Source: Piedraia hortae CBS 480.64
Taxonomy: Eukaryota
DNA length: 64,000 nucleotides
NCBI GenBank assembly: GCA_010093745.1
Contig: MU005968.1
Coordinates: forward strand, 186,001-250,000
Direction of reading: 5' to 3'
Part shown: positions 1-64,000 of the stretch, piece by piece
Layout: the number at the start of each line of letters is the position of its first letter
Numbering within the stretch: position 1 is the first letter of the stretch
Notes under the pieces: generated by a model
What the model was told of the DNA's origin: nothing
Database searches by the model: none
Seen by the model: the letters and a program-made list of their open reading frames with translations, nothing else
Position numbers and translations under genes: made by a program

Positions 1-3000
1 GTTCCTGGTCAAAATTCGTTGAGATCTGCTCTACGTAGGCCAACCTCTGCCTTTCCGTTTGGCGAGACGGTGAACAATGCCCACATGTTCCGTACAACCA
101 GCTTGGTTTCGACCCACGTGCCGCCGCAAGTTGAGCAGCCGCTACGTTCTAGAACCAATGCAGAGGAGCCGCGGAGGACGCAACGGTCGTCTTATGTGCC
201 GAATTTTGATCTCACACTGAGCACTCACGCATCTCCTTTGGATCTGCCAACGATTGGTGCCAGGAAGTTTGCACCCGGCAAGCTCGGCGCCCAAGACTTC
301 AAGAAATGTTCTGAGCCATGGGCCATGTCGGGAATCATGTCTTGGCTGGCCCAGACTGTCTCCCCGGAGCAGTATGCTGAGCTCAAGGAAGCCGATGTAT
401 TAGAGGCGTTGGTGGCCTTGTTCACCCACAAGGTGCCGACCATGAACATTGCCGATGCGGAGGGTCTCGGGGGCCATTTCATCTCACAGATGTATGCGCA
501 AGGCCGGTTGGTAAAGTCGGAAGAGTGGGTTTCCATAGTCTCAGGCAAGATGGAAGGCGTGATATATCAGTTGACGGGTACCGGATGCTATTCGCCTAGG
601 CTACACGAGCACGTCGAGCCTGGGCGTTGCTACAGTCGCTTGTGCCAGCGGACGCTGAAAAAAGTCAACCTTCAAGGCCCGCCGGCTCGGGAAATGGAGA
701 GCTGGGAAGTGTTCTACAACCTGTCAAGGTCAGACTGGGAAAATGCAGACAAGAAGGAGCTGCAGAGGCAAAATGTGCTGCATGAAATTGTTCAGACTGA
801 GGAACGGTATATGAGGCAGATTAACGTGCTTCGAAAGCTCTACCGCGACCAGCTTGCCAATGCTGAGCCTTCGATCATCACCCCAGAACGCAAGACCGAG
901 TTTTTGAAAGAAGTGTTTGGCCGCATCGATGCGGTGAAACGGGCAAACGAAGACTACCTGTTACCGCAACTCAAGTACAGACAAGAGGAGCAGGGACCGT
1001 GGGTCGTTGGCTTTTCCGACATCTTTAGACAGTGGATACGCAAGGCAAGAACAGCATACCTAGACTACGCTGCCGGCTTTCCAGCCGCTAACCTACTCGT
1101 ACGTCAAGAGCTGCAACGGAATCTGGATTTCCGGGCCTTTATCGAGCGAGCAAGCAAAGATGAACGGTCCAGCCGACTGCAGTGGGACACATATCTCAAG
1201 GCGCCCATAACGCGGTTGCAGCGCTATGGCCTGCTGCTGGAGTCGGTGCTCAAGTGCATGAAGGAAGAGAGTACTGAGAAGAAGGAACTCAAAATTGCGT
1301 GGGAAGAGGTGAAAAAAGTGACTCTGGAGTGTGATGCACGCGTGGCTGAGATGCAACGCAAGGCCGACCTTAAAGACTTGGCTACTAGATTGGTCTTGCG
1401 GCCAGCCATAAGGGAAAGCGTCAAGCTCAACCTAGATCATTACAGACGTGAGCTCGTCTATAGGGGTGATCTGCAGCGGAACAGTGAGAAGAAGATGGCA
1501 TGGCTCGACTCACATGTGTTGCTGTTCGACCACTACCTCGTCCTGGCTAAGCTGACAGATCGACGAACGTACGATGTTAGTCGCCCTCCGATCCCAATGG
1601 ACTTGCTGGTGCTGGAAAGCACCAATGAGCCGCTAATCCAGAAGTCGAGCTATGTCAGAGGCATCACGTCTGTAGCCGCCCCGGGCACCAGCCCCGTACC
1701 AACTGTAATGCAGAATGGGCCTGTGACGACTCTGGGCGAGAGTGATAAGATTCTCTATCCCTTCAAGATCAAGCATGTGGGTCAACACGGTCACACTTAT
1801 ACTTTGCTTGCTTCGTCTGAGAATAGTCGAAGGGAATGGTGTCAGAACATCATTAAGGCGAAGATGAAGCGCGCCGCGGCGCTTCAGGCTCAGAATGCAG
1901 AGCCATTCCGTCTGCGGATCATGGCTGATAGCGCCTTTGCACCGCCCACGATGACTACCGGACTGGCAGGAGGGAAAGCGCCGACCATAGCCAACACTCC
2001 GCTCGACCGGGCCATTAAGGAGACGGAGCAGCGTTTCCAGGGCACATCCCTGCCCGGTCCCGTTTGTAGAGCCAGGGTGAACTGCGCAACAAGCTTCCTT
2101 GTGCCACAGGTAGGAAAACTGGAGCCGAAGCGCAAGGTGGCCGTGGGCACCGACTTTGGCGTGTTTGTAAGCGACTACGACAACCTGCGGGGATGGAGGA
2201 AGGTGAGATATCTGTCTACGCACCAGAGTAGCTTTGATGCTAACACCACAGCAGGCAATCCAACTAAGCAGCGTAACGCAGATTGCGGTCCTAGAAGACT
2301 TCAACCTCTTCCTCCTCATCGCGGAAAAGGTCCTGATAGCCTACCACCTCGACACAATCTGCTACGACGACCGTGAAAACGTGTCTGCACCCTCATCAAC
2401 CCGCAAAGCCCCCCAACGCCTCTCAGGCAGCCGAGACGTCGGCTTCTTCGTGACAGGACGGATGAAAGACCGGATGCTGGTCATCTACAAAAAGCGCGAG
2501 AACCTCAACAGCGTCTTCAAAGTCCTCGAACCCATCTATCAAAAAACCTCTTCCTACCAAACTAGCCGCTTCAACCTCTTCCGCAGCCAAACCGAATTCT
2601 TCCGTGACTACGACGAATTCTACATCCCCACCGAATGCAGCGGCGTGCGAATATTCCGCTCAAGCCTCTCAGTCGCCACATCCCGAGGCTTCGAAGTCAT
2701 GACCCTCGAGAAGAAAATGCCCTGGACCGTCCCCGACACGGCACCGCCTCACGTAGCCGGCATCGCAGCCAAAATTCGCAACCAGCGAGCCCTAACCATG
2801 CTCCGCCTCAGCGACGAAGAATTCCTCCTGGTCTACACTCACTGTGCAATCTACATGAACCAACACGGCGAAATCAACCGTAGCGTGCAGGTTGATTTCG
2901 AGGGGGCTGCCCAATCGGCTACCCTGTACGGTGACTACCTCGTCCTCTTTGATTCAAATTTTGTCGAAATCAGAAACGCGCATAATGGACGTCTGAAACA

Positions 3001-3136
3001 GGTTGTTCATGGAAGGGATGTAAGGTGTCTTGATGATGGGAGCGGGGAAGGTGGAACGGTCAAGTTTACCATGCTGCATCCTGATCGTGCCGATAGGACA
3101 CAGTTGGTTCTCGAGTTGGTGCTTAATGTGATGTAG
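1..3136 (+). CDS. Rho1 guanine-nucleotide exchange factor, Tus1/Rgf3/Rom2 family (DH-PH-CNH), 5'-truncated at the window edge; intron 2203..2251 or 2203..2254
   Basis: The frame is open from base 1. It has a DH domain (RQNVLHEIVQTEERY...YLKAPITRLQRYGLLL) and a PH domain (HVLLFDHYLVLAK). The CNH domain is split between ORFs 19..2376 and 2234..3136 and is rejoined in frame by a gtgaga..gctaac..cag intron. Confidence 0.92.
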
Positions 3137-3737
3137 TTTGACGGGGAGGGTAGGGTTTGTTATGATTACGATGGATGAAAGTATTGACATCTACTTTTTT
3201 CTGCGCAGCGCTATGCTGCCCTACGCGATGGTGTGGAAGAGTAATTTGACTTCGGTTGTTATTCGCCCCCCTGCATGATTCTCGCTGCATGCAGATGCAC
3301 CCTGTTCCGAAGATGCATGGGTAGGATTATCTCTGCCTCAACATTGTTGGGATGGAAGGGAGAATTCCCTAGGGACAACTAACCGGGGAAGGAAATCAGA
3401 GGGTTAAACTTCCCACTTCGCTTATCTCTATCCTCAAAGATCATGAGGAGAAAAAAAAAAGAATGGGAGAAAGAGAAAAGATGTGGCGAAGTGGCTAAAC
3501 GGTTTCACCGCATGCGTGATGCGACCGGGATGGCTGCGTTGGGGGGGTGAAAACCCGTCGCCAAGAAATCATGATAGGAGGGATTGTAGAAAAGGAAGGG
3601 AAACAGTATCGTAAAGCATAGCGCGTGCTACAGAATAATCGAAGAAAAAAGCGTCTGGATACCCATAATCTTTCGTGGCGCAGCCATTACTCGTTCACCA
3701 AACAATACGGCCTGCGCATCAAGCACCATGGCTTCCT

Positions 3738-4799
3738 CTACAACCCTTGGATTGCGTAGAGGTATGTCTTCCCGCTGGTCGTGAGTTCTCCGTTAGAGTC
3801 TGTCAACGGCCACACGTCGCCGAGTCCCATGCCGTTGCTGGGGCCGTAGGCAACGACGCTAGGGTGACTCTCAAAGTAGCGCACGGAGTCATAGATGAAG
3901 CTGTTGATCTGATCCTGATCCGTGCAGGGAGACCAGCTGGGTTGGTCGTTGACACATGCAAATTCGCTGACCCAAATGGGCTTGTTGTACTTGGTGTAGT
4001 GCTCAACCACCTTCTTGACTTCGTCGATGTTGGGCTTGTTGACGTGGATCGAAGTGACGTCCCACTGATGCTCGAGGCCCTCCTGGCTGAAAGGCTCAAG
4101 GAAATCCTCATCATACTGCTTGCACATGGAGGGCGAGCCGAGAATGGTGCCCTTGTTCTTGAGAGGGACCATGTGCTGGTTCCAGGCATTGGCCGCATCA
4201 CGTGTGCTCATGTCCGAGGACATGGGGCAGTAGCAATCGGGCTCAAAGAAGCCAAACATGATGCTGGGGTGGTTACCATTGTCGACGTAGTCGTTGAAGA
4301 GCTGCATGCGCTGTTTCTCGAGATCAGTGCACGACGAGCCCTGCGCGGCCCAGAGCATGCCGATGCCCATAACACCGTTCGCATCGGGCGTATCTGGGAG
4401 GTAGTCCGAGTACCACGAGATGTGTTCCGCGAACTGTCCAAAGGCCGAGATGTTGCTAATACCTGGAAAGCCCGAGAGACCCGCCTTCTTGCCATTGGGG
4501 ACCAGATTGCCAAGGCTGAGGCCTTGGTTGGAGCTGCCCGAATTGGCAGCATTATTGTCGGGAGCCTTCACCGGCACCTTAGCCGAGTGAATGGCATTCG
4601 GGGTGTTGACGGCCGTCGCAAACGTGGTGGGCGACTTGGTGGTGGCCGCCGTGGTGGGATGAGCGTACTGGGTGACCCAAGACGTGACAGTACGGACGTT
4701 GCCGCTCTGCGAATGGTAATCACCATGACGGTGGCCGTGGCCGTGCTCGCGCCCGAGCGCGGAGGCGGCCAAAGCGATGACAAGCAGAGTGTAATGCAT
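3738..4799 (-). CDS. Secreted GH128 / Asl1-like (Glyco_hydro_cc) beta-1,3-glucanase-like protein
   Basis: Signal peptide MHYTLLVIALAASALG (ATG at 4799) followed by a His/Thr-rich linker. GH128-type motifs: ISWYSDY, GFFEPD, LGSPS, KPIWVSEFAC, VVAY. Confidence 0.85.
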   Translation of the reverse strand: MHYTLLVIALAASALGREHGHGHRHGDYHSQSGNVRTVTSWVTQYAHPTTAATTKSPTTFATAVNTPNAIHSAKVPVKAPDNNAANSGSSNQGLSLGNLVPNGKKAGLSGFPGISNISAFGQFAEHISWYSDYLPDTPDANGVMGIGMLWAAQGSSCTDLEKQRMQLFNDYVDNGNHPSIMFGFFEPDCYCPMSSDMSTRDAANAWNQHMVPLKNKGTILGSPSMCKQYDEDFLEPFSQEGLEHQWDVTSIHVNKPNIDEVKKVVEHYTKYNKPIWVSEFACVNDQPSWSPCTDQDQINSFIYDSVRYFESHPSVVAYGPSNGMGLGDVWPLTDSNGELTTSGKTYLYAIQGL

Positions 4800-6499
4800 T
4801 GTTGTTAGAAATCGGAGAGAGGCTGGCTCTGCGTAGGAACGATTGACAGTGAGCGTAGGGGGTAAAAGGAGCGACTGTGATTGTGGTGTGTGTTGAAGGA
4901 ACGAAAAAGAAGGCACAGCCAGCGACAGAAGGGAACAGCGAGCGCGCCGGGGTTTATAGCGCAACGCGCCAGGCAGAAAAAGTGGGGCGCATTCATCTCC
5001 ACGTGCAGCCGCAGCGCGCCAATCACAGCCTCTCTCGGCGCCGCTCCCCGGGACTTCCTTCATTGCGGCGCGGGCCGCGTTTCAACCTGCGGAGACGTTT
5101 AACGCCCTTCCCCCCTCCCCTCCTCAACCCCCGACTTTTGGCTACGCGTCATGTATCGCCGTTGGGACGCCGTGATACCTGTGCATTCTTCTGCCTCACC
5201 GCTCTCTCTTGGAAAGCGAATATCTTCCTTTCAGCCTATCCGCCACGAGGCACAAGTTTTGACATCCATCAATCTATCGAGACTACGCCACAAGCCTCGT
5301 CCTTGTGGCCGAACCGAAGCTTTTTCCGAATGAACGTCCACCAACGGGCGTGTTTGCTTCCCTTGACAGACAAGGATATCACCCCCACGTCACGTTATCA
5401 CTCAACCCCAGTCTGTTGTGGAGACGAACCACACTCTAGATTGCGTGTTGAACCTCTTTTTTCGTTTCTTTTTCCCACGTCGGCGGAGTCCCGAGTGCCT
5501 CTCCGGGTCTAGTCCTCTAAACCTTTTCATTATTCTTTTGTGAAACCGCTCCGTCAAAGTTCAGAATGTAGATTGACATGCACCGCATCCGCGCCACTGG
5601 CTTCATGTGGTTGTCATGCGACAAGACTCCATTGCATCAAAGAAAGTGTGCAATCTAGCCCCGCTGACGTGAACGCCTGCAGACGTGTCGATCATGTCTA
5701 AATAATCTAGAACTTCCTGCCGTGATGGCTGGCTGGTCCCGCAATCACGGCTGTTGTGTCTCACTCCATGGCGCACTCTTGCAATATTCTGACGTTATCG
5801 ATGTAGATCGATTGCTCCTCGGATTTCACGGTTCAGACTGCCGAGGCATGTTATGTTCAACGAGAAAGAACGGAGCGGGGTTGTGTACACAGCGTCTGCC
5901 CGCAAAAGTGCTTGGTGAGTGCACAAAGTAAGGACTAAGGCACAACGAAGAATTGGTCAGAGGACCGCTGCTGACATACATTGCAGTGCTCCTCTGCTCA
6001 AACTGTTACGTTGATCGAACCCCTCGGCGCTCGTCACCGTACATAATGCAACATGTAGCAAAGCCGAGATGGCCTTGATGCACTTGTCCGACGACACCTC
6101 TCGTTTTGCAAGCAGCCGATGGCTGCGACTATCCGCCTGTGTTCAAGGAAGAAAGACGTTGGCATTAAACGGTCGGCTGCAAACCAGCCCTGTACATGTC
6201 GGGAGCCACTTAAGCATATACGCGTATGCAGGCTATCATCTAGAGGCGTCGGCACGGGAACTTCGCGATCGAGGACTCTCATGTATATCTGCTGCACTAT
6301 GCATCTACAACTCCATCGTCGCACTGGCGGTGAATGTTCTGTATACATGGGTCGTTCATGAGATAAGATCGGCAGTTGAACGTCATGGAAGGTGGGTCAG
6401 CCAAGATAATTCGCAAAGTCTCTCAGTGAGATTATGTCTTGGCAGGTGGCTGGGGAGAGCATCCTCTCCAGCCTGGATATCCAGCCCATGTTCCCAAAT

Positions 6500-8750
6500 G
6501 AGTTGAGACCCAACTGTCTCTGTAAATGCCCCTTTTCCCATTTGGTTGAATTCCTTGTTTGCTTTTTTCCGCGAAGCGCCTCAAGAATCCTCTAGGCGGT
6601 TAATGTCTCTGATGCCTCGAAAGCCTTCAGCCTCAATACTCGCTCTCTATTTCTGCTTTCTTTGTGGAAACCCATATTGCTTTCCGCCTGTCACTGTCGC
6701 CAGGGGCTGACGTGTGCAATCACAGCGGAAACATCCTATGTGCCGATTTTTCCATGCAAATTCAACACCAAGCTTGCTACCACCAAGGGAAACTGGAGCA
6801 AATATCCTCGTTAATGTATCGCCTGATCTTCCTCACCGCGATCGTCGATTCAAGCCTCAACGTCATGATTCAGGGTCTCGTTGCTGCCACCTTCCAGAAC
6901 TCCATCAAAAAAACAAACACCTATTTTAATATCTTCTGTGGCCTCTTCCTTTCTTTTTACTAGTTATCAGTCCCATCACTTTTCCTTAAGACCGAATCTC
7001 CAATAACGTCTAGGTATGTAGGAACGTGCTTGCTCACACTCATCCACAAATCAGCCTTCCACTTTCGATCTTCCCATGTGGCTTTTTCTTCTAGCTAGTT
7101 GCGTGTGTTCTCCGTCCACGTCGTCTAGTTAGGACAATCATGTGCCCCTTCCCGAATCCACATTAGCAGACACTTCCGCGTCCAACCTTTTTCTGTGGCC
7201 TTTGGCTAGCTATCATCCTTATCACACGTTTCTTATCATACGACTTGTTTGTTTCTTTCCCTACGCTGCCAATATAGGAACGTGCTTTGTTTCTCGCCTA
7301 AAACCACATGAACGAAACCGCCTTCCACTTTCAACCTTGTTTCGTGCAATCTTCTTTTCATTCTACTACTTACCACTCCCCAGTTTCTTTCTCTATGTCG
7401 TCTATGTACGGAAGTCCAATGCCACCTCCTAAACTCACATCACCAAACAGAAGCTTCTTCAGTGGCCTTTTGCTTCCCTTTTGTTGCTTATGGTTCTTTT
7501 ACTTGAAACTTTTGCTACTTTGTGTAGACTCGTGCCTCGTCTCTTTCTTAAAATCACATCAGCAAGCAACCTCCCACTTCCAATCTCTCCTATGACCTTT
7601 CATCTTTCCATCCATCAGCCCCGGGACTTTTTACTCAGACAGTTTCTTCCTTTATGTCGTCTAGGGATCATAGGCCAATCGAGGTCACGCATGTATCCCT
7701 CAAGTGAAAACCAAATCCCATCCCCAGCGTCCTATGTGCGAAGTAGTGTGAAGTCATCCTCCTTGTCCAACATGGCATACATATTCGAAGAAAACTCCCC
7801 AGGATCAAAGACCCCGAAAGCAAACCCAAGTGTGAGGTTCGTTTACTCAGGCCCTGTGTATGACTATTGAAATACCATTGTACATAGCAATAGTTGGAGT
7901 TATACAACTGTATGCCTAGGACTTTTGTGCCGCTTGCAAACAAATGATATACGAGAGCAACTGATTGGCCCAAGCATGTTTGCTCTCTTAAATCCCCCTA
8001 GTGGAGCACATCGGGATCGACACAACTATTCAAACAAGACAAGTCTTTAGCATGAGTGGGATAAACCTGGTGGTGATGCCTGGCTTCAAAACCCAATAAT
8101 CTGTGGATCAATTAGAGATGAAAGGGAGCCGGTAATCTGCACAAGCGTGCGAGATGTTTGACATGATTTGGACGATGTCGCCATTCCTAACTCATTACTC
8201 TACCCTCTACATGCACATCTTCAACTTCCCTCTCCACCACCAAGAGGAAAAGCCCTTTTTTTTTACGGTTTAATCTCCTCCACACGAATAATGTACACCT
8301 ATCATACATAGACTAGTGCACGCAGTGGGGGAGATTTGTACTCATTTTTGTGGAGCGTAGCCATGGGAAAATGTCGCTCTACCGGAAGGCGTGTGTCGGA
8401 GAGATCATATTTTTCACCAGTTCAAGGTCTCCCGCGGTGGGAACTCGAGGAACCCCTCACGCGAATGGCGAGTAAAAAGGAGAAAGGCTGGGGAATGGAA
8501 AAATTTCTTTATACAATGGGGACAATAGTGCCAAGCACGATATTCCACCGCTTTACCTACTCTCCCCCGACCCCCTAGATACCTAATGGGAATAATTTGC
8601 ATCCCTTCCCAGAGAGGGCTAAACAGAAGGGGTGCTAATTTCACCCCTAGGTCAATGCGGTCATTTGCACGCGTACAACTAAAGTGGGACTGATTACAAT
8701 TCCAGGTTGGTCTACACAAGTATTACCACCCACCTGGACTCGAATCACCC
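6500..8750 (-). pseudogene. Degenerate gene or transposon relic of unknown type (boundaries approximate)
   Basis: Protein-like minus-strand fragments (TNLTLGFAFGVFDP, YAMLDKEDDFTLLRT*DAGDGIWF, RIDLGVKLAPLLF) and a Lys-rich stretch broken by many stops. Family not recognised. Confidence 0.25.
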
Positions 8751-10206
8751 CGGCGAAGCCAGCCATACTGAAGAATAGAATCGACGGAGATGCTTTGGAT
8801 TATCATCAAATCTTGGTATTTAGTTCATGGTAGGGACCGCATGCATGCGTGGCTAATTTTCGTGGGTAGGAAATGTATGTGGATGAGTTGGGGACTTTGC
8901 TTTGAACGGTGCCCTCTTTCACACAGATTGGAAGCCGCGGCACGAAAGACAAGAGAGGTATTTTCCGAAGGGTGGGCACATAGCAATCAGTTGTTAATAT
9001 CACATGCATCTATTAAATCAAGGAAACATCCCTCGCTGCTCCATCATCCTACCTTACGCTACAGTCGAGCATTTTACTGCCACGAAGCCCCATTCATGCT
9101 ACCGCACCATTCAATTGGACATTCTTCCCATCCTTAGGCCGAAACGTAGTTACCAGGGTTCAATCTTTGAGGCCTATCCCCTCGGATCACTGCCCAAATC
9201 CTCCTGGTAATGTTTCGCTTTCCACCAAAGGTCATGCTCGGGATCCGTGATAGGGGCTCCTATTGGTGCAGTCGAACTGGGGAGATTGTCCACGTTTTTC
9301 AGCGAATGCACTTCGGAGCCTGTTCGCGTATAAAATATGTTATGAATGCGGACCTGGGCCATGGTCTAGGGGATTACTTGCGGAGAAATTGCTTGGGTTA
9401 TACAGCGCACTTGTTGCACGGGCTGATGTGTCGGAGGGCGCTGACTTGGAATCATGCGATTTGATGCTGCTTGGGGCATGCGGATCACTGTGTGACTGCA
9501 ATATGGAAGGCAGTTCGGAAAGTGTATACCTTCGTAGCCGCCCTGAGCGAGATCGACACTACTTACTGCCAAAACAGGCCATCAGAAAGCAGATTGCATA
9601 GAGAACGAGACTAAGAGCCTGTGGAGTGAACTTGAGCTTATAAACGTTCTTGAGCTCTTTATAGACCTACACCTTTGACATTCTGAGGGTCATACCGCTG
9701 CATTCGATAGGTTAGTCTTCGCTTCATCATGACTTTTCTTTTGCTTTCCGGATAAACGATCTCAACCGTCGTAGTTAATCGCAATACAGTGTATGATTGA
9801 GATTACTCTGGAGGATTTCAATTAAGAAGTTCAAACGGATGCTCTGAACATTTAACACAAGTTCAGCAGCAATGGACCGTCTTTAATTTGCAAGACATCG
9901 AACTAGATTGACAACAGAAAGCTGCGGACCGAGGAGTTAAACCTGGATTGCGTTGAGTTCAAATGGCTGACCAACCATCAGCTGTAGATCAGCTCGTGGC
10001 CGCACTGCTGGGCAACCCACGGCAACCATCTCTTGTGTTAAATCTTGGAAGTATTACATCATAGCTGCAACCCTAATGTTTCAACACTTCCGATACCAAT
10101 CCCAGTGCAAACCAAATCTCCAAAGAACCGAATCGCCCAAAACAACAACCCCGATTCCTCAAGTTTTCGAAACACTTCAACTTCACCCTCCACCTCTACC
10201 CAAAAA

Positions 10207-10860
10207 ATGAAACCCACACCCCAAGACGCGCAACGCGTCATCCAAGAGCGCATCAACTCCGCCCCGTTATCTCTTCTCTGCGCCATCCTCCTCGAACACT
10301 ATGGGAAAGGATCCACGCGTCAGCGTGTCTCATCTAATGCTCCAGAGAAGCCTTGAAAGCCTACCTGGCGGCACAAAACGAAAAGCCCAAGAAGAAATCA
10401 AAATCTGCACAAAGTGTAAAGACGCGTTTTCTCAAAGTGAGAATGATAAGGCTGCGTGTAGATTTCTTTCTGGTAGGTTGACTGCCAACCTGGAGATGGG
10501 TTTGTAGGTTAGGGGTGGGATTGCCTCGTTCTTTTAATTCTACGCTCACGCCCCCCCACCCATCCACCCTCCCTCCGCTCTCCCCCAATGCTAACAAAAC
10601 CAGGAGACCTAGAACCAGAAGACGTCTGGCTCGACCACGACGAGCAATGTCACGGTCCCATCAACCGGTCCGAGAATCGGAGGGACCACATCGAGGCATT
10701 TATATATGCCTGCTGCGACAAACGCGGGGGCGAAGAAGGGTGTATGAAAGGTCCGCATAGAGTAATAGGCATGAATGATCTCTGGAAGGGGGGGGTTATC
10801 CACTCTGACGAGGACGATGACGATGATGAAGACGAAGATAAAGACGAAGATGAAGAGTAG
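10207..10860 (+). CDS. Small Cys/His-rich putative Zn-binding protein, tandem copy 1 (intron 10473..10603; apparent frameshift near 10300, or start at ATG 10301)
   Basis: KRKA..ICTKCKDAF..ENDKAACRF, then an intron (gtaggt..gctaac..cag), then W.DHDE..HGPI...CC..RG.EEGC..GPH and an acidic tail. Confidence 0.6.
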
Positions 10861-11071
10861 AAGTTCGGCTGGGACGGACGGAGAAATGTATACATAACAT
10901 TCTACCCAGTAGTCGTGATCGCGCGGTGCCCCCCGCCGTTTTCCATCAGATCTCAAAACCTTCTCGCGAATCGAAACTTTCCACCCGCGGCCGTTTTCAA
11001 AAATTCCCCATGCAATGGGATTAAGTTATACATGCGCGAGTAAACTAAACACTCCTACCAACCCAGTCCCA

Positions 11072-11509
11072 ATGTTCGGCAACCCAACCCCCATCCAATC
11101 CGCCCCTTCCCCAATCCTCCGCTCAATCCTCCTCACCCTCTGCGAGGACCCCTCAACCCTCACCAAGGCCCTAAACCCTCTCAACACAACCACACGCAAA
11201 CGCAAAGCGTCCGAAGAGGCTGAAATCTGTGCGCAGTGTCAGGATTCGTTTTACGAGAGTGAGAATAGGAAGAGGAAGTGTTGATTTCATGTTGGTAAGT
11301 CAGAGCGATTGAAGTTGATGAAGAGGATGCAACGTGGGAGACGTGGGAGGAGTACAACGAAACGATGGATACAGAGGAGAATCAGAGATTTTTTCCGGAT
11401 GGACTTGTCTGGGTTTTTTGTCAGAGGAGGGGAAGTGATGAGGAGCGTAGGAGGGGACCGCGTAGAGTTGTTGGGGCGAAGGGGGTTGAGGGAGGGGGTT
11501 GGAGTGTGA
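11072..11509 (+). pseudogene. Tandem copy 2 of the Cys/His-rich gene, disrupted
   Basis: IQSAP..ILRSILLTLC, KRKASEEAEICAQCQDSFYESEN..KC*FH (in-frame TGA where copy 1 has Arg). The second exon is frameshifted (MDTEENQRFFPDGLVWVFC). Confidence 0.6.
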
Positions 11510-11899
11510 CAGTGATGACGAGGATGATGGGACAGAGGATAGGGTTGAGGGGGTGACGATGGAAGGGGCGAAGGAGGGCGCATAGGAGATGGAGGTTGTT
11601 GAGATTAAGGATGACGGGTAGTTAAATGGGCTTGTTGTAAGATGGTGCGAACGCTTTGAAACAAAGTTTCAAGAAAGTCGATCCACAGAGAATGGACGAT
11701 GTGTGTTCTAATAAGCAGCGGCACCTCACAGGTGTGTCACGCGTATCTAGAGCTCCACAAGAAAATTTCTGAGTACTCGAACCCTGGTCCGGGATGTGGG
11801 TCATCACCTGCGGATCGCTCTGTGGCGACCTGCACAACAATGTGCATATATCCCAAACGTTGAGCGATTAGTGAAAACTTTTGGGCTTCCCACCAAGGG

Positions 11900-12447
11900 G
11901 CCAAGTGACACAACTCTTCCTCCACGGACCACCTATAATCCGCACCAGAACCCACAATCCGCGCCATCCTCCTCCCCCTCTGCGGCAAAAAAGACACCAC
12001 ATTCTGACACGCAGTGACCTACCTCGATCAAATCGAACAGAAGCAAAACTCTTCCATCACCAAAAAGCGCAAAGCAACCGACGAAATCTTAAACTGCATC
12101 CAATGCAGTAGACCCTTTTACGGGGGATAAAACACCCCCAAGGCATGTCAATTTCATCCTCGTAAGTCACTGCCATCTCTTTTGAATGTGATGCTGATGG
12201 AGCAGAACGCATGGAGGTAGATTACGACTCCGAGATGTGGGCTGACTATAATGCCATCTCTCCGGAAATTGATTGTGGCATGAATCGGGAGGAGTTCCCC
12301 GAGGGGTTTAGGTTCCCTTGTTGTAAGGAACGGGGGGATGAAGAGGGCTGTGCATGGGATGAGCATCGCAAGGCGGGTGTGAAAGATCGGAAGGTTGTTG
12401 GTGGGAGGGAAAGTGAGGAGCTTGGTGAAGGGGAGGGAAAGAAGTGA
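11900..12447 (+). pseudogene. Tandem copy 3 of the Cys/His-rich gene, disrupted (start approximate)
   Basis: KRKATDEILNCIQCSRPFYGG*NTPKACQFHP, then a gtaagt..gctgat..cag intron, then EVDYDSEMWADY...FPEGFRFPCCKERGDEEGC...H. Confidence 0.6.
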
Positions 12448-12560
12448 TTCTTTGAAGTTCACTCGACAAGATGATAACACGATAACCACGTACGGTGATA
12501 GCCGATATCGGTCATATCTACCCCGCACTTCCACCACCATCATCTCAATCATCCAACTCC

Positions 12561-13359
12561 ATGGCCTCGTATCCCGTCGATCCTCGCTCAAAGGGCAACC
12601 GCCTCGCTAAGCGCAGTAAGTAGCCTACACCACTTATCCTTCCACATCCCAACAACATCCCCAGCAAAGTACGACGTTCAAACCATCCACTCCATCGTGA
12701 ACGAATGCCCCATCCTACATGTCTCTTTCAACAGCGATGAGAGTGAGTTCCCAACAATTCTACCCATGCTGGGAGCCATGGGATGTCTCAACGGAGACGG
12801 CGACGAAGAAGGAGAGGAATATCTCTACCTACACGGCTCCTCAACCGCGCGTCTGTTCAAACTAGGCTCTAGCATACCACTCTGCATCAGCGCAACAATT
12901 CTAGACGGATACGTGTTAGCGTACACGCCGTTCCACAATAGCTGCAACTACCGCAGCGCGATTCTGTTTGGACGAGCGGAGATGGTCGGCGACAATGAGG
13001 AGCGGCTTCGCGCGCTACGGTTGATTACGAATAACACCGTGCCAAACAGGTGGGAGAACAGCCGTGGGGAGATGACCAACGCCGAGATGACGGCTACCGC
13101 GGTGTTGAAGGTGAATATTGAAACTGCTTCGCACAAAGTGCGGAACGGGGGCCCAGGAGATGATAAAGCCGATCTCGTGAATGATGAATTGACAACAAAG
13201 ACTTTTGTGGGCGTTGTGCCTGCGTATCTTACTCTTGCTGATCCCGTGGCGGCGGAATATAATAAGCTTAAGCAGGTGCCCGAGTATCTCAAGGATTGGG
13301 TCGCGGACACGAACTCGACAAATGAGCAGAAGGCGATTGATGCCATGGAGGAGAATTGA
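12561..13359 (+). CDS. Flavin-nucleotide-binding protein, pyridoxamine 5'-phosphate oxidase-like / NimA family (intron 12616..12664)
   Basis: Exon 1 MASYPVDPRSKGNRLAKR splices in frame to KYDVQTIHSIVNECPILHVSF. Family motifs: LYLHGS, ATILDGYVLA.TPFHNSCNYRSAILFG, RWENSR, KVRNGGP.DD. Confidence 0.88.
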
Positions 13360-15580
13360 GTCTGTTGTTTTGAAAGTAGGTGCGTGCCTTGCGGAGGCAG
13401 AGGAGTGCTTTGGCCGCAGCCTGGGCTTGTTGTACTTTTGCTTCGGCGCTGACAGGTGGATTACGCGGCTTCGTACCTACCCTGCCGATCCAGGACGTTA
13501 ACCTGTTACGGTCGCGGACGTAGCCTGTTGTGTGTATTGGCGGCGGAGGCGATGAGAGGTATTTCCGTCTTAGACTAAGCAGTTTATTCGCCTCTTCCGG
13601 CTCTTCTATGAGATTTCTCCAGATCTTATTGGTGTGGTGGATGTAGTGTTCTAGTGGCAAGTGGTTACTTCGTTGAGCCATCTGGTTCAGAGGCCGAGCA
13701 GAAACACCTGGTCCAAAGAGGATCCATAGCCTTAATACTACGGCTCGACGAAGGGCAACAGTATCAGTCTGCAAGCCATAGTCCTGTAATCGATGTAGGA
13801 GGACAATGCCCTGCGTCCAGAGAGGTTCTTCCTCCATGGGTCGCAAAAGATTTTTCCCAACCGCGTCTTTGAACCCCCATGTAAATATAGCTTGCTGCAT
13901 TTTGGTGTCAAGAATCTTGAGCAAAGGACTCGACTCGTTCAGCAATCCATCTTCATCTTTGAAGCGTGCAGTAGAGTATCGATCCGCAAGCCATAGAACA
14001 AGTTTCTCTAGATTCGCCCATCGATGACACATTCCATGACGTTTGAGCAACTCCTGCCACCACTGTGGGCTCACGATTCGACTATGCTCTTCGGCGTAGA
14101 CTGCTACCTGTGTGACAAAGTCCAGGGAGTCAAACGGCTTCTCTCCCTTCCGCAAAGGGGCAGGTCGCATGCGTGAACGGCGGCCAGGTAATACGTAACA
14201 GTGGAGGAAGCGTAGTGTTTTTCGGGTTACTTTTGCCTTTTCCTCTTGCATAGTTTGTACTGACTTGACGGCCGCAGACCAGTCATGGTTCTGCAGATGG
14301 TGCTGTAACATCCTATTCCAGGCTCGCGCCCGTGAGTCTGCCCCTGCAGCGGAGAGTGCCCAAAATGGGAGCTGTGCTTTCGTAAGGTCTCCTGCTTCAA
14401 GCAAGGACTGGAGCTTTTCTTCTTGAAAAGTCACGTCTTCGAATGAATCCAGAGAATCGTCAGTAGATAACAGAGCAGCAAAGACTTGATCCTGTTTCTC
14501 TTTGGCAAGATTCTGTAGTAATCTGGAAAAAGTGGAGTCTATTATGGAAATTCCGGAAGCTTTCACCTCATCTAAATGGGCTAGAAAGTCAGATGGCGAA
14601 TCAGCCCGAAGAGCCATTTCGCGGAGTGCGAGAGGCCCTATGCTTTGTATTCCCAACATGCTTAAGCTGCCGACAGTGAGCTCGATGGGAAATGCCTTGG
14701 TGGCAAACATTCGAGCAACGAAGCCGTCACTCAGAGTCTTGGGCCGGATGCTGTGTACTGCACCAAAAACTTCGGACATGGTAGCCCTATTGACAGGAAC
14801 TGATATCCCGGACAGCTCCTGAACTTTACTTTGGCTAAGAACTTCAGCCGAAGGGCCATCATTGTGGTGACGAAAGAAGTTATGCAGAGAGTGTGCAGTG
14901 GACCACTCGTCGGCATCTAGAAGAAGCGGGATGCAACTGTCGTATAGCTTTCGATCTTTCTGTTTTTTGTAAATTTGGAAGAACGCCTTGAGAGCTTTCC
15001 GCGGTGCAACCGAACGGGCGACGTCTAGGACGATGTTCTTTAGAGCATCTTCACGGGCAAGTCGGTCGGCTAGAAGTGTCTCATGCCATTTGAGAGCCTC
15101 GCAAGTCAAACCTCTCCGCATCAACGTTCCCACAATCGACTTATAAAGACCCGAGTATTGCTTCCCTGTCTGACGGAACGCCTCCAATGCAAAGCTTCGG
15201 AGCTTGTCAAGTCCGTCATTTTCAACAGCAGCATGGACTATAGCTGGCCAGAGAGTGTCTGCCTCCTCTCCCTCGGTTGGAATCAAAACGCCCCTTCGAC
15301 GCAGACCCTCCCAAACCCGAAACACTCCTTTGTGCCCATCAATGCGCTGCCGGAACTGCAACAAAGTTATCCACAGTTTTGTGTCATTACGATACTTGAG
15401 CTGATCAACCAGTCTTGTCCGATTGTGGATAGTCTTCCCATCGACATCTGCCTCGAACGTGAGATCTTCAAACGTCGTAATCTCTGGTGCCCTTATAGTA
15501 GCTGTCACAGTGAACGTCCTTCTTTTCAATGGTGTCCATCCTGTCCTAGACCAAAGACATCGTTTCCAGACTGCCATCAT
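13289..15580 (-). CDS. Pentatricopeptide-repeat (PPR)-like, probably mitochondrial RNA-binding protein
   Basis: 763-aa ORF with a basic N-terminal presequence-like segment and helical repeats (AWNRMLQHHL..HDWSAAV, WQELLKRHGMCHRWANLEKLVLWL). It also has LSDGFVARMFATKAF, typical of this fungal family. The extreme C-terminus is uncertain. Confidence 0.72.
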   Translation of the reverse strand: MMAVWKRCLWSRTGWTPLKRRTFTVTATIRAPEITTFEDLTFEADVDGKTIHNRTRLVDQLKYRNDTKLWITLLQFRQRIDGHKGVFRVWEGLRRRGVLIPTEGEEADTLWPAIVHAAVENDGLDKLRSFALEAFRQTGKQYSGLYKSIVGTLMRRGLTCEALKWHETLLADRLAREDALKNIVLDVARSVAPRKALKAFFQIYKKQKDRKLYDSCIPLLLDADEWSTAHSLHNFFRHHNDGPSAEVLSQSKVQELSGISVPVNRATMSEVFGAVHSIRPKTLSDGFVARMFATKAFPIELTVGSLSMLGIQSIGPLALREMALRADSPSDFLAHLDEVKASGISIIDSTFSRLLQNLAKEKQDQVFAALLSTDDSLDSFEDVTFQEEKLQSLLEAGDLTKAQLPFWALSAAGADSRARAWNRMLQHHLQNHDWSAAVKSVQTMQEEKAKVTRKTLRFLHCYVLPGRRSRMRPAPLRKGEKPFDSLDFVTQVAVYAEEHSRIVSPQWWQELLKRHGMCHRWANLEKLVLWLADRYSTARFKDEDGLLNESSPLLKILDTKMQQAIFTWGFKDAVGKNLLRPMEEEPLWTQGIVLLHRLQDYGLQTDTVALRRAVVLRLWILFGPGVSARPLNQMAQRSNHLPLEHYIHHTNKIWRNLIEEPEEANKLLSLRRKYLSSPPPPIHTTGYVRDRNRLTSWIGRVGTKPRNPPVSAEAKVQQAQAAAKALLCLRKARTYFQNNRLNSPPWHQSPSAHLSSSCPRPNP

Positions 15581-15722
15581 CTATCCTGACTGGCCATTGC
15601 GCTTCAAAGTGATATTGGAGAGTCACATGATGTGATATCTCGGCCCGTTCCGCGCGACATCCGCTGCCGAATCGAACTTCACCTTCAGCAACCACCAGTC
15701 CAGCAAGCACACAGAAGCAAAG

Positions 15723-16117
15723 ATGCGAACGACAGTTATGCGCAGTGCCGGGTATGCGCGTCACTTTCACGGAACATCCTCGAAGTCTAACAGTTTTGAT
15801 CGTAGGATGAAATTCCCAGGCCTCTACCGCCCGAACCGCGTCCCCGAATGGCAGCGTCTTTTCCAGAACCACGACGGCGTCCGGCAATGGAACAAGGGAC
15901 CGCGCGCGAAGATGATGCTCTACCCGTACTATGCGCTCATGATTACTACTTCTGGTGGTATGTGCAGCCGCCGAAGGGGGGAGGGAGGAGGGAATGGTCT
16001 GCCAGGCGCTTTGTCCTGCTACACTCCCTCCTGAGATTGTAATGACATCCGCTAACCTTCCCAGCTGTAACCTACATGATGTGCCGAATGGTACTGGGCC
16101 ACAAGACGTGGTACTAA
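15723..16117 (+). CDS. cox7: Cytochrome c oxidase subunit VII (fungal Cox7); intron 15958..16064, plus a probable in-frame intron starting at 15752
   Basis: Spliced product ...GLYRPNRVPEWQRLFQNHDGVRQWNKGPRAKMMLYPYYALMITTSGAVTYMMCRMVLGHKTWY*, matching the filamentous-ascomycete Cox7 pattern. Exact start uncertain. Confidence 0.85.
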
Positions 16118-16603
16118 GCGTCTACTCGATAACTAGCTGAGCTTTCTTTGTACGCCGTCTGCTGTTTATACTTCACCATCTGCTCCCATTTCCAGCAGTA
16201 TAAATGTAAACCGGATCTAGCCCGGTCGTTGATAGTATACACTCTTTGATTCCACACTCCTCACCCAAGACTCATCCCCAATGCACAGCATTTGACCAAG
16301 TCAAACCCACCAAACACCTACTCAACACAAACAGCTCAATGGCTACCTCATCAACCTCCCCATCTCCACGCGGCGAACACTCAACATCATCCCCTTCGCT
16401 AAACCCACCACCCCCATCCACGAGATCCGCCATAAACAGCTTCCACCCCTTCCCAATCCAACATGGTCTACCCCTAGGGAAGGTCATTTTCTCCCTCAAC
16501 ACCTAACAAATCCCCAACCAGAGTTATGAGAACAGAAAAACTTACCCATCCAAGCACAGAGATGCGCCGCGGCCGCGTGTATCTTGGAAGAGGTGAAGTA
16601 GAA

Positions 16604-19171
16604 CTAAGATTTAAGAGCAGCCCCTCGGAAGATAGATATACCTTGGACGAAATCTCGGTTCCATACCACACCTTCATCGATTCTCTGCATAACGGATAGA
16701 GGTGGTCTATCACTATTATGCATGAAGAAGCTACAGCCGAGCGTTAACCCCCCTCTCAGAGTCTTACGGGGTCGGGGACGGACCATCTCACGGTCCAAGC
16801 TTCCCTCGGGGAGGGATGGGGTGGTAACACTCACTCCCAGTGTCGAGTAGTGGGAGGAAATGAGACTACGATAGCTTTCCTGCGCTGGTGGGGGGAGAGA
16901 TTCGTTTACTGGCAGAATTTACTTTTGGAGTCTTGCTAGTTTTAGGGGTGGGCGGATTATTTGTAAATTTTCTGGTGGGATGGTTGAAAGGAATGCTAGC
17001 AATGTGTATCATAGCTAGGCGGCAAGGGGTCAAATACTTATCCAAGAGGTTTTTTACATCCGCTGCCCCGCAGAAGTTAGTCGGAGTAATTCCAGCGGAC
17101 CGACTTCGCTTTCGACGGTGTCGTCTCTTTTTCTTCTTTTGCTGTTATTGTTATTGGGGTTATTCTCTGCGTCATCGCCCTCGCTCTCCGCGCTCGAAGA
17201 TCGCGGCCTTTTAATCGGTACTGCAGCCTCCGACGACGGAGAGGCACTGCCCGATTCGCTGCCAGCTTCTCTAACTTCTGCCGGCTTGGGATTAGCTATA
17301 CCATTCTGGACTTGGTTATCCCTAGTTCGGGACACTTCTGACCTGATACGAATTAGTCAGGAATTCCATACTAGATGCAATAAAACTCACTTAACAAGAA
17401 TATCCTCCATCCCCATGTTTGGATGTTTCCGTCGAATATGTGCTTTGAAGTTATCCCTTCGCGGCCAGAATTTTGGTTGGTGCCCGACGTTTGGGGGACA
17501 GGCTGCACAAATGAATCCATTCAGAGGACCTGCTAAAGGACGTAGTCGATGGACGGAGAACCGATGTCGTTCGAGGTCGTTGCGCGTGGCAAATCCGCTC
17601 GTTCGTGAACAGTCGGGTTCGTCGCATTTGAAAGGTTTCATGTGCTGTAGTTCGTGCTTTTGTGCCTCTGAACGGTTCTTAGACTCCTTGCCGCATTGTG
17701 GACAGCGGTGGAAAATTTGTCGGGTGGGTTTTGGCCGTGGTGGGCTGTTATGTGGCGGTAGTGGCATGCGGCCGCTGATGTATTGGTTGACTGGCATTGG
17801 ATTGAATTGGACCTGTGGGGGATGTTGGGTATGTGCTAATGGATGGTGATTTGGGTGTTCAAAGGAATGTGGCATGGGGTGTGGTTGTGACTGTGGGTGT
17901 GGATGTGGATGTGGCTGGGGATGGGGATGTGGCTGAGGAAGTGGTTGCGGATGTGATTGTGGATGTTGTTGTGGATGTGGCTGTGCGTGGTCAAAAGGAC
18001 GCCCCATGGGAGGAGGTTCATACACCCGCTGTTGATGCTGTGGGATGATTTGTGGTGGAGGTTGTTCAGATGGATGTCGGGGAGGTTGCTCTGGAGCCTG
18101 ACACGGCGAATCCATCTGCATCCGCCCTCGAGCCTGGGCCGGCGGTGGCATCTCTGCTGGCCGCCAGCGAGCGTTAAAATCCGAGGTCAGCTGCTCCTGT
18201 TCTGGGGTATAATTAGACGGCGGAGGGTATATCACCCTGTACTGGGCAGGTTCCGGCAGAGGTGGCCGGGCATCGGGCCAGAGGTACGAAGGCGCCAGCA
18301 GCTCCGACAGGAACGGATCGCTGATGCCAGCCTGAGTAAGACTAAAACCGTTGGATACTTCCTTCCACGTCGCCTCCCAGTCCCACGACCGCTTCTCATC
18401 CGGATAGTCCTGGTACACCCACAGCCGCTCCAGCATATTTTCAATCACGTCCATGGCGCGCGTTGGAACCGTTCTTCTGACATCACTGATGATATCCAAC
18501 ACCGCCCGTCGCTGTTCTTTCATAAACGATGCGAATCCCAGCAGCACCAACGGCGTCAAGAGCCCCAGCTGGGCGGGAGCCGGCTGCTGGAAGAGCACTG
18601 CCCGCAGGGACTGGATGCCCTCGTGCACCGTCTGGCTAAAGACGAGACTGCTGCGTGACGGCTGAATGGTCCTGTGGAAGAATAGCCAAGTTACTTGCTT
18701 GAACAGCGCCGCCATGGCACCGGCGGGGCTGCCCGGCGTGTTGATTATCTCCGTTGCTCGCAGCGCATTCTCGATGCCGAAGCTGTCGTTTATCACCACG
18801 TGGTCCCGCCACTCGCCCATCTTTGCCCGGCTCTCATGGATGTACGCCCGCAAATGCCACGTCTGCGCGAAGATGTCGACGAGTCCTGGCGCATACATGG
18901 TGAAGTTCACCTGCCCAGTGAACCGTTGCGGCTCGACAAACAGCGGCCGACATCGCACCTGTTCAGGCGCGAGGTAGACAAACGACAAGCGCCGCACAGG
19001 CAACGTGGCCGGCGCGGCGTGGTCAACGAACTCGGGGGCCAACGGTACATCGGGCCTCTGTTGCGTCGCCGGCGCAAGTAGCGGTGGGCGCGCTACAATG
19101 CGCGACGTGTTCTTCTTGCGTCTCTTATGCAGATTATCTCCGTCGTGGCTTGGGGAGGTATCCGCTGCCAT
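16604..19171 (-). CDS. C2H2 zinc-finger transcription factor with an N-terminal fungal-specific TF-like domain; multi-exon 3' end (introns near 17342-17390, 17062-17100 and 16973-17038), last exon uncertain (may extend to about 16272)
   Basis: Zinc fingers HRCPQC...HELQH, KPFKCDEPDC..GFATRNDLERHRFSVH and FICAAC...WPRRDNFKAHIRRKH. N-terminal helical domain (LLTPLVLLGFASF...LERLW...WDW) and a Pro/His/Gln repeat linker. The ORF runs into a gtgagt donor. Confidence 0.75.
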
Positions 19172-21210
19172 GGATGATATAAGCCTCGGCCGCCATCAAG
19201 CTTAAGAAGCCGCCCTTGATCGCTTTCCCAGGCAGTCAAGCTCGTCTATTTTGGTCTAGCGTCCCCGCCTTGGGCTGGTGGGGTTGCCTTCGCGCGCTCG
19301 TTGGCCAATCACGGCCCCCGATTGCTGCAGCCTTAGATCAACCGCCGACCCCAGAACGTCATCTGACACTCACATGCCGATGATGGGCTGTCATTCGCCA
19401 GTCTCCCATGTCTCCCCCTCATACCCCCCATGTTTCCAATCTTCGTCCGATACTTTATGCGCGCTAGCCTGATGTTGCGGCCCGAGATGGTTCTACCCCT
19501 CTCTTTCAGCCTGCATTCTGCAGGACTCATGCCTAATGCCACCCCGCCTCTTGACGAATCACAAGGTGCAGGCAATCAAGCATGCTGACCGGCTGAATTC
19601 TGCAGTACTGTATTTTGACACTTCTTTCCACCTTGAATCGCCCCCATCGAAGATCCTATCGCTTATCGACGTTCAGAAGAATCCTTTGCAAAGTCGTAAT
19701 AAGTTAAGCTTCAAGCCAAGGCGACAACGCCACCTCATCGTTCGGGTGACTTGCTCAGCTGCGAATCCCATCACGAAAACTTGGCAGATAACAAGCGCGA
19801 GGCTCGATTAGGCAGTCCGTCGGGCGCCTAATCCTTGTACAGGGCTTGGACATCTGTGCGAATGACTCATGCGGCTTTCCAACGGCTTTCCGTCTTTGGT
19901 CTGTGTGACGTGCCACAGTAGCCGCCTTGCGCTCTGTGTATGCAAGTCTTACAAGCGCTCATACTTTATTAACCAGGTTATATACTGTGCTGACTGAAGA
20001 TGGACAGCGATGGCTGGTATGTGTATCTACCTAGCCGTATTATCGCTTGGGCAGGTCACTGCCTCAAACAGTTATTTTCTGGCACTATAGCATCGTATTG
20101 AAGCATGTAACTATTCAAATAACAACCGAGTAAATATTGAAAGTATTAAGCAAGCTACTTTGCGAGAAGCGTCTAAGCAAACCTAAAAACGTGCCAGTAA
20201 GGCTTTGTCGGCAAGAGCCGTGGAACGGTGCATTCTCCCAAACAGGTGTTGCGTCTGTTCCAAGCGTTGCACACAGTACATCCCAGGACTGATTGCAGTT
20301 ACGATGGAAAGTGGGTGCAATGGGTGAGCCCAAGGATGAACGGAAGCAGCTTCCATCAAAACATTGTACACTCAACGGCCTTCCAAGGTGGGAAGAGAAG
20401 AACCCAGCAACGCTGCCTCACTAGTCCGGTACGACAGAGAATAACGAACAATGTGGCTCAATCATCAAGCTGCAACCACGAACAGCCCTGACCACAGGAA
20501 CAGGAAATATGAACCATGACAAGGTAAAAAGACCACCTCGTCAGCACCTCGAAACTACAAAGCATCCAGACCGTGCAAGCACGCAGCGGTCAAGATGTAC
20601 AATAGGTTACCGTCAGCCATGAAGCCATGCAGCTTAAATTTCCAATGCACAAGTGCGCCATAGGTCGCTATCATGATTGCTGTCAAAAGACCCTTCAAAG
20701 CCGCACCAAGGACTTCCATGTGATGTTTGAACGTTGCACTTCCAAGGACATAGCCTATCATTCCCAGAGCCACAGAATTTGAGACATGAGACATTCATTA
20801 AACAACCCCACAAGCAACGCAAAGCAGCCAAACGCCTCCAATCCAATCCACAATCCATCCACAGCCGGCATTTCTACACTGCTAACCCCCGTGCAACTCA
20901 CAGCAACTGTCACCATTTCTTGCATCAAGTTGTGGCAATCGTAGAAAACAACTCGCGACATGTCGCAGACATGAAAACCGCTGCGAATGAACAGGATTTT
21001 GGTATCTCCCGAAGCGTAACTATGTGAATCAGCCCAAGAGGTTTGGCAAGCCTTCGGAATTATGTAAAAGCCTGAACAAGATCAGTTGCTTGAATTTAAC
21101 CGATCATAAAGTAACAAGTTGATACAATTTGTTCGGGGGGTTGCGAGTTGCTGCTCGTTACCGGAAGGGAGAGGAAGGGGGGGGAGGCTGGCTATGCAGC
21201 CACAACTATC

Positions 21211-22364
21211 TCAGCGACCATCAAACTGCGCTGCTGGAACAGCTTTGATGCAGTGCAGATGATCCAACCGTGGAGTATACGAAGTTGACGCTACTCCGCG
21301 CGAAATGGTTCTGTCTCTTTTCAGTGTGATAGCGTATTGGGCAGACTGAAAGACAAAGTAGAGTCCTGGCAGCACGTCCAACTCTACTGCGCTCCATTGC
21401 CATGTCTTCGCCCCCCAACAATATTTCGAGGCTTCCATTACAGAAACCTCACCGAGCCTTTCCCATTCCGCGATCTCCTTCCAAGTCGAAAACCGAAATA
21501 TCAACCCCCAGACCTCCCCTCTTCCATCCCCCCATTTCCACTCTTTAGCAATCACGAGCACTTTAACACCAGCTGTAAGAGTCACCTAGCCACCTAAGGT
21601 CACCACACGACCAAGCGCAGCGTCCATGAACCCTTTCCCTCTACCTTACAGGGACTTGCAACAGTAATACATCATCCCCCTCGCATCGGCGCGTCAAAAT
21701 TGAGCTCCGTGCAACCCCGAGAAGGGTTTTGGTTTCAAGTATCCCTTTAACCGCATCATGTCGAAGTTTGGGTACGGGTCGGGGACGCTAGTCTTGGTTG
21801 GGCGAGGCGGGAAAATTTCCTAAGGAGCTGCCATTCCAACTCTCGGAAAGTCGTTACAAGGATAACCATTTGTGTGCTGCTACAGGTTTGATGGACGAGG
21901 TGGAGAAAGCTGCTTTAACAGCGGGGTTTGGGTGGGGTTCTGGAAGGTTCGGGAGAATGTCAACTTTCGGTGGGGAGTGGAGGGGCCCTGGATCAGTCGA
22001 ATGTCCAGTGGAGAGAGAGATCTCGAGGAGTTCTGCTTGGGTGGTGCTTGCTGTAAGCAGGGATGGGAATGGTTCGCGGTGGGATGATGTGGTGGTGTAC
22101 ACAAGATGGCATCTTTTGTTCGGGGTGCGGTGGGAGAGAAGATGGAGGCTGGATGGGCTGTGCCCATCAACACCAGGACATGATGGAGGGTATGATTGAC
22201 GGTATGGCTTTGAGGTGCTCCAGAGTGAGGATGTCAAGTTCGATGAGGAATTGTTCGGCAAGAGGAAGGGTGGATGGGAATTTGTCATTCTCTCTGGCGT
22301 GGGAGAGTGGTTTGTAGATATGCGTAGATGACGTACGTTGCTCAATGATTCTTAATCGGTCCAT
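21211..22364 (-). pseudogene. Fragmented gene relic, unidentified
   Basis: Overlapping minus-strand ORF fragments (22167..22364, 21854..22345, 21211..21585) with coding-like composition, separated by stops or frameshifts. Confidence 0.25.
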
Positions 22365-23044
22365 CAGGTGGTGTGGCAGTGATGTTATCTTTCATCCGGT
22401 CCCAGAGCGGAGGATGCTGAGTGTCACTCTGCAAGTTCTTTAGGAAGAGGTGAAGGCAGTGAATCAAATCTTAGAGGGCCCTGAAGACTGTACGCCGAAA
22501 GCATGACGTCAATTTTTCCTCAGGGTTGTTGCATGTGGGGACGAGCTGAAATTTCATTGCGAACACCCTGGCCACGTATCAGGGAGTTGACAATGTGTCA
22601 TCTTGGTATGGAAAAAGTCACCATACTTTTGGGGTTGGCGGAAGGTCATGCAGTTCGTTGCTTTGTGGAATTGTGTGATTTTTCTGTATTGTGAAGGTGT
22701 TGAGTTGATCCTTCTTTCAGCACGTGATGCCTGGCAGTGATCTGCGGATGGAATACACCCCGAATCCTACGTGTTCATGGTCTGAGCCAATGAGCACAAT
22801 CTTCTGATCATGCTGCTTGGAGTTGAAATCCAAATCCGGGGATCTTGCACAAACCCTGTGTTGTAACGAACAAGCGCAACAGGTTTTAGAGTTTCGATGT
22901 GACAACCCATTGTCTTCGTTGGGCCGGCAACCCACTGCCCTCAGGTTTCTCCCTCCCTCGCCTAGGCCTCATGTTTCCCTGTATGCCAGTTGATGAATAT
23001 CATGAAAGCGCGTTTCTGGCGAAACAGTACAACGATGACCTGTC

Positions 23045-24577
23045 ATGTCCGCTGCAAATTCAAAATGGAACAATTGCAACAAGGACGTAGCTCGCAGTAT
23101 TGTGGTACTGAAAATAACAATGACTCTGCCCACCTCCGAGAGCTTTTGTTGGCTGGACTCAGATTACTCTAAATATTTCTTTCTTCCCAGATCTCAGACT
23201 CTTCCTTCTCAACCCTCTTTTTTCTTCCAATCTCCGAGTCTAACTTGCATAGACCTCTACACTCGAACTGCCAAGGTATGCGAACACTTACGTGAACATC
23301 GCCCTTCCCCAGTTTTTGATTTACGGTTATTATTTGGGACCGGACCGCCCCGTGACTACTGCCCGAGCGCAAAGATCCTTCAAGGAGCGACTGTCTATAC
23401 CTGTCCAAGCTTTCAAAGGGCCATTTATCTTGTGCTGGGAGCTGTTTTCCTTAGAAGAGCGGGGGTGACATCAAACATCAAATCGCGTCACGGTTTCATT
23501 TCCACAAAGATGCATTCATCCACCCGGGCAAAAAATGCGTCACGACAGGTGACGCGCGTAAAGAACCGCCCTCCCCAGGCATCGCCAAGGGCGAAAAGAC
23601 ATCGCGGTGAGAAGATCAAGTCTGCCATCCAAAAATCAATAAACTCAAGGAATTCATACAACAAGTCCAATCGCAGCAGGGATATGGAAGGCGTAAAGCT
23701 GCCATCGTGTTCTTTGGAGCCCTCCGCCTGTGCACAGCAAATGTGGGAATGGTTGGAGAATCCGCAGGCAGCAGCCGATCCGTGCTTTATGAAAGCACAA
23801 TATGAATATGTCGACCCACACTGGCTTGACTCCGAAGCACCGGTGGTGACCGCACCCTCGTCAGGGCTTTTATACGATGCACAGGACCAGAAAAAAGCAC
23901 AGTTCCAGCGAGCTGAGTTTCTTACGATGCAAGGATCAATTGACCCGCAAGTGCTTGCTCGGCAGCGCGAGTACGCTGGAAAGGACCAGAAACTGCACTA
24001 CGCTAAAAACATGGCTTCAAAGGGCATACCAGAAATTTACATCACTCCACCCACTCCCAAAATAGGCCCAAAGCGCGATCCATATTTTCTATCCACAATT
24101 AACCTCGGCACTGCCTCGTTCCCATATAACCTTAAGAAAAACGAGCATCTGAAAAGCACCGCTTATGATTCGGTGAGCCCAGATAAGCAGTTCCAGCTAA
24201 AGTACTCTTGCGTCCGCTGCAACCTGCAAGGCTCTCTCCCTCCGGGGGTAACAGCTGATTCTACGCAGAATCTTTACTGCGACAAGTGCGGAGGATATGT
24301 GGATTGCCAAGTCATCACCTACAAACCGCTTCGGCGTAAAATCCCAATACACAGGCTACGCGGATCGGAGCGTGAGAGGCCAGCAAAGCGTTGCAAACTC
24401 TATCAGTTTACGGATCACTTGACGGTTCCCGGTGCAGAAGGCTCTGAGAAGCTGCGCAAGCTCTCCGACGGCAAGGGTGAGATGGTCTGGGGAGGGGATT
24501 ACGTTCCTGCTGATCCCGAGAGAAGGCTCGATGGTATGCTGGTAGCGGATTTGATGGGGCGTACGAAAGCTGGGTGA
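23045..24577 (+). CDS. Hypothetical basic protein with a putative Zn ribbon (real start possibly the later MHSSTRAK Met)
   Basis: 510-codon uninterrupted ORF with a Lys/Arg-rich region and YSCVRC...LYCDKC. No recognised family. Confidence 0.5.
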   Translation: MSAANSKWNNCNKDVARSIVVLKITMTLPTSESFCWLDSDYSKYFFLPRSQTLPSQPSFFFQSPSLTCIDLYTRTAKVCEHLREHRPSPVFDLRLLFGTGPPRDYCPSAKILQGATVYTCPSFQRAIYLVLGAVFLRRAGVTSNIKSRHGFISTKMHSSTRAKNASRQVTRVKNRPPQASPRAKRHRGEKIKSAIQKSINSRNSYNKSNRSRDMEGVKLPSCSLEPSACAQQMWEWLENPQAAADPCFMKAQYEYVDPHWLDSEAPVVTAPSSGLLYDAQDQKKAQFQRAEFLTMQGSIDPQVLARQREYAGKDQKLHYAKNMASKGIPEIYITPPTPKIGPKRDPYFLSTINLGTASFPYNLKKNEHLKSTAYDSVSPDKQFQLKYSCVRCNLQGSLPPGVTADSTQNLYCDKCGGYVDCQVITYKPLRRKIPIHRLRGSERERPAKRCKLYQFTDHLTVPGAEGSEKLRKLSDGKGEMVWGGDYVPADPERRLDGMLVADLMGRTKAG

Positions 24578-26565
24578 ACAGCGATTACTATGCTGATGAC
24601 TAAGTCCGAGGTGAAAACACTTCTCTTTAGCTAGAATGTGTAGTGTATACCATGTGAAATCTTTAGATGTAGATGCCCCATGTCAATGTATCAGGCCTGC
24701 GAGGAAAACCGATGCGTTGATTCCTAGAGCATTTGGCAATGGTTGAAGGTGTTGGCTACGCCTCATTGATTCCATCCGTTTTGTATCTAAAGATGAGTGT
24801 CGTTACCGCACGCTGCATTCCGAGGCAGGAATAAAGAAGTGCTTTGTTTCTCTGCTGTAGAGATGCAAGCCATGCTTGAACACAATGACCTGTGGTCAAC
24901 ATGCCGATTGGGAAGAAAGTAATTCCCTACCCAGCCAACCATAGCGATAAACCAGAGGTGTTCAACATCTAACAGTCGTCAACTTCTGCTTCAAGTTCAA
25001 GAAGATCCTACCTGCATATGCAAGCATCATTCACACTAGAACTTGGCCTCGACGATGCATTGTCGTAACCCAATGTACCATCTAACTCACATGCACAATT
25101 GCCCCATCGATACCGAGAACTATGAACGAGCTGAGATACCGACACGTTCGTATCACATTCTCCCAACACTGAACCGACGGCATGTCGAATTCCCTCATTG
25201 ACACAACACTTCTTCCCGTAAAAAATCGAGGCAAAATTTTCCGCAGGCAATTCAACCTCAACGAAGTCGGATACTCCAGTGTCAAGAGCATGCTTCCGTG
25301 CCAATCAACTATAAGCAGCACAATTGCAGGACTGAAGTAAGGCAGCAAGGCACGAAGGATCAGAACGTTTCTTTACCCATACCAAGTGGACCCCGCCCCA
25401 CCCAGACCTCACTTTGATGTGGTTTTCTTCATCTCTACAATAACATCATAGAGGGTTCTGCCGTGGTGGGTATCGCTCCTGCATACTTCTATGGGTGCGC
25501 ATCGTGCATCACTTGCTTGTGCGGCGGCGGGTATATCAATTCCGTTGGAATTAACCTTGCAAAAAAGTTGGCGGTACTTTAAACTTTGCGCTGGGAAGCG
25601 CTGTATGATTTCAACTACGCTTCGCCACTGCGCTGGTGGAGTGCAAGGGCAACCGAAATCCTTGAGCAAATAAGAGATGTGGTGGGCGAAACATTGTAAC
25701 CATACTTTGGCAACGTCGGACTGGACATTGAAGAACTTGGCTATTACAGTTCACGGCAGCCAAGAATTAGTGCACGGAGTTGCTGCCCATTCACGGTCCT
25801 GACGCGATTGCACTAGGGGAAGCAACCACGGTCAGAAGCGGATTGTACATATGGAAGTTTTGAACTGGCATAATCATTCTTTGCCTAAGATGGGCTTCCT
25901 CCATTATACCACAGTCATCAAGGCCATGATTGCGGCATTCACCAAATACATGATTGATGAGCATTCGTGGCACATTCGTGGATATGCCACCTGGGCTAAC
26001 GAAGCCTCCGACAACTCGTAGGGTGATGTGACACCTTGCATCAGTGAATAAACCCATGATTCCTGCGGAAGGGGCCAATTCACCTCCCGCCTGATGCATG
26101 GTTTCAGCAATGGTCGGGACATTGGCCTCGGCATCGATCGGAGACAACACCGATTCCTTGGCCATCTTGGTGTTCAACGTTGGATTTCAATACCATCGGA
26201 GCCAGTCGTGATGTTCTAGCCGCCGCTCCGAAGGGAGGTTCCACTGGTAACAGACCGCCGACTCTAGCAACAAACGCCGTGTCAGCGGCATTCGGCGGCG
26301 ACAGTCATGATCTGTCGACCCATATTTTCAGCAAGAACACGGGCCCGGCATCACTTGGGAACGAAGCCGATTTCTTGGCCATCTTGACTTTTGTCATTAC
26401 AGCTGATCACCATCGAAGGAAGCTCGGACATGTTCGCCGCTGCTTCGGAGGGGAGTTCTGATGGCGGTACAACACTCACTTTCCATGATGACTTCACGGG
26501 TGGCTCTATACATGTTATTGACGAGGGAGTGCACCAATCTCCGATCGCTCAGCCTGATGATGTGG

Positions 26566-26941
26566 TGTAGAGATTGGGCTACCGTGGGTGAGAGTGCTCA
26601 GTGGCCCGAAGGGGAAGAAGCGATTGACGGAATCAGGGACAGGACAGATGCAGATGGATATGAGTCGATACCAGTGTCGATATGAGAGTGTGAATGACTA
26701 TATATCTCTATGAGGGGACTTTCAGAATGAAAATTTTGTAACGGTGGGCTGGTGACGTCACGTCGTACACTACCAGGGCGCATTCGCCATGTCACATCTG
26801 ACATGACCTTGAGGGATAACCCCTGTGAGGGAAAATTCCTGTGAGGGAAAAACTAGGTTGCAGCTGGTAGTGTAGGAGGTATCGCTGACTTGCTATGCAA
26901 GTGCCCCGCATACGCGCTAGTGGCGATGCTTGAATCCAACA
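26566..26941. mobile_element. Solo LTR, family A
   Basis: Termini TGTAG...CCAACA; colinear with 58249..58610 and 62268..62638. No clean TSD (tgtgg / ggtgc). Confidence 0.85.
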
Positions 26942-27531
26942 GGTGCCGCAAAGCAACTGCGACCCACGACCTCTACGCGTCATCTTTCCAGGAATGGCAC
27001 CAGCTCGAAGAAATTACCGTCTACTAGGTTCTGCCAAACGGCCAGCGTCTTCTAGCTATGGAACCAAGGCTTCGGTTTCGAGGATATCTTCCTCGAATTT
27101 CAATATGAAGCTCCCCATGTCCGACGACATAGAACAACAACCAGACTTCACCATCCCGTCAACCATGACAGCATCATTATTTATGGGAGCGCTGTATCTC
27201 GCATCCAAAGACTACTCGTTATATGCCCTACGACGACTGAGTATATTACGCAGAATTTCCTTGTTACATCCAACAAGAAAATTTCGTGCATTTGCGTCGC
27301 GGTGGAAGCATTCAAGTAAGCGCAGGACAGGCATGATCACAAAATCATGCTGACTTTGAGCAACCGAAAGCTGCAAAGTCCTTGAATATGAATACTCCAA
27401 TGTACTTGGGATTTGGCAAGATCTCAAACCCCCTCCGTGACGGTCTGAGCCCAGAATGAAGACCACAATGACTGGTCAATCTGGCCAACACTCTAGAACA
27501 TGCCTCAAAACAACCGCCAAGAAGACAAACA

Positions 27532-28290
27532 ATGACCAAATTACTCCAAGATGATTCAACGGACTACACCAGTTCGACAGACACCGTCGCGTCGAAGAAC
27601 AAGCAGAGGTTAAATCCCGATTCCGGCTCTGCCGAGCGCCAGGCAGAGCGGGAGGTATTTGCGCAAGAAGACCCTGTGAAGTACACCAACAAGGCCTTGG
27701 CGGATGACGCGCACAATGAAGTTGGTGGGGAGAAGGGACCGACAAGAGCCAGAGTCGGCAGCTCCATCAATCACGCACCTAGGAGGCAGCTGGGTGCGCC
27801 GTCGTCGAAAATCGACCCGCCCAAGTGGAGCAGGAGCAGCGTGGCCACCAGCTTCCGGGTCCCAACATTTGCTCAATGCCAGACCCGAGCCTCCACCAGC
27901 ATCCCAGAGCGCTACAGGCCCGTTGCGCGGCGCCAGCTTCGAGGCAGATATAGCGCGGGAAAGCCATCGACTATACGAAGGGCCACAGAAAGCCAGGTCA
28001 TTCCCTCTCGGCATTCCAGAAGGCGTCGGCTCCCTCCACAACGGGTCGCGCGGGCCTGTCGAGGCCTTGAAGACAATATGAGCGACTTCCACCAAAATAT
28101 GAAGGAGGTTTATGCGCAAATGCGTGAAGTCTTCTCGCCGAGGGCAGACCGACTGGCCGACGCATGCCGCCAAGACTACGAGACCTTCTCACACGCCCGA
28201 CGCTGGCACGAAGCATGTGACTGGGTAGAGCGTTGGGCTCCCCAGGACTTTTACCCCGTACCAGCTCCCGAAAATCCAACGGTGTCGTAG
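27532..28290 (+). CDS. Hypothetical protein (Arg-rich, helical C-terminus)
   Basis: 252-aa ATG-initiated ORF with no recognised motif. Confidence 0.4.
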   Translation: MTKLLQDDSTDYTSSTDTVASKNKQRLNPDSGSAERQAEREVFAQEDPVKYTNKALADDAHNEVGGEKGPTRARVGSSINHAPRRQLGAPSSKIDPPKWSRSSVATSFRVPTFAQCQTRASTSIPERYRPVARRQLRGRYSAGKPSTIRRATESQVIPSRHSRRRRLPPQRVARACRGLEDNMSDFHQNMKEVYAQMREVFSPRADRLADACRQDYETFSHARRWHEACDWVERWAPQDFYPVPAPENPTVS

Positions 28291-29264
28291 GGGCGGTACG
28301 AAAGCCACAATCACTTGTATTGGCTCATGAAAAACACGAAAGGCCAATGTAAGTGTTCGCCGTGGCAGGATATGGTTTTAAGGCCAAATAATGAGCGGGT
28401 TTGGTCTCAGGTACAAGGTATATTGCACCTAAGCAGCGTGATGCTGAACTAGCTAGCGTGGACCGTCCACTCGTGTGCGCATCATGGAGTCGAGCTAACA
28501 CCCACAAATGGTATCTGGACAGGCACAAGCATTTTGAATAATCATGAGCTCTATTCAGGCATCACCGAGCCGTGTATGGTGAGGTGAATTCTCAGTACAA
28601 GCGCCGAACGTGGCAATTTGTGGCCTGTGGCCAAGAGGTTTGAGTTTGGACAAAACTGGATGGATCCATCTTTTTCATCGTAGATAGGAGAATCCTCACT
28701 TACTTGAATTACATGCTCAATCATGCGCGTATGAGAAGACAACCCACCATTGCCCGCGCGACGAGTAGAAAGTTTGCTTGAGAAGACAGACTGCCTTCAT
28801 GGCTGACATTAGAATTTGTTTATCGCTACTGCAGAACACTGGGAATTAATTGCTCTCACGTCAATGCCTGGAAGGGTCACTCTTTCTTGAGGACATTGGA
28901 CATATTCGCTCCGCAGAGCAACTCCTTGCAATCGTCAGATCAATATTGGCCTTGAAACCTGAAAAACTCGCAGTTCGAGTTTCCATATCGTGAGTCCCGC
29001 CGCAGATCTATCCAATACCTTTGTGGACCAATTCCGTCTTGGACCTAGCGTCGACGCGCCAAGCAACGCGGCCCCACTTCACAATCAATCTCGGCCTGAA
29101 GCGAATTTCTCTTGACTCTTAGAGCCATTCTCAGAAACTAACCGGACCATCACTTACACCGATCTCCTCCTCCCTCACCGCCTTTTTTCCTCAATTTCGA
29201 TTTCTTCCCTCTCCTCTGAGCAACTTAAAGCATCACCAATACGCCTGCTGGGAAAGCAACCACG

Positions 29265-29814
29265 ATGCTGCCAACCGAGTCGGCGCTTGCGCCATTTACT
29301 CCGGAAGAGCGCACTTTCATGTCCCTCGCCTGGCTTTTCGCCGACGTCATCCCTGAGGTATATGTTCTCCCCATTACCCACCAAATCCTCCGCGCACTAA
29401 CATCTATAGTTTAACATCAATGCGATCGCGCATTTCAAGCGCAAGCAAGTCGCCGATGTCCGCAGGGCTTGGGACGACCTCGTAGGTAGGATTACGGCGC
29501 AAAAAGCGGCCATCGAAAAGCAAGTCGAAGAGGACAAACTCGTTGCACAAGCGAATCGCGCGACAAAGCGCAAGGCAAAGAAAGAAGCGAAGAAGCAGGT
29601 CACGGAGAAGAAAAAGAAGAAGCAGGCCGCTCAAGCTGCAGTTGTCAAAGGTGCTGCCCGGGGGAAGGCCGACGCTACAAAGACGACAACGACGTCAACT
29701 ACATCGACTAAGAGCCAAGGTAATACTGAAAAGGGGAAGAACGGTGTGCATGGCAAGAAAAGGGCCGCGGAGGCTGCCAATGGGGGCGTGAACAAAAAGA
29801 GCAAGCACAAGTAG
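29265..29814 (+). CDS. Lys/Ala-rich basic protein with a small helical (Myb-like) N-domain, family copy 1, intact (intron 29358..29409)
   Basis: 31 + 135 codons in frame: MLPTESALAPFTPEERTFMSLAWLFADVIPE | FNINAIAHFKRKQVADVRRAWDDLVGRI...KKEAKKQVTEKKKKKQAAQAA...GKKRAAE...KHK*. Confidence 0.8.
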
Positions 29815-30180
29815 TGTAATAGCGCCGCATTTTAATTTTTTTGCGTCAGAGAGTGTCAATAACAAAACGTGTCAGTTTTCCATTTTGCTGTGAGTGTGTT
29901 TGTATGAGGTGCATGTCCGTTCTCGTGCATAGATGGTGCTGCACAAGGAATCAGCAGAGCAATACCTTACTTCGATGTGGGCAGAAAAGACAAAAGCTTC
30001 GAATGAGAATCAAGCTTTATGTGATTCTCAGATCACAAGCCGGGCGTGATGCCTGTGTTGAGTTCGATCACGTTTATCAGACTGTTGGGAATCATAGACT
30101 TGATTTCGATGTGGACAATGGTTTGTTGTTCATTCATGAGTGAAGACGTGGATCATGGTGTGTATGGTGCTTGTGAGTGA

Positions 30181-30538
30181 TGAAACAGATGGTACGTGCG
30201 AATGAGAACGATAGATGGAGATTAGAGATATGTGTACAAGTGAATACGAGGGGACCTCGGAGAATATATTCTGGGCTGAAAGATCCTTGCGTAGCCTCGT
30301 ATAAAGAGTCATCAATCTTATAACCAGAAGCAAGTGGTCATACATGCAGTAAGACCGTCAGCATGCAGTCTTACTCCATGACTCATCACGAACATTAGTA
30401 GGGCGCATTCACCATGTCGCATGCGACATGACCCTGAGGGAAGCCTCTGTGAGGACAAAACCTAGGGTACAGCTGCTGGTGTGAGAGGTGTCGCGTATTG
30501 GCATCGTACACTCATAGCAACGAGACTTCATGCCAACA
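30181..30538. mobile_element. Solo LTR, family B
   Basis: Colinear with 54017..54389 and ends in GCCAACA. Near-perfect TSD agtga / aatga; left edge uncertain by a few bp. Confidence 0.8.
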
Positions 30539-31081
30539 AATGAAACAGTCTCTTGGCATCATGTGCAATGGACCTTGTTTTTTCTGCTTCCGCCAGTCAT
30601 GCAATGATGGGTATGTTTCCTTCGTGAAAACGCTCTTGGCTGCTCCTTTAGGGGTGCTGGTACAGATCTTGCGTGTGAAAGTCTTGAATCTTTCCCGTTC
30701 AGCTGATCATCCCGGAGCGAAGTCATAAAGGTCACCTTCGGGAGGCGTAGAGCAATCTCTCATCAAGAAGTAGCACTGACTGCCAATTCAGAGGCAAAAG
30801 TGTTTCTTGGTTCGAAAGTAGCTTACCTGGAGTAATTTCATTGAAGTGATTACCGACATAAACTCTGTAGAATCAGTTACTAACCTGGCGCTTGCACTCG
30901 TAGAAAGTCCATCTCACGAACCTACCTAGCCTCTCCCATGCATGCTTGGCAAACCTTATGCCATGCGTGTAGGTAGCATTATCTACACAGCAAACCAGAT
31001 ACATGCCTACACCGAAAGAAAAAAGAGAAAGGGAGAATTGACGCATTATGCTCATGATACCCGCTATCACGGAAACAGAGA

Positions 31082-31661
31082 TCATGTTAGCCCCTGCGTA
31101 CGCTTCATCATTTTCTGCGCGCCTTCATCAATGGTCTCCGCAGGCCTCTTGGTGCCACGAGCCGCCTTCTTGCCTTTCTTTCCAGCGCCTTGGCCTTCGG
31201 CAGATGGAGACGTTGTCGTGACCATCGTTACGCCAGAGTTCCCTTTGGCAGAGCCCTTGACAGTTGCAGCCTGAGCGGCCTTGGCCACTTTCTTTTCAGC
31301 CGCCTTCTTCTTCATTTCTCTATTGGCCGCGCGCTTGGCCGCGCGCTTCTCCTTCGCGTCGATCTGTTCCTGCTTGATTTCATCGTCGATCGCCTCCTTC
31401 TGTCCGTCGATCTTGTCTTGAATACCCTCCCAGTCGGTGCGCATGTTCGAGGCACGCCTCCTGTACATCTGGGCAAAGGCATTCATGTCCACCTATAGAT
31501 GTTAGCGCATTGAAGAATTTGGTGGGTAAGGGAGATGCTTGTACCTCCAGGGGCTTTGCAAAGAAATGGTGAGCCAACGCCATAAAGTCGCGTTCCTCGA
31601 GCGTAAAGACCGCGAGCGCCGACTCGGCGGCGGGCGTCGGATGTATCTTTTTGCCAGGCAT
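31082..31661 (-). CDS. Lys/Ala-rich family copy 2, intact (intron 31493..31544)
   Basis: MPGKKIHPTPAAESALAVFTLEERDFMALAHHFFAKPLE | VDMNAFAQMYRRRASNMRTDWEGIQDKI...KKKAAEKKVAKAAQAA...GTKRPAE. Intron position and branch sequence match copy 1 (ctaacatctatag). Confidence 0.8.
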
Positions 31662-32427
31662 GGTTCGTCCTTCAATTTGGATGGAAATGGAGGGAAAGGA
31701 AGATAACAACGCGAGGGGAGAAAAGATAAGACGGGAGGTGGAAGTGGAAGTGGCTGGTGTGAGTGCTGAAGTGGAAGTCGCCTAGGGAACGGCGAAATAG
31801 GACGTTGATGGCATTCACTTGAGGCGGAATCGACTAATTGGGGTTGATGTGGGACTGCTTGGCGCGCCAAGCAACAACGAGCTGACACTTGGCGTAAGAT
31901 GTGATTGGTTCACAACTGTCAGGAGTGTCAAACGGTGTTATGAAGATGCAGGTGCGCACTAAGGGGGTTACTCGCCTGACAAGGGCTTGATTTGCAGGTA
32001 GAACCCTCGTGACTAAAGCCTTGTACGAGAAAGGCTTTGGGAGAAATTCCTTGCTCAGCTGCTTATTATGGAGTGAAGTCTTAATGGAAGGCGACATGCA
32101 CGAATAGGGCACTCTTTTTTCAAAATATTATAACAACTACAAAATAGGAAGAAGAGGCGAAAGTGTAGAGCATGCCACGATAGCTTGGCTTGTGAAATTC
32201 CAATGAAGGGATCACCAAAATGGATTCTGTAGCACTAGTAACTGAGTTGACGTTAGTACACTCTGAAAAGCCGATCTCCTGAACCTAAATCGCTGCTTTC
32301 GTGCAAGCCTGGCAAGCCTTCTGCCATGCACCTCGATGAGACGCCCTTACGGCAAAAGCAGAACTTTGACACATCTTGTTCATAACACCTGCCGCTGCGG
32401 AGACATACCAGGTGTTGCCCCCAACTA

Positions 32428-33217
32428 TTAATGCTTCATAGCCTCGCCCGTGCTATCTTTAAGGCTTTCGGCAGCCTTCTTGGTGCCACGAACGGATTTC
32501 ATGCTCTTCTTGGCAGCACCTTGGCCCTCGGCCGACGTAGTCGCCTGTGCCTGTGGCGTAGCATAAGCATTTTGCTTAGCAGTGACCTTCACAGCCGCAG
32601 CCTGGGCAGCCTTCTGCTTCTTCTTATCCGCTGTCAGTTTCTTGGCCTCTTTGTTCGCGGCGCGCTTTGCACCATGTTTCTCCTTGCCATCGATTTGCTC
32701 CTTCTGTCCGTCAATTTGATCCTGAATCCACTTCCAGTCAGTGCACATGTTCGAGACTCGCTTTCTGTTCAGGTGGGCGAAAAAAGCGAGGTCGACCTTT
32801 AGATGTTAGCGCATGTGTTGGAGGATAGTTTTTATGTAGCTTAATCGTTCTGAAGATTGAGGTTTTAACAAAAAAACTTCATCTTTTCTGATGTTCAGCA
32901 GCAAGCTTATATACAAGTAGCATCTTTTTTCAAACAGTTTCAAATATTACTCCATTACCCCACTGTCCTCTTTATTATGCTCTTTGAGTATTTTGCTATA
33001 CAGGATTTTTCTTTGTATAGTCTTTGTTATCAGACCGAGGTATGGCACCAATAATTCTCAACAACATCATGGAAGGATTCGGTGTGTAAGGGGGAGGGTC
33101 GTACCTCCAGACGCTTTTCAAATGGCGAGCCAACGCCACAAAATCGCGTTCTTCCTGCGTAAAGAGTGTGAGGGGCGACTCTGCGGCTGGCGATGGGTGT
33201 ATCTTTTTTCCAAGCAT
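32428..33217 (-). pseudogene. Lys/Ala-rich family copy 3 (exon-1 frameshift; solo LTR in the intron)
   Basis: MLGKKIHPSPAAESPLTLFTQEERDFVALA plus exon 2 ..CTDWKWIQDQIDGQKEQID..KKQKAAQAAAVK. Confidence 0.75.
32816..33066. mobile_element. AT-rich solo LTR inserted in the intron of copy 3
   Basis: TGTTG...CAACA inverted termini with flanks gcatg / tcatg. Removing it restores an intron colinear with that of copy 2. Confidence 0.8.
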
Positions 33218-33241
33218 GTTGCAATGCTGCTTGCTTTCGTG

Positions 33242-34159
33242 TTAAGGTAAAGGGAAACGGTGACATTTGGGCTTGCCGGACTTTCTACTGCGCCGGGTCC
33301 GGCGCCCTGCGTTCCCGGCCGACTGGAATAGGCTGTTCGCTGCCTCCACCCGCTGGGCGATCTCCTTCACCTCCATGTATCCGGAGTCCGGGAATTGCAG
33401 GACCTCCCGGCGGATTGGTTCCTTAAGCGCGTTGACGAACAGTCCCTTCTTGGCCGGTTCCAGCCATCCCAGCATGTCGCAAAGTCCTTCCAACTGCGCG
33501 ACCAGCTGGCCCACCGTGGTTGTCTGCTTGAGGTGGGTTAAGGTGTATTCATCCCGTTGGCGACGGATCGCGTCGGACTCGCTGAAGGTGGAAACAAGGG
33601 CCCCCTCCAGGGCGCTCCATTGTTGCAGCAACTGGGGCTTGGAAGGCAGCGTCCTTACGAACCACTCCCGGGCTACTCCCCGAAGTTGGTTTGCTGTATA
33701 CGCGCACTTAATCCTCGTATCCCCTAAGTCACTGTCGAGAAGCTCCTTCAATTTGACATGCGTCAGGAACGCAGGCAGCGTGCCGGCCTTGCCAGCGAAC
33801 GTCTGCCCATCCGACGCGTCAACCTCATAGCTCGTCTGGGGCTTGGTGTCGATCTCCATCTTGGGCCCAAGCGAATCCAACGGAGGGTGGTCGTCGTCCG
33901 ATTCGGAATATTGTTCGTCCGACGGACAAGTGTCGGGCCAGAACCCGGCGGCGGTGCGTTCCTCGGTTGGAGTGTGCAGAGGGTGGCGAGAGAGAGCGAG
34001 TGCCCGTCCCGACGGCGGCGTATGTGTAGGGCGAGCCGTCCTACCTGAAGAACTCATAACGCGACGGCAGAGAATGTGGGGAGAGAAGAGGAAGTGATCA
34101 GTGTGAATACCGCTCGGGGGTTGCTTAGAGGACGGCGGTGAGGGTTGAGCGCGGTTCAC
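33242..34159 (-). mobile_element. Ty3/gypsy-type Gag (retrotransposon capsid) ORF without pol
   Basis: FAGKAGTLPAFL...KCAYTANQLRGVAREWF...WSALEGAL..TF...LTHLKQTTTV...LF.NALKEPIRREV is the Retrotrans_gag pattern. The ORF ends just after KPKCH, where a zinc knuckle would begin. Confidence 0.8.
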
Positions 34160-34409
34160 TTGGGGCGCGTTCGGTTGAAGAGTGCTGTTATTGTGTTGCT
34201 TAGTGCGTCGTTAGCATCACCATTATTTCCCAGTTGGGTAGGTTCTCTTGCGTGCCGAAGATGTGCCGAATACCAATTAGGGAAAAAGAGGCAAAAGTGT
34301 GCATTCGCCCCACAAAAGTGTTGTTTGTACCATTAAAATCTAGTGGGGTTCTAGCCACGAGCAGAGGTCTTGCCCTTACCAGTGCCTCGGCTCTCGAGAC
34401 ATCAGGCGT

Positions 34410-34940
34410 TGCTACCCATTGCGTGCGCTTTACCACCTTGTGCGGTCCCTCTGCAACAGTCCTCACAGCCCTTTTCTTGCCATGAGCGGAGTTCTTGCCT
34501 TCAAAAGTGCCTTAGTCCTTGGCTGGCGTAGTCGACGTCGTCATTTTCAGAGCACCAGCGCTCCCCCTGGCAGTACCATTCGCGATAGCAGCCTGGGCGG
34601 TCTTTGCCAGCTTCCAAGCTTCTTTTTGCCGCATGCTTGGCTGCACGATTCGCTTTCGCAGGAAGCTTTTTTTCTTCGAGCTGCCTTGCTATGGCCACTC
34701 TTTGCGCCGCTATTTTAGCAACGAGGTCATCCCAAGCCCTGCGGACATCGGCTGCGTGCTTGCGCTTGAAATGCGCGATCGCATTGAAGCCGAGTTATAG
34801 GCGTTAGTGCGTAGAGGCCATACAGCCGGAAGCTTTCCATGGCAAATGAGGGTCAACGCCATGAACGGACGCTCTTCGGGAGAAAGCGTCGAGAGCGGCA
34901 ACTCAGTAGGCAGCATCGGGTGTGCTTTCTTTGCAGGCAC
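34410..34940 (-). pseudogene. Lys/Ala-rich family copy 4 (inverted duplicate of copy 1), disrupted
   Basis: PAKKAHPMLPTELPLSTLSPEERPFMAL; shortened intron with its acceptor changed to AA; frameshifted K/A tail ending in ..EGPHKVVKRTQW. Confidence 0.72.
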
Positions 34941-36589
34941 ATTGGTGATGCTTTGTGTTGCTCGGTGAATTAGGGGAGAACAAGATGGAGGAATTAAAAG
35001 CAGTGAGAGAGGAGGAGGTCGGTGTGCTACTCCAGTTAGTTTCTGAGAAATGGCTCTAAGAGTCGGGAGAAATTCGCTCCAGGCCAGATGAGTTTGAAGA
35101 TCTTGGTGTAGTGGTGCTCAACGCATCATCAACGTCGTTAGCATCTTTATCATTTCCTTGTTGGGTAGGTACCCGTGCATTCTGAAGTTGTACCGAATAC
35201 CGATTCGGGATCATCCGCCCCACAAAAGTTTGCCTGGTAAAATTCTAGCTCAGTGGACATCGAGATGAACTCTTTCGTGTCGGTAACAGAGTTGACGCTT
35301 ATGTCCGTAGAAATTTCATCCCGTGAAACTATTCCTCCCACGCATGCTTGGCAATCCTTATACCGTGCATGTATATAGATGGTATCAAACATTTACATTT
35401 GAAGCAAGAAGAAGACTGACACGTTCTGTTTCGTGAGTCTATCGCAGTCGCGGGAGCAGGAAGTGCTCAACCATCACTTGCGCTTCATCCTTTTGTTGAA
35501 ACCCTCATGAGCAGTTTTCGCAGTTCTCTTCTTTTCGCGACGGGTTCCCTTGCGCTTCAGGGAAAGGTGGTATAGAGGCTGGGTGACATTCACTTTGGGG
35601 TGGGACCGATTTGACAGTGTCGTTGCTATACTCTTTTGTCGAGTGTCGTTATCGTTGTCCCCACCCACATCATTTCCAACTTTTTTCATTGTCCTCATCC
35701 GATTGCCCCCTCTTCCGAGCGCTGTGGCCACCGCGCCTGCATTTACATTTGGCCAGGGTCGCCTGCGAAGAATATGGAGCGGTATCGGCGACAGCAGGCG
35801 GAGTGAATGTTGGCTGAGTGGCAGCAGGCTGGACAGCGGCGGACTCAGCACCAGCAAGCGCCATCCTCTTCTGCAATGATCTATATATAGGCCGCACTGA
35901 CGACGGCGATGCGCGGCCCTAGCAGGAGAGAATGAGGGTGCGAAATTAGCCCTTGTGCCAAACCCGTACGGAGCGGGCGACATAGAGGGCTCGTTTCCAT
36001 TCATGTCTTGTCGATGGATCAGTATCTCCGCGTGGCATGTAATGCCCATGGTGTTGGGGCTGTCAGAATTGGGACCACGTTTCAGCGTTGATCGTGCTTA
36101 AATACCGTAGTCCTTGCATTCGTCCCATTGTGGAACTTTTCATCTTTGCTGTCGAGCTTGGGCAGGTTGGAGACGTCGATCTTCAGGGATATGTGCCACG
36201 GTGTTGCAGATGAGTCCCCATTGGGCTGCGAGACCTGAGAGCTACACATTGGTGCCATAAAGCACAAGGTGGACTACTCCCGGGCTCATAACCTGATCGC
36301 GCATGTGCGTGGTGATCGTAGCGTAGCGTCATGTGCAGGATGGATGCAGTTGTCGCGGGCATGAAGCCACTTACATCACAATGATCGCCGCCAGAGCAGG
36401 GTCGCACCCGGCCATGTCTGAAGTATTCCGGCTAGGCTAGTGAGGAGATGATCGAGATCATTCTACTTCTTGTGGTAAAGTAGGAAGGCTACGACATAGT
36501 AGTACTGTGGATTCATAGCCTTCCTACGTTCATCGCATCCCTGCGATAGCAGTATTTGCGATTCTGTGTCTGCGGATCTGTGTCTGTAG

Positions 36590-36860
36590 AAAAGAGGAAG
36601 TGAGGGGCAGAATTGTGTGCCAAGACTGCCCCACATTTCGGCACCGCCCGGGCTCTACGTGCCATGACGTAACCACATCCAAGGGGAATATCAGTAGAAA
36701 CTCCAAGGCGATCCCCCCACTAGGAGAAAGCCCACCCAGGAGTTGAAGGATGTGTCACGTGATGACCATGAACAACGTCCTTTCATGTATGCAGTATACA
36801 TAACAATACCATTACGTATGTCTTAGTGTACTCACACTATCATTTCGTCCCCTTTAACTC
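36590..36860. mobile_element. LTR-derived fragment (boundaries approximate)
   Basis: 36738..36859 is the reverse complement of about 50492..50610, which is a copia 3' LTR. 36596..36680 is the reverse complement of about 60990..61076. Confidence 0.7.
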
Positions 36861-37494
36861 CAGGTGCTTTATAGCAGCGAAGCTTCATGCCTACAGTGCA
36901 CAACCTTGCCGTCGGAAGAATGAGGTTATCAGTCCATCTGACCAACCACTTATCTTCGATTGCATTCTACAATAGTTGATGTTATTATTGATATCCATAC
37001 CCTCTTCCTTTTCAATTGAAGTTACGATTCCCAAAACCAAGAACTCAGTGACTGAATTGGTGTTCGTGCCAGTTGAGAAGTCCATGGTTGAAACCAGATT
37101 ACCCTGGCGCATGCTTGGCAAACATTATGCTATACATGTAAACGGCACCGACAATGCTAAGAGAAGAGGAAAAACTGATATATTCCGTTTCATGACACGG
37201 CCCCAGGCGTATCAACATCGAAGGGAGTGCTACATAACACTACTTGCGTTTTATCCTCTTGCTGGCACAATCATCATGAGGTATTACATACGCCGTGGGC
37301 CGGGTTCATGTCGACGAGCGAAAACTAGGGAAGACATCCAATTTCGCATTTCTTCATGCCCCTTCTTCGCAGTTCTGGGGTGCATACCCTTCATCTGAGT
37401 TGCCTCTCGATTTCACTGTCCCCCACGGTGTCTAGTAGTATTTGTAACTGAACGCTGTTAAGAAGAATCATCCACCATTAACGAGAGCCCTAGT

Positions 37495-40400
37495 CTAATA
37501 CGCTCCATCGTCCCTCTTAGCAGAAACATAGTCCCTCTCCCTGTTGTTATCCCTATCCCTGCGGTCGACAAAATCCGCGACATCAGCACCGCCGCTGCTC
37601 GGAGCCTCCAAGAGTTTAGGTGCGCGGGGGAGGAACTCATTCTCTTCAGAGTCGTCTTCATAATCATCACGTTCTTTCCGACGACGGCGTCTTTCTCTGT
37701 CCCTGTCCCTGTCCCTGTCCCGGTCACGGTCACGGTCACGGTCACGGTCACGGTCACGGTCACGGTCACGGTCACGGTCACGGTCACGGTCACGGTCTCG
37801 GTCACGGTCTCGGTCTCGGTCGCGGTCAGCGTCATAACGATGACTGGCTGGATATACAATTAATGGATCTGCGCGAAACGTGGTCGACAGAACTCACCTC
37901 GGATGTCGGCTGTGCGCTCAGCAAGCTTCTCCACGTCGCTTCTGGTGAGGACGCGAAGGACGATGACACAGTCTTTGCGTTCCTCAAACCGCTCGCCGGC
38001 TTCTTTGAGTGCAGCGGGGTTGATCAGTCTACGATCCACTCTTGTCCAGCGGGCGCCGGGTGGAATACCCTTCATTTTGGCCTAAGAAAATGTCAGATGG
38101 TTGAATCAGAAGATAGTGGAAGAACTCACGTCTTTCAACGGGGCAACACCCTCACGGACAGCTTCAGGATCCTCAGGGAAGCGCTCGGTGGGTTTCTTGA
38201 GAATTCCCTTAGGCTTGGGCTCTTCGTCTTCGGTGGGAGGGTCGATGATGCGGACTCTGGTCTCACGTCGGTCAGAGAGACTGTTGTCGATGACCTGCAC
38301 CGGATTGGTGGAATTCATGGGAGCATCAAGAACGCTGGGCTTTCGGCGCAGATCGCGGTCCCCGTCCTTATCCAAACTGTCGCGAGTGCGCGGAGGCGGA
38401 GCGGTGGATTCTGCGAGGTTCGTCACACCGACACCGGCGTCAAGCTTCGGCTCGTTCAGCTCCCGCTCTTCCCGGTCACGTTTCCGCTGTTCGCGATCAC
38501 GACGGCGGCGGACGCGCTCGGCATCAGAGTCGGAGTTGCGGTCCTCAGCCTTGCGGCCCAATTCGCGCTGCACCTTCTCCATTCGTCGGTGGTAGTCTTC
38601 GTCGGCGTCCATGGCTTTGCAGGCCTCCGCTTTCCACTGCGCTTCTTGCGCCTGCCAATCGTCCTCTGGGCGATCCTGATAACCACGACCGTCTCTGCTA
38701 CGGCTATATGAGCTGCTGTCGGTGCTGCCGACGCGATTGCGCCGATTGCCGTTTGTCCTGTCGACGTCGTCACCGCTTGCAACATCACGACTGCCGTCTC
38801 TCGTCTTCTCCTTGTCGCGATAGCGATCGCCATCCTTCTGCCGGCTGTCATCTGCATCGTCCCCGGGGTCGTCGCGATCGTCGCGGTCCTTGTCCACGAC
38901 CCGCATGTCGCCCTGTTCTTTGCTCTCGTCTCTTTCGCGACCCCGCTCCCGTTTCCGATCCTTGTCACGGTCCCGCCGGCGGTCCCGCTCACTTTCGTAG
39001 CCCCTCTCCCGCTCCTTAACGCGATCCTTTTCTCGCTCGACATCGCCGTCGTCGCGCTGGGGATCGCCATCTCCAGGCCTATCACGATTAAGCACCTTGT
39101 TAATGCCATAGACGGCAGCGGCTCCGGCAAGACCAGTGGTAGCGGCAGACGAAAGAGATGGGCCATCGCGCTCCATATGGCGCTGTCGCTCTCGTTCGCG
39201 CTCAGTCTCGCGGTCGTCGGTCCTGCGATCGTAGTCGTACGGCCGCTCATCGTCGTAGCGTCGATCGTCCCTGTCTTCTTTGCGCCGTTCATCTCGGTCC
39301 TCTTTTCGCCGATCGTCTCGGTCTTCTTTCCGCCGATCGTCTCTGTCTTCCTTCCGACGGTCATCTCTCTCCTCTCTCCGCCGGTCATCCCTCTCGTCCC
39401 TGACATCTCTGCGCCGTTCGTCTCTGCGTCGGTCATCTTTACGTCTATCATCGCGATCATCTCTGCGCCTGTCATCGTCCCGGCGCACGTCATGACTGTC
39501 GTCCCTCCGCCTCTCATGATCATAATTGTCATAAGGCCGTCGATCGCTTTCGTAGCCGTCATTAGGCCGTCGGTCACTTTCATAACCGTCGTAGTGCCGC
39601 CGCTCGCGCTCGTACGGAGCGTCTAACTGGCGCGGGGGCAACGGCATGTCAACGTAGGCGGGTTCGCGGTACTTGCGGTCGAAGCTCTCCTCGCTCGCAC
39701 GGCCACGAACATCACGGCTGGACGAGCGGATGCCGAAGCCGCGCGTCTCCACGCTGCCGTCTCTTGCATGCGTCATGCTCTCCCGTCGTGAGCGTGTGTA
39801 GGTCGGAGGCGGCATGGCGCGATCATAGTAGGAAGGAGCGCGGCTGTCTATGGAGTTTGACCTCGTGCGTTCGCGTGATCGCATCCGCGGCGGCAGATAG
39901 TCGCGAGAATCGACCAAGGAGCCTCTTGTTGGCGATTGCGGAAACGGCAGCGGGCGGCCGCGATTCAAATCGTTGATCTTATCCCACCCACGTGTGCTTG
40001 GTGGGGGTCCGGCCTCCCGCGCGTGTCGTTGCTCATGCGGCCACGCGTCGGCCATGCTCATAGGCCGCTCGCGGCTAGCCCCACCGCGATCCACGCTGCC
40101 ACGACGGGCGCGCGCATAACGCGGCTCTGTGTCGTAGTACATGCTGGCCGGCTCCAGGTATGAATAGGCCTCGCTGCCATCATCCCGCCCTCTCGGTCGC
40201 GCGTAGCTGCTGCCTGTATGGTACGGTTTGTACCCGCGGCCACCGTCCACTGCTAGCGTCGGGTTCCGATACGTGCTAGACTCGACACTCGGCCGCCGGT
40301 GGTGGTGACGGCCTCGATCAACGTCGTCGACGATGACCTTGGTGCCACCGTCATCGACTGAGTAGACCTTCTTGTGCGTGCGCGGCGGATCTTTGGCGGC

Positions 40401-40730
40401 GGCAGGAGCCACATAGTCCCGTGGAGGTCTCAACGGGCTCGATGGCCGCGGATAGTCTTGGTGCACCACCGACCGCGTGCGCGTCGGCAGCTGCTGCGGC
40501 GGCGGAGGCGGCGGAATCGTCCGCGTCGCGTCGGAGACACCTGGCACGAGTCGGCGACCGCTGTACGAGTCATAGGCAGGTGGGGGCGGTGGAGCGGCGT
40601 AAGACGTATACGACGGCGGTGGCGGAACGGCGGCGGGACGGACGGGAGCAACAGAACCGTGCCTTGAGTATTGGCCCTCCTCCCGCATCGGTTGGGTGCG
40701 ACGCGGCGACGGAGGCCGGTAGTAGGACAT
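37495..40730 (-). CDS. Conserved fungal Arg/Asp/Glu-rich low-complexity protein with a C-terminal GIPPGARWT..DRRL.NP.AL domain (introns 38082..38129 and 37848..37897)
   Basis: The 874-aa ORF splices in frame to KGIPPGARWTRVDRRLINPAALKEAGERFEERKDCVIVLRVL, then to a last exon with (RD)n and PKLLEAP, stopping at TAG 37495-37497. Confidence 0.8.
37698..37826. repeat. Coding hexanucleotide microsatellite (CACGGT)n with CCCTGT/CTCGGT variants, encoding poly-(Arg-Asp)
   Basis: About 12 perfect ggtcac units, visible directly in the last exon of the gene above. Confidence 0.95.
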
Positions 40731-42480
40731 GTTGTGCTGGTCAGAATCGGCTCAGAGATTTTCAGCCTGCACCGACACCGCCCCCCGTTATTGACGTACG
40801 GCGTCAGTGCGTGCACTCGATGACGTCGCTTATCACGTCACGGGGTATCCCCGGTGCACAATCCCTGTCCACGACTCCGCTGGCGAATCAGACGCGGCGT
40901 CATTCACTTCAAGCATTCCAGCCTTCCAACCAAGTGATGGCTGCTGCCTTCCGACTGCAGCCTTCTCCTGCACTGTAACTGCATTTGAAGCAGGGGCCTG
41001 AGCAAAAAAATAACTGGCGGCTAGCTATTGGCCTACAGATCTTTACAAAACTGTGGCCACGCCTCATCATAATACGTCTGAACATCGGACTCAAAACGAC
41101 ACCCCTCTCTTCGACCGGCACGTTGTAGGTTGATTTGTGTGCACACACTTATAATGCCTCTTGGCGGCCGCATTATTGATTGCAACTGTTGTTGCATTGT
41201 TGTAGATGATTTGCGGGTTGACGGTAACCTGCCAGAAATCAAGGGCAAAATCTGCTGCCGCACGGTAACTTCCTGGCGTGACTCGGGTGTAGTAGCCACT
41301 GTTCTTTTGATTATTTGAACAGAAAACCCACCAGCAGGTTGGTGGAGAAGCGCCCGCTTTCCTTAATCGGTGTCAGTCGGCGTTCCAAATCGTTTGTAGA
41401 GCAGCACCATGGCGGAGTGTGCATTCAAACGAATCAGTATTGCTCAGATCGCCCGCAGCCTCGGGGTTGTTGACTGCATAGTCGATGATACCGCCGGCGG
41501 TGCCATTGTCGGTGACTGTCACGTCAATGACGCGGAATTACATCCCTTGGGCAGCAGCTGCGAATGGAGCACCTAGGATTGAGGACTACATGATGACTCA
41601 GAGGAGAGAGAGCACTCATACTTATGCTTTACTCGAATACGAGCTCAGCAGATGCACTGTTCCCAATCCAGTTCATATTAGCGCTTCGGTTGTCCTACAT
41701 GAAAGCGGCCATTGGACGCCACCGCCTCGTGACCTTCTAACCCTTAAAGTATAGAGGTTCAGAAGCTGTTTTCTTCCTACAACACTTGTTTGGAATGTGA
41801 CAAAAGACTGAAGTCGTTGAGCTCTAGAGCAGTTATTGTGTAGAAGGCACAATCGATAACCACGAATGCCAACGAGGTTGGTGGAAAGACATCACCGACG
41901 TTGATCTCCTATCTCAATGGTGGACGCAGCTGACATCCCACCATGGACTTTGAAAGGGCATCGCCGTCCTCCTCGGATCATCGGCCACAACTCGGCTGAG
42001 AAAGGGTCGGTCGAACGGTTTCCGCACTTTCACCCGACCGGATGGCAGATCCATTGTCGCCGATTGGATGTCGTCGAAGTGTTTTGAACAGCGACTAAAA
42101 ATAGCCAGGTTGGAAATTCCAATGAACACCACCTGAGAAGTGAATCCAATTTGGAACACTCCGGTGTCGCCGGTACACAACATCTTTTAGCGAACCTCAT
42201 GACGAATACTTCAGGTGCAAGAACAATGGGAGGAAAAGTGTCATGATTCTCTCCGACCGTCCTCAGTTACCTCAGAACCTCGAACTCGTACGTCGTATTC
42301 TATAACACCGCCCTCGACATCAACGGCCATGACGTTGGTGGCGCCTCGTATTAACAAGAAAACTTCTAGCAACAATTGCAAGATCCTTGACGTGAACTCT
42401 GCCGGAGACCGGAAGAGAGCCGAGCTCCCTTCGCCATGTAGCTATAAAAGCCACCTTCGAACCCTCTCCCTCCATCCAAA

Positions 42481-43029
42481 ATGCATTATTCACTTATCCT
42501 CATCTCCCTCGCTGCCGCAACCCAAGGCCTCTACTTCCACGTCAGTCCCTTGACCATTACCGACAAGGGCAAAGATGGCGGCTGTGTCGATTTCACCGTA
42601 AACAATCCCGATGCCGTTTACGAACAAGGTGGCCATGATTCGGCCACGTGCTCCTTGCCCTGGTAGGAATACAACACACATCCAAAACGTACAACAACTG
42701 ATGGAGAATATAGGAGCTCCGGATCACCACCATCGTGCTGGTCACACTGCGATTCCGGCCATGGCTCCAGTGCCTACTACGCTCGCGTAACACCCGGAAG
42801 CTACCAGTCGGCTTCAAAGTACTCAATCGACATCTGGCAGCCGTATGTCTATGAGCTGGCCAATCATAACAACGGAACTGTGGAAATTAGCACGGATAAT
42901 GCGAATGCTCATTACGAGTGTGCTCCCCAGGGACAGTACACTACGTGCGAGACAAAGGATGGAGGTGCTTTTGATACCGCTGTGCACCCTTATTATGGTG
43001 GTTCGACGCCAGCGGATCCTTTCTGTTAA
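42481..43029 (+). CDS. Small secreted cysteine-containing protein, effector-like / AA1-like fold possible (intron 42663..42713)
   Basis: Signal peptide MHYSLILISLAAATQG. Spliced ...DFTV...ATCSLPW | SSGSPPSCWSHC...YECAPQGQYTTCE...PFC*. A tataaaa box lies about 40 bp upstream. Confidence 0.78.
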
Positions 43030-43941
43030 GGGTAGTTGTTGCGTGCATTACAGAATATGAAGCATAGAGTATGCATACAGTCATTTGATCATGATGGAAC
43101 ATTCTACTACAATCTGTGGAACAAGTTTGGTGTTGTCTTCGGTTTGGGGGGTTTGATGTGAATGATGGCTGTATGTTAACCTGTTTGTCATGCCAGCCGG
43201 TCAACATGAGTCGGCAGCATGTCAACGTATGTGAATGTTATCTGTCATTCAAGTCAACATTTCATCAACCCGCAAAGTCATCCATTCTCTCTGGCCTGAA
43301 AGACCACACTGAAGCTTGGGCGCTGGCAGAATGACGCACATAGCTCTCGGGATCGATAGAATCTACGTATTACCCAAAACCCCGCGGAGCGGGAGCTTCA
43401 CCGTTCCGACTCCAGGCAATGGCCTACAAGACTAAATGAAACAGCGGTATCTTGCGATCTATGCAATTGACAATTGCTACAAGCTAAGATGGCAGCCCGG
43501 ACAACTTTGTTGAGCCGAAGAATGCTGGGTAGGAATGCAGACTTTCGATTTGAAGAGCCGCGTGGCTGCCCCGTCTCCACAAGTTCTTGAAGGTTCCTGG
43601 AGCTCATGTGGGTCTTAACGGTTCTAGAAAAGGGAACCGCAAGAAGACGTTCAGACTGAGGAATGAAGTCTGCCAAACTGCCAGGCTGCTGTGTTTGTTT
43701 GCAACCTCGGCCTACATGTGCGTGGCTGGATTCGACAAACTTTGGCCAGTCCAGGGGAGCCATGCAGGCACAAGACTTATGTCCAGGCGTTTCCAGCCAC
43801 CGTGTTTTGATGCTTATTAGCTAAACCCCAACCTTTTCCGGCCCTTCCTCCCTGCACACCTTCTCCTTTGCTTCCCAAAGAACTCGAATACCCGCTATTT
43901 GAGCTCGAAGCATCGTTTTCGAGCTCCCGAAGCTCGCCACC

Positions 43942-45246
43942 CTGGATTATACTGCTGCCGTTCCGTAAGTATCCCGCGATTTCAATGCGTGAATGACGCG
44001 TTGACAGGCCCAGTGTCCCGTTCAGCGTCTTCCCCTCGACCTACAAGAACGAACAGGCTCGGACCGAGTCAGTAGAGGTCCAAACCGACGAGCGAATCAC
44101 TGTCCAAGGCGCTGGACGGGAGCAAAGATTTCCTAGAGCACCTCGACGCGAAGAACGCTTTGAGGAAATTCGCATCACCGATCGCGAACGTTCACACCGA
44201 CCAGAACGAGAATACTACGACGAGCGTCCCATTCGCCGCGTCGAGACTGAGACATTCGTTGCTGACCGACAGTAAGTTTCCCTGTTTATCGCGCGTCTGT
44301 GCGCACGGAGCTCCCCCTGAACCCAGCCACCCGCGTTGTCTGTGGCAACGGGATCTTTTTTTCTTCTTTTTTCCTTCTCTTGCTAACCAAAACAAACAGC
44401 TACCGAGAGCCCTATCGTCGCTACGCTGAAGCGCAGTTAGACGTAGAGGATCGTGTGTACCCAGAGCATCTTCAGGAGCGTCGTCCCCAGTTTCAGGAGG
44501 AATATCGTCCAGTTCGCACTTGGGAGGAGAAGACCACTTATCCAGCACAAGCAACAGAGCAGATTCACATCAGCCAACCAGAGGTTTCTCACAGGAAAAT
44601 GGGCTACTACGACGAAGACGGACACTACCATAGCTTCCGTCACGGAATGCACCAGGCAACGGACCGTATTCTGTACGGCCCTCGCCATCACCACGATCGT
44701 GCCACCGAGGACATTGTCGTTGAGAACCGTGAAATCACGACGAGCGCACCTCGCTACGAGGCCGAGCGTTATCAAGTTCGTCGTTCCTTGCGTCAAGCTC
44801 CCAACACCATCACGATTCCCTGCCATCACATTCGCATCGGGGACATCTTGATCCTCCAGGGCCGTCCGTGTCAGGTCATCCGCATCACGACTTCGGCTCA
44901 AACCGGCCAGCACCGCTACCTCGGTGTCGACCTCTTCACCAAGCAGCTGCACGAGGAGAGCAGCTTCGTCAGCAACCCTGCGCCTTCGGTTGTTGTGCAG
45001 AACATGCTCGGCCCCGTCTTCAAGCAGTATCGCGTGTTGGACATCCGCGATGATGGCCGCGTTGTTGCCATGACCGAGACGGGAGACGTGAAGCAGGGTC
45101 TTGCTGTCATTGACCAGAGCAGCCTCCTCCAGCGACTGTCTGACAGCTTTGCCAACGGTCGTGGTTCTGTGCGTGTTTTGGTTATCAACGACGAAGGACG
45201 TGAATTGGCGGTTGACTATAAGGTCATCCATGGCAGCCGTTTGTAG
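43942..45246 (+). CDS. hex-1: Woronin body major protein Hex-1/HexA; short form from ATG 44599, long form from CTG 43942 (introns 43965..44013 and 44272..44399)
   Basis: MGYYDEDG, eIF5A-like core (TITIPCHHIRIGDILILQGRPCQVIRI...QYRVLD) and C-terminal PTS1 SRL*. The gene call is firm; the CUG start is an inference. Confidence 0.95.
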
Positions 45247-45405
45247 GCAATTGAAATTGAGAACATTTAGTTGATAGTTGTGTAAAATTGATTGAAAAAA
45301 GAGTTCGTTGCTATGGCGTTGCTATGGAGACCATCTTTGCTTGTTGACGCCTCATAACGCCTTTAGATTGGCCATTGTTTCCAGTAACCCACATCGTTGT
45401 CTACA

Positions 45406-48400
45406 ATGTCTGCGCCTGGCTCAGCGCGAAGCGAATCGCCAACGAGCGTTTACAGTCATTCAACAAACAGATCGAACCAGACGGGAACCAAATACAATCC
45501 ACGCGCGTTTACTCAACAGCCCCAGATTCATCAGCCCGGGCGGTACAGACGCAAGACTTTGCTTTCGGGATACGTGACCAATCCATTTGATGATAACAAT
45601 GCCGAGACCGCCGGCCCTCCACCGCCGCCGCCGCCGCCGCATAGACATTTGGACCATAATGTCGGCTTTGTTGACTTTGCGAACGGGACCGAGGGAGTAA
45701 AGGTTTGGGATGAGAAGTCAGACGGCAAGGATGGAGTAAAGACTCCGCGCGACCGCTCTCCTCTGCCCAGCAAACCAAAGGATGTGCACAGCCCGCTTTC
45801 ATCGCCGAGGATATACCACAAGTCCCGCGAGTCAACCGAACTTTTGTCTCCGATACGCGGCAATTTTTCCAATGTTTCAGACGGAATCAAGCATTGGAGC
45901 TCTAAAGAAGAGGTCAATAGCCGAACTGGCTCTCCCGTAAGGCTTGGAAAGGATTTCGCTGTTAGAATCTCCCATAAGAACCTGCATTCGGAGCGGTCAG
46001 ATGGACAGCTTTCTAGCAAAACTGCGTCCTCTGTCGGGAAGGTTACGCCCAAGGCTGAGCCTGTGGCGAAGGTGCTAACGCATGAACCTGAAGCAAAGGT
46101 GGGCGCGTCTTATATTGCAGAGAAGGACAAGTTTGAGGATCAAATCAGCGCTTATGTACCGTCGCAAGTAGCCACCGAGGAGGATGATGTGTTTTCTCAT
46201 AGGGATATCAGTCCTAGTATCTCTCCTCTTCCGTCTCTGAGGGATTCGGAATTGCACATTTTCGGCGGGCTGAACGAGAGAATCTCTAACCAGTCCCAGG
46301 ATTGGCATCATGCTGAACCTACAACAGTCCACCAGCCGGCAGTGTTAACAACCAGCTCACCGGACCAGAGAAATTCTTGGGAGTCTGAGGAACAGAAAAG
46401 GGACATGGAACCGGAACTGGAAACAGTCTCGACGCCGCTGAACCATCGACGAACTTCAGACGACCATCATCTCAATTACCAGGGAGATGTCATCCGCAAC
46501 CACGAAATTATTCATTCCAGCCCCACGAGAGAGTTTTCCAACACTTTGTCCCGAGCAAACGATTTCTCCTCTCGTCCAAATACCGCCCGTTCGAACACAG
46601 GCTATTCCACCCGTCCTGCCACTGAACACTCTGCCCGTCCAACCACAGGGTACTCTACTCGTCCTGTCACTGAGTACTCTGCCCGTCCCACTACAGACTA
46701 CTCCAACCGTCCGACAACAGACTACTCTTATGCACCATCGGGACTCACAAACTCCAACGCAATACGGGACATTGAAAATCTCCTAGGCGGCAGAGTATTG
46801 TCTCCCTCGCCCGACGGTTCGGAAGCGTCAGACGATGAGCATGACTATGCCCAAAGAGGCCACATGGGCGGATTCAGCGCAGTCCCACCCTCGCCTCCAA
46901 AGTACAACTATAATCTCCAATCCAGAAAATCCCGAAGACGCAGTTCTCAACATGAGATGATTGCTCCTCTCGTCACGACTGCACCAGCCATCGATATACC
47001 GCAGCACGATCACCACCGAGCCCCCTCGTTCGAATCCATCTCCCCGCCCATCCCCCTCCAAGAAGCCACAAACCCCTACGGTCGGGAACCCTCCGTCCGC
47101 AAACCGGTCATCACGCGTAACACGCGCGACGGCAGTGGGAAATACATCCTCATGCCCACCGCAGGCGACAACTTCGAAGACTCAGAGAAAAGCTCCTGGC
47201 TCCAAGAGCAACAAGCTTCCCGACGCCGCACTCGACTCATTTGCATCATCCTCTTAGCCCTTCTCATCCTAGGCGCGATCGCAGGCGGAATCGCGGGCGG
47301 GATCCTCGCCGCCAAAGAGCACTCCAAATCCTCCTCCTCATCCACCATAAGCGGATCCCACAAATCGCACGGCCTCTACGATTCCTCCTCCCCCGAAGTC
47401 AAATCCCTCCTCCAAAACCCCAACCTTCACAAAGTCTTCCCGGGGATGGACTATACCCCCCTCGGCGCACAATACCCTGAATGCCTCACCTCCCCCTTAG
47501 ACCAAAACAACATCACCCTCGACCTCGCCGTCCTCTCCCAGCTAACCCCCACAATCCGCCTCTACGGAACGGACTGTCTCCAAACCGAAAAAGTTCTCAC
47601 TGGCATCTCGCGTCTAAACCTCAACTCCACTCTCAAAGTATGGGCAGGCGTCTGGCTGGGAAACAACAAAACCACAAATGACCGCCAGGTAAACCAACTC
47701 TACACCATCCTCGACACATACCCCCAAGAGCACTTCGCGGGGATCATCGTAGGGAATGAGGTCCTCTTCCGTAAAGATCTCTCGCCTGCGGCGCTGGGGG
47801 AGCAGATGGACAATGTCCGTCAGAAGGTTAAATCTAAGGGGTGGGATTTGCCTATTGCTACGTCAGATCTGGGTGATGAGTGGGACGCACAGCTTGCGGG
47901 AGCGAGTGATTTGGTCATGGCTAACGTGCATCCTTTTTTTGCGGGTGTGCCGGCCGACCAGGCCGCCGCTTGGACGTGGAGTTTTTGGCAGCAGCACGAT
48001 GCGAGTCTGAAGAGTGGGGGGAAGAGTGTTATTGCAGAGACGGGTTGGCCGTCCGAGGGTGGGACGGATTGTGGGACTGATAATCCTTGTCCGGCGCGGA
48101 TGAGGAGGAGGGAGGCGCAGTATGCTGCTGCACCCGCAGTGGGGACGGCGTCGGCTGCTGCTGTCGGGACTGCTGTTGCTGGGGAGGCTACCGCAGCCGG
48201 GGCTGGGGTAGCTGCTACGGGAAGTGCGGTTGCTGGAACCGCTGCGGCTGGGGAGTCTAACGCTGGGTCCGCAGCCACTGGGGAAGCTACTGCTGTGGGG
48301 GCTTCAACCGCGCTCGCAGGGGAAGCTACAGCCGGGACCGCAGTCGCTACCGTTGCGGAAAGCCAAATCACAGCTTGGGGCACTGCGGCCTCCACTGGCG

Positions 48401-48729
48401 AAGCTACCTCGGCGGCGACTCAAGCCACCGCCGCCGCCGCTTCCACAGACGAGCCCTCTTTTCCAGCATCCCCCTCACCCTCATCAACCGCTGTCGGTGC
48501 AGTAGCAGACATCCCCTCCCTCAATACCTTCCTCTCAACCTGGGTATGCCAATCCCTCACCAATGGGACACAATATTTCTGGTTTGAGGCGTTCGATGAA
48601 CCCTGGAAGAAGATTTTTGATACCCCCGGGAAGAAATGGGAGAGTAAATGGGGGCTGTTCGATGAAGAGAGGAATTTGAAGGATGGGGTGAAGATTCCGG
48701 ATTGTGGGGGGAAGGAGGCTGGGAGTTAA
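45406..48729 (+). CDS. btgC: Membrane-anchored GH17 glucan endo-1,3-beta-glucosidase, BtgC-like
   Basis: Long disordered N-terminus, one TM helix (LICIILLALLILGAIAGGIAGG), then LHKVFPGMDYTP..QYPEC, IRLYGTDC, IIVGNEVLFR, MANVHPFFAG, ETGWPS and YFWFEAFDEPWK. Confidence 0.92.
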   Translation: MSAPGSARSESPTSVYSHSTNRSNQTGTKYNPRAFTQQPQIHQPGRYRRKTLLSGYVTNPFDDNNAETAGPPPPPPPPHRHLDHNVGFVDFANGTEGVKVWDEKSDGKDGVKTPRDRSPLPSKPKDVHSPLSSPRIYHKSRESTELLSPIRGNFSNVSDGIKHWSSKEEVNSRTGSPVRLGKDFAVRISHKNLHSERSDGQLSSKTASSVGKVTPKAEPVAKVLTHEPEAKVGASYIAEKDKFEDQISAYVPSQVATEEDDVFSHRDISPSISPLPSLRDSELHIFGGLNERISNQSQDWHHAEPTTVHQPAVLTTSSPDQRNSWESEEQKRDMEPELETVSTPLNHRRTSDDHHLNYQGDVIRNHEIIHSSPTREFSNTLSRANDFSSRPNTARSNTGYSTRPATEHSARPTTGYSTRPVTEYSARPTTDYSNRPTTDYSYAPSGLTNSNAIRDIENLLGGRVLSPSPDGSEASDDEHDYAQRGHMGGFSAVPPSPPKYNYNLQSRKSRRRSSQHEMIAPLVTTAPAIDIPQHDHHRAPSFESISPPIPLQEATNPYGREPSVRKPVITRNTRDGSGKYILMPTAGDNFEDSEKSSWLQEQQASRRRTRLICIILLALLILGAIAGGIAGGILAAKEHSKSSSSSTISGSHKSHGLYDSSSPEVKSLLQNPNLHKVFPGMDYTPLGAQYPECLTSPLDQNNITLDLAVLSQLTPTIRLYGTDCLQTEKVLTGISRLNLNSTLKVWAGVWLGNNKTTNDRQVNQLYTILDTYPQEHFAGIIVGNEVLFRKDLSPAALGEQMDNVRQKVKSKGWDLPIATSDLGDEWDAQLAGASDLVMANVHPFFAGVPADQAAAWTWSFWQQHDASLKSGGKSVIAETGWPSEGGTDCGTDNPCPARMRRREAQYAAAPAVGTASAAAVGTAVAGEATAAGAGVAATGSAVAGTAAAGESNAGSAATGEATAVGASTALAGEATAGTAVATVAESQITAWGTAASTGEATSAATQATAAAASTDEPSFPASPSPSSTAVGAVADIPSLNTFLSTWVCQSLTNGTQYFWFEAFDEPWKKIFDTPGKKWESKWGLFDEERNLKDGVKIPDCGGKEAGS
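46570..46730 (+). repeat. 21-bp coding tandem repeat (RPTTxYS-like, about 6 copies)
   Basis: Translation YSTRPATEHSARPTTGYSTRPVTEYSARPTTDYSNRPTTDYS. Confidence 0.85.
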
Positions 48730-50170
48730 GATTCGGGGTGCGGTAAGGATTTTGTATACTTTTGATGATGATGATTGGGGGGATTTTAGGATTTCCCAGG
48801 TGGGAGTGTACGTATGTAAGCAAGCGAGGAAGGTAGTGTGTATGCTCATTGCTAGGGATGGGTTTTTTTGGAGCCAAAGATTTTAGTGGGTAATGAGCGT
48901 TTAGTGAGCAGCTATCCACTGAAGCTGGAGTCTACTCACTTGCTGCTACCCACTAAATTATGTAGACTCGTTTTTTGGGGGGGGGTGTGGTGAATGTGGC
49001 TTTTGGAAGTGAATCACTCATAATGGTGTTTAGACTTCCCCAACCACGATCTGCCGATGTTCGACTGGGAGATTCCAGTCGTCGTCGATTCCCACTGGAA
49101 ATCGACGAGGGTACGGTGTGATCTCGAGGTTTTGTCTAATGTGGCTCCATCTACTGAGGTCGAACGGCAAGGATCTGCTCTCAAACCTTAGTGTCAACGT
49201 CATCTTTTCTAAGACAAAATGGATCGTAGATGGGTGGGTTGTAAGATGTTTGTTGGAATGGACCTATGCATCCCATTTTATCGTAATGAAAAGAAGGAGG
49301 GTTGGCTTGGTTTAGGCACTTGAGATAGGAGGGCTGTGAATCTGCTCGTTTGGTTGTCTCGTACCCTTGGTGTGCGAGCTGGTGGGAAGCGGTGATATTT
49401 TGGGGGGGTGATGGTTTGGATCTGTTGAGTTCCTCAGGTGAGAGGGTTGTGGATATGCTCGTTAGAAACTGGTTTTACTGCCAGGTCATGTGGATGGTGG
49501 TGATAATCAAGGTGTTGAGTGGTGACCTTCCGTGGTTAGGTATGGCTTTCATGTGGTTCCGACAGCCTTTTCAATTTCTGATGTACCGGGAATTGTAAAG
49601 TGCATTTTCTGCGGACCATTGATTAGCTGAAGTAAAAAAAGACGATGGAACCTGCAATAGCTAGATGGCTCGAAATGAGCAGTCAAGAATGCTTTCCTTA
49701 CTTCAATACACCCACGAAGAAATCATCCTCATCATCAGGTTTGATTTAATACTCTACAATCATATCCTTCACACACGTATAATATCAGTTTAACTTTCCG
49801 ATTAGTGACACCCCTTGCCGGTCTTGCCGGTCTAGCGGAAAACATTATGAAATGGGCGAAGTATGAGGACTGTAGCTCTGCAGAGTGGAAGGAAGATCTC
49901 GCGAGCGGGGCGCGCGAGAAAGGCGTTAGGGTGCAAATGATGAGAGAAAGGCGGGGTGAGCTTGAGAAGTTTTGTCTGTGGGTGGTTTTGGAGTACGCTG
50001 GGGAGTTGGAGGTTGAGATTGATTGATTAGTTTTGTATACAGTTCGCACTTGTTCCCCAGCGTCATTAGGGGTCGACAACTGCGCCCATATTTTCCAACT
50101 CTCCCTAGCTATCCACTAACTACTACAAGAAGGCTCTGCGATGCCCCAGGTTGGTCTGCGACACTTTTAC

Positions 50171-50487
50171 TGTGGGACGGTAAACCCTCTCATGCAGTAC
50201 ACAGCCAGGTCGCCTCTGCCAGTATGGATTGAGGTCGAGGCTTCTCATGGTTTTTACCTCTCTGAAGGAAGTTTCCCCTGGGACGGTCATCGTCTCGTTC
50301 ATGTTCATGATGTTTCGATGACGTTGTCCTGGCGAATACGGCTAGACTGAGATAGAGTGGCGAAGGTTTCTCCGACTTCAATTCATAGATATTGACATCT
50401 ACAACCACCTCTTGATCAGAGTTGAGTGCACACATTTGTCTTTGATCTACGTTCCACTTTAGTCCTCGGAGGGTCACCCATTCGACA
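50171..50487. mobile_element. Solo LTR, family C
   Basis: TG...CGACA termini with TSD tttac / tctac (one C/T difference); colinear with about 51850..52160. Confidence 0.75.
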
Positions 50488-50489
50488 TC

Positions 50490-51700
50490 TACAGTTGAAG
50501 GGAACGAACTGATAGTGTGAGTACACTAAGACGTGAATAATTTTATCATTATATATACTGCATACATGAGGGGACGTTGTTCATGGTCATCACGTGACAC
50601 ATCCTTCAACTCACCCCCTTGTTGCGTGTGACCTGGAGTGCATTTGCCATGCAAATGTCAATGACGGCCTGAATGAACTCAGGGAAAACTCTTTTGGCGA
50701 AAACCTGGGAAACTCCAAGACGCATTGGCAGCCACCCCCTCAATGCGCGGCATCACTCGCCTCACCCTCTTGTCGCGCCATTGTTCCGTCTTCTATCGCT
50801 TCGGTGCAGTCTTGGACTCCAGCTGCACACCAAAACTTAGTGAACTTGATGTGATTGAGTGCTTTGTTTGACGCGTCGGTGACTTGTTTGTCGGGTGAGA
50901 TCCATTCCACCAAAACATCTCCACAAGCGGACCTTTCGCATACGAAGTGTCACCATACATCGACATGCCTAGTCCTGCCGTCATACGCAGCATCTTCGTC
51001 TTGGCAGACCAAGTTTATGGCTGGTTTATTGTCCTCAAACAGTGTAACCGGCTTGATATCTCCAGTGTACTTTAGTTTTTCCAGTAAACGCGCCACTGTG
51101 ATAGCCTCCTTGGCCACTATACTGAGGGTACAGTATTCGGACTCTGTAGAAGACAGAGTGATCAGTGGTAGCCGCCCGGATTTCCAGGCGATGGGCCCCG
51201 GCGAGCATGAAGGTGTATGCGCTTGAGGAGCGACGTGTGTCTACGTCGTCTGCATGTGAAGTATTCGCATAGTCCTTCAGGCCGAGTTCGTCTGTTCCAT
51301 TTCCTCGGAACACAATGCCGTATCTTGCAGTGCCATCAAGATATCGTACGATACGCTTGGCTGCGCCGAGGTATGCGTCGTTTGGCTTGTGTACGTACCT
51401 CGACAACTTCCCGACCGCGAACGCAATATCCGGGAGATTTTGCGTTGCGAGCCACATTAGCTTACCCATTAGTGATTGATAACGATGTTTCAGGTTGGCC
51501 GGCGGGGTGTAATCCTCGCCTGCTTCTGCTTTTGCTGCCCTCAGCTCTTCCCTTGGGCCGAGCGATATTTCGGACTCGTCATCGTTATCCATGTGGTAAG
51601 CGTCTACTGTCTGTGTCACGAAGGCGTCTTGAACCATGTTGACTTGTTGCTTCGCTCAATCGTGCAAAATCCTGCACCCAAGGTAAAGACTTACGTCTCC
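50490..51700 (-). mobile_element. Ty1/copia retrotransposon 3' remnant: RT C-terminus/RNase H, PPT and 3' LTR
   Basis: YQSLMGKLMWLA..PDIAFAVGKLSRY..P...AAKRIVRYL.GT...D.DTRRS.S.Y.F.LAG, frameshifted. A purine tract gagggggtgg (minus strand, about 50732-50741) lies just before a TG at 50730. Confidence 0.88.
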
Positions 51701-51850
51701 AAGGGATTGCAGATGGAACTGCTGACCAAGTAAGTTGGCAGTGTGCTGGATCTTTTCGACTGTTGACGCGGCGATAAGTATATCGTCTACGTATATCACA
51801 ATTAGCGTGCCCGCACCATCGCGTAGCAAACAAGTGTCACTCCATAGAGG

Positions 51851-52160
51851 TGTTGTCAGAAGGAGGTGGCACCCACCATGACCAGAACTATAGATAGAAG
51901 TCGAAACTTCTCAAGGTTTTTACCTCTATAGAGGAAGTGTTCCTAGAGACGGGTTATTGTCTCGTTCATGCTTAAGGGTATGGTTCGCTGACGTTGTCCT
52001 GGCAAATGCGGTTAGACTGAGGTAATGTGGGGGAGGTTTCGAAGCTCACCTCATAGAGATAGACATCTACATTTCACCTTTTTCAGTAAAAGTTGAGTGA
52101 AAGCTTTTGTCATTGATATCCACTCCACTCTAGTCCTTGGAGGTTCACCCCCCTCCGACA
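51851..52160. mobile_element. LTR, family C copy 2 (left edge approximate)
   Basis: Shares ggtttttacctct..ggaagt, tgacgttgtcctggc, gacatctaca and the ..ggagg.tcaccc..cgaca terminus with 50171..50487. No TSD found. Confidence 0.7.
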
Positions 52161-53699
52161 GCCCTCATCTCGGCGAGGTTGTCACCATCCTCGACATCAT
52201 CGACGTCCTCAACATAATCTACATGATTTTGGCATTGCCAATGTGGCCGAGATCGTCGCTTATCTCATCATCAGCAAGATCCTCGTCAACAGAGTGGTCG
52301 TTGTCCTCGTAATCCTTGTCAGCCTCGCCATCAACATCACCAAATTCTTCATAAGAGTAGTGAGTATTGGCAGTTGGCCTAATCAGATGCGGTATCAGAT
52401 TAGAGGCGTACATAGCTCTCGATAAGTGATTGATCATACCTTTCGGCTGTGATGCGTACGCGCTTGAGGCTTGGCACAGATTGGGCTCCTTTGACCAGTG
52501 GTCTCTTGCCTCCGGGACCGCCCCTGACACCGCCCCTTCCGCGACCTTTCCCTCGGCCTCTCACACCGCCACTGCCTCCGTGCCACACGTTCGGTCTTGT
52601 GTTGGTGTCACGGGGAAACTTGGCTGGACACACTACTGGTCTTACAACTTTGTTGTACCTTAGATAGGAACTGTGGACAGGAAGGACGTGAGGTGTAGAG
52701 GGCGGAATAGTTCCGTGACAGTTGGACATCTTGTGACAGTCTTGGTGTGTTTTTGCGAGGGAGCAAAGGAACCAGCGATGGATATCCGCAACGCGACAAC
52801 CGTCCAATCTGGCCGGAGTCAACTATAAACAGAGAAGCGACCCATGCCGCTGCCTTCCATGCGAACTATCGATAACTTCAAGCAACTCAATTAGAACGTC
52901 TAATTTCTTCACCATACAGAATGCTTTCCAAACGACGTAGACCCAAACTTCCGCCAAGCAACTGCCCACTCTTTCATGAAAAGGGCACTCATCCCACGCT
53001 GACCACTCGGGACAAAGTTTTTGGGGAAAATCTTGAAAGTAAGAAGCACTTGGAAAATGAACAGGACAAGCAGACAAAAGATCCCGAGCTTTACCAGGAG
53101 TACTTGGATTTTGCTGAAAGGTATAATGCCGAAGGCGTTCGAAGAGTGGTCAGAGACAAAAGAGCAGTGGAAGCTGCAGAGGCTGCCGCAAGAATTGCGG
53201 AGCAAGTGGCGTCAGCCGCAGCACAGGGTTCTTCATGGGCGATAACCCATGCGGATACAGCGAACGATCTTGAAGAACTTGGCGCTGCGTACGCAGTAGA
53301 TCAGCATTTTGAAGATGAAAGTGGTGTCAGTGCAAATCAGATGAATCCTGAGCATAGCGACGAAGTTTGCAGTTCCTTCAACGGCGAGTGTACCGACAAT
53401 CAGATTGACGATAATGGGACATGTGAAGATCCGGGGGGGGGGATGATGATGAATGCGAAGTTTTCATGTCATCCAACGCTTCTGACAATGGAATAACACT
53501 TGAAGAATATACTGAGGTTGAAGCGGAACCTATTCTTGAGGAATTGCCTAAGTTAATTGACGCATTCCCTCGGTATGAGCCTGACTGACCTCAATTCAAA
53601 GCGATTACGGAGACGGTCCGAATTCTTCAATTTTCGTGGCTCCTGAGCCCGTGAGGGTTTCTCAGCCGAGTAATCCCTAGTTTCCTTTCCCCTCGGAGG

Positions 53700-56000
53700 A
53701 GTTCCTGCGGCTCTTTGTGTTCCAACATAACCATAGTCATTTGATAAGTGACAGTATAATGTCCACTGTCCTAGACCTCATTCTTGACATCTTGGCGATG
53801 GACCACTCCGTTGAGATCCCCTCGCTGAAGGTTCTGAAAAAGTTTCGGGACTGCCACAGCCGAAGGTGGAGAAGAGAAAAACCGCAGAAAACAAACCTTT
53901 TCATCAAATCAGCATACCTGACATCGTCAGGATGCAGGCTGCGAGTGACTCGTGTAAGTCACTTGCTCAGCTTCCACAGGTGGTGGACTCTCGAAGCAGC
54001 CCGACCACGACCGATCTGAAAAGACAGATAGTATGTATGAGTGAGAACGATGGATGGAAAGTAGAGATGTGTTTTTATGAGTGAATACAAGTATATCTTC
54101 GAGGGAACATCAGAGAATATATTCTGGGCTGGAAGGCCCGTGCGTAGCCTCGTATGAAGAGTCATCAATTGTATGACCATAAGCAAGTGGTCATACATGC
54201 AGTAAGACTGTGAGCATGCAGTCTTACTCCATAACTCACCTCATAACAGTAGCAGGGCGCATTCACCATGTCGCATGCGACATGACCCTGAGGGAAACTG
54301 TGAGGACAAAGCCTAGGGTGCAGCTGCTGGTGTAAGAGGTGTCGCGCAGTGGCATCGTACACTGATAGCAACGAGACTTCATGCCAACACGATCTAATCC
54401 AGAGCAATCGTTGCTCTGAAGTTTGGCATGCAAAGAAGTGCAGGTGGGAGCCTCGCTTGCTCCGCCCGATGGAAACTCTGGCCTTCCAGGGTCAAGAAGT
54501 TGAAGTTTGGCTCGGCGATATTCTGCAGCTTTTGCCTGGTGATTCTGCAGAATTCGCCATGTTCTATGACCGTGAAATACGCGGGAATACTAGTGTCGTA
54601 CGTGCAATGAAATTGCGTGGGTCCATCGACCAAAGCGTGCGACGTCTTACCTTCATCATCAGAACTTTAAACGGCTTCCCAGATGTCGCAGAAGATACGA
54701 TCCTATGGGTGCCAGAGTACACAATTCTCAACGCTTTTCCCGCGTCTGATGTCAGTCTGGTAGCAGAAAATGCGGAACGCCTGGTTCCAGGGTTCGTGGA
54801 ATTCATAACGAAACCACATTCTGCTCGAGCCTTTGTCACGAAACATGGAGCTGGAGTCTCCCAATTCAACATCAATTTCTGGACGGATGGCACAAGCGCT
54901 ACAGCCACCTCCAAATGGAACCCTCTGGAGGTTTGGTCACTTACCTTTTCCGAGAAGCCACGTGCAGTGAGTACTATCCTGCATTCGCAACCAATGCGGT
55001 ACGGTCACTAATGCCTTTCAAGGAAAATTTCCATACCTCCACCAACCATTTCGTGGTTGTTGGGGCAAGGATGAAGGGCAATACCATGATCGATAGCCTC
55101 ACTCCTGAGTTCGTCCGGTTCCAACGGGGAATCAAAGCTTTTGTGATCCTCGGCGTAAGAGAGCGCAGGTCGTCTTTGGAGAGGTTACCATGGCTCTCGC
55201 AGACATTCCTGCAGCTTCTGGTGTGATCTCCCATCAGCACACGAGTAACTGCTCTTGCCGCAATTGCTTGTTCAACAAAGCAAGTGTTACGTCGTGGCAA
55301 GATGTGGCTTCGGCGGCAGCACCCAGATCCAAAGAGTACTCTCGGGCACTTGAGAGAAGTGAAAATGGCATTACGCCACCAATGTCCTCACTATACCATT
55401 TGGAAGGATTTGATCCGCACAGGATATCCCATTTGAAATATTGCATGGTGTGCCACTGGGGTTTGTCAGAAGCCTCTGGCACCAGTCGTTGGATGACCCG
55501 ACGATTAAGTCAGACTTTGAGGAGTTGGCTCTCTGCGTAGCCTCATCAAGCCGGGATGGGATGAACAGTTTTCTGGACGCGCAACAGATCCTGCTTTGGA
55601 GCAAATCCTTTGTGGGCTCGGATTTTTGGGCTTTGATTGAGATCCGGTCGGCAACGTTGGTGTCCTTCTATTCCTCAAGGGTACGAACGGTTCCGGTCCG
55701 TAGGCTCCTGCTGCTGTGGTGCGTCGCAGCCCTTCTTGAGGAATTTTGTACAACCACATTGGAAGACCAGCATGGCACCTTTGGGTTTCCTCTGTTGGCC
55801 TCTCGTGAGCGATTCACAACAGTGCCCGTGGGCTCGATCTCCAATGTCCTAAACGTGCAACAATTCTGCACTGTGGATTGCCGAAAAGTTTGGGTGCCTA
55901 ACGCAACCAGAAGAGAACGGGAAATCGTTGAAGGATTTGCTTGGAGGCACTCCACAGACGGCGTGTATGAAATCGCTGGATCGAAAACATCCACATGCTA
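53700..56000 (+). pseudogene. Decayed DNA transposase, CMC/EnSpm- or Plavaka-like (boundaries approximate; ORF 52921..53496 may be part of the element)
   Basis: Ordered motifs across frameshifts: SEVWHAKK..EPRL..PM, NFWTDGTSATATSKWN (compare DDxSGNxSKKWN), LADIPAAS..SH...CRNC, GFDPH, HGVPLGFVRSLW and SFVGSDF. Confidence 0.68.
54017..54389. mobile_element. Solo LTR, family B, nested in the transposase
   Basis: TG...CCAACA with a perfect 5-bp TSD CGATC (54012-54016 and 54390-54394). Confidence 0.93.
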
Positions 56001-56328
56001 ACGCATGATACTTGATCCTGCTGGGCTATCTGAGATTAATATATACAAGATATTTGTAAGGGGATTTAGTATTTCTGAATTTTCCGGTGGAGAATGTACT
56101 TTTGGTAAAACGGCCGTGTTCTCTTTTGATATTATATCTGTATGTGCTTGACTTGCCAATAGCCTTGATATGTTCGCGACATTTCCGAGATTAGTTACCC
56201 AATCGCCGCATGATGCTGCGTCACGCAACTTACCCCGCATGACGCAGCATCATGCCGGGATTTTGGCTGTGTATAACAAACAGCCACCTCAAACCTAGTT
56301 CTCCGAAAGCCTGGCCCTCACCACCTTA

Positions 56329-57285
56329 ATGGCAGAAGATATCATCTACCGCGTCCGCGTTCGTGTCCCGGAGAACGAACTCCTCCCTCTCCACGAAGCG
56401 TCCTTCTCCCCTTCACCAAATCTGAAGGAAAATTGGCTCCTGAGCCTAAGCAAGATAGTATGGATGAAAGAGCGCCGCTCAAACGTATTGATCGCGCGTC
56501 CGTGGGACTTCGTGTTAAACCTTAACGGTATGGTTGACTCTCTACCCGTAACGCAACGCAGCGATGAAACAAATGGGCAATACCCACCAGCCTATCGCCT
56601 GCCCCTATCCACCCTATCCATAGACACACCCATAGAAGAAAAACTGTACAGACAGGAGCGCTTCGCGTTCGGATCACTCTGCTACGAAATTGTCAGGGAG
56701 AGTGCTCCCTACACCAACCTCCCTGGACTGGTTATTCAGTCTCAATTTGCGGTGGGTGAATTTCCGGATGATGTTAAACTTCTGCCCGACGCACTGTTTG
56801 TGAGCGTCCTTGCATTTTGGAGCCTTGAGTTCGCCAGGACGATGGGCCTTGACGATGAGATGGAAGCTCTCGTTCGCTCTCAACCAGGGCGGTTTGAGGC
56901 TTTGTATGGCAATGTTGCTGCTTATGCAGCTCGGAATCCCGTGAGGTTCAGTCTGCAGGCCCTAGGTGGTGTTACGGCAATCACATGCTTCGCGGCTCCG
57001 GCTATGCTGGGAGTGGTGGGATTTGGGGCTCTGGGCCCCGTTGCAGGATCAATTGCAGCAGGATGGCAGTCTTCGATAGGAGCGGTGCAGGCTGGAAGTT
57101 TTTTTGCCGCATGTCAGAGTCTGGCGATGGGAGGGACAGTGGCGGAAACTGTGTCAGCTGCCGGAATGGTGGGTTTGGGCGTTGCAGGTGCTGCGGCGTT
57201 TACTGGGGGTGATGATGAGAAGAATGGTGTCGATAAGGAAGAGGTGTGGGATAAGTTTCGAGAGGTCTACAAGAAGGTAGATTGA
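56329..57285 (+). CDS. Kinase-C-lobe-like region fused to an IFI6/ISG12-like Gly/Ala-rich hydrophobic domain
   Basis: ERFAFGSLCYEI....PY..L....QSQF..GEFPD resembles kinase subdomains IX-X, but no HRD or DFG motif is present. It is followed by GFGALGPVAGSIAAGWQSSIGAVQAGSFFAACQSLAMGG. Confidence 0.72.
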   Translation: MAEDIIYRVRVRVPENELLPLHEASFSPSPNLKENWLLSLSKIVWMKERRSNVLIARPWDFVLNLNGMVDSLPVTQRSDETNGQYPPAYRLPLSTLSIDTPIEEKLYRQERFAFGSLCYEIVRESAPYTNLPGLVIQSQFAVGEFPDDVKLLPDALFVSVLAFWSLEFARTMGLDDEMEALVRSQPGRFEALYGNVAAYAARNPVRFSLQALGGVTAITCFAAPAMLGVVGFGALGPVAGSIAAGWQSSIGAVQAGSFFAACQSLAMGGTVAETVSAAGMVGLGVAGAAAFTGGDDEKNGVDKEEVWDKFREVYKKVD

Positions 57286-58248
57286 ACGTAGTTCTCGCTC
57301 AAATGTCGTTTGCTTAGACGGGATCAGCCTGTTCATCAACACCTTCTACCAGAACAGATACAAGAGGAAGATGCACGGGAATCGATCGCTCACTTCTCCA
57401 AGTACTAGCTCGAGATGGAAGTTGTACCATACCACCAGCTTCCAAACGCCCTTATCAGAATTCCTCTGTAAATCTGTCGATGACTCTTGCAACCTTACCT
57501 CCGTCCTGAAACAGGCTCCTGGTTTGTCTCGACGGCCTAGGAATCTATTTGTGAGCAATACCCGTCCGCAAATTTTTGGAAGCCGTAGCAGATTATGGTT
57601 CATCTTCTGCTAGGAAAGAGAGCCATGGTGGTGTCCGAAGTCCACTCAGAACCTTTCCCTCCAGTGCCCTTGTACTGGTTGCAAATCTCTGAAAATATCT
57701 CTTTCTTAACACATTACCATCTCAAATTGCAAGAGCTTATGATGTCCCACTCTCGCGGTGCGAAGCTCATTCGCTTATACCCGTGAATCAGGACCTGAAA
57801 GCGAATATATTCGAGGTGGTTCTCGAAGCTGTCCATTGCAGGGGACACATCTTTAAACTCATTAAGAGCATCTTGGGCGTGCTTTGGACGACCCCCAAGG
57901 CCATTTCGTCCCGAGGGGGCCGAACCACTTGACGCAGAGTTCGTTCCGATTGTTGCCCTTGTGTCCAATAACGAGCTCCATTAGGTGGAATTCAGCCGAA
58001 AATAACTGATTAACATTTGCATGGGCATGAGCATGGGCTTGAGCGTAGGACTCGTCAGGCCGTCATGTACTCCTTGATAATGTCAAATCCCTCGTATTTC
58101 TCTTCCTTTTCCAGGGAAGAGATGTTAGCCCCAGCAGCAACACTTCGGTCCTTGAAGACGAGTATTCCAAATGGCAGGATGAGGTGGCGCTATAAGCCAA
58201 CAGGAACTCATCGTGGATCGATGATCCCCGGCGATGAATTGTGCATGT

Positions 58249-58610
58249 TGTAGAGATTTGGCTCTCGTGGGTGAGAGTGCACAGCGACCCGAAGAGGACG
58301 GAGCGATAGACGGAATCAGGGACAGGAAAGATGTAGATGTATGTGAGTCAAATACCAGTTGCATTATGGTAGTGTGAATGACTATTGTTTTTAATGAGGG
58401 GACGTTCAGAATGAAAATTCTGTAACGGTGGGCCGGTGACGTCACGTCGTACACTAGCGGGGCGCATTCACCATGTCACATATGACATGACCCTGAGGGA
58501 AAACCTCTGTGAGGGAAAAACCTAGGGTGCAGCTGGTAGTGTAGGAGGTATCGCTGACTTGCTATGCAAGTGCCCTGCATACGCGCTAGCGGCGATGCTT
58601 GAATCCAATA
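58249..58610. mobile_element. Solo LTR, family A
   Basis: TGTAG...CCAATA (terminal CA changed to TA) with a perfect TSD CATGT (58244-58248 and 58611-58615). Confidence 0.93.
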
Positions 58611-60900
58611 CATGTCAGAATGTAGTTGAAAGTGCATTTGAGGACTGTACAGGTTCCAAGTCTGGTCGGATCGGCTCAAATCCGTTGGAGTGCGGAGCGA
58701 TGGACAGGTTTTGTTGGGGGCGCATAGTCATGTCCATGATGTTGTCGAACTGCAGTGGTCACCTCTCGGAACATTTGGTAAAAAGCCTTTGTGTGCTGTA
58801 ATGTACAGATGTATGTGCTGATGGTATTTCGCTTCTCAACATCCCACAAATTCTTCTAAAGAATAAAAGCAGTGTCGTTATGAAGTTGCTGGTTGCCTCG
58901 CGGAACTTGGATAGCATGGGCAAAGTCATGGTTGGTAAAGCCACGTGCCCTGCATTGCTAATTTCATTCGGCGGAACTGGTCAATTTTAAGAAACCTTGC
59001 AAGGTTTGAAGAGACTTCTGCAAATAGGTAGTGATGCGGAAATGGATAAGCACCTCCACTCAATCGTTGCCTCGGCTGAGAAACACTGCTGTTGGCAGTA
59101 TTGAGAACGCTTTATACTCTTTGGAACGGTAAGTACGACGGAGTCCTCGCTACTTTTTCCCATGCGAATATATATTGTGAGATGGGATGTTGATAATGGA
59201 ATTGCGTCTTCGTCAGGGATTTCAGGTTAACCAGGGCCAAGTCAGTGCCTTCAATTTTCAGCTCCTAGGTCAAACTCTTTTATACAACTCCAGCCGTTTG
59301 ATTGTGGGTACAGTATTACACCTTGCTATGGAAGTATGTCTCAGGAAGTGGGCACTCGTATAAGGAGGACTGCAGAGTTTCGCACAGCTTTGAAGCCCGT
59401 AGTGGTCCGATTTGCCACGACCATGAGTCAAAGAATTTCCGTCTGATGAAGCAGTCAGATGTGCAATCCCGGACTATGGCTTCCTCAATGGCCGCAAATA
59501 GAACCAGAGCCTGATCTCAGACACCGACAATCAATTAGTTGCATTGCTTATCGGGGGCAAACAGATTCAATCTCCGATAAAGAACACAAAGATCAGACGC
59601 ACAGGCACCTCAAACAACAAGTTCTCATGTGAATATGCACCAACATTTAATTTGCCCACTTGGCCCATGGTTCATTCTTGCATACAGCACGACAAGCCGT
59701 GTGCACATGATTACTTGCCATCAAACCGTACCAAACACAGTCCCCTTGTCCCGGAAACTTCATATACTCACCAAGTAACCCTCAATTTTCTCATCAGAGT
59801 ATATACAGATCATTCAAACCCAAGCACAGCAAAATCGACCCACCAAAACAAGTATCAGCTAGGACAACTAGTCAGCAGCAAGGTCAACGACACATAAGAA
59901 CGAGTACGCAATGTAGGGCTCGGTCTTTCCCGTATTCCAGAAACTTTCAATCCCAATAATGCCATTCTTATTTCCCCAACGCGGTATATACAAGTCAACA
60001 AATCTTCGATACCCATTATATGGACATACATCCCGGAGATAGAGATTGACGAGGACTTATTGCTGAGGTATCAGCTTTTACAACTGCAGAAGCTCACGGC
60101 TCCAGGTACACTGGATGACTCTAGCCAACGGCCAAGGCTGTTAACGCCTAACGCCATCATCGAGACGGAAATTGAGGAGGGTGTCGCCGCTAGGGAGATG
60201 GTCATATACCTCGAGGTTTAGCTCGCATCCAGGCGTTTTGGTCCCTGGGCTTGGTGGAGAAACGCATCGTCGCCCAAATGAGTGTTAAAGGTGGAGGTAC
60301 AAGCCTTAATGTCAGCACCCCGACGAGCCCAGGGCCAAGCGGTTAAACTCTCTTCCAAGCGTGCACGAGAAGACGATTGAAAATGGCCGTGCGGAATCAA
60401 CCGGGCCATGCCAGCTTTTTTATGCGAAAGGAAGTGCATGAACGCGTCGGGGCGGAAGCCAAACTGATGGAGATGGAGTGCTCCGGAAGCTGCATTGTCC
60501 CAGACCCGAACGAAAATACTAAGCGACGGTGACGAAGTCGGAGACATTACCAAAACCTCAGTCAGGCTGGTTGTGATGCCCAAGCCCGAGCTTCTTACAG
60601 TACCCCACCGTCTGGCCGAAATCGAGACTACATCTTCCGCACGTTGGAACCCGTCCTTCTGGAGGAGTGTCTAAGAACCAGTCAGGACACAAATGAAGTC
60701 GAACGATGAAGATTTGGCGGTGTCACCCGTTCTTACGCAATTGTAAGAAGTAACACGAGCCTTCAACTTACATTTACACGCGGAGAGGCCAAAGCATTTG
60801 ATCCCAGGCCCAAACTTAAATGAAATTGCACATAGTCGACCCCATTGACAGGGCGATGCCAGGAGCGGCTGAAAGGCGTACCCCCCAGAACGTCAGCATC

Positions 60901-61100
60901 TGTCAGATACCTGCTGTAGGTAGATAGGGCGCCAGTCCTCCCAGGGTTTTTTACCTCACAGAGGATGTTTCCCCTGGGACGTGGTTGCACGTCACTGTAC
61001 GTCATCACGGCGAATGTGGTTCGGGTTGTGCCGGAATGTGGGGCAGTCTTGGCGCACAAGTCTTCTTCTCACTTCCTTATTCTTAAAAGTAACGATATAA
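60901..61100. mobile_element. LTR-like fragment (right edge unresolved)
   Basis: Begins tgtcaga, contains the shared ggttttttacctcacagaggatgtttcccctggg core, and matches 36596..36680 in inverted orientation. Confidence 0.55.
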
Positions 61101-61849
61101 CACACTGCTATCGGTTCCACCATTTCACGTAGTGCAAAGAGAAGTGAGTAGATTCCTTTCTACATTCCAATAACACTTCTTCAGCAAACCGAGGTTTTTA
61201 CTACCCGGAACGCAGTTGCTGTCTACTACACTTTGCGAAGACTCTTGGATCAAGCATATAGTATGACACATACGCCTTTTTCCAAGGTTACCAAGTTCTA
61301 CGGACCGATGCGGACTTTGAACACGCCCAGGAGAGGGAAGTCCCGGTTTCCACACCCTCCAAAGATTGCTAGGCCAGCCCACCGCAATGCACGGAAAACG
61401 AACCGGCCGCCCAAGGGAGACTTCCCAACGCCGCCCACGGCATGTGCCTAACCAATAATTGGACCGTATCATATTTTTACTGCAATACCTGCATCCAAGC
61501 GTCCGTGCCGAGACTCTAGGGAGATGATCTATTACTCCACATCCACATTCCCAACGAAGTAACTTCGTCTCCGCAGTAATGCCCCACCCGCGGCGTCACG
61601 ACACCCACAAGAAGAAGCGTATATGCTGTTCTCCCTCCATTGGTGGGAAGCTGCTGTCTGCAGTGACCATTCTATCGATCCGGGATGGAGACGCTGAATG
61701 CCTCCGTACCACAGGCCGAGCCCCGAGGCATCAATCTGCGGATACGTCAGCCGGGATGGTGGTGGGGGGTAAGGGGGGCCTCTTATGAAGAGCAGCAAAT
61801 CGCGAGACGAATAATGGGAGCACAATGTCGACCGTCACATCAAGCAGGA

Positions 61850-62870
61850 GTTGGTTTTGGTCGGACGGCCCACGGCAATGCGACCAGAACCTGATTGAGG
61901 AAGAGAGAGTCGGTGGAGTGTGCGCTTATGATGGGTATCTTATGTGGGTTGAAAGACCGTCTCCACACAAGAGGACAACAAAGGCTGAGCTATGGCTGTT
62001 ACGGTTAGACACCTTCAGGAGGGTTTTAGAGAGGAGCAGATTGAGATGACGGAGAAAAGCTGACTGGGTGGAGGAACGATGGGAAGGAACTGCGCTTCCC
62101 TCTACGGCTGATGAGGCTCAGGGGAGAGAACGAACAAGATCATGGGAGGAAGAAGTGCGCCATGGGGTTAAGTGGGAAGACGAGAAGGGAGGAAAGCCGA
62201 ACGGAGAGGACGAATGGTATCCGCTCGATTCTGCAGTCACTCTCTCATCTCAAGGTCAAAGACAAAGTGTAGCGATAGTGCTCTCGTGGATGGGAGTGCG
62301 CAGCGACCCGAGCTAGGAGGACGTTGCAATAAACGGAGACCAACGACAGGGACAGGAAAAGACGCAGGTGGGTAGGAGTCAATACCAGTGTCGATGCGGC
62401 AGTGTGAATGACTATGTATGTCTACGAGGGACGTCAGAATAATTATTCTGTACCGGTGGGCCGGTTACATCACGTCGTACACTAGCAGGGTGCATTCGCA
62501 ATATCACATCTGACATGACCCTGAGGGAAAACCTCTGTGAGGGAAAAACCTAGGGTGCAGCTGGTAGTGTAAGGGGTATAGCTGACTTGCTGTGTAAGTG
62601 TCCCGCATACGCGCTAGTGGCGATGCTTGACTCCGACACAAAGTGCGCAGAGAATTGGCAATGACATTGGACAGAAGCGGAGGGACAGCAAAGACGACGA
62701 AAAGAACAACTCGACAAGCGGAGAGGGCGAAATCTGCGTCTCGAGATCAAAGATGCTGTTCTTGTAAGACGCAGAGGCATGATGTCACTGAGGAGGACAA
62801 GCAGGACAGCAACAATAACGACCATCTCATCGATGGACGCGGGGCGGACGAAGTTCATGGACAATAGGTG
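61850..62870 (+). pseudogene. Possible decayed gag relic interrupted by a solo LTR
   Basis: KAELWLLRLDTF; across the LTR the frame reads HLKVKDKVRRELAM; degenerate knuckle CCSCKTQRH. Confidence 0.4.
62268..62638. mobile_element. Solo LTR, family A
   Basis: TGTAG...CCGACA with a perfect TSD CAAAG (62263-62267 and 62639-62643). Confidence 0.93.
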
Positions 62871-63290
62871 CTTCAGCTGTGATGCTATCTGGGCTGGATA
62901 ATTGTGTGCTTGACACGACCAGCACGACCGGCCTGCCCAGATGCTTGGGGCTTCTTTATTTTTTTTTTTTTGGTTTTTTTTCTTTTGGGTGTTGTTTGGC
63001 CTGGATAGGTAAAGTTCCTGCATTGGGGAAGACATCGTTAGAGACCTGATCATCTCATCCTCTTCTCGTTTGTCTCATTGCCACACCTTCTGCTGAGTCT
63101 CATTCCGAATTAATTCCAGACCGTCCCTCATCCTGAACCACTTTAGCCATTACGACTCAAAACCACACAAGGACGGGGAATCAACACAACGGGCAGGACA
63201 GTCGCATGAGCGGAGGTGCAACCCAACCACTAATACCGGCACAGTACTAACCGAGATATCTTTTATATACATACTCTTGCCATCCCTATA

Positions 63291-64000
63291 TCAAACAAAC
63301 TGTCTCGTCAACAGTCTCCTAAACCCCCTATGAACGATCCCCTCACTTGAAATCTCAAACTCCTCCCACCTTGCATCCATACCGCCCGCTAGGACCCTCA
63401 CGACAGCCGTCTCCCCTTCCTCCTTCGCAAAACCCAATACCCCCTTCGGCGGTCGTCCCAAAGGATCATTCGGCAGCGGTAGGACCGGACGCGGAGCTTT
63501 GATTTTCTTCCCCTCGGGTCCCTCTGTTACGATTGGCGTACTTGGCCCGCCCTGCCAGTAAACATCGTCATCTCCAATGTGGAATTCCGTGCTAAAGACG
63601 CTTCGTATGTCGCGGATGGCTCTTGGGGTGAAAGGAGTTTTCTTGAGGATGCCTAGGGCGGTGGCGCCCATGCTGAGGCGAGGAGGGGAAAGGGAAGTTC
63701 CTGTGGCTGGACGGAGGTTGTAGTATTCTTGTACTGAGCCCTGGGTGTTGCTTGCGTAGGAGCGGCCGCCGGAGGATTGTTGGGAGCTGGGTGGACGGGT
63801 GGGTTGGGAGGCAGGGCGGTTGGAATGGGAGTTTGGTCTCCCGGAAATGGTTAGGGGTTCGTGGGAGAGGCGGAAGATGTGGAGGGTTCCCTTGTCGCTG
63901 GTGCATGCGAGCCAGCGGTTTTTGGGCGAGATGGCGAGGCTGTAGATCCTGGCTTGGTCGACTCCTCGGCGGAATTCAAACGCGAGTTGGAGAGTCTGCG
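63291..64000 (-). CDS. hsv2: PROPPIN WD40 phosphoinositide-binding protein, Hsv2/WIPI3-4-like; 5' part lies outside the window
   Basis: The frame is open from the window end: [36 protein letters not shown] (FRRG motif). It is in frame with ORF 63291..63671 (RPPKGVLG...GG.DARWEEF). Confidence 0.85.

Follow-up and report, generated by a model that had tools for sequence, protein, structure and literature searches.

The hex-1 locus and the frame upstream of its first AUG

The window analysed here, a stretch of 64,000 nucleotides, carries on its forward strand the hex-1 (hexA) gene of a Dothideomycete, which codes for the Woronin body's major protein. For about 25 years, HEX-1 has been a textbook case of an organelle protein that assembles by itself, and it is normally taken as a protein of approximately 19-25 kDa that starts at MGYYD. 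The reading frame of positions 44599-45243 encodes a two-domain core resembling eIF5A, with matches to PF21485 (31 bits, cut-off 27.1) and to PF01287 (28.4 bits, cut-off 24.2), and its 215 residues are identical to protein P0001. Identity between this core and proteins named Woronin body major protein reaches 75-81%, and the core of one orthologue (L006) is predicted to form beta-barrels, with a pLDDT of 70-94 over most of its length. The MGYYD[DE] N-terminus and the C-terminal peroxisomal targeting tripeptide SRL (PTS1), both described for Hex1 (PMC7762394), are found in the window protein.

Upstream of the AUG of this frame, the sequence-only reading had proposed an extension that would begin at a CUG and run without any AUG into MGYYDED. 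Every coordinate that it gave was found to be correct, both by rereading the sequence and with a script (Table 1). This holds for the in-frame TGA and the CTG, which have no ATG between them, for the context of the CTG, and for the two introns, whose canonical GT..AG ends are present in the sequence and which are also joints in RNA contigs. The exonic pieces (23 + 258 + 199 = 480 nt) contain no ATG in any frame and no in-frame stop, and they translate as LDYTAAVPVPFSVFPSTYKNEQ..., continuous with the MGYYDED of the ATG at 44599. According to the list of ATG positions, the spliced mRNA sequence within 43813-44598 is devoid of any ATG, the two ATGs of intron 1 (43985 and 43993) being lost upon splicing. 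The CT-richness of the pyrimidine tract lying between the mini-ORF and the TGA makes it a likely core-promoter or transcription-start region; CT-rich tracts do occur near fungal transcription start sites. At the other end of the gene, the stop codon of hex-1 occupies 45244-45246.

Table 1. Features of the hex-1 locus, in window coordinates
Feature	Positions	Strand	Evidence
Mini-ORF of 4 codons (ATG CTT ATT AGC TAA), last ATG upstream of the gene	43810..43824	+	List of ATG positions; sequence
Pyrimidine-rich tract	43828..43880	+	Sequence
In-frame TGA closing the reading frame 42 nt 5' of the CTG	43900..43902	+	Sequence; present in the RNA contig collinear over 43300-43964
Leader hairpin of 10 bp, ending 15 nt before the CTG	43901..43927	+	RNA fold
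Start context gccaccCTGg; proposed CUG start codon at 43942-43944	43936..43945	+	Sequence; orthologous contexts
Exon 1, coding part (LDYTAAVP, last codon split)	43942..43964	+	Sequence; joint 43964>44014 in RNA contig
Intron 1, 49 nt, GTAAGT...ttgac...CAG	43965..44013	+	Sequence; RNA joint
Exon 2, 258 nt; best-conserved stretch of the extension (VPFSVFPSTY..., GRE...)	44014..44271	+	Sequence; comparison; RNA contigs
Intron 2, 128 nt, GTAAGT...gctaac...CAG, without ATG	44272..44399	+	Sequence; RNA joint 44271>44400
Exon 3, extension part, 199 nt (YREPYRRY..AQLDVEDR block)	44400..44598	+	Sequence; comparison
Canonical HEX-1 ORF from the first AUG (context aaaATGg), 215 aa, MGYYDED...SRL	44599..45246, including stop	+	Sequence; Pfam
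C-terminal SRL, PTS1 tripeptide common to both proposed isoforms	45235..45243	+	Sequence
Poly(A) addition sites	45313..45316	+	A-run loose ends at 45313 and 45316, run X1

Conservation of the CTG codon and of the extension

To place the window in its comparative context, 80 hex-1 loci were collected from metagenomes and metatranscriptomes by means of an extension-only alignment. The extension opens with CTG in 71 of them (CTG-GAY-TWY at the start of the conserved peptide), the other 9 being cut off upstream, and no other codon was found at this position among the 71 informative loci. Two patterns were used in the search for these loci, one of which required Leu at the start position; 23 or more of the 71 depart from this Leu-containing pattern (LDFEAR, ..RIP, intron after ..AR) and entered through the other. 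The metagenome loci are mutually related, so the 71 do not represent 71 independent events. When they are reduced to 49 distinct contexts, A at -3, the C, T and G of the codon, G at +4 and A at +5 are each present in 49/49, and C at -4 in 46/49, while positions -2 and -1 are variable, the CTG being preceded by any of 8 codons, and the codon that follows it is divided between GAC (26) and GAT (23). The purine at -3 and the G at +4 that the sequence-only reading had singled out for testing are thus invariant. As a control, five invariant Leu positions of the core were considered, and these are encoded by a mixture of codons, with CTG in 16/69, 10/73, 13/73, 12/68 and 1/56 loci, whereas no synonymous Leu codon replaces the start CTG in any of the 71 loci or in the window.

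Three proteins call for comment at this position. The representative protein P0337 has M in place of the Leu; the gene caller behind it writes M for TTG, as shown by P0345 versus L041, so that a synonymous TTG is possible in P0337, and gene callers of this kind likewise accept ATG and GTG. The other two, P0374 (MQDFDAR) and P0008 (..LQQDFDAR), have Q. Across the loci compared, the near-cognate start appears to be conserved as a codon and not merely as an amino acid.

The extension itself is depleted in ATG. In the window, none is found in 480 nt when 6.1 are expected from base composition, and codon shuffles that preserve the amino acids reach zero in 2.1% of 20,000 trials; taken alone, the window therefore gives modest support against chance. 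The same absence is observed in 19/19 orthologous intron-free contigs, in which 7.0-15.2 ATGs per contig are expected from base composition, and this brings it far beyond chance and in line with what the sequence-only reading expected of leaky scanning. In the core coding regions of these 19 contigs, ATG counts are near expectation. Their leaders are also without ATG in 18 of 19 cases, and the one ATG found, in L010, is located 135 nt upstream of the CTG, beyond an in-frame stop at -99.

The CTG frame is open over 543-1077 nt, with no stop, in all 19 intron-free contigs, when the other two frames contain 1-14 stops. Divergence by codon position reaches 0.32, 0.27 and 0.52 (89 ungapped codon columns, 14 sequences), meaning that third positions diverge about twice as fast as second ones. 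The length of the extension varies in whole codons, and blocks of its peptide are conserved across classes. All this points to protein-coding selection in the main frame. The encoded peptide is rich in Arg and Glu and predicted to be disordered: the AlphaFold model of residues 1-226 of the L006 long form gave no fold except a short helix at 159-168, and Pfam gave no match on the extension.

We found the extension in at least nine classes of Pezizomycotina. The motif [NTKI]LD[FY][DE]ARVP[VI]PFS[VI]FPS occurs in annotated proteins of the Dothideo-, Lecanoro-, Eurotio-, Sordario-, Leotio-, Geoglosso-, Xylono- and Arthoniomycetes, the lineages of five motif-bearing species having been looked up and the class of the others being the one that we presume. 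The LDF..RVPIPFSVFP segment, which the sequence-only reading had mentioned for long Aspergillus HexA annotations, is real in Eurotiales (Talaromyces, Rasamsonia), and the motif was confirmed in members of Hypocreales as well; the exon-2 peptide used alone as a query matched only 9 proteins. The annotated sequences upstream of the motif Leu are mutually unrelated: many long forms start with M upstream of the motif, and several N-termini are fusions with neighbouring genes (kinase, permease, transcription factor). Gene finders that require an ATG would not be able to place a CUG start, which would account for the wide disagreement between hex-1 gene models, and the long form appears to be missed or garbled by gene annotations.

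Leader sequences and RNA contigs

Upstream of the CTG, the frame is closed by stops. Indeed, an in-frame stop is found 12-486 nt upstream, with no in-frame ATG in between, in 55 of the 56 loci scanned, the remaining locus running off its contig. The sequence-only reading had asked whether an ATG-bearing exon might be spliced in upstream of the CTG; none came to light in these orthologues or in the window, where the sole RNA contig over exon 1 follows the genome unbroken through the TGA. Between the stop and the CTG, another CTG, GTG, ACG or TTG in a purine(-3)/G(+4) context occurs in only 1 of 49 distinct sequences, and 4 of the 49 have no near-cognate codon at all in this interval.

One expectation of the sequence-only reading failed, namely that conservation would fall off upstream of the CTG. 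At the nucleotide level no clean break is seen, since a conserved RNA hairpin stands there (43901-43927 in the window). Among 46 orthologous leaders, 42 fold with z < -2 when each sequence is compared only with its mononucleotide shuffles, a less stringent control. These hairpins lie approximately 15-25 nt upstream of the CUG, their sequences differ between lineages, and that of the window differs in sequence from the common type. RNAalifold returned 0 pairs on the 46-sequence MAFFT leader alignment, which is gappy and not structural, and an Rfam 15 scan of 43300-45300 at E <= 1 gave no match. Two other candidate elements were discarded: a downstream hairpin that might aid the CUG is by eye just a 4-bp stem and is not conserved, and a conserved 3' splice site right before the CTG reads 'ccag' in some lineages and is missing from many.

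A structured element has been described in this region by Li and Breaker (2017, BMC Genomics, PMC5640933). Their hexA motif is a long hairpin with internal loops located in the 5' UTR or in an intron of hexA genes; a conserved tail comes next, with its least conserved bases at every third position, and they proposed that it controls alternative splicing (PMC5640933). This description fits the order of hairpin, CTG and extension observed here, and the conserved hairpin is probably the published motif, the match being to its verbal description only. A non-AUG start is not named in the parts of that article that present the motif (PMC5640933), and our search of the literature on the hexA motif returned nothing relevant beyond the original description.

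The RNA contigs of the window come from a single run of a single study, X1, whose RNA label is a guess; poly(A) loose ends at 45313 and 45316 indicate that it does hold RNA. Both junctions, 43964>44014 and 44271>44400, with GT..AG ends, are present in its contigs. Exon 1 is covered by one contig only, which follows the genome without a break from 43300, and further 5', to 43964 and is there joined to 44014. This contig therefore carries the in-frame TGA at 43900, it is unspliced between this TGA and the CTG, and it extends in the 5' direction past the ATG at 43810 and others that precede it. The contigs of exon 2 and of exons 2-3 have depths of 11,187 and 11,454, against 11,649 for the contig of the core coding sequence, so that, by contig depth, these exons of the extension are represented in RNA about as well as the core. 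The exon 1 contig (907 nt) has a mean depth of 471, to be compared with about 11,000 for exon 2; this mean includes at least 660 nt of upstream sequence. Such depths are one mean per contig, and they give neither the transcription start nor transcript levels. The depth bin of 43966-44039 stands at 2,744, and bins over intron 2 at about 1,548, which suggests some retention of this intron. In relatives, orthologous transcript-like contigs carry a leader of 57-330 nt together with the CTG, and in the 19 intron-free ones a single contig spans everything from the leader through the hairpin, the CTG and the extension to the core.

Proposed leaky scanning, its alternatives and its parallels

We propose, with a probability of about 80%, that a single hex-1 mRNA is translated into both a CUG-started long isoform and the AUG-started HEX-1 of 215 residues through leaky scanning. 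The main hex-1 mRNA would contain no AUG from its 5' end to the MGYYD codon. Some of the scanning ribosomes would initiate at the CUG at 43942, optimally placed with A at -3 and G at +4, to produce a long isoform with 160 additional residues in this organism and 181-359 in its relatives. Others would bypass the CUG and scan the AUG-free extension up to the AUG at 44599, to produce the classical crystal-forming protein. Both isoforms would finish in SRL and carry the same C-terminal targeting signal, so that the extension would not be needed for targeting. That the CUG is the start of the extension is a reading strongly supported by the comparison of orthologues.

The ratio of the two isoforms could however depend for the most part on which transcription start is used. 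Most transcripts would then start 3' of the CUG, in intron 1 or early in exon 2, and yield the short form only, a minor transcript with a long leader being the source of the long form. The depths of run X1 lend some substance to this idea, as the mean of 471 for the only contig with the leader and exon 1 could indicate that most transcripts are without exon 1, and the bin just downstream (2,744) is deeper than this contig alone supplies, meaning that another path enters exon 2 there. But this mean is diluted: of the 907 nt that it averages, 660 or more precede any plausible start, so that exon 1 itself could be much deeper, and read depth also declines toward the 5' ends of mRNAs. Nineteen intron-free contigs of relatives unite leader and core, which speaks against this idea. 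As for the depletion in ATG, it is true under both models, and the short form needs it only if ribosomes scan the extension. All considered, we regard separate transcripts as an unlikely source of the two forms.

Two further alternatives concern the extension itself, and we give them much less credit. It could be left untranslated, as an AUG-free 5' leader with RNA elements governing the splicing, localisation or translation of hex-1, CTGGA being part of such an element. The hairpin is real, and the candidate structured RNA motif described for the region (PMC5640933) is in keeping with this; but the CTG frame is open in all 19 contigs when the other frames are interrupted, third codon positions diverge about twice as much as second ones, peptide blocks are conserved across classes with changes of length in whole codons, and Li and Breaker themselves noted that the 3' tail of the motif varies at third positions (PMC5640933). 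An untranslated extension is therefore very improbable. Translation of the extension from an AUG, either in an upstream exon or further up the same frame, is what most public models assume, and it would agree with the many annotated long forms that begin with M before the motif, as well as with the reach of the X1 contig to upstream ATGs. The annotated N-termini are nevertheless unrelated to one another, and several are fused to neighbouring genes; 55 of 56 loci have an in-frame stop without an intervening ATG, the leader is free of ATG in 18 of 19 intron-free contigs, with the single ATG of L010 beyond a stop, and the RNA contig of the window is unspliced from the TGA to the CTG. We find a start at an upstream AUG hardly credible, and the least probable of the readings considered.

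If leaky scanning from the CUG does operate at hex-1, the second isoform would be an unrecognised component of the Woronin body, two to three times longer, with the CUG, its context and the AUG-free path conserved across at least nine classes of filamentous ascomycetes. The hexA RNA motif would also gain an alternative reading, one in which a hairpin precedes the start of a coding region. One may go further and imagine, although we find it rather doubtful, that the Woronin bodies of all leotiomyceta hold a conserved CUG-started isoform whose disordered Arg/Glu-rich arm bears a task, such as limiting or seeding the growth of the lattice, or linking the core to the membrane or to a tether. Stress or growth signals that alter stringency would then retune the make-up of the organelle with no change in transcription or splicing.

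The proposed arrangement would belong to a known kind, that of non-AUG N-terminal extensions made by leaky scanning, of which hex-1 would be a new case. In animals, FGF2 and MYC have CUG/AUG dual-start mRNAs in which an upstream CUG in a good context leads to a longer isoform by leaky scanning, and in fungi there are peroxisomal isoforms with non-AUG starts; these are different proteins, with different purposes from that of HEX-1. Within Pezizomycotina, cpc-1 has N-terminal extensions initiated at near-cognate codons (Ivanov et al. 2017, mBio, PMC5487733). It resembles the present case in having a near-cognate start that is in frame, conserved and flanked by A at -3 and G at +4, in the conservation of the extension as amino acids across Pezizomycotina, and in a start that public annotations do not resolve (PMC5487733). 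In the literature on Woronin bodies and Hex1 that was searched, subscription journals being outside it, no article was found to describe hex-1 as having a CUG or non-AUG start.

Isoforms of Hex1 have been described by another route, the alternative splicing of an intron just after MGYYD, as in Verticillium dahliae, with 188 versus 209 aa (PMC7762394). There, as proposed here, one gene gives two forms that differ at the N-terminus and have the core and PTS1 in common (PMC7762394). The V. dahliae isoforms both start at the MGYYD AUG and are about 20 residues apart (PMC7762394), whereas here 160-359 residues would be added before this AUG and a non-AUG start is needed; in addition, the core coding sequence of the window, unlike that of V. 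dahliae, has no intron after MGYYD. Long predicted N-termini of Hex1 have been regarded as probable annotation errors (PMC7762394). In Pyricularia, HEX1 transcripts encode proteins of 439 and 417 aa (PMC8475275).

The hex-1 transcript in the window

A sequence-only reading had given the Woronin body gene hex-1 (hexA) a 160-codon N-terminal extension that begins at a CUG, and on re-checking, all of its coordinates proved correct, from the TGA and the CTG context to both introns and the exon lengths. As that reading had it, the extension exon pieces of 23, 258 and 199 nt add up to 480 nt in which the frame stays open and ATG is absent from all three frames; their translation, LDYTAAVPVPFSVFPSTYKNEQ..., continues into the ATG at 44599 (MGYYDED...). 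The nearest genomic ATG 5' of the CTG lies at 43810, and the MGYYD AUG itself stands in the context aaaATGg. The product started there has 215 aa and scores above the cut-offs of Pfam PF21485 and PF01287; its core is 75-81% identical to Dothideomycetes proteins named at source 'Woronin body major protein', and the frame ends in ...GSRL (stop at 45244-45246).

Features of the hex-1 region in the window
Feature	Position	Strand	Basis or description
hex-1/hexA gene	43942-45246, CTG to stop	+	direct sequence reading
In-frame TGA	43900-43902	+	same frame as CTG 43942-43944, ATG-free interval between
Start context gccaccCTGg	43936-43945	+	sequence
Intron 1	43965..44013	+	GTAAGT...CAG ends, branch-like ttgac
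Intron 2	44272..44399	+	GTAAGT...CAG ends, branch-like gctaac
Leader hairpin	43901-43927	+	10 bp; sequence unlike the common type
Large flanking ORF	38106-40751	-	881 aa, Arg/Asp/Glu-rich, low-complexity
Large flanking ORF	45388-48729	+	1113 aa, Ser/Pro-rich, transmembrane-like stretch, structured C-terminal part

Two small ORFs, at 42667-43029 (+) and 41091-41372 (-), lie on opposite strands and have a common YY[A/T]RVTPGSY motif; they may encode paralogous small proteins, and the former ends 870 nt 5' of the hex-1 hairpin.

RNA evidence comes from X1, a single public run of one study, which its record labels as RNA only by a guess. It contains 77% of the sampled words, and its Logan contigs were compared with positions 43300-45500. 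Both proposed splice junctions are present in these contigs as GT..AG joints (43964>44014 and 44271>44400). Some contigs have loose ends consisting of A runs, at 45313 and 45316, so X1 contains polyadenylated RNA. Contig depth, which gives neither transcription starts nor levels, is 11,187 for exon 2, 11,454 for the exon 2-exon 3 joint and 11,649 for the core coding sequence; because the first two equal that of the core, the extension exons are part of the bulk of the mRNA rather than of some rare variant. Depth bins across intron 2 are at about 1,548. In an mRNA retaining this intron, the long frame would stop at the TAA at 44273-44275, and the path to MGYYD would remain free of AUG. Intron 2 (128 nt) has no ATG, and intron 1 (49 nt) has two.

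Start codon and leader across hex-1 loci

An alignment of seven extension-only segments was used to retrieve 80 loci from the metagenome collection, with the peptide patterns DMGYYD[ED] and LD[FY]D[AG][RK]VP[IV]. The start motif was recognized in 58 loci by a strict peptide scan and in 13 more by a looser one, the latter having a variant motif or an intron after ..AR; the other 9 of the 80 are genomic contigs that end before the start position. When the nucleotides were scanned with the first codon left free, CTG was found in all 71 informative loci and in the window, with no other codon, synonymous Leu codons included, which agrees with the invariance (CTG or near-cognate) that had been put forward for testing. 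At least 23 of the 71 misfit the Leu-containing pattern and were therefore retrieved via the MGYYD pattern. The loci are mutually related, and these counts are not independent events. As a control, five invariant Leu positions of the core use CTG in 16/69, 10/73, 13/73, 12/68 and 1/56 loci.

The expected purine at -3 and G at +4 are also borne out: of 49 distinct contexts, every one has A(-3), CTG, G(+4) and A(+5), and 46 have C(-4). The codon 5' of the CTG takes eight forms, all A-initial (AAT, AAC, ACG, AAA, AAG, AGG, ATC and ACC), which, on the sequences compared, looks like a constraint on context and not on the amino acid. Downstream of the CTG, synonymous variation is observed, with GAC in 26 and GAT in 23, and the Ala/Gly position taking five forms (GCC, GCA and GCT among them).

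Upstream, 55 of the 56 strict-motif loci scanned have an in-frame stop 12-486 nt 5' of the CTG, and the stretch from that stop to the CTG contains no in-frame ATG; in the remaining one (L012), the contig ends before any upstream stop. Two loci (L070 and L071) have the stop only 12 nt away, and none of the three intervening codons is near-cognate. A rival CTG, GTG, ACG or TTG with a purine at -3 and G at +4 lies between stop and CTG in 1 of 49 distinct sequences. At 43912-43914, in the loop of the window's hairpin and 30 nt 5' of the CTG, ATC occurs in frame, flanked by A at -3 and G at +4; it is a weak near-cognate codon and is unconserved.

Nineteen contigs are intron-free from CTG to MGYYD; most are transcript-like, with leaders of 57-330 nt, while L010 and L013 are genomic, L010 reading through an in-frame intron. 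All 19 extensions (543-1077 nt) are devoid of ATG, and so are 18 of the 19 leaders, the exception being one ATG in L010, 135 nt 5' of the CTG. Base composition would predict 7.0-15.2 ATG per contig, and in the core coding part of these contigs the ATG count is near expectation. Stops number 0 in the CTG frame and 1-14 in the other two. The first, second and third codon positions diverge by 0.32, 0.27 and 0.52 (89 ungapped codon columns, 14 sequences), which, at the sequence level, is a signature of protein-coding selection.

Conservation had been expected to drop upstream of the codon. This holds for the protein and fails for the nucleotides, because a hairpin is conserved there. Of 46 leaders (85 nt each), 42 fold more stably than their mononucleotide shuffles (z < -2; mean z -3.65). 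The structure is a long hairpin that in most cases has a symmetric internal loop; it ends about 3-25 nt before the CTG, and its stem sequence differs between lineages. [quoted passage not shown] By description, the published hairpin and tail fit our leaders, and we think that the tail is the beginning of the extension.

A proposed mRNA with two starts

The best reading of the observed gene structure, splicing, extension exons in bulk RNA and comparative signatures is one mRNA with two starts, in which the CUG stands in the best context possible and the path beyond it is AUG-free in every frame, so that ribosomes missing the CUG would reach the MGYYD AUG undiverted. The arrangement follows the usual logic of leaky scanning. 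We infer initiation at the CUG, as well as an isoform ratio, import of the long form via its PTS1 and any role in Woronin bodies.

The RNA of exon 1 bears on whether a single transcript is enough. Only one X1 contig covers this exon (907 nt, mean depth 471), and such low depth would suit a two-transcript model in which exon 1 is possibly found in a minority of transcripts, a model we consider improbable. The contig matches the genome collinearly from 43964 to beyond 43300; it extends towards the + strand ORF ending at 43029 and may include read-through from it. Between the TGA and the CTG, this contig contains no spliced-in exon, and the ATG-bearing upstream exon that had been named as incompatible with a CUG start is thus absent from it.

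For the one-mRNA reading, the nearest precedent among fungi is cpc-1, whose extension has a near-cognate start (PMC5487733). Non-AUG extension is a known mechanism, and its occurrence in HEX-1, so conserved, appears to be new: the literature searched, subscription journals excepted, yielded no link of hex-1/HexA to a CUG or non-AUG start. In the sections available, a Verticillium study considers it probable that long predicted N-termini are annotation errors (PMC7762394), and a Pyricularia study reports HEX1 products of 439 and 417 aa with no comment on the start (PMC8475275).

Database proteins and the extension

Annotated long forms (385-485 aa and above) match window exon 3 and the core at 53-66% identity. 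Aligned or read directly, they have in common the block [N/T/K/I]-L-D-[F/Y]-[D/E]-A-[R/K]-V-P-[V/I]-P-F-S-[V/I]-F-P-S, and N-terminal of its L they are mutually unrelated. The block was found in Dothideomycetes, Lecanoromycetes, Leotiomycetes, Geoglossomycetes, Xylonomycetes, Arthoniomycetes, Eurotiomycetes (Talaromyces, Rasamsonia and Fonsecaea) and Sordariomycetes (Purpureocillium and Stachybotrys), in a survey that excluded Pezizomycetes and Orbiliomycetes; lineage was looked up for five species and is presumed for the others. Several annotations run into adjacent genes. Fusion models occur among the database proteins P0124, P0126, P0127, P0145, P0146, P0150, P0153, P0159 and P0216, with a protein kinase, a Zn2Cys6 factor, an amino-acid permease or a 2OG-Fe(II) oxygenase as partner; other models invent unrelated N-termini. 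The annotation error is systematic and probably caused by the missing ATG at the true start.

Three proteins depart from Leu and may represent lineages with a changed or shifted start. P0337 has M exactly at this position; in P0345, M corresponds to a TTG codon in locus L041, so the gene caller writes M for TTG. Such callers also accept ATG and GTG, and the codon of P0337 is probably ATG, GTG or TTG, of which TTG would be a synonymous change and yet a near-cognate start codon. Q occupies this position in P0374 (MQDFDAR) and P0008 (..ELQQDFDAR), perhaps because the start has shifted in one sublineage.

Arg, Glu and Asp abound in the extension, which has short conserved islands and in which no Pfam family was found. 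That of the window is the shortest among those seen and is devoid of the conserved block IDxxERxYRxR present in the others. For L006, the nearest full-length relative, AlphaFold2 (31 aligned sequences) folds the core of the long form with confidence; residues 1-226 have pLDDT below 50 nearly throughout, with one short helix at 159-168. The lineage of L058, L060 and L069 carries two or three TVDPPRF-type repeats in its extension. In L058 and L069 the sequence also diverges directly past MGYYDEDGS, perhaps as an effect of the alternative intron known to lie just behind the AUG.
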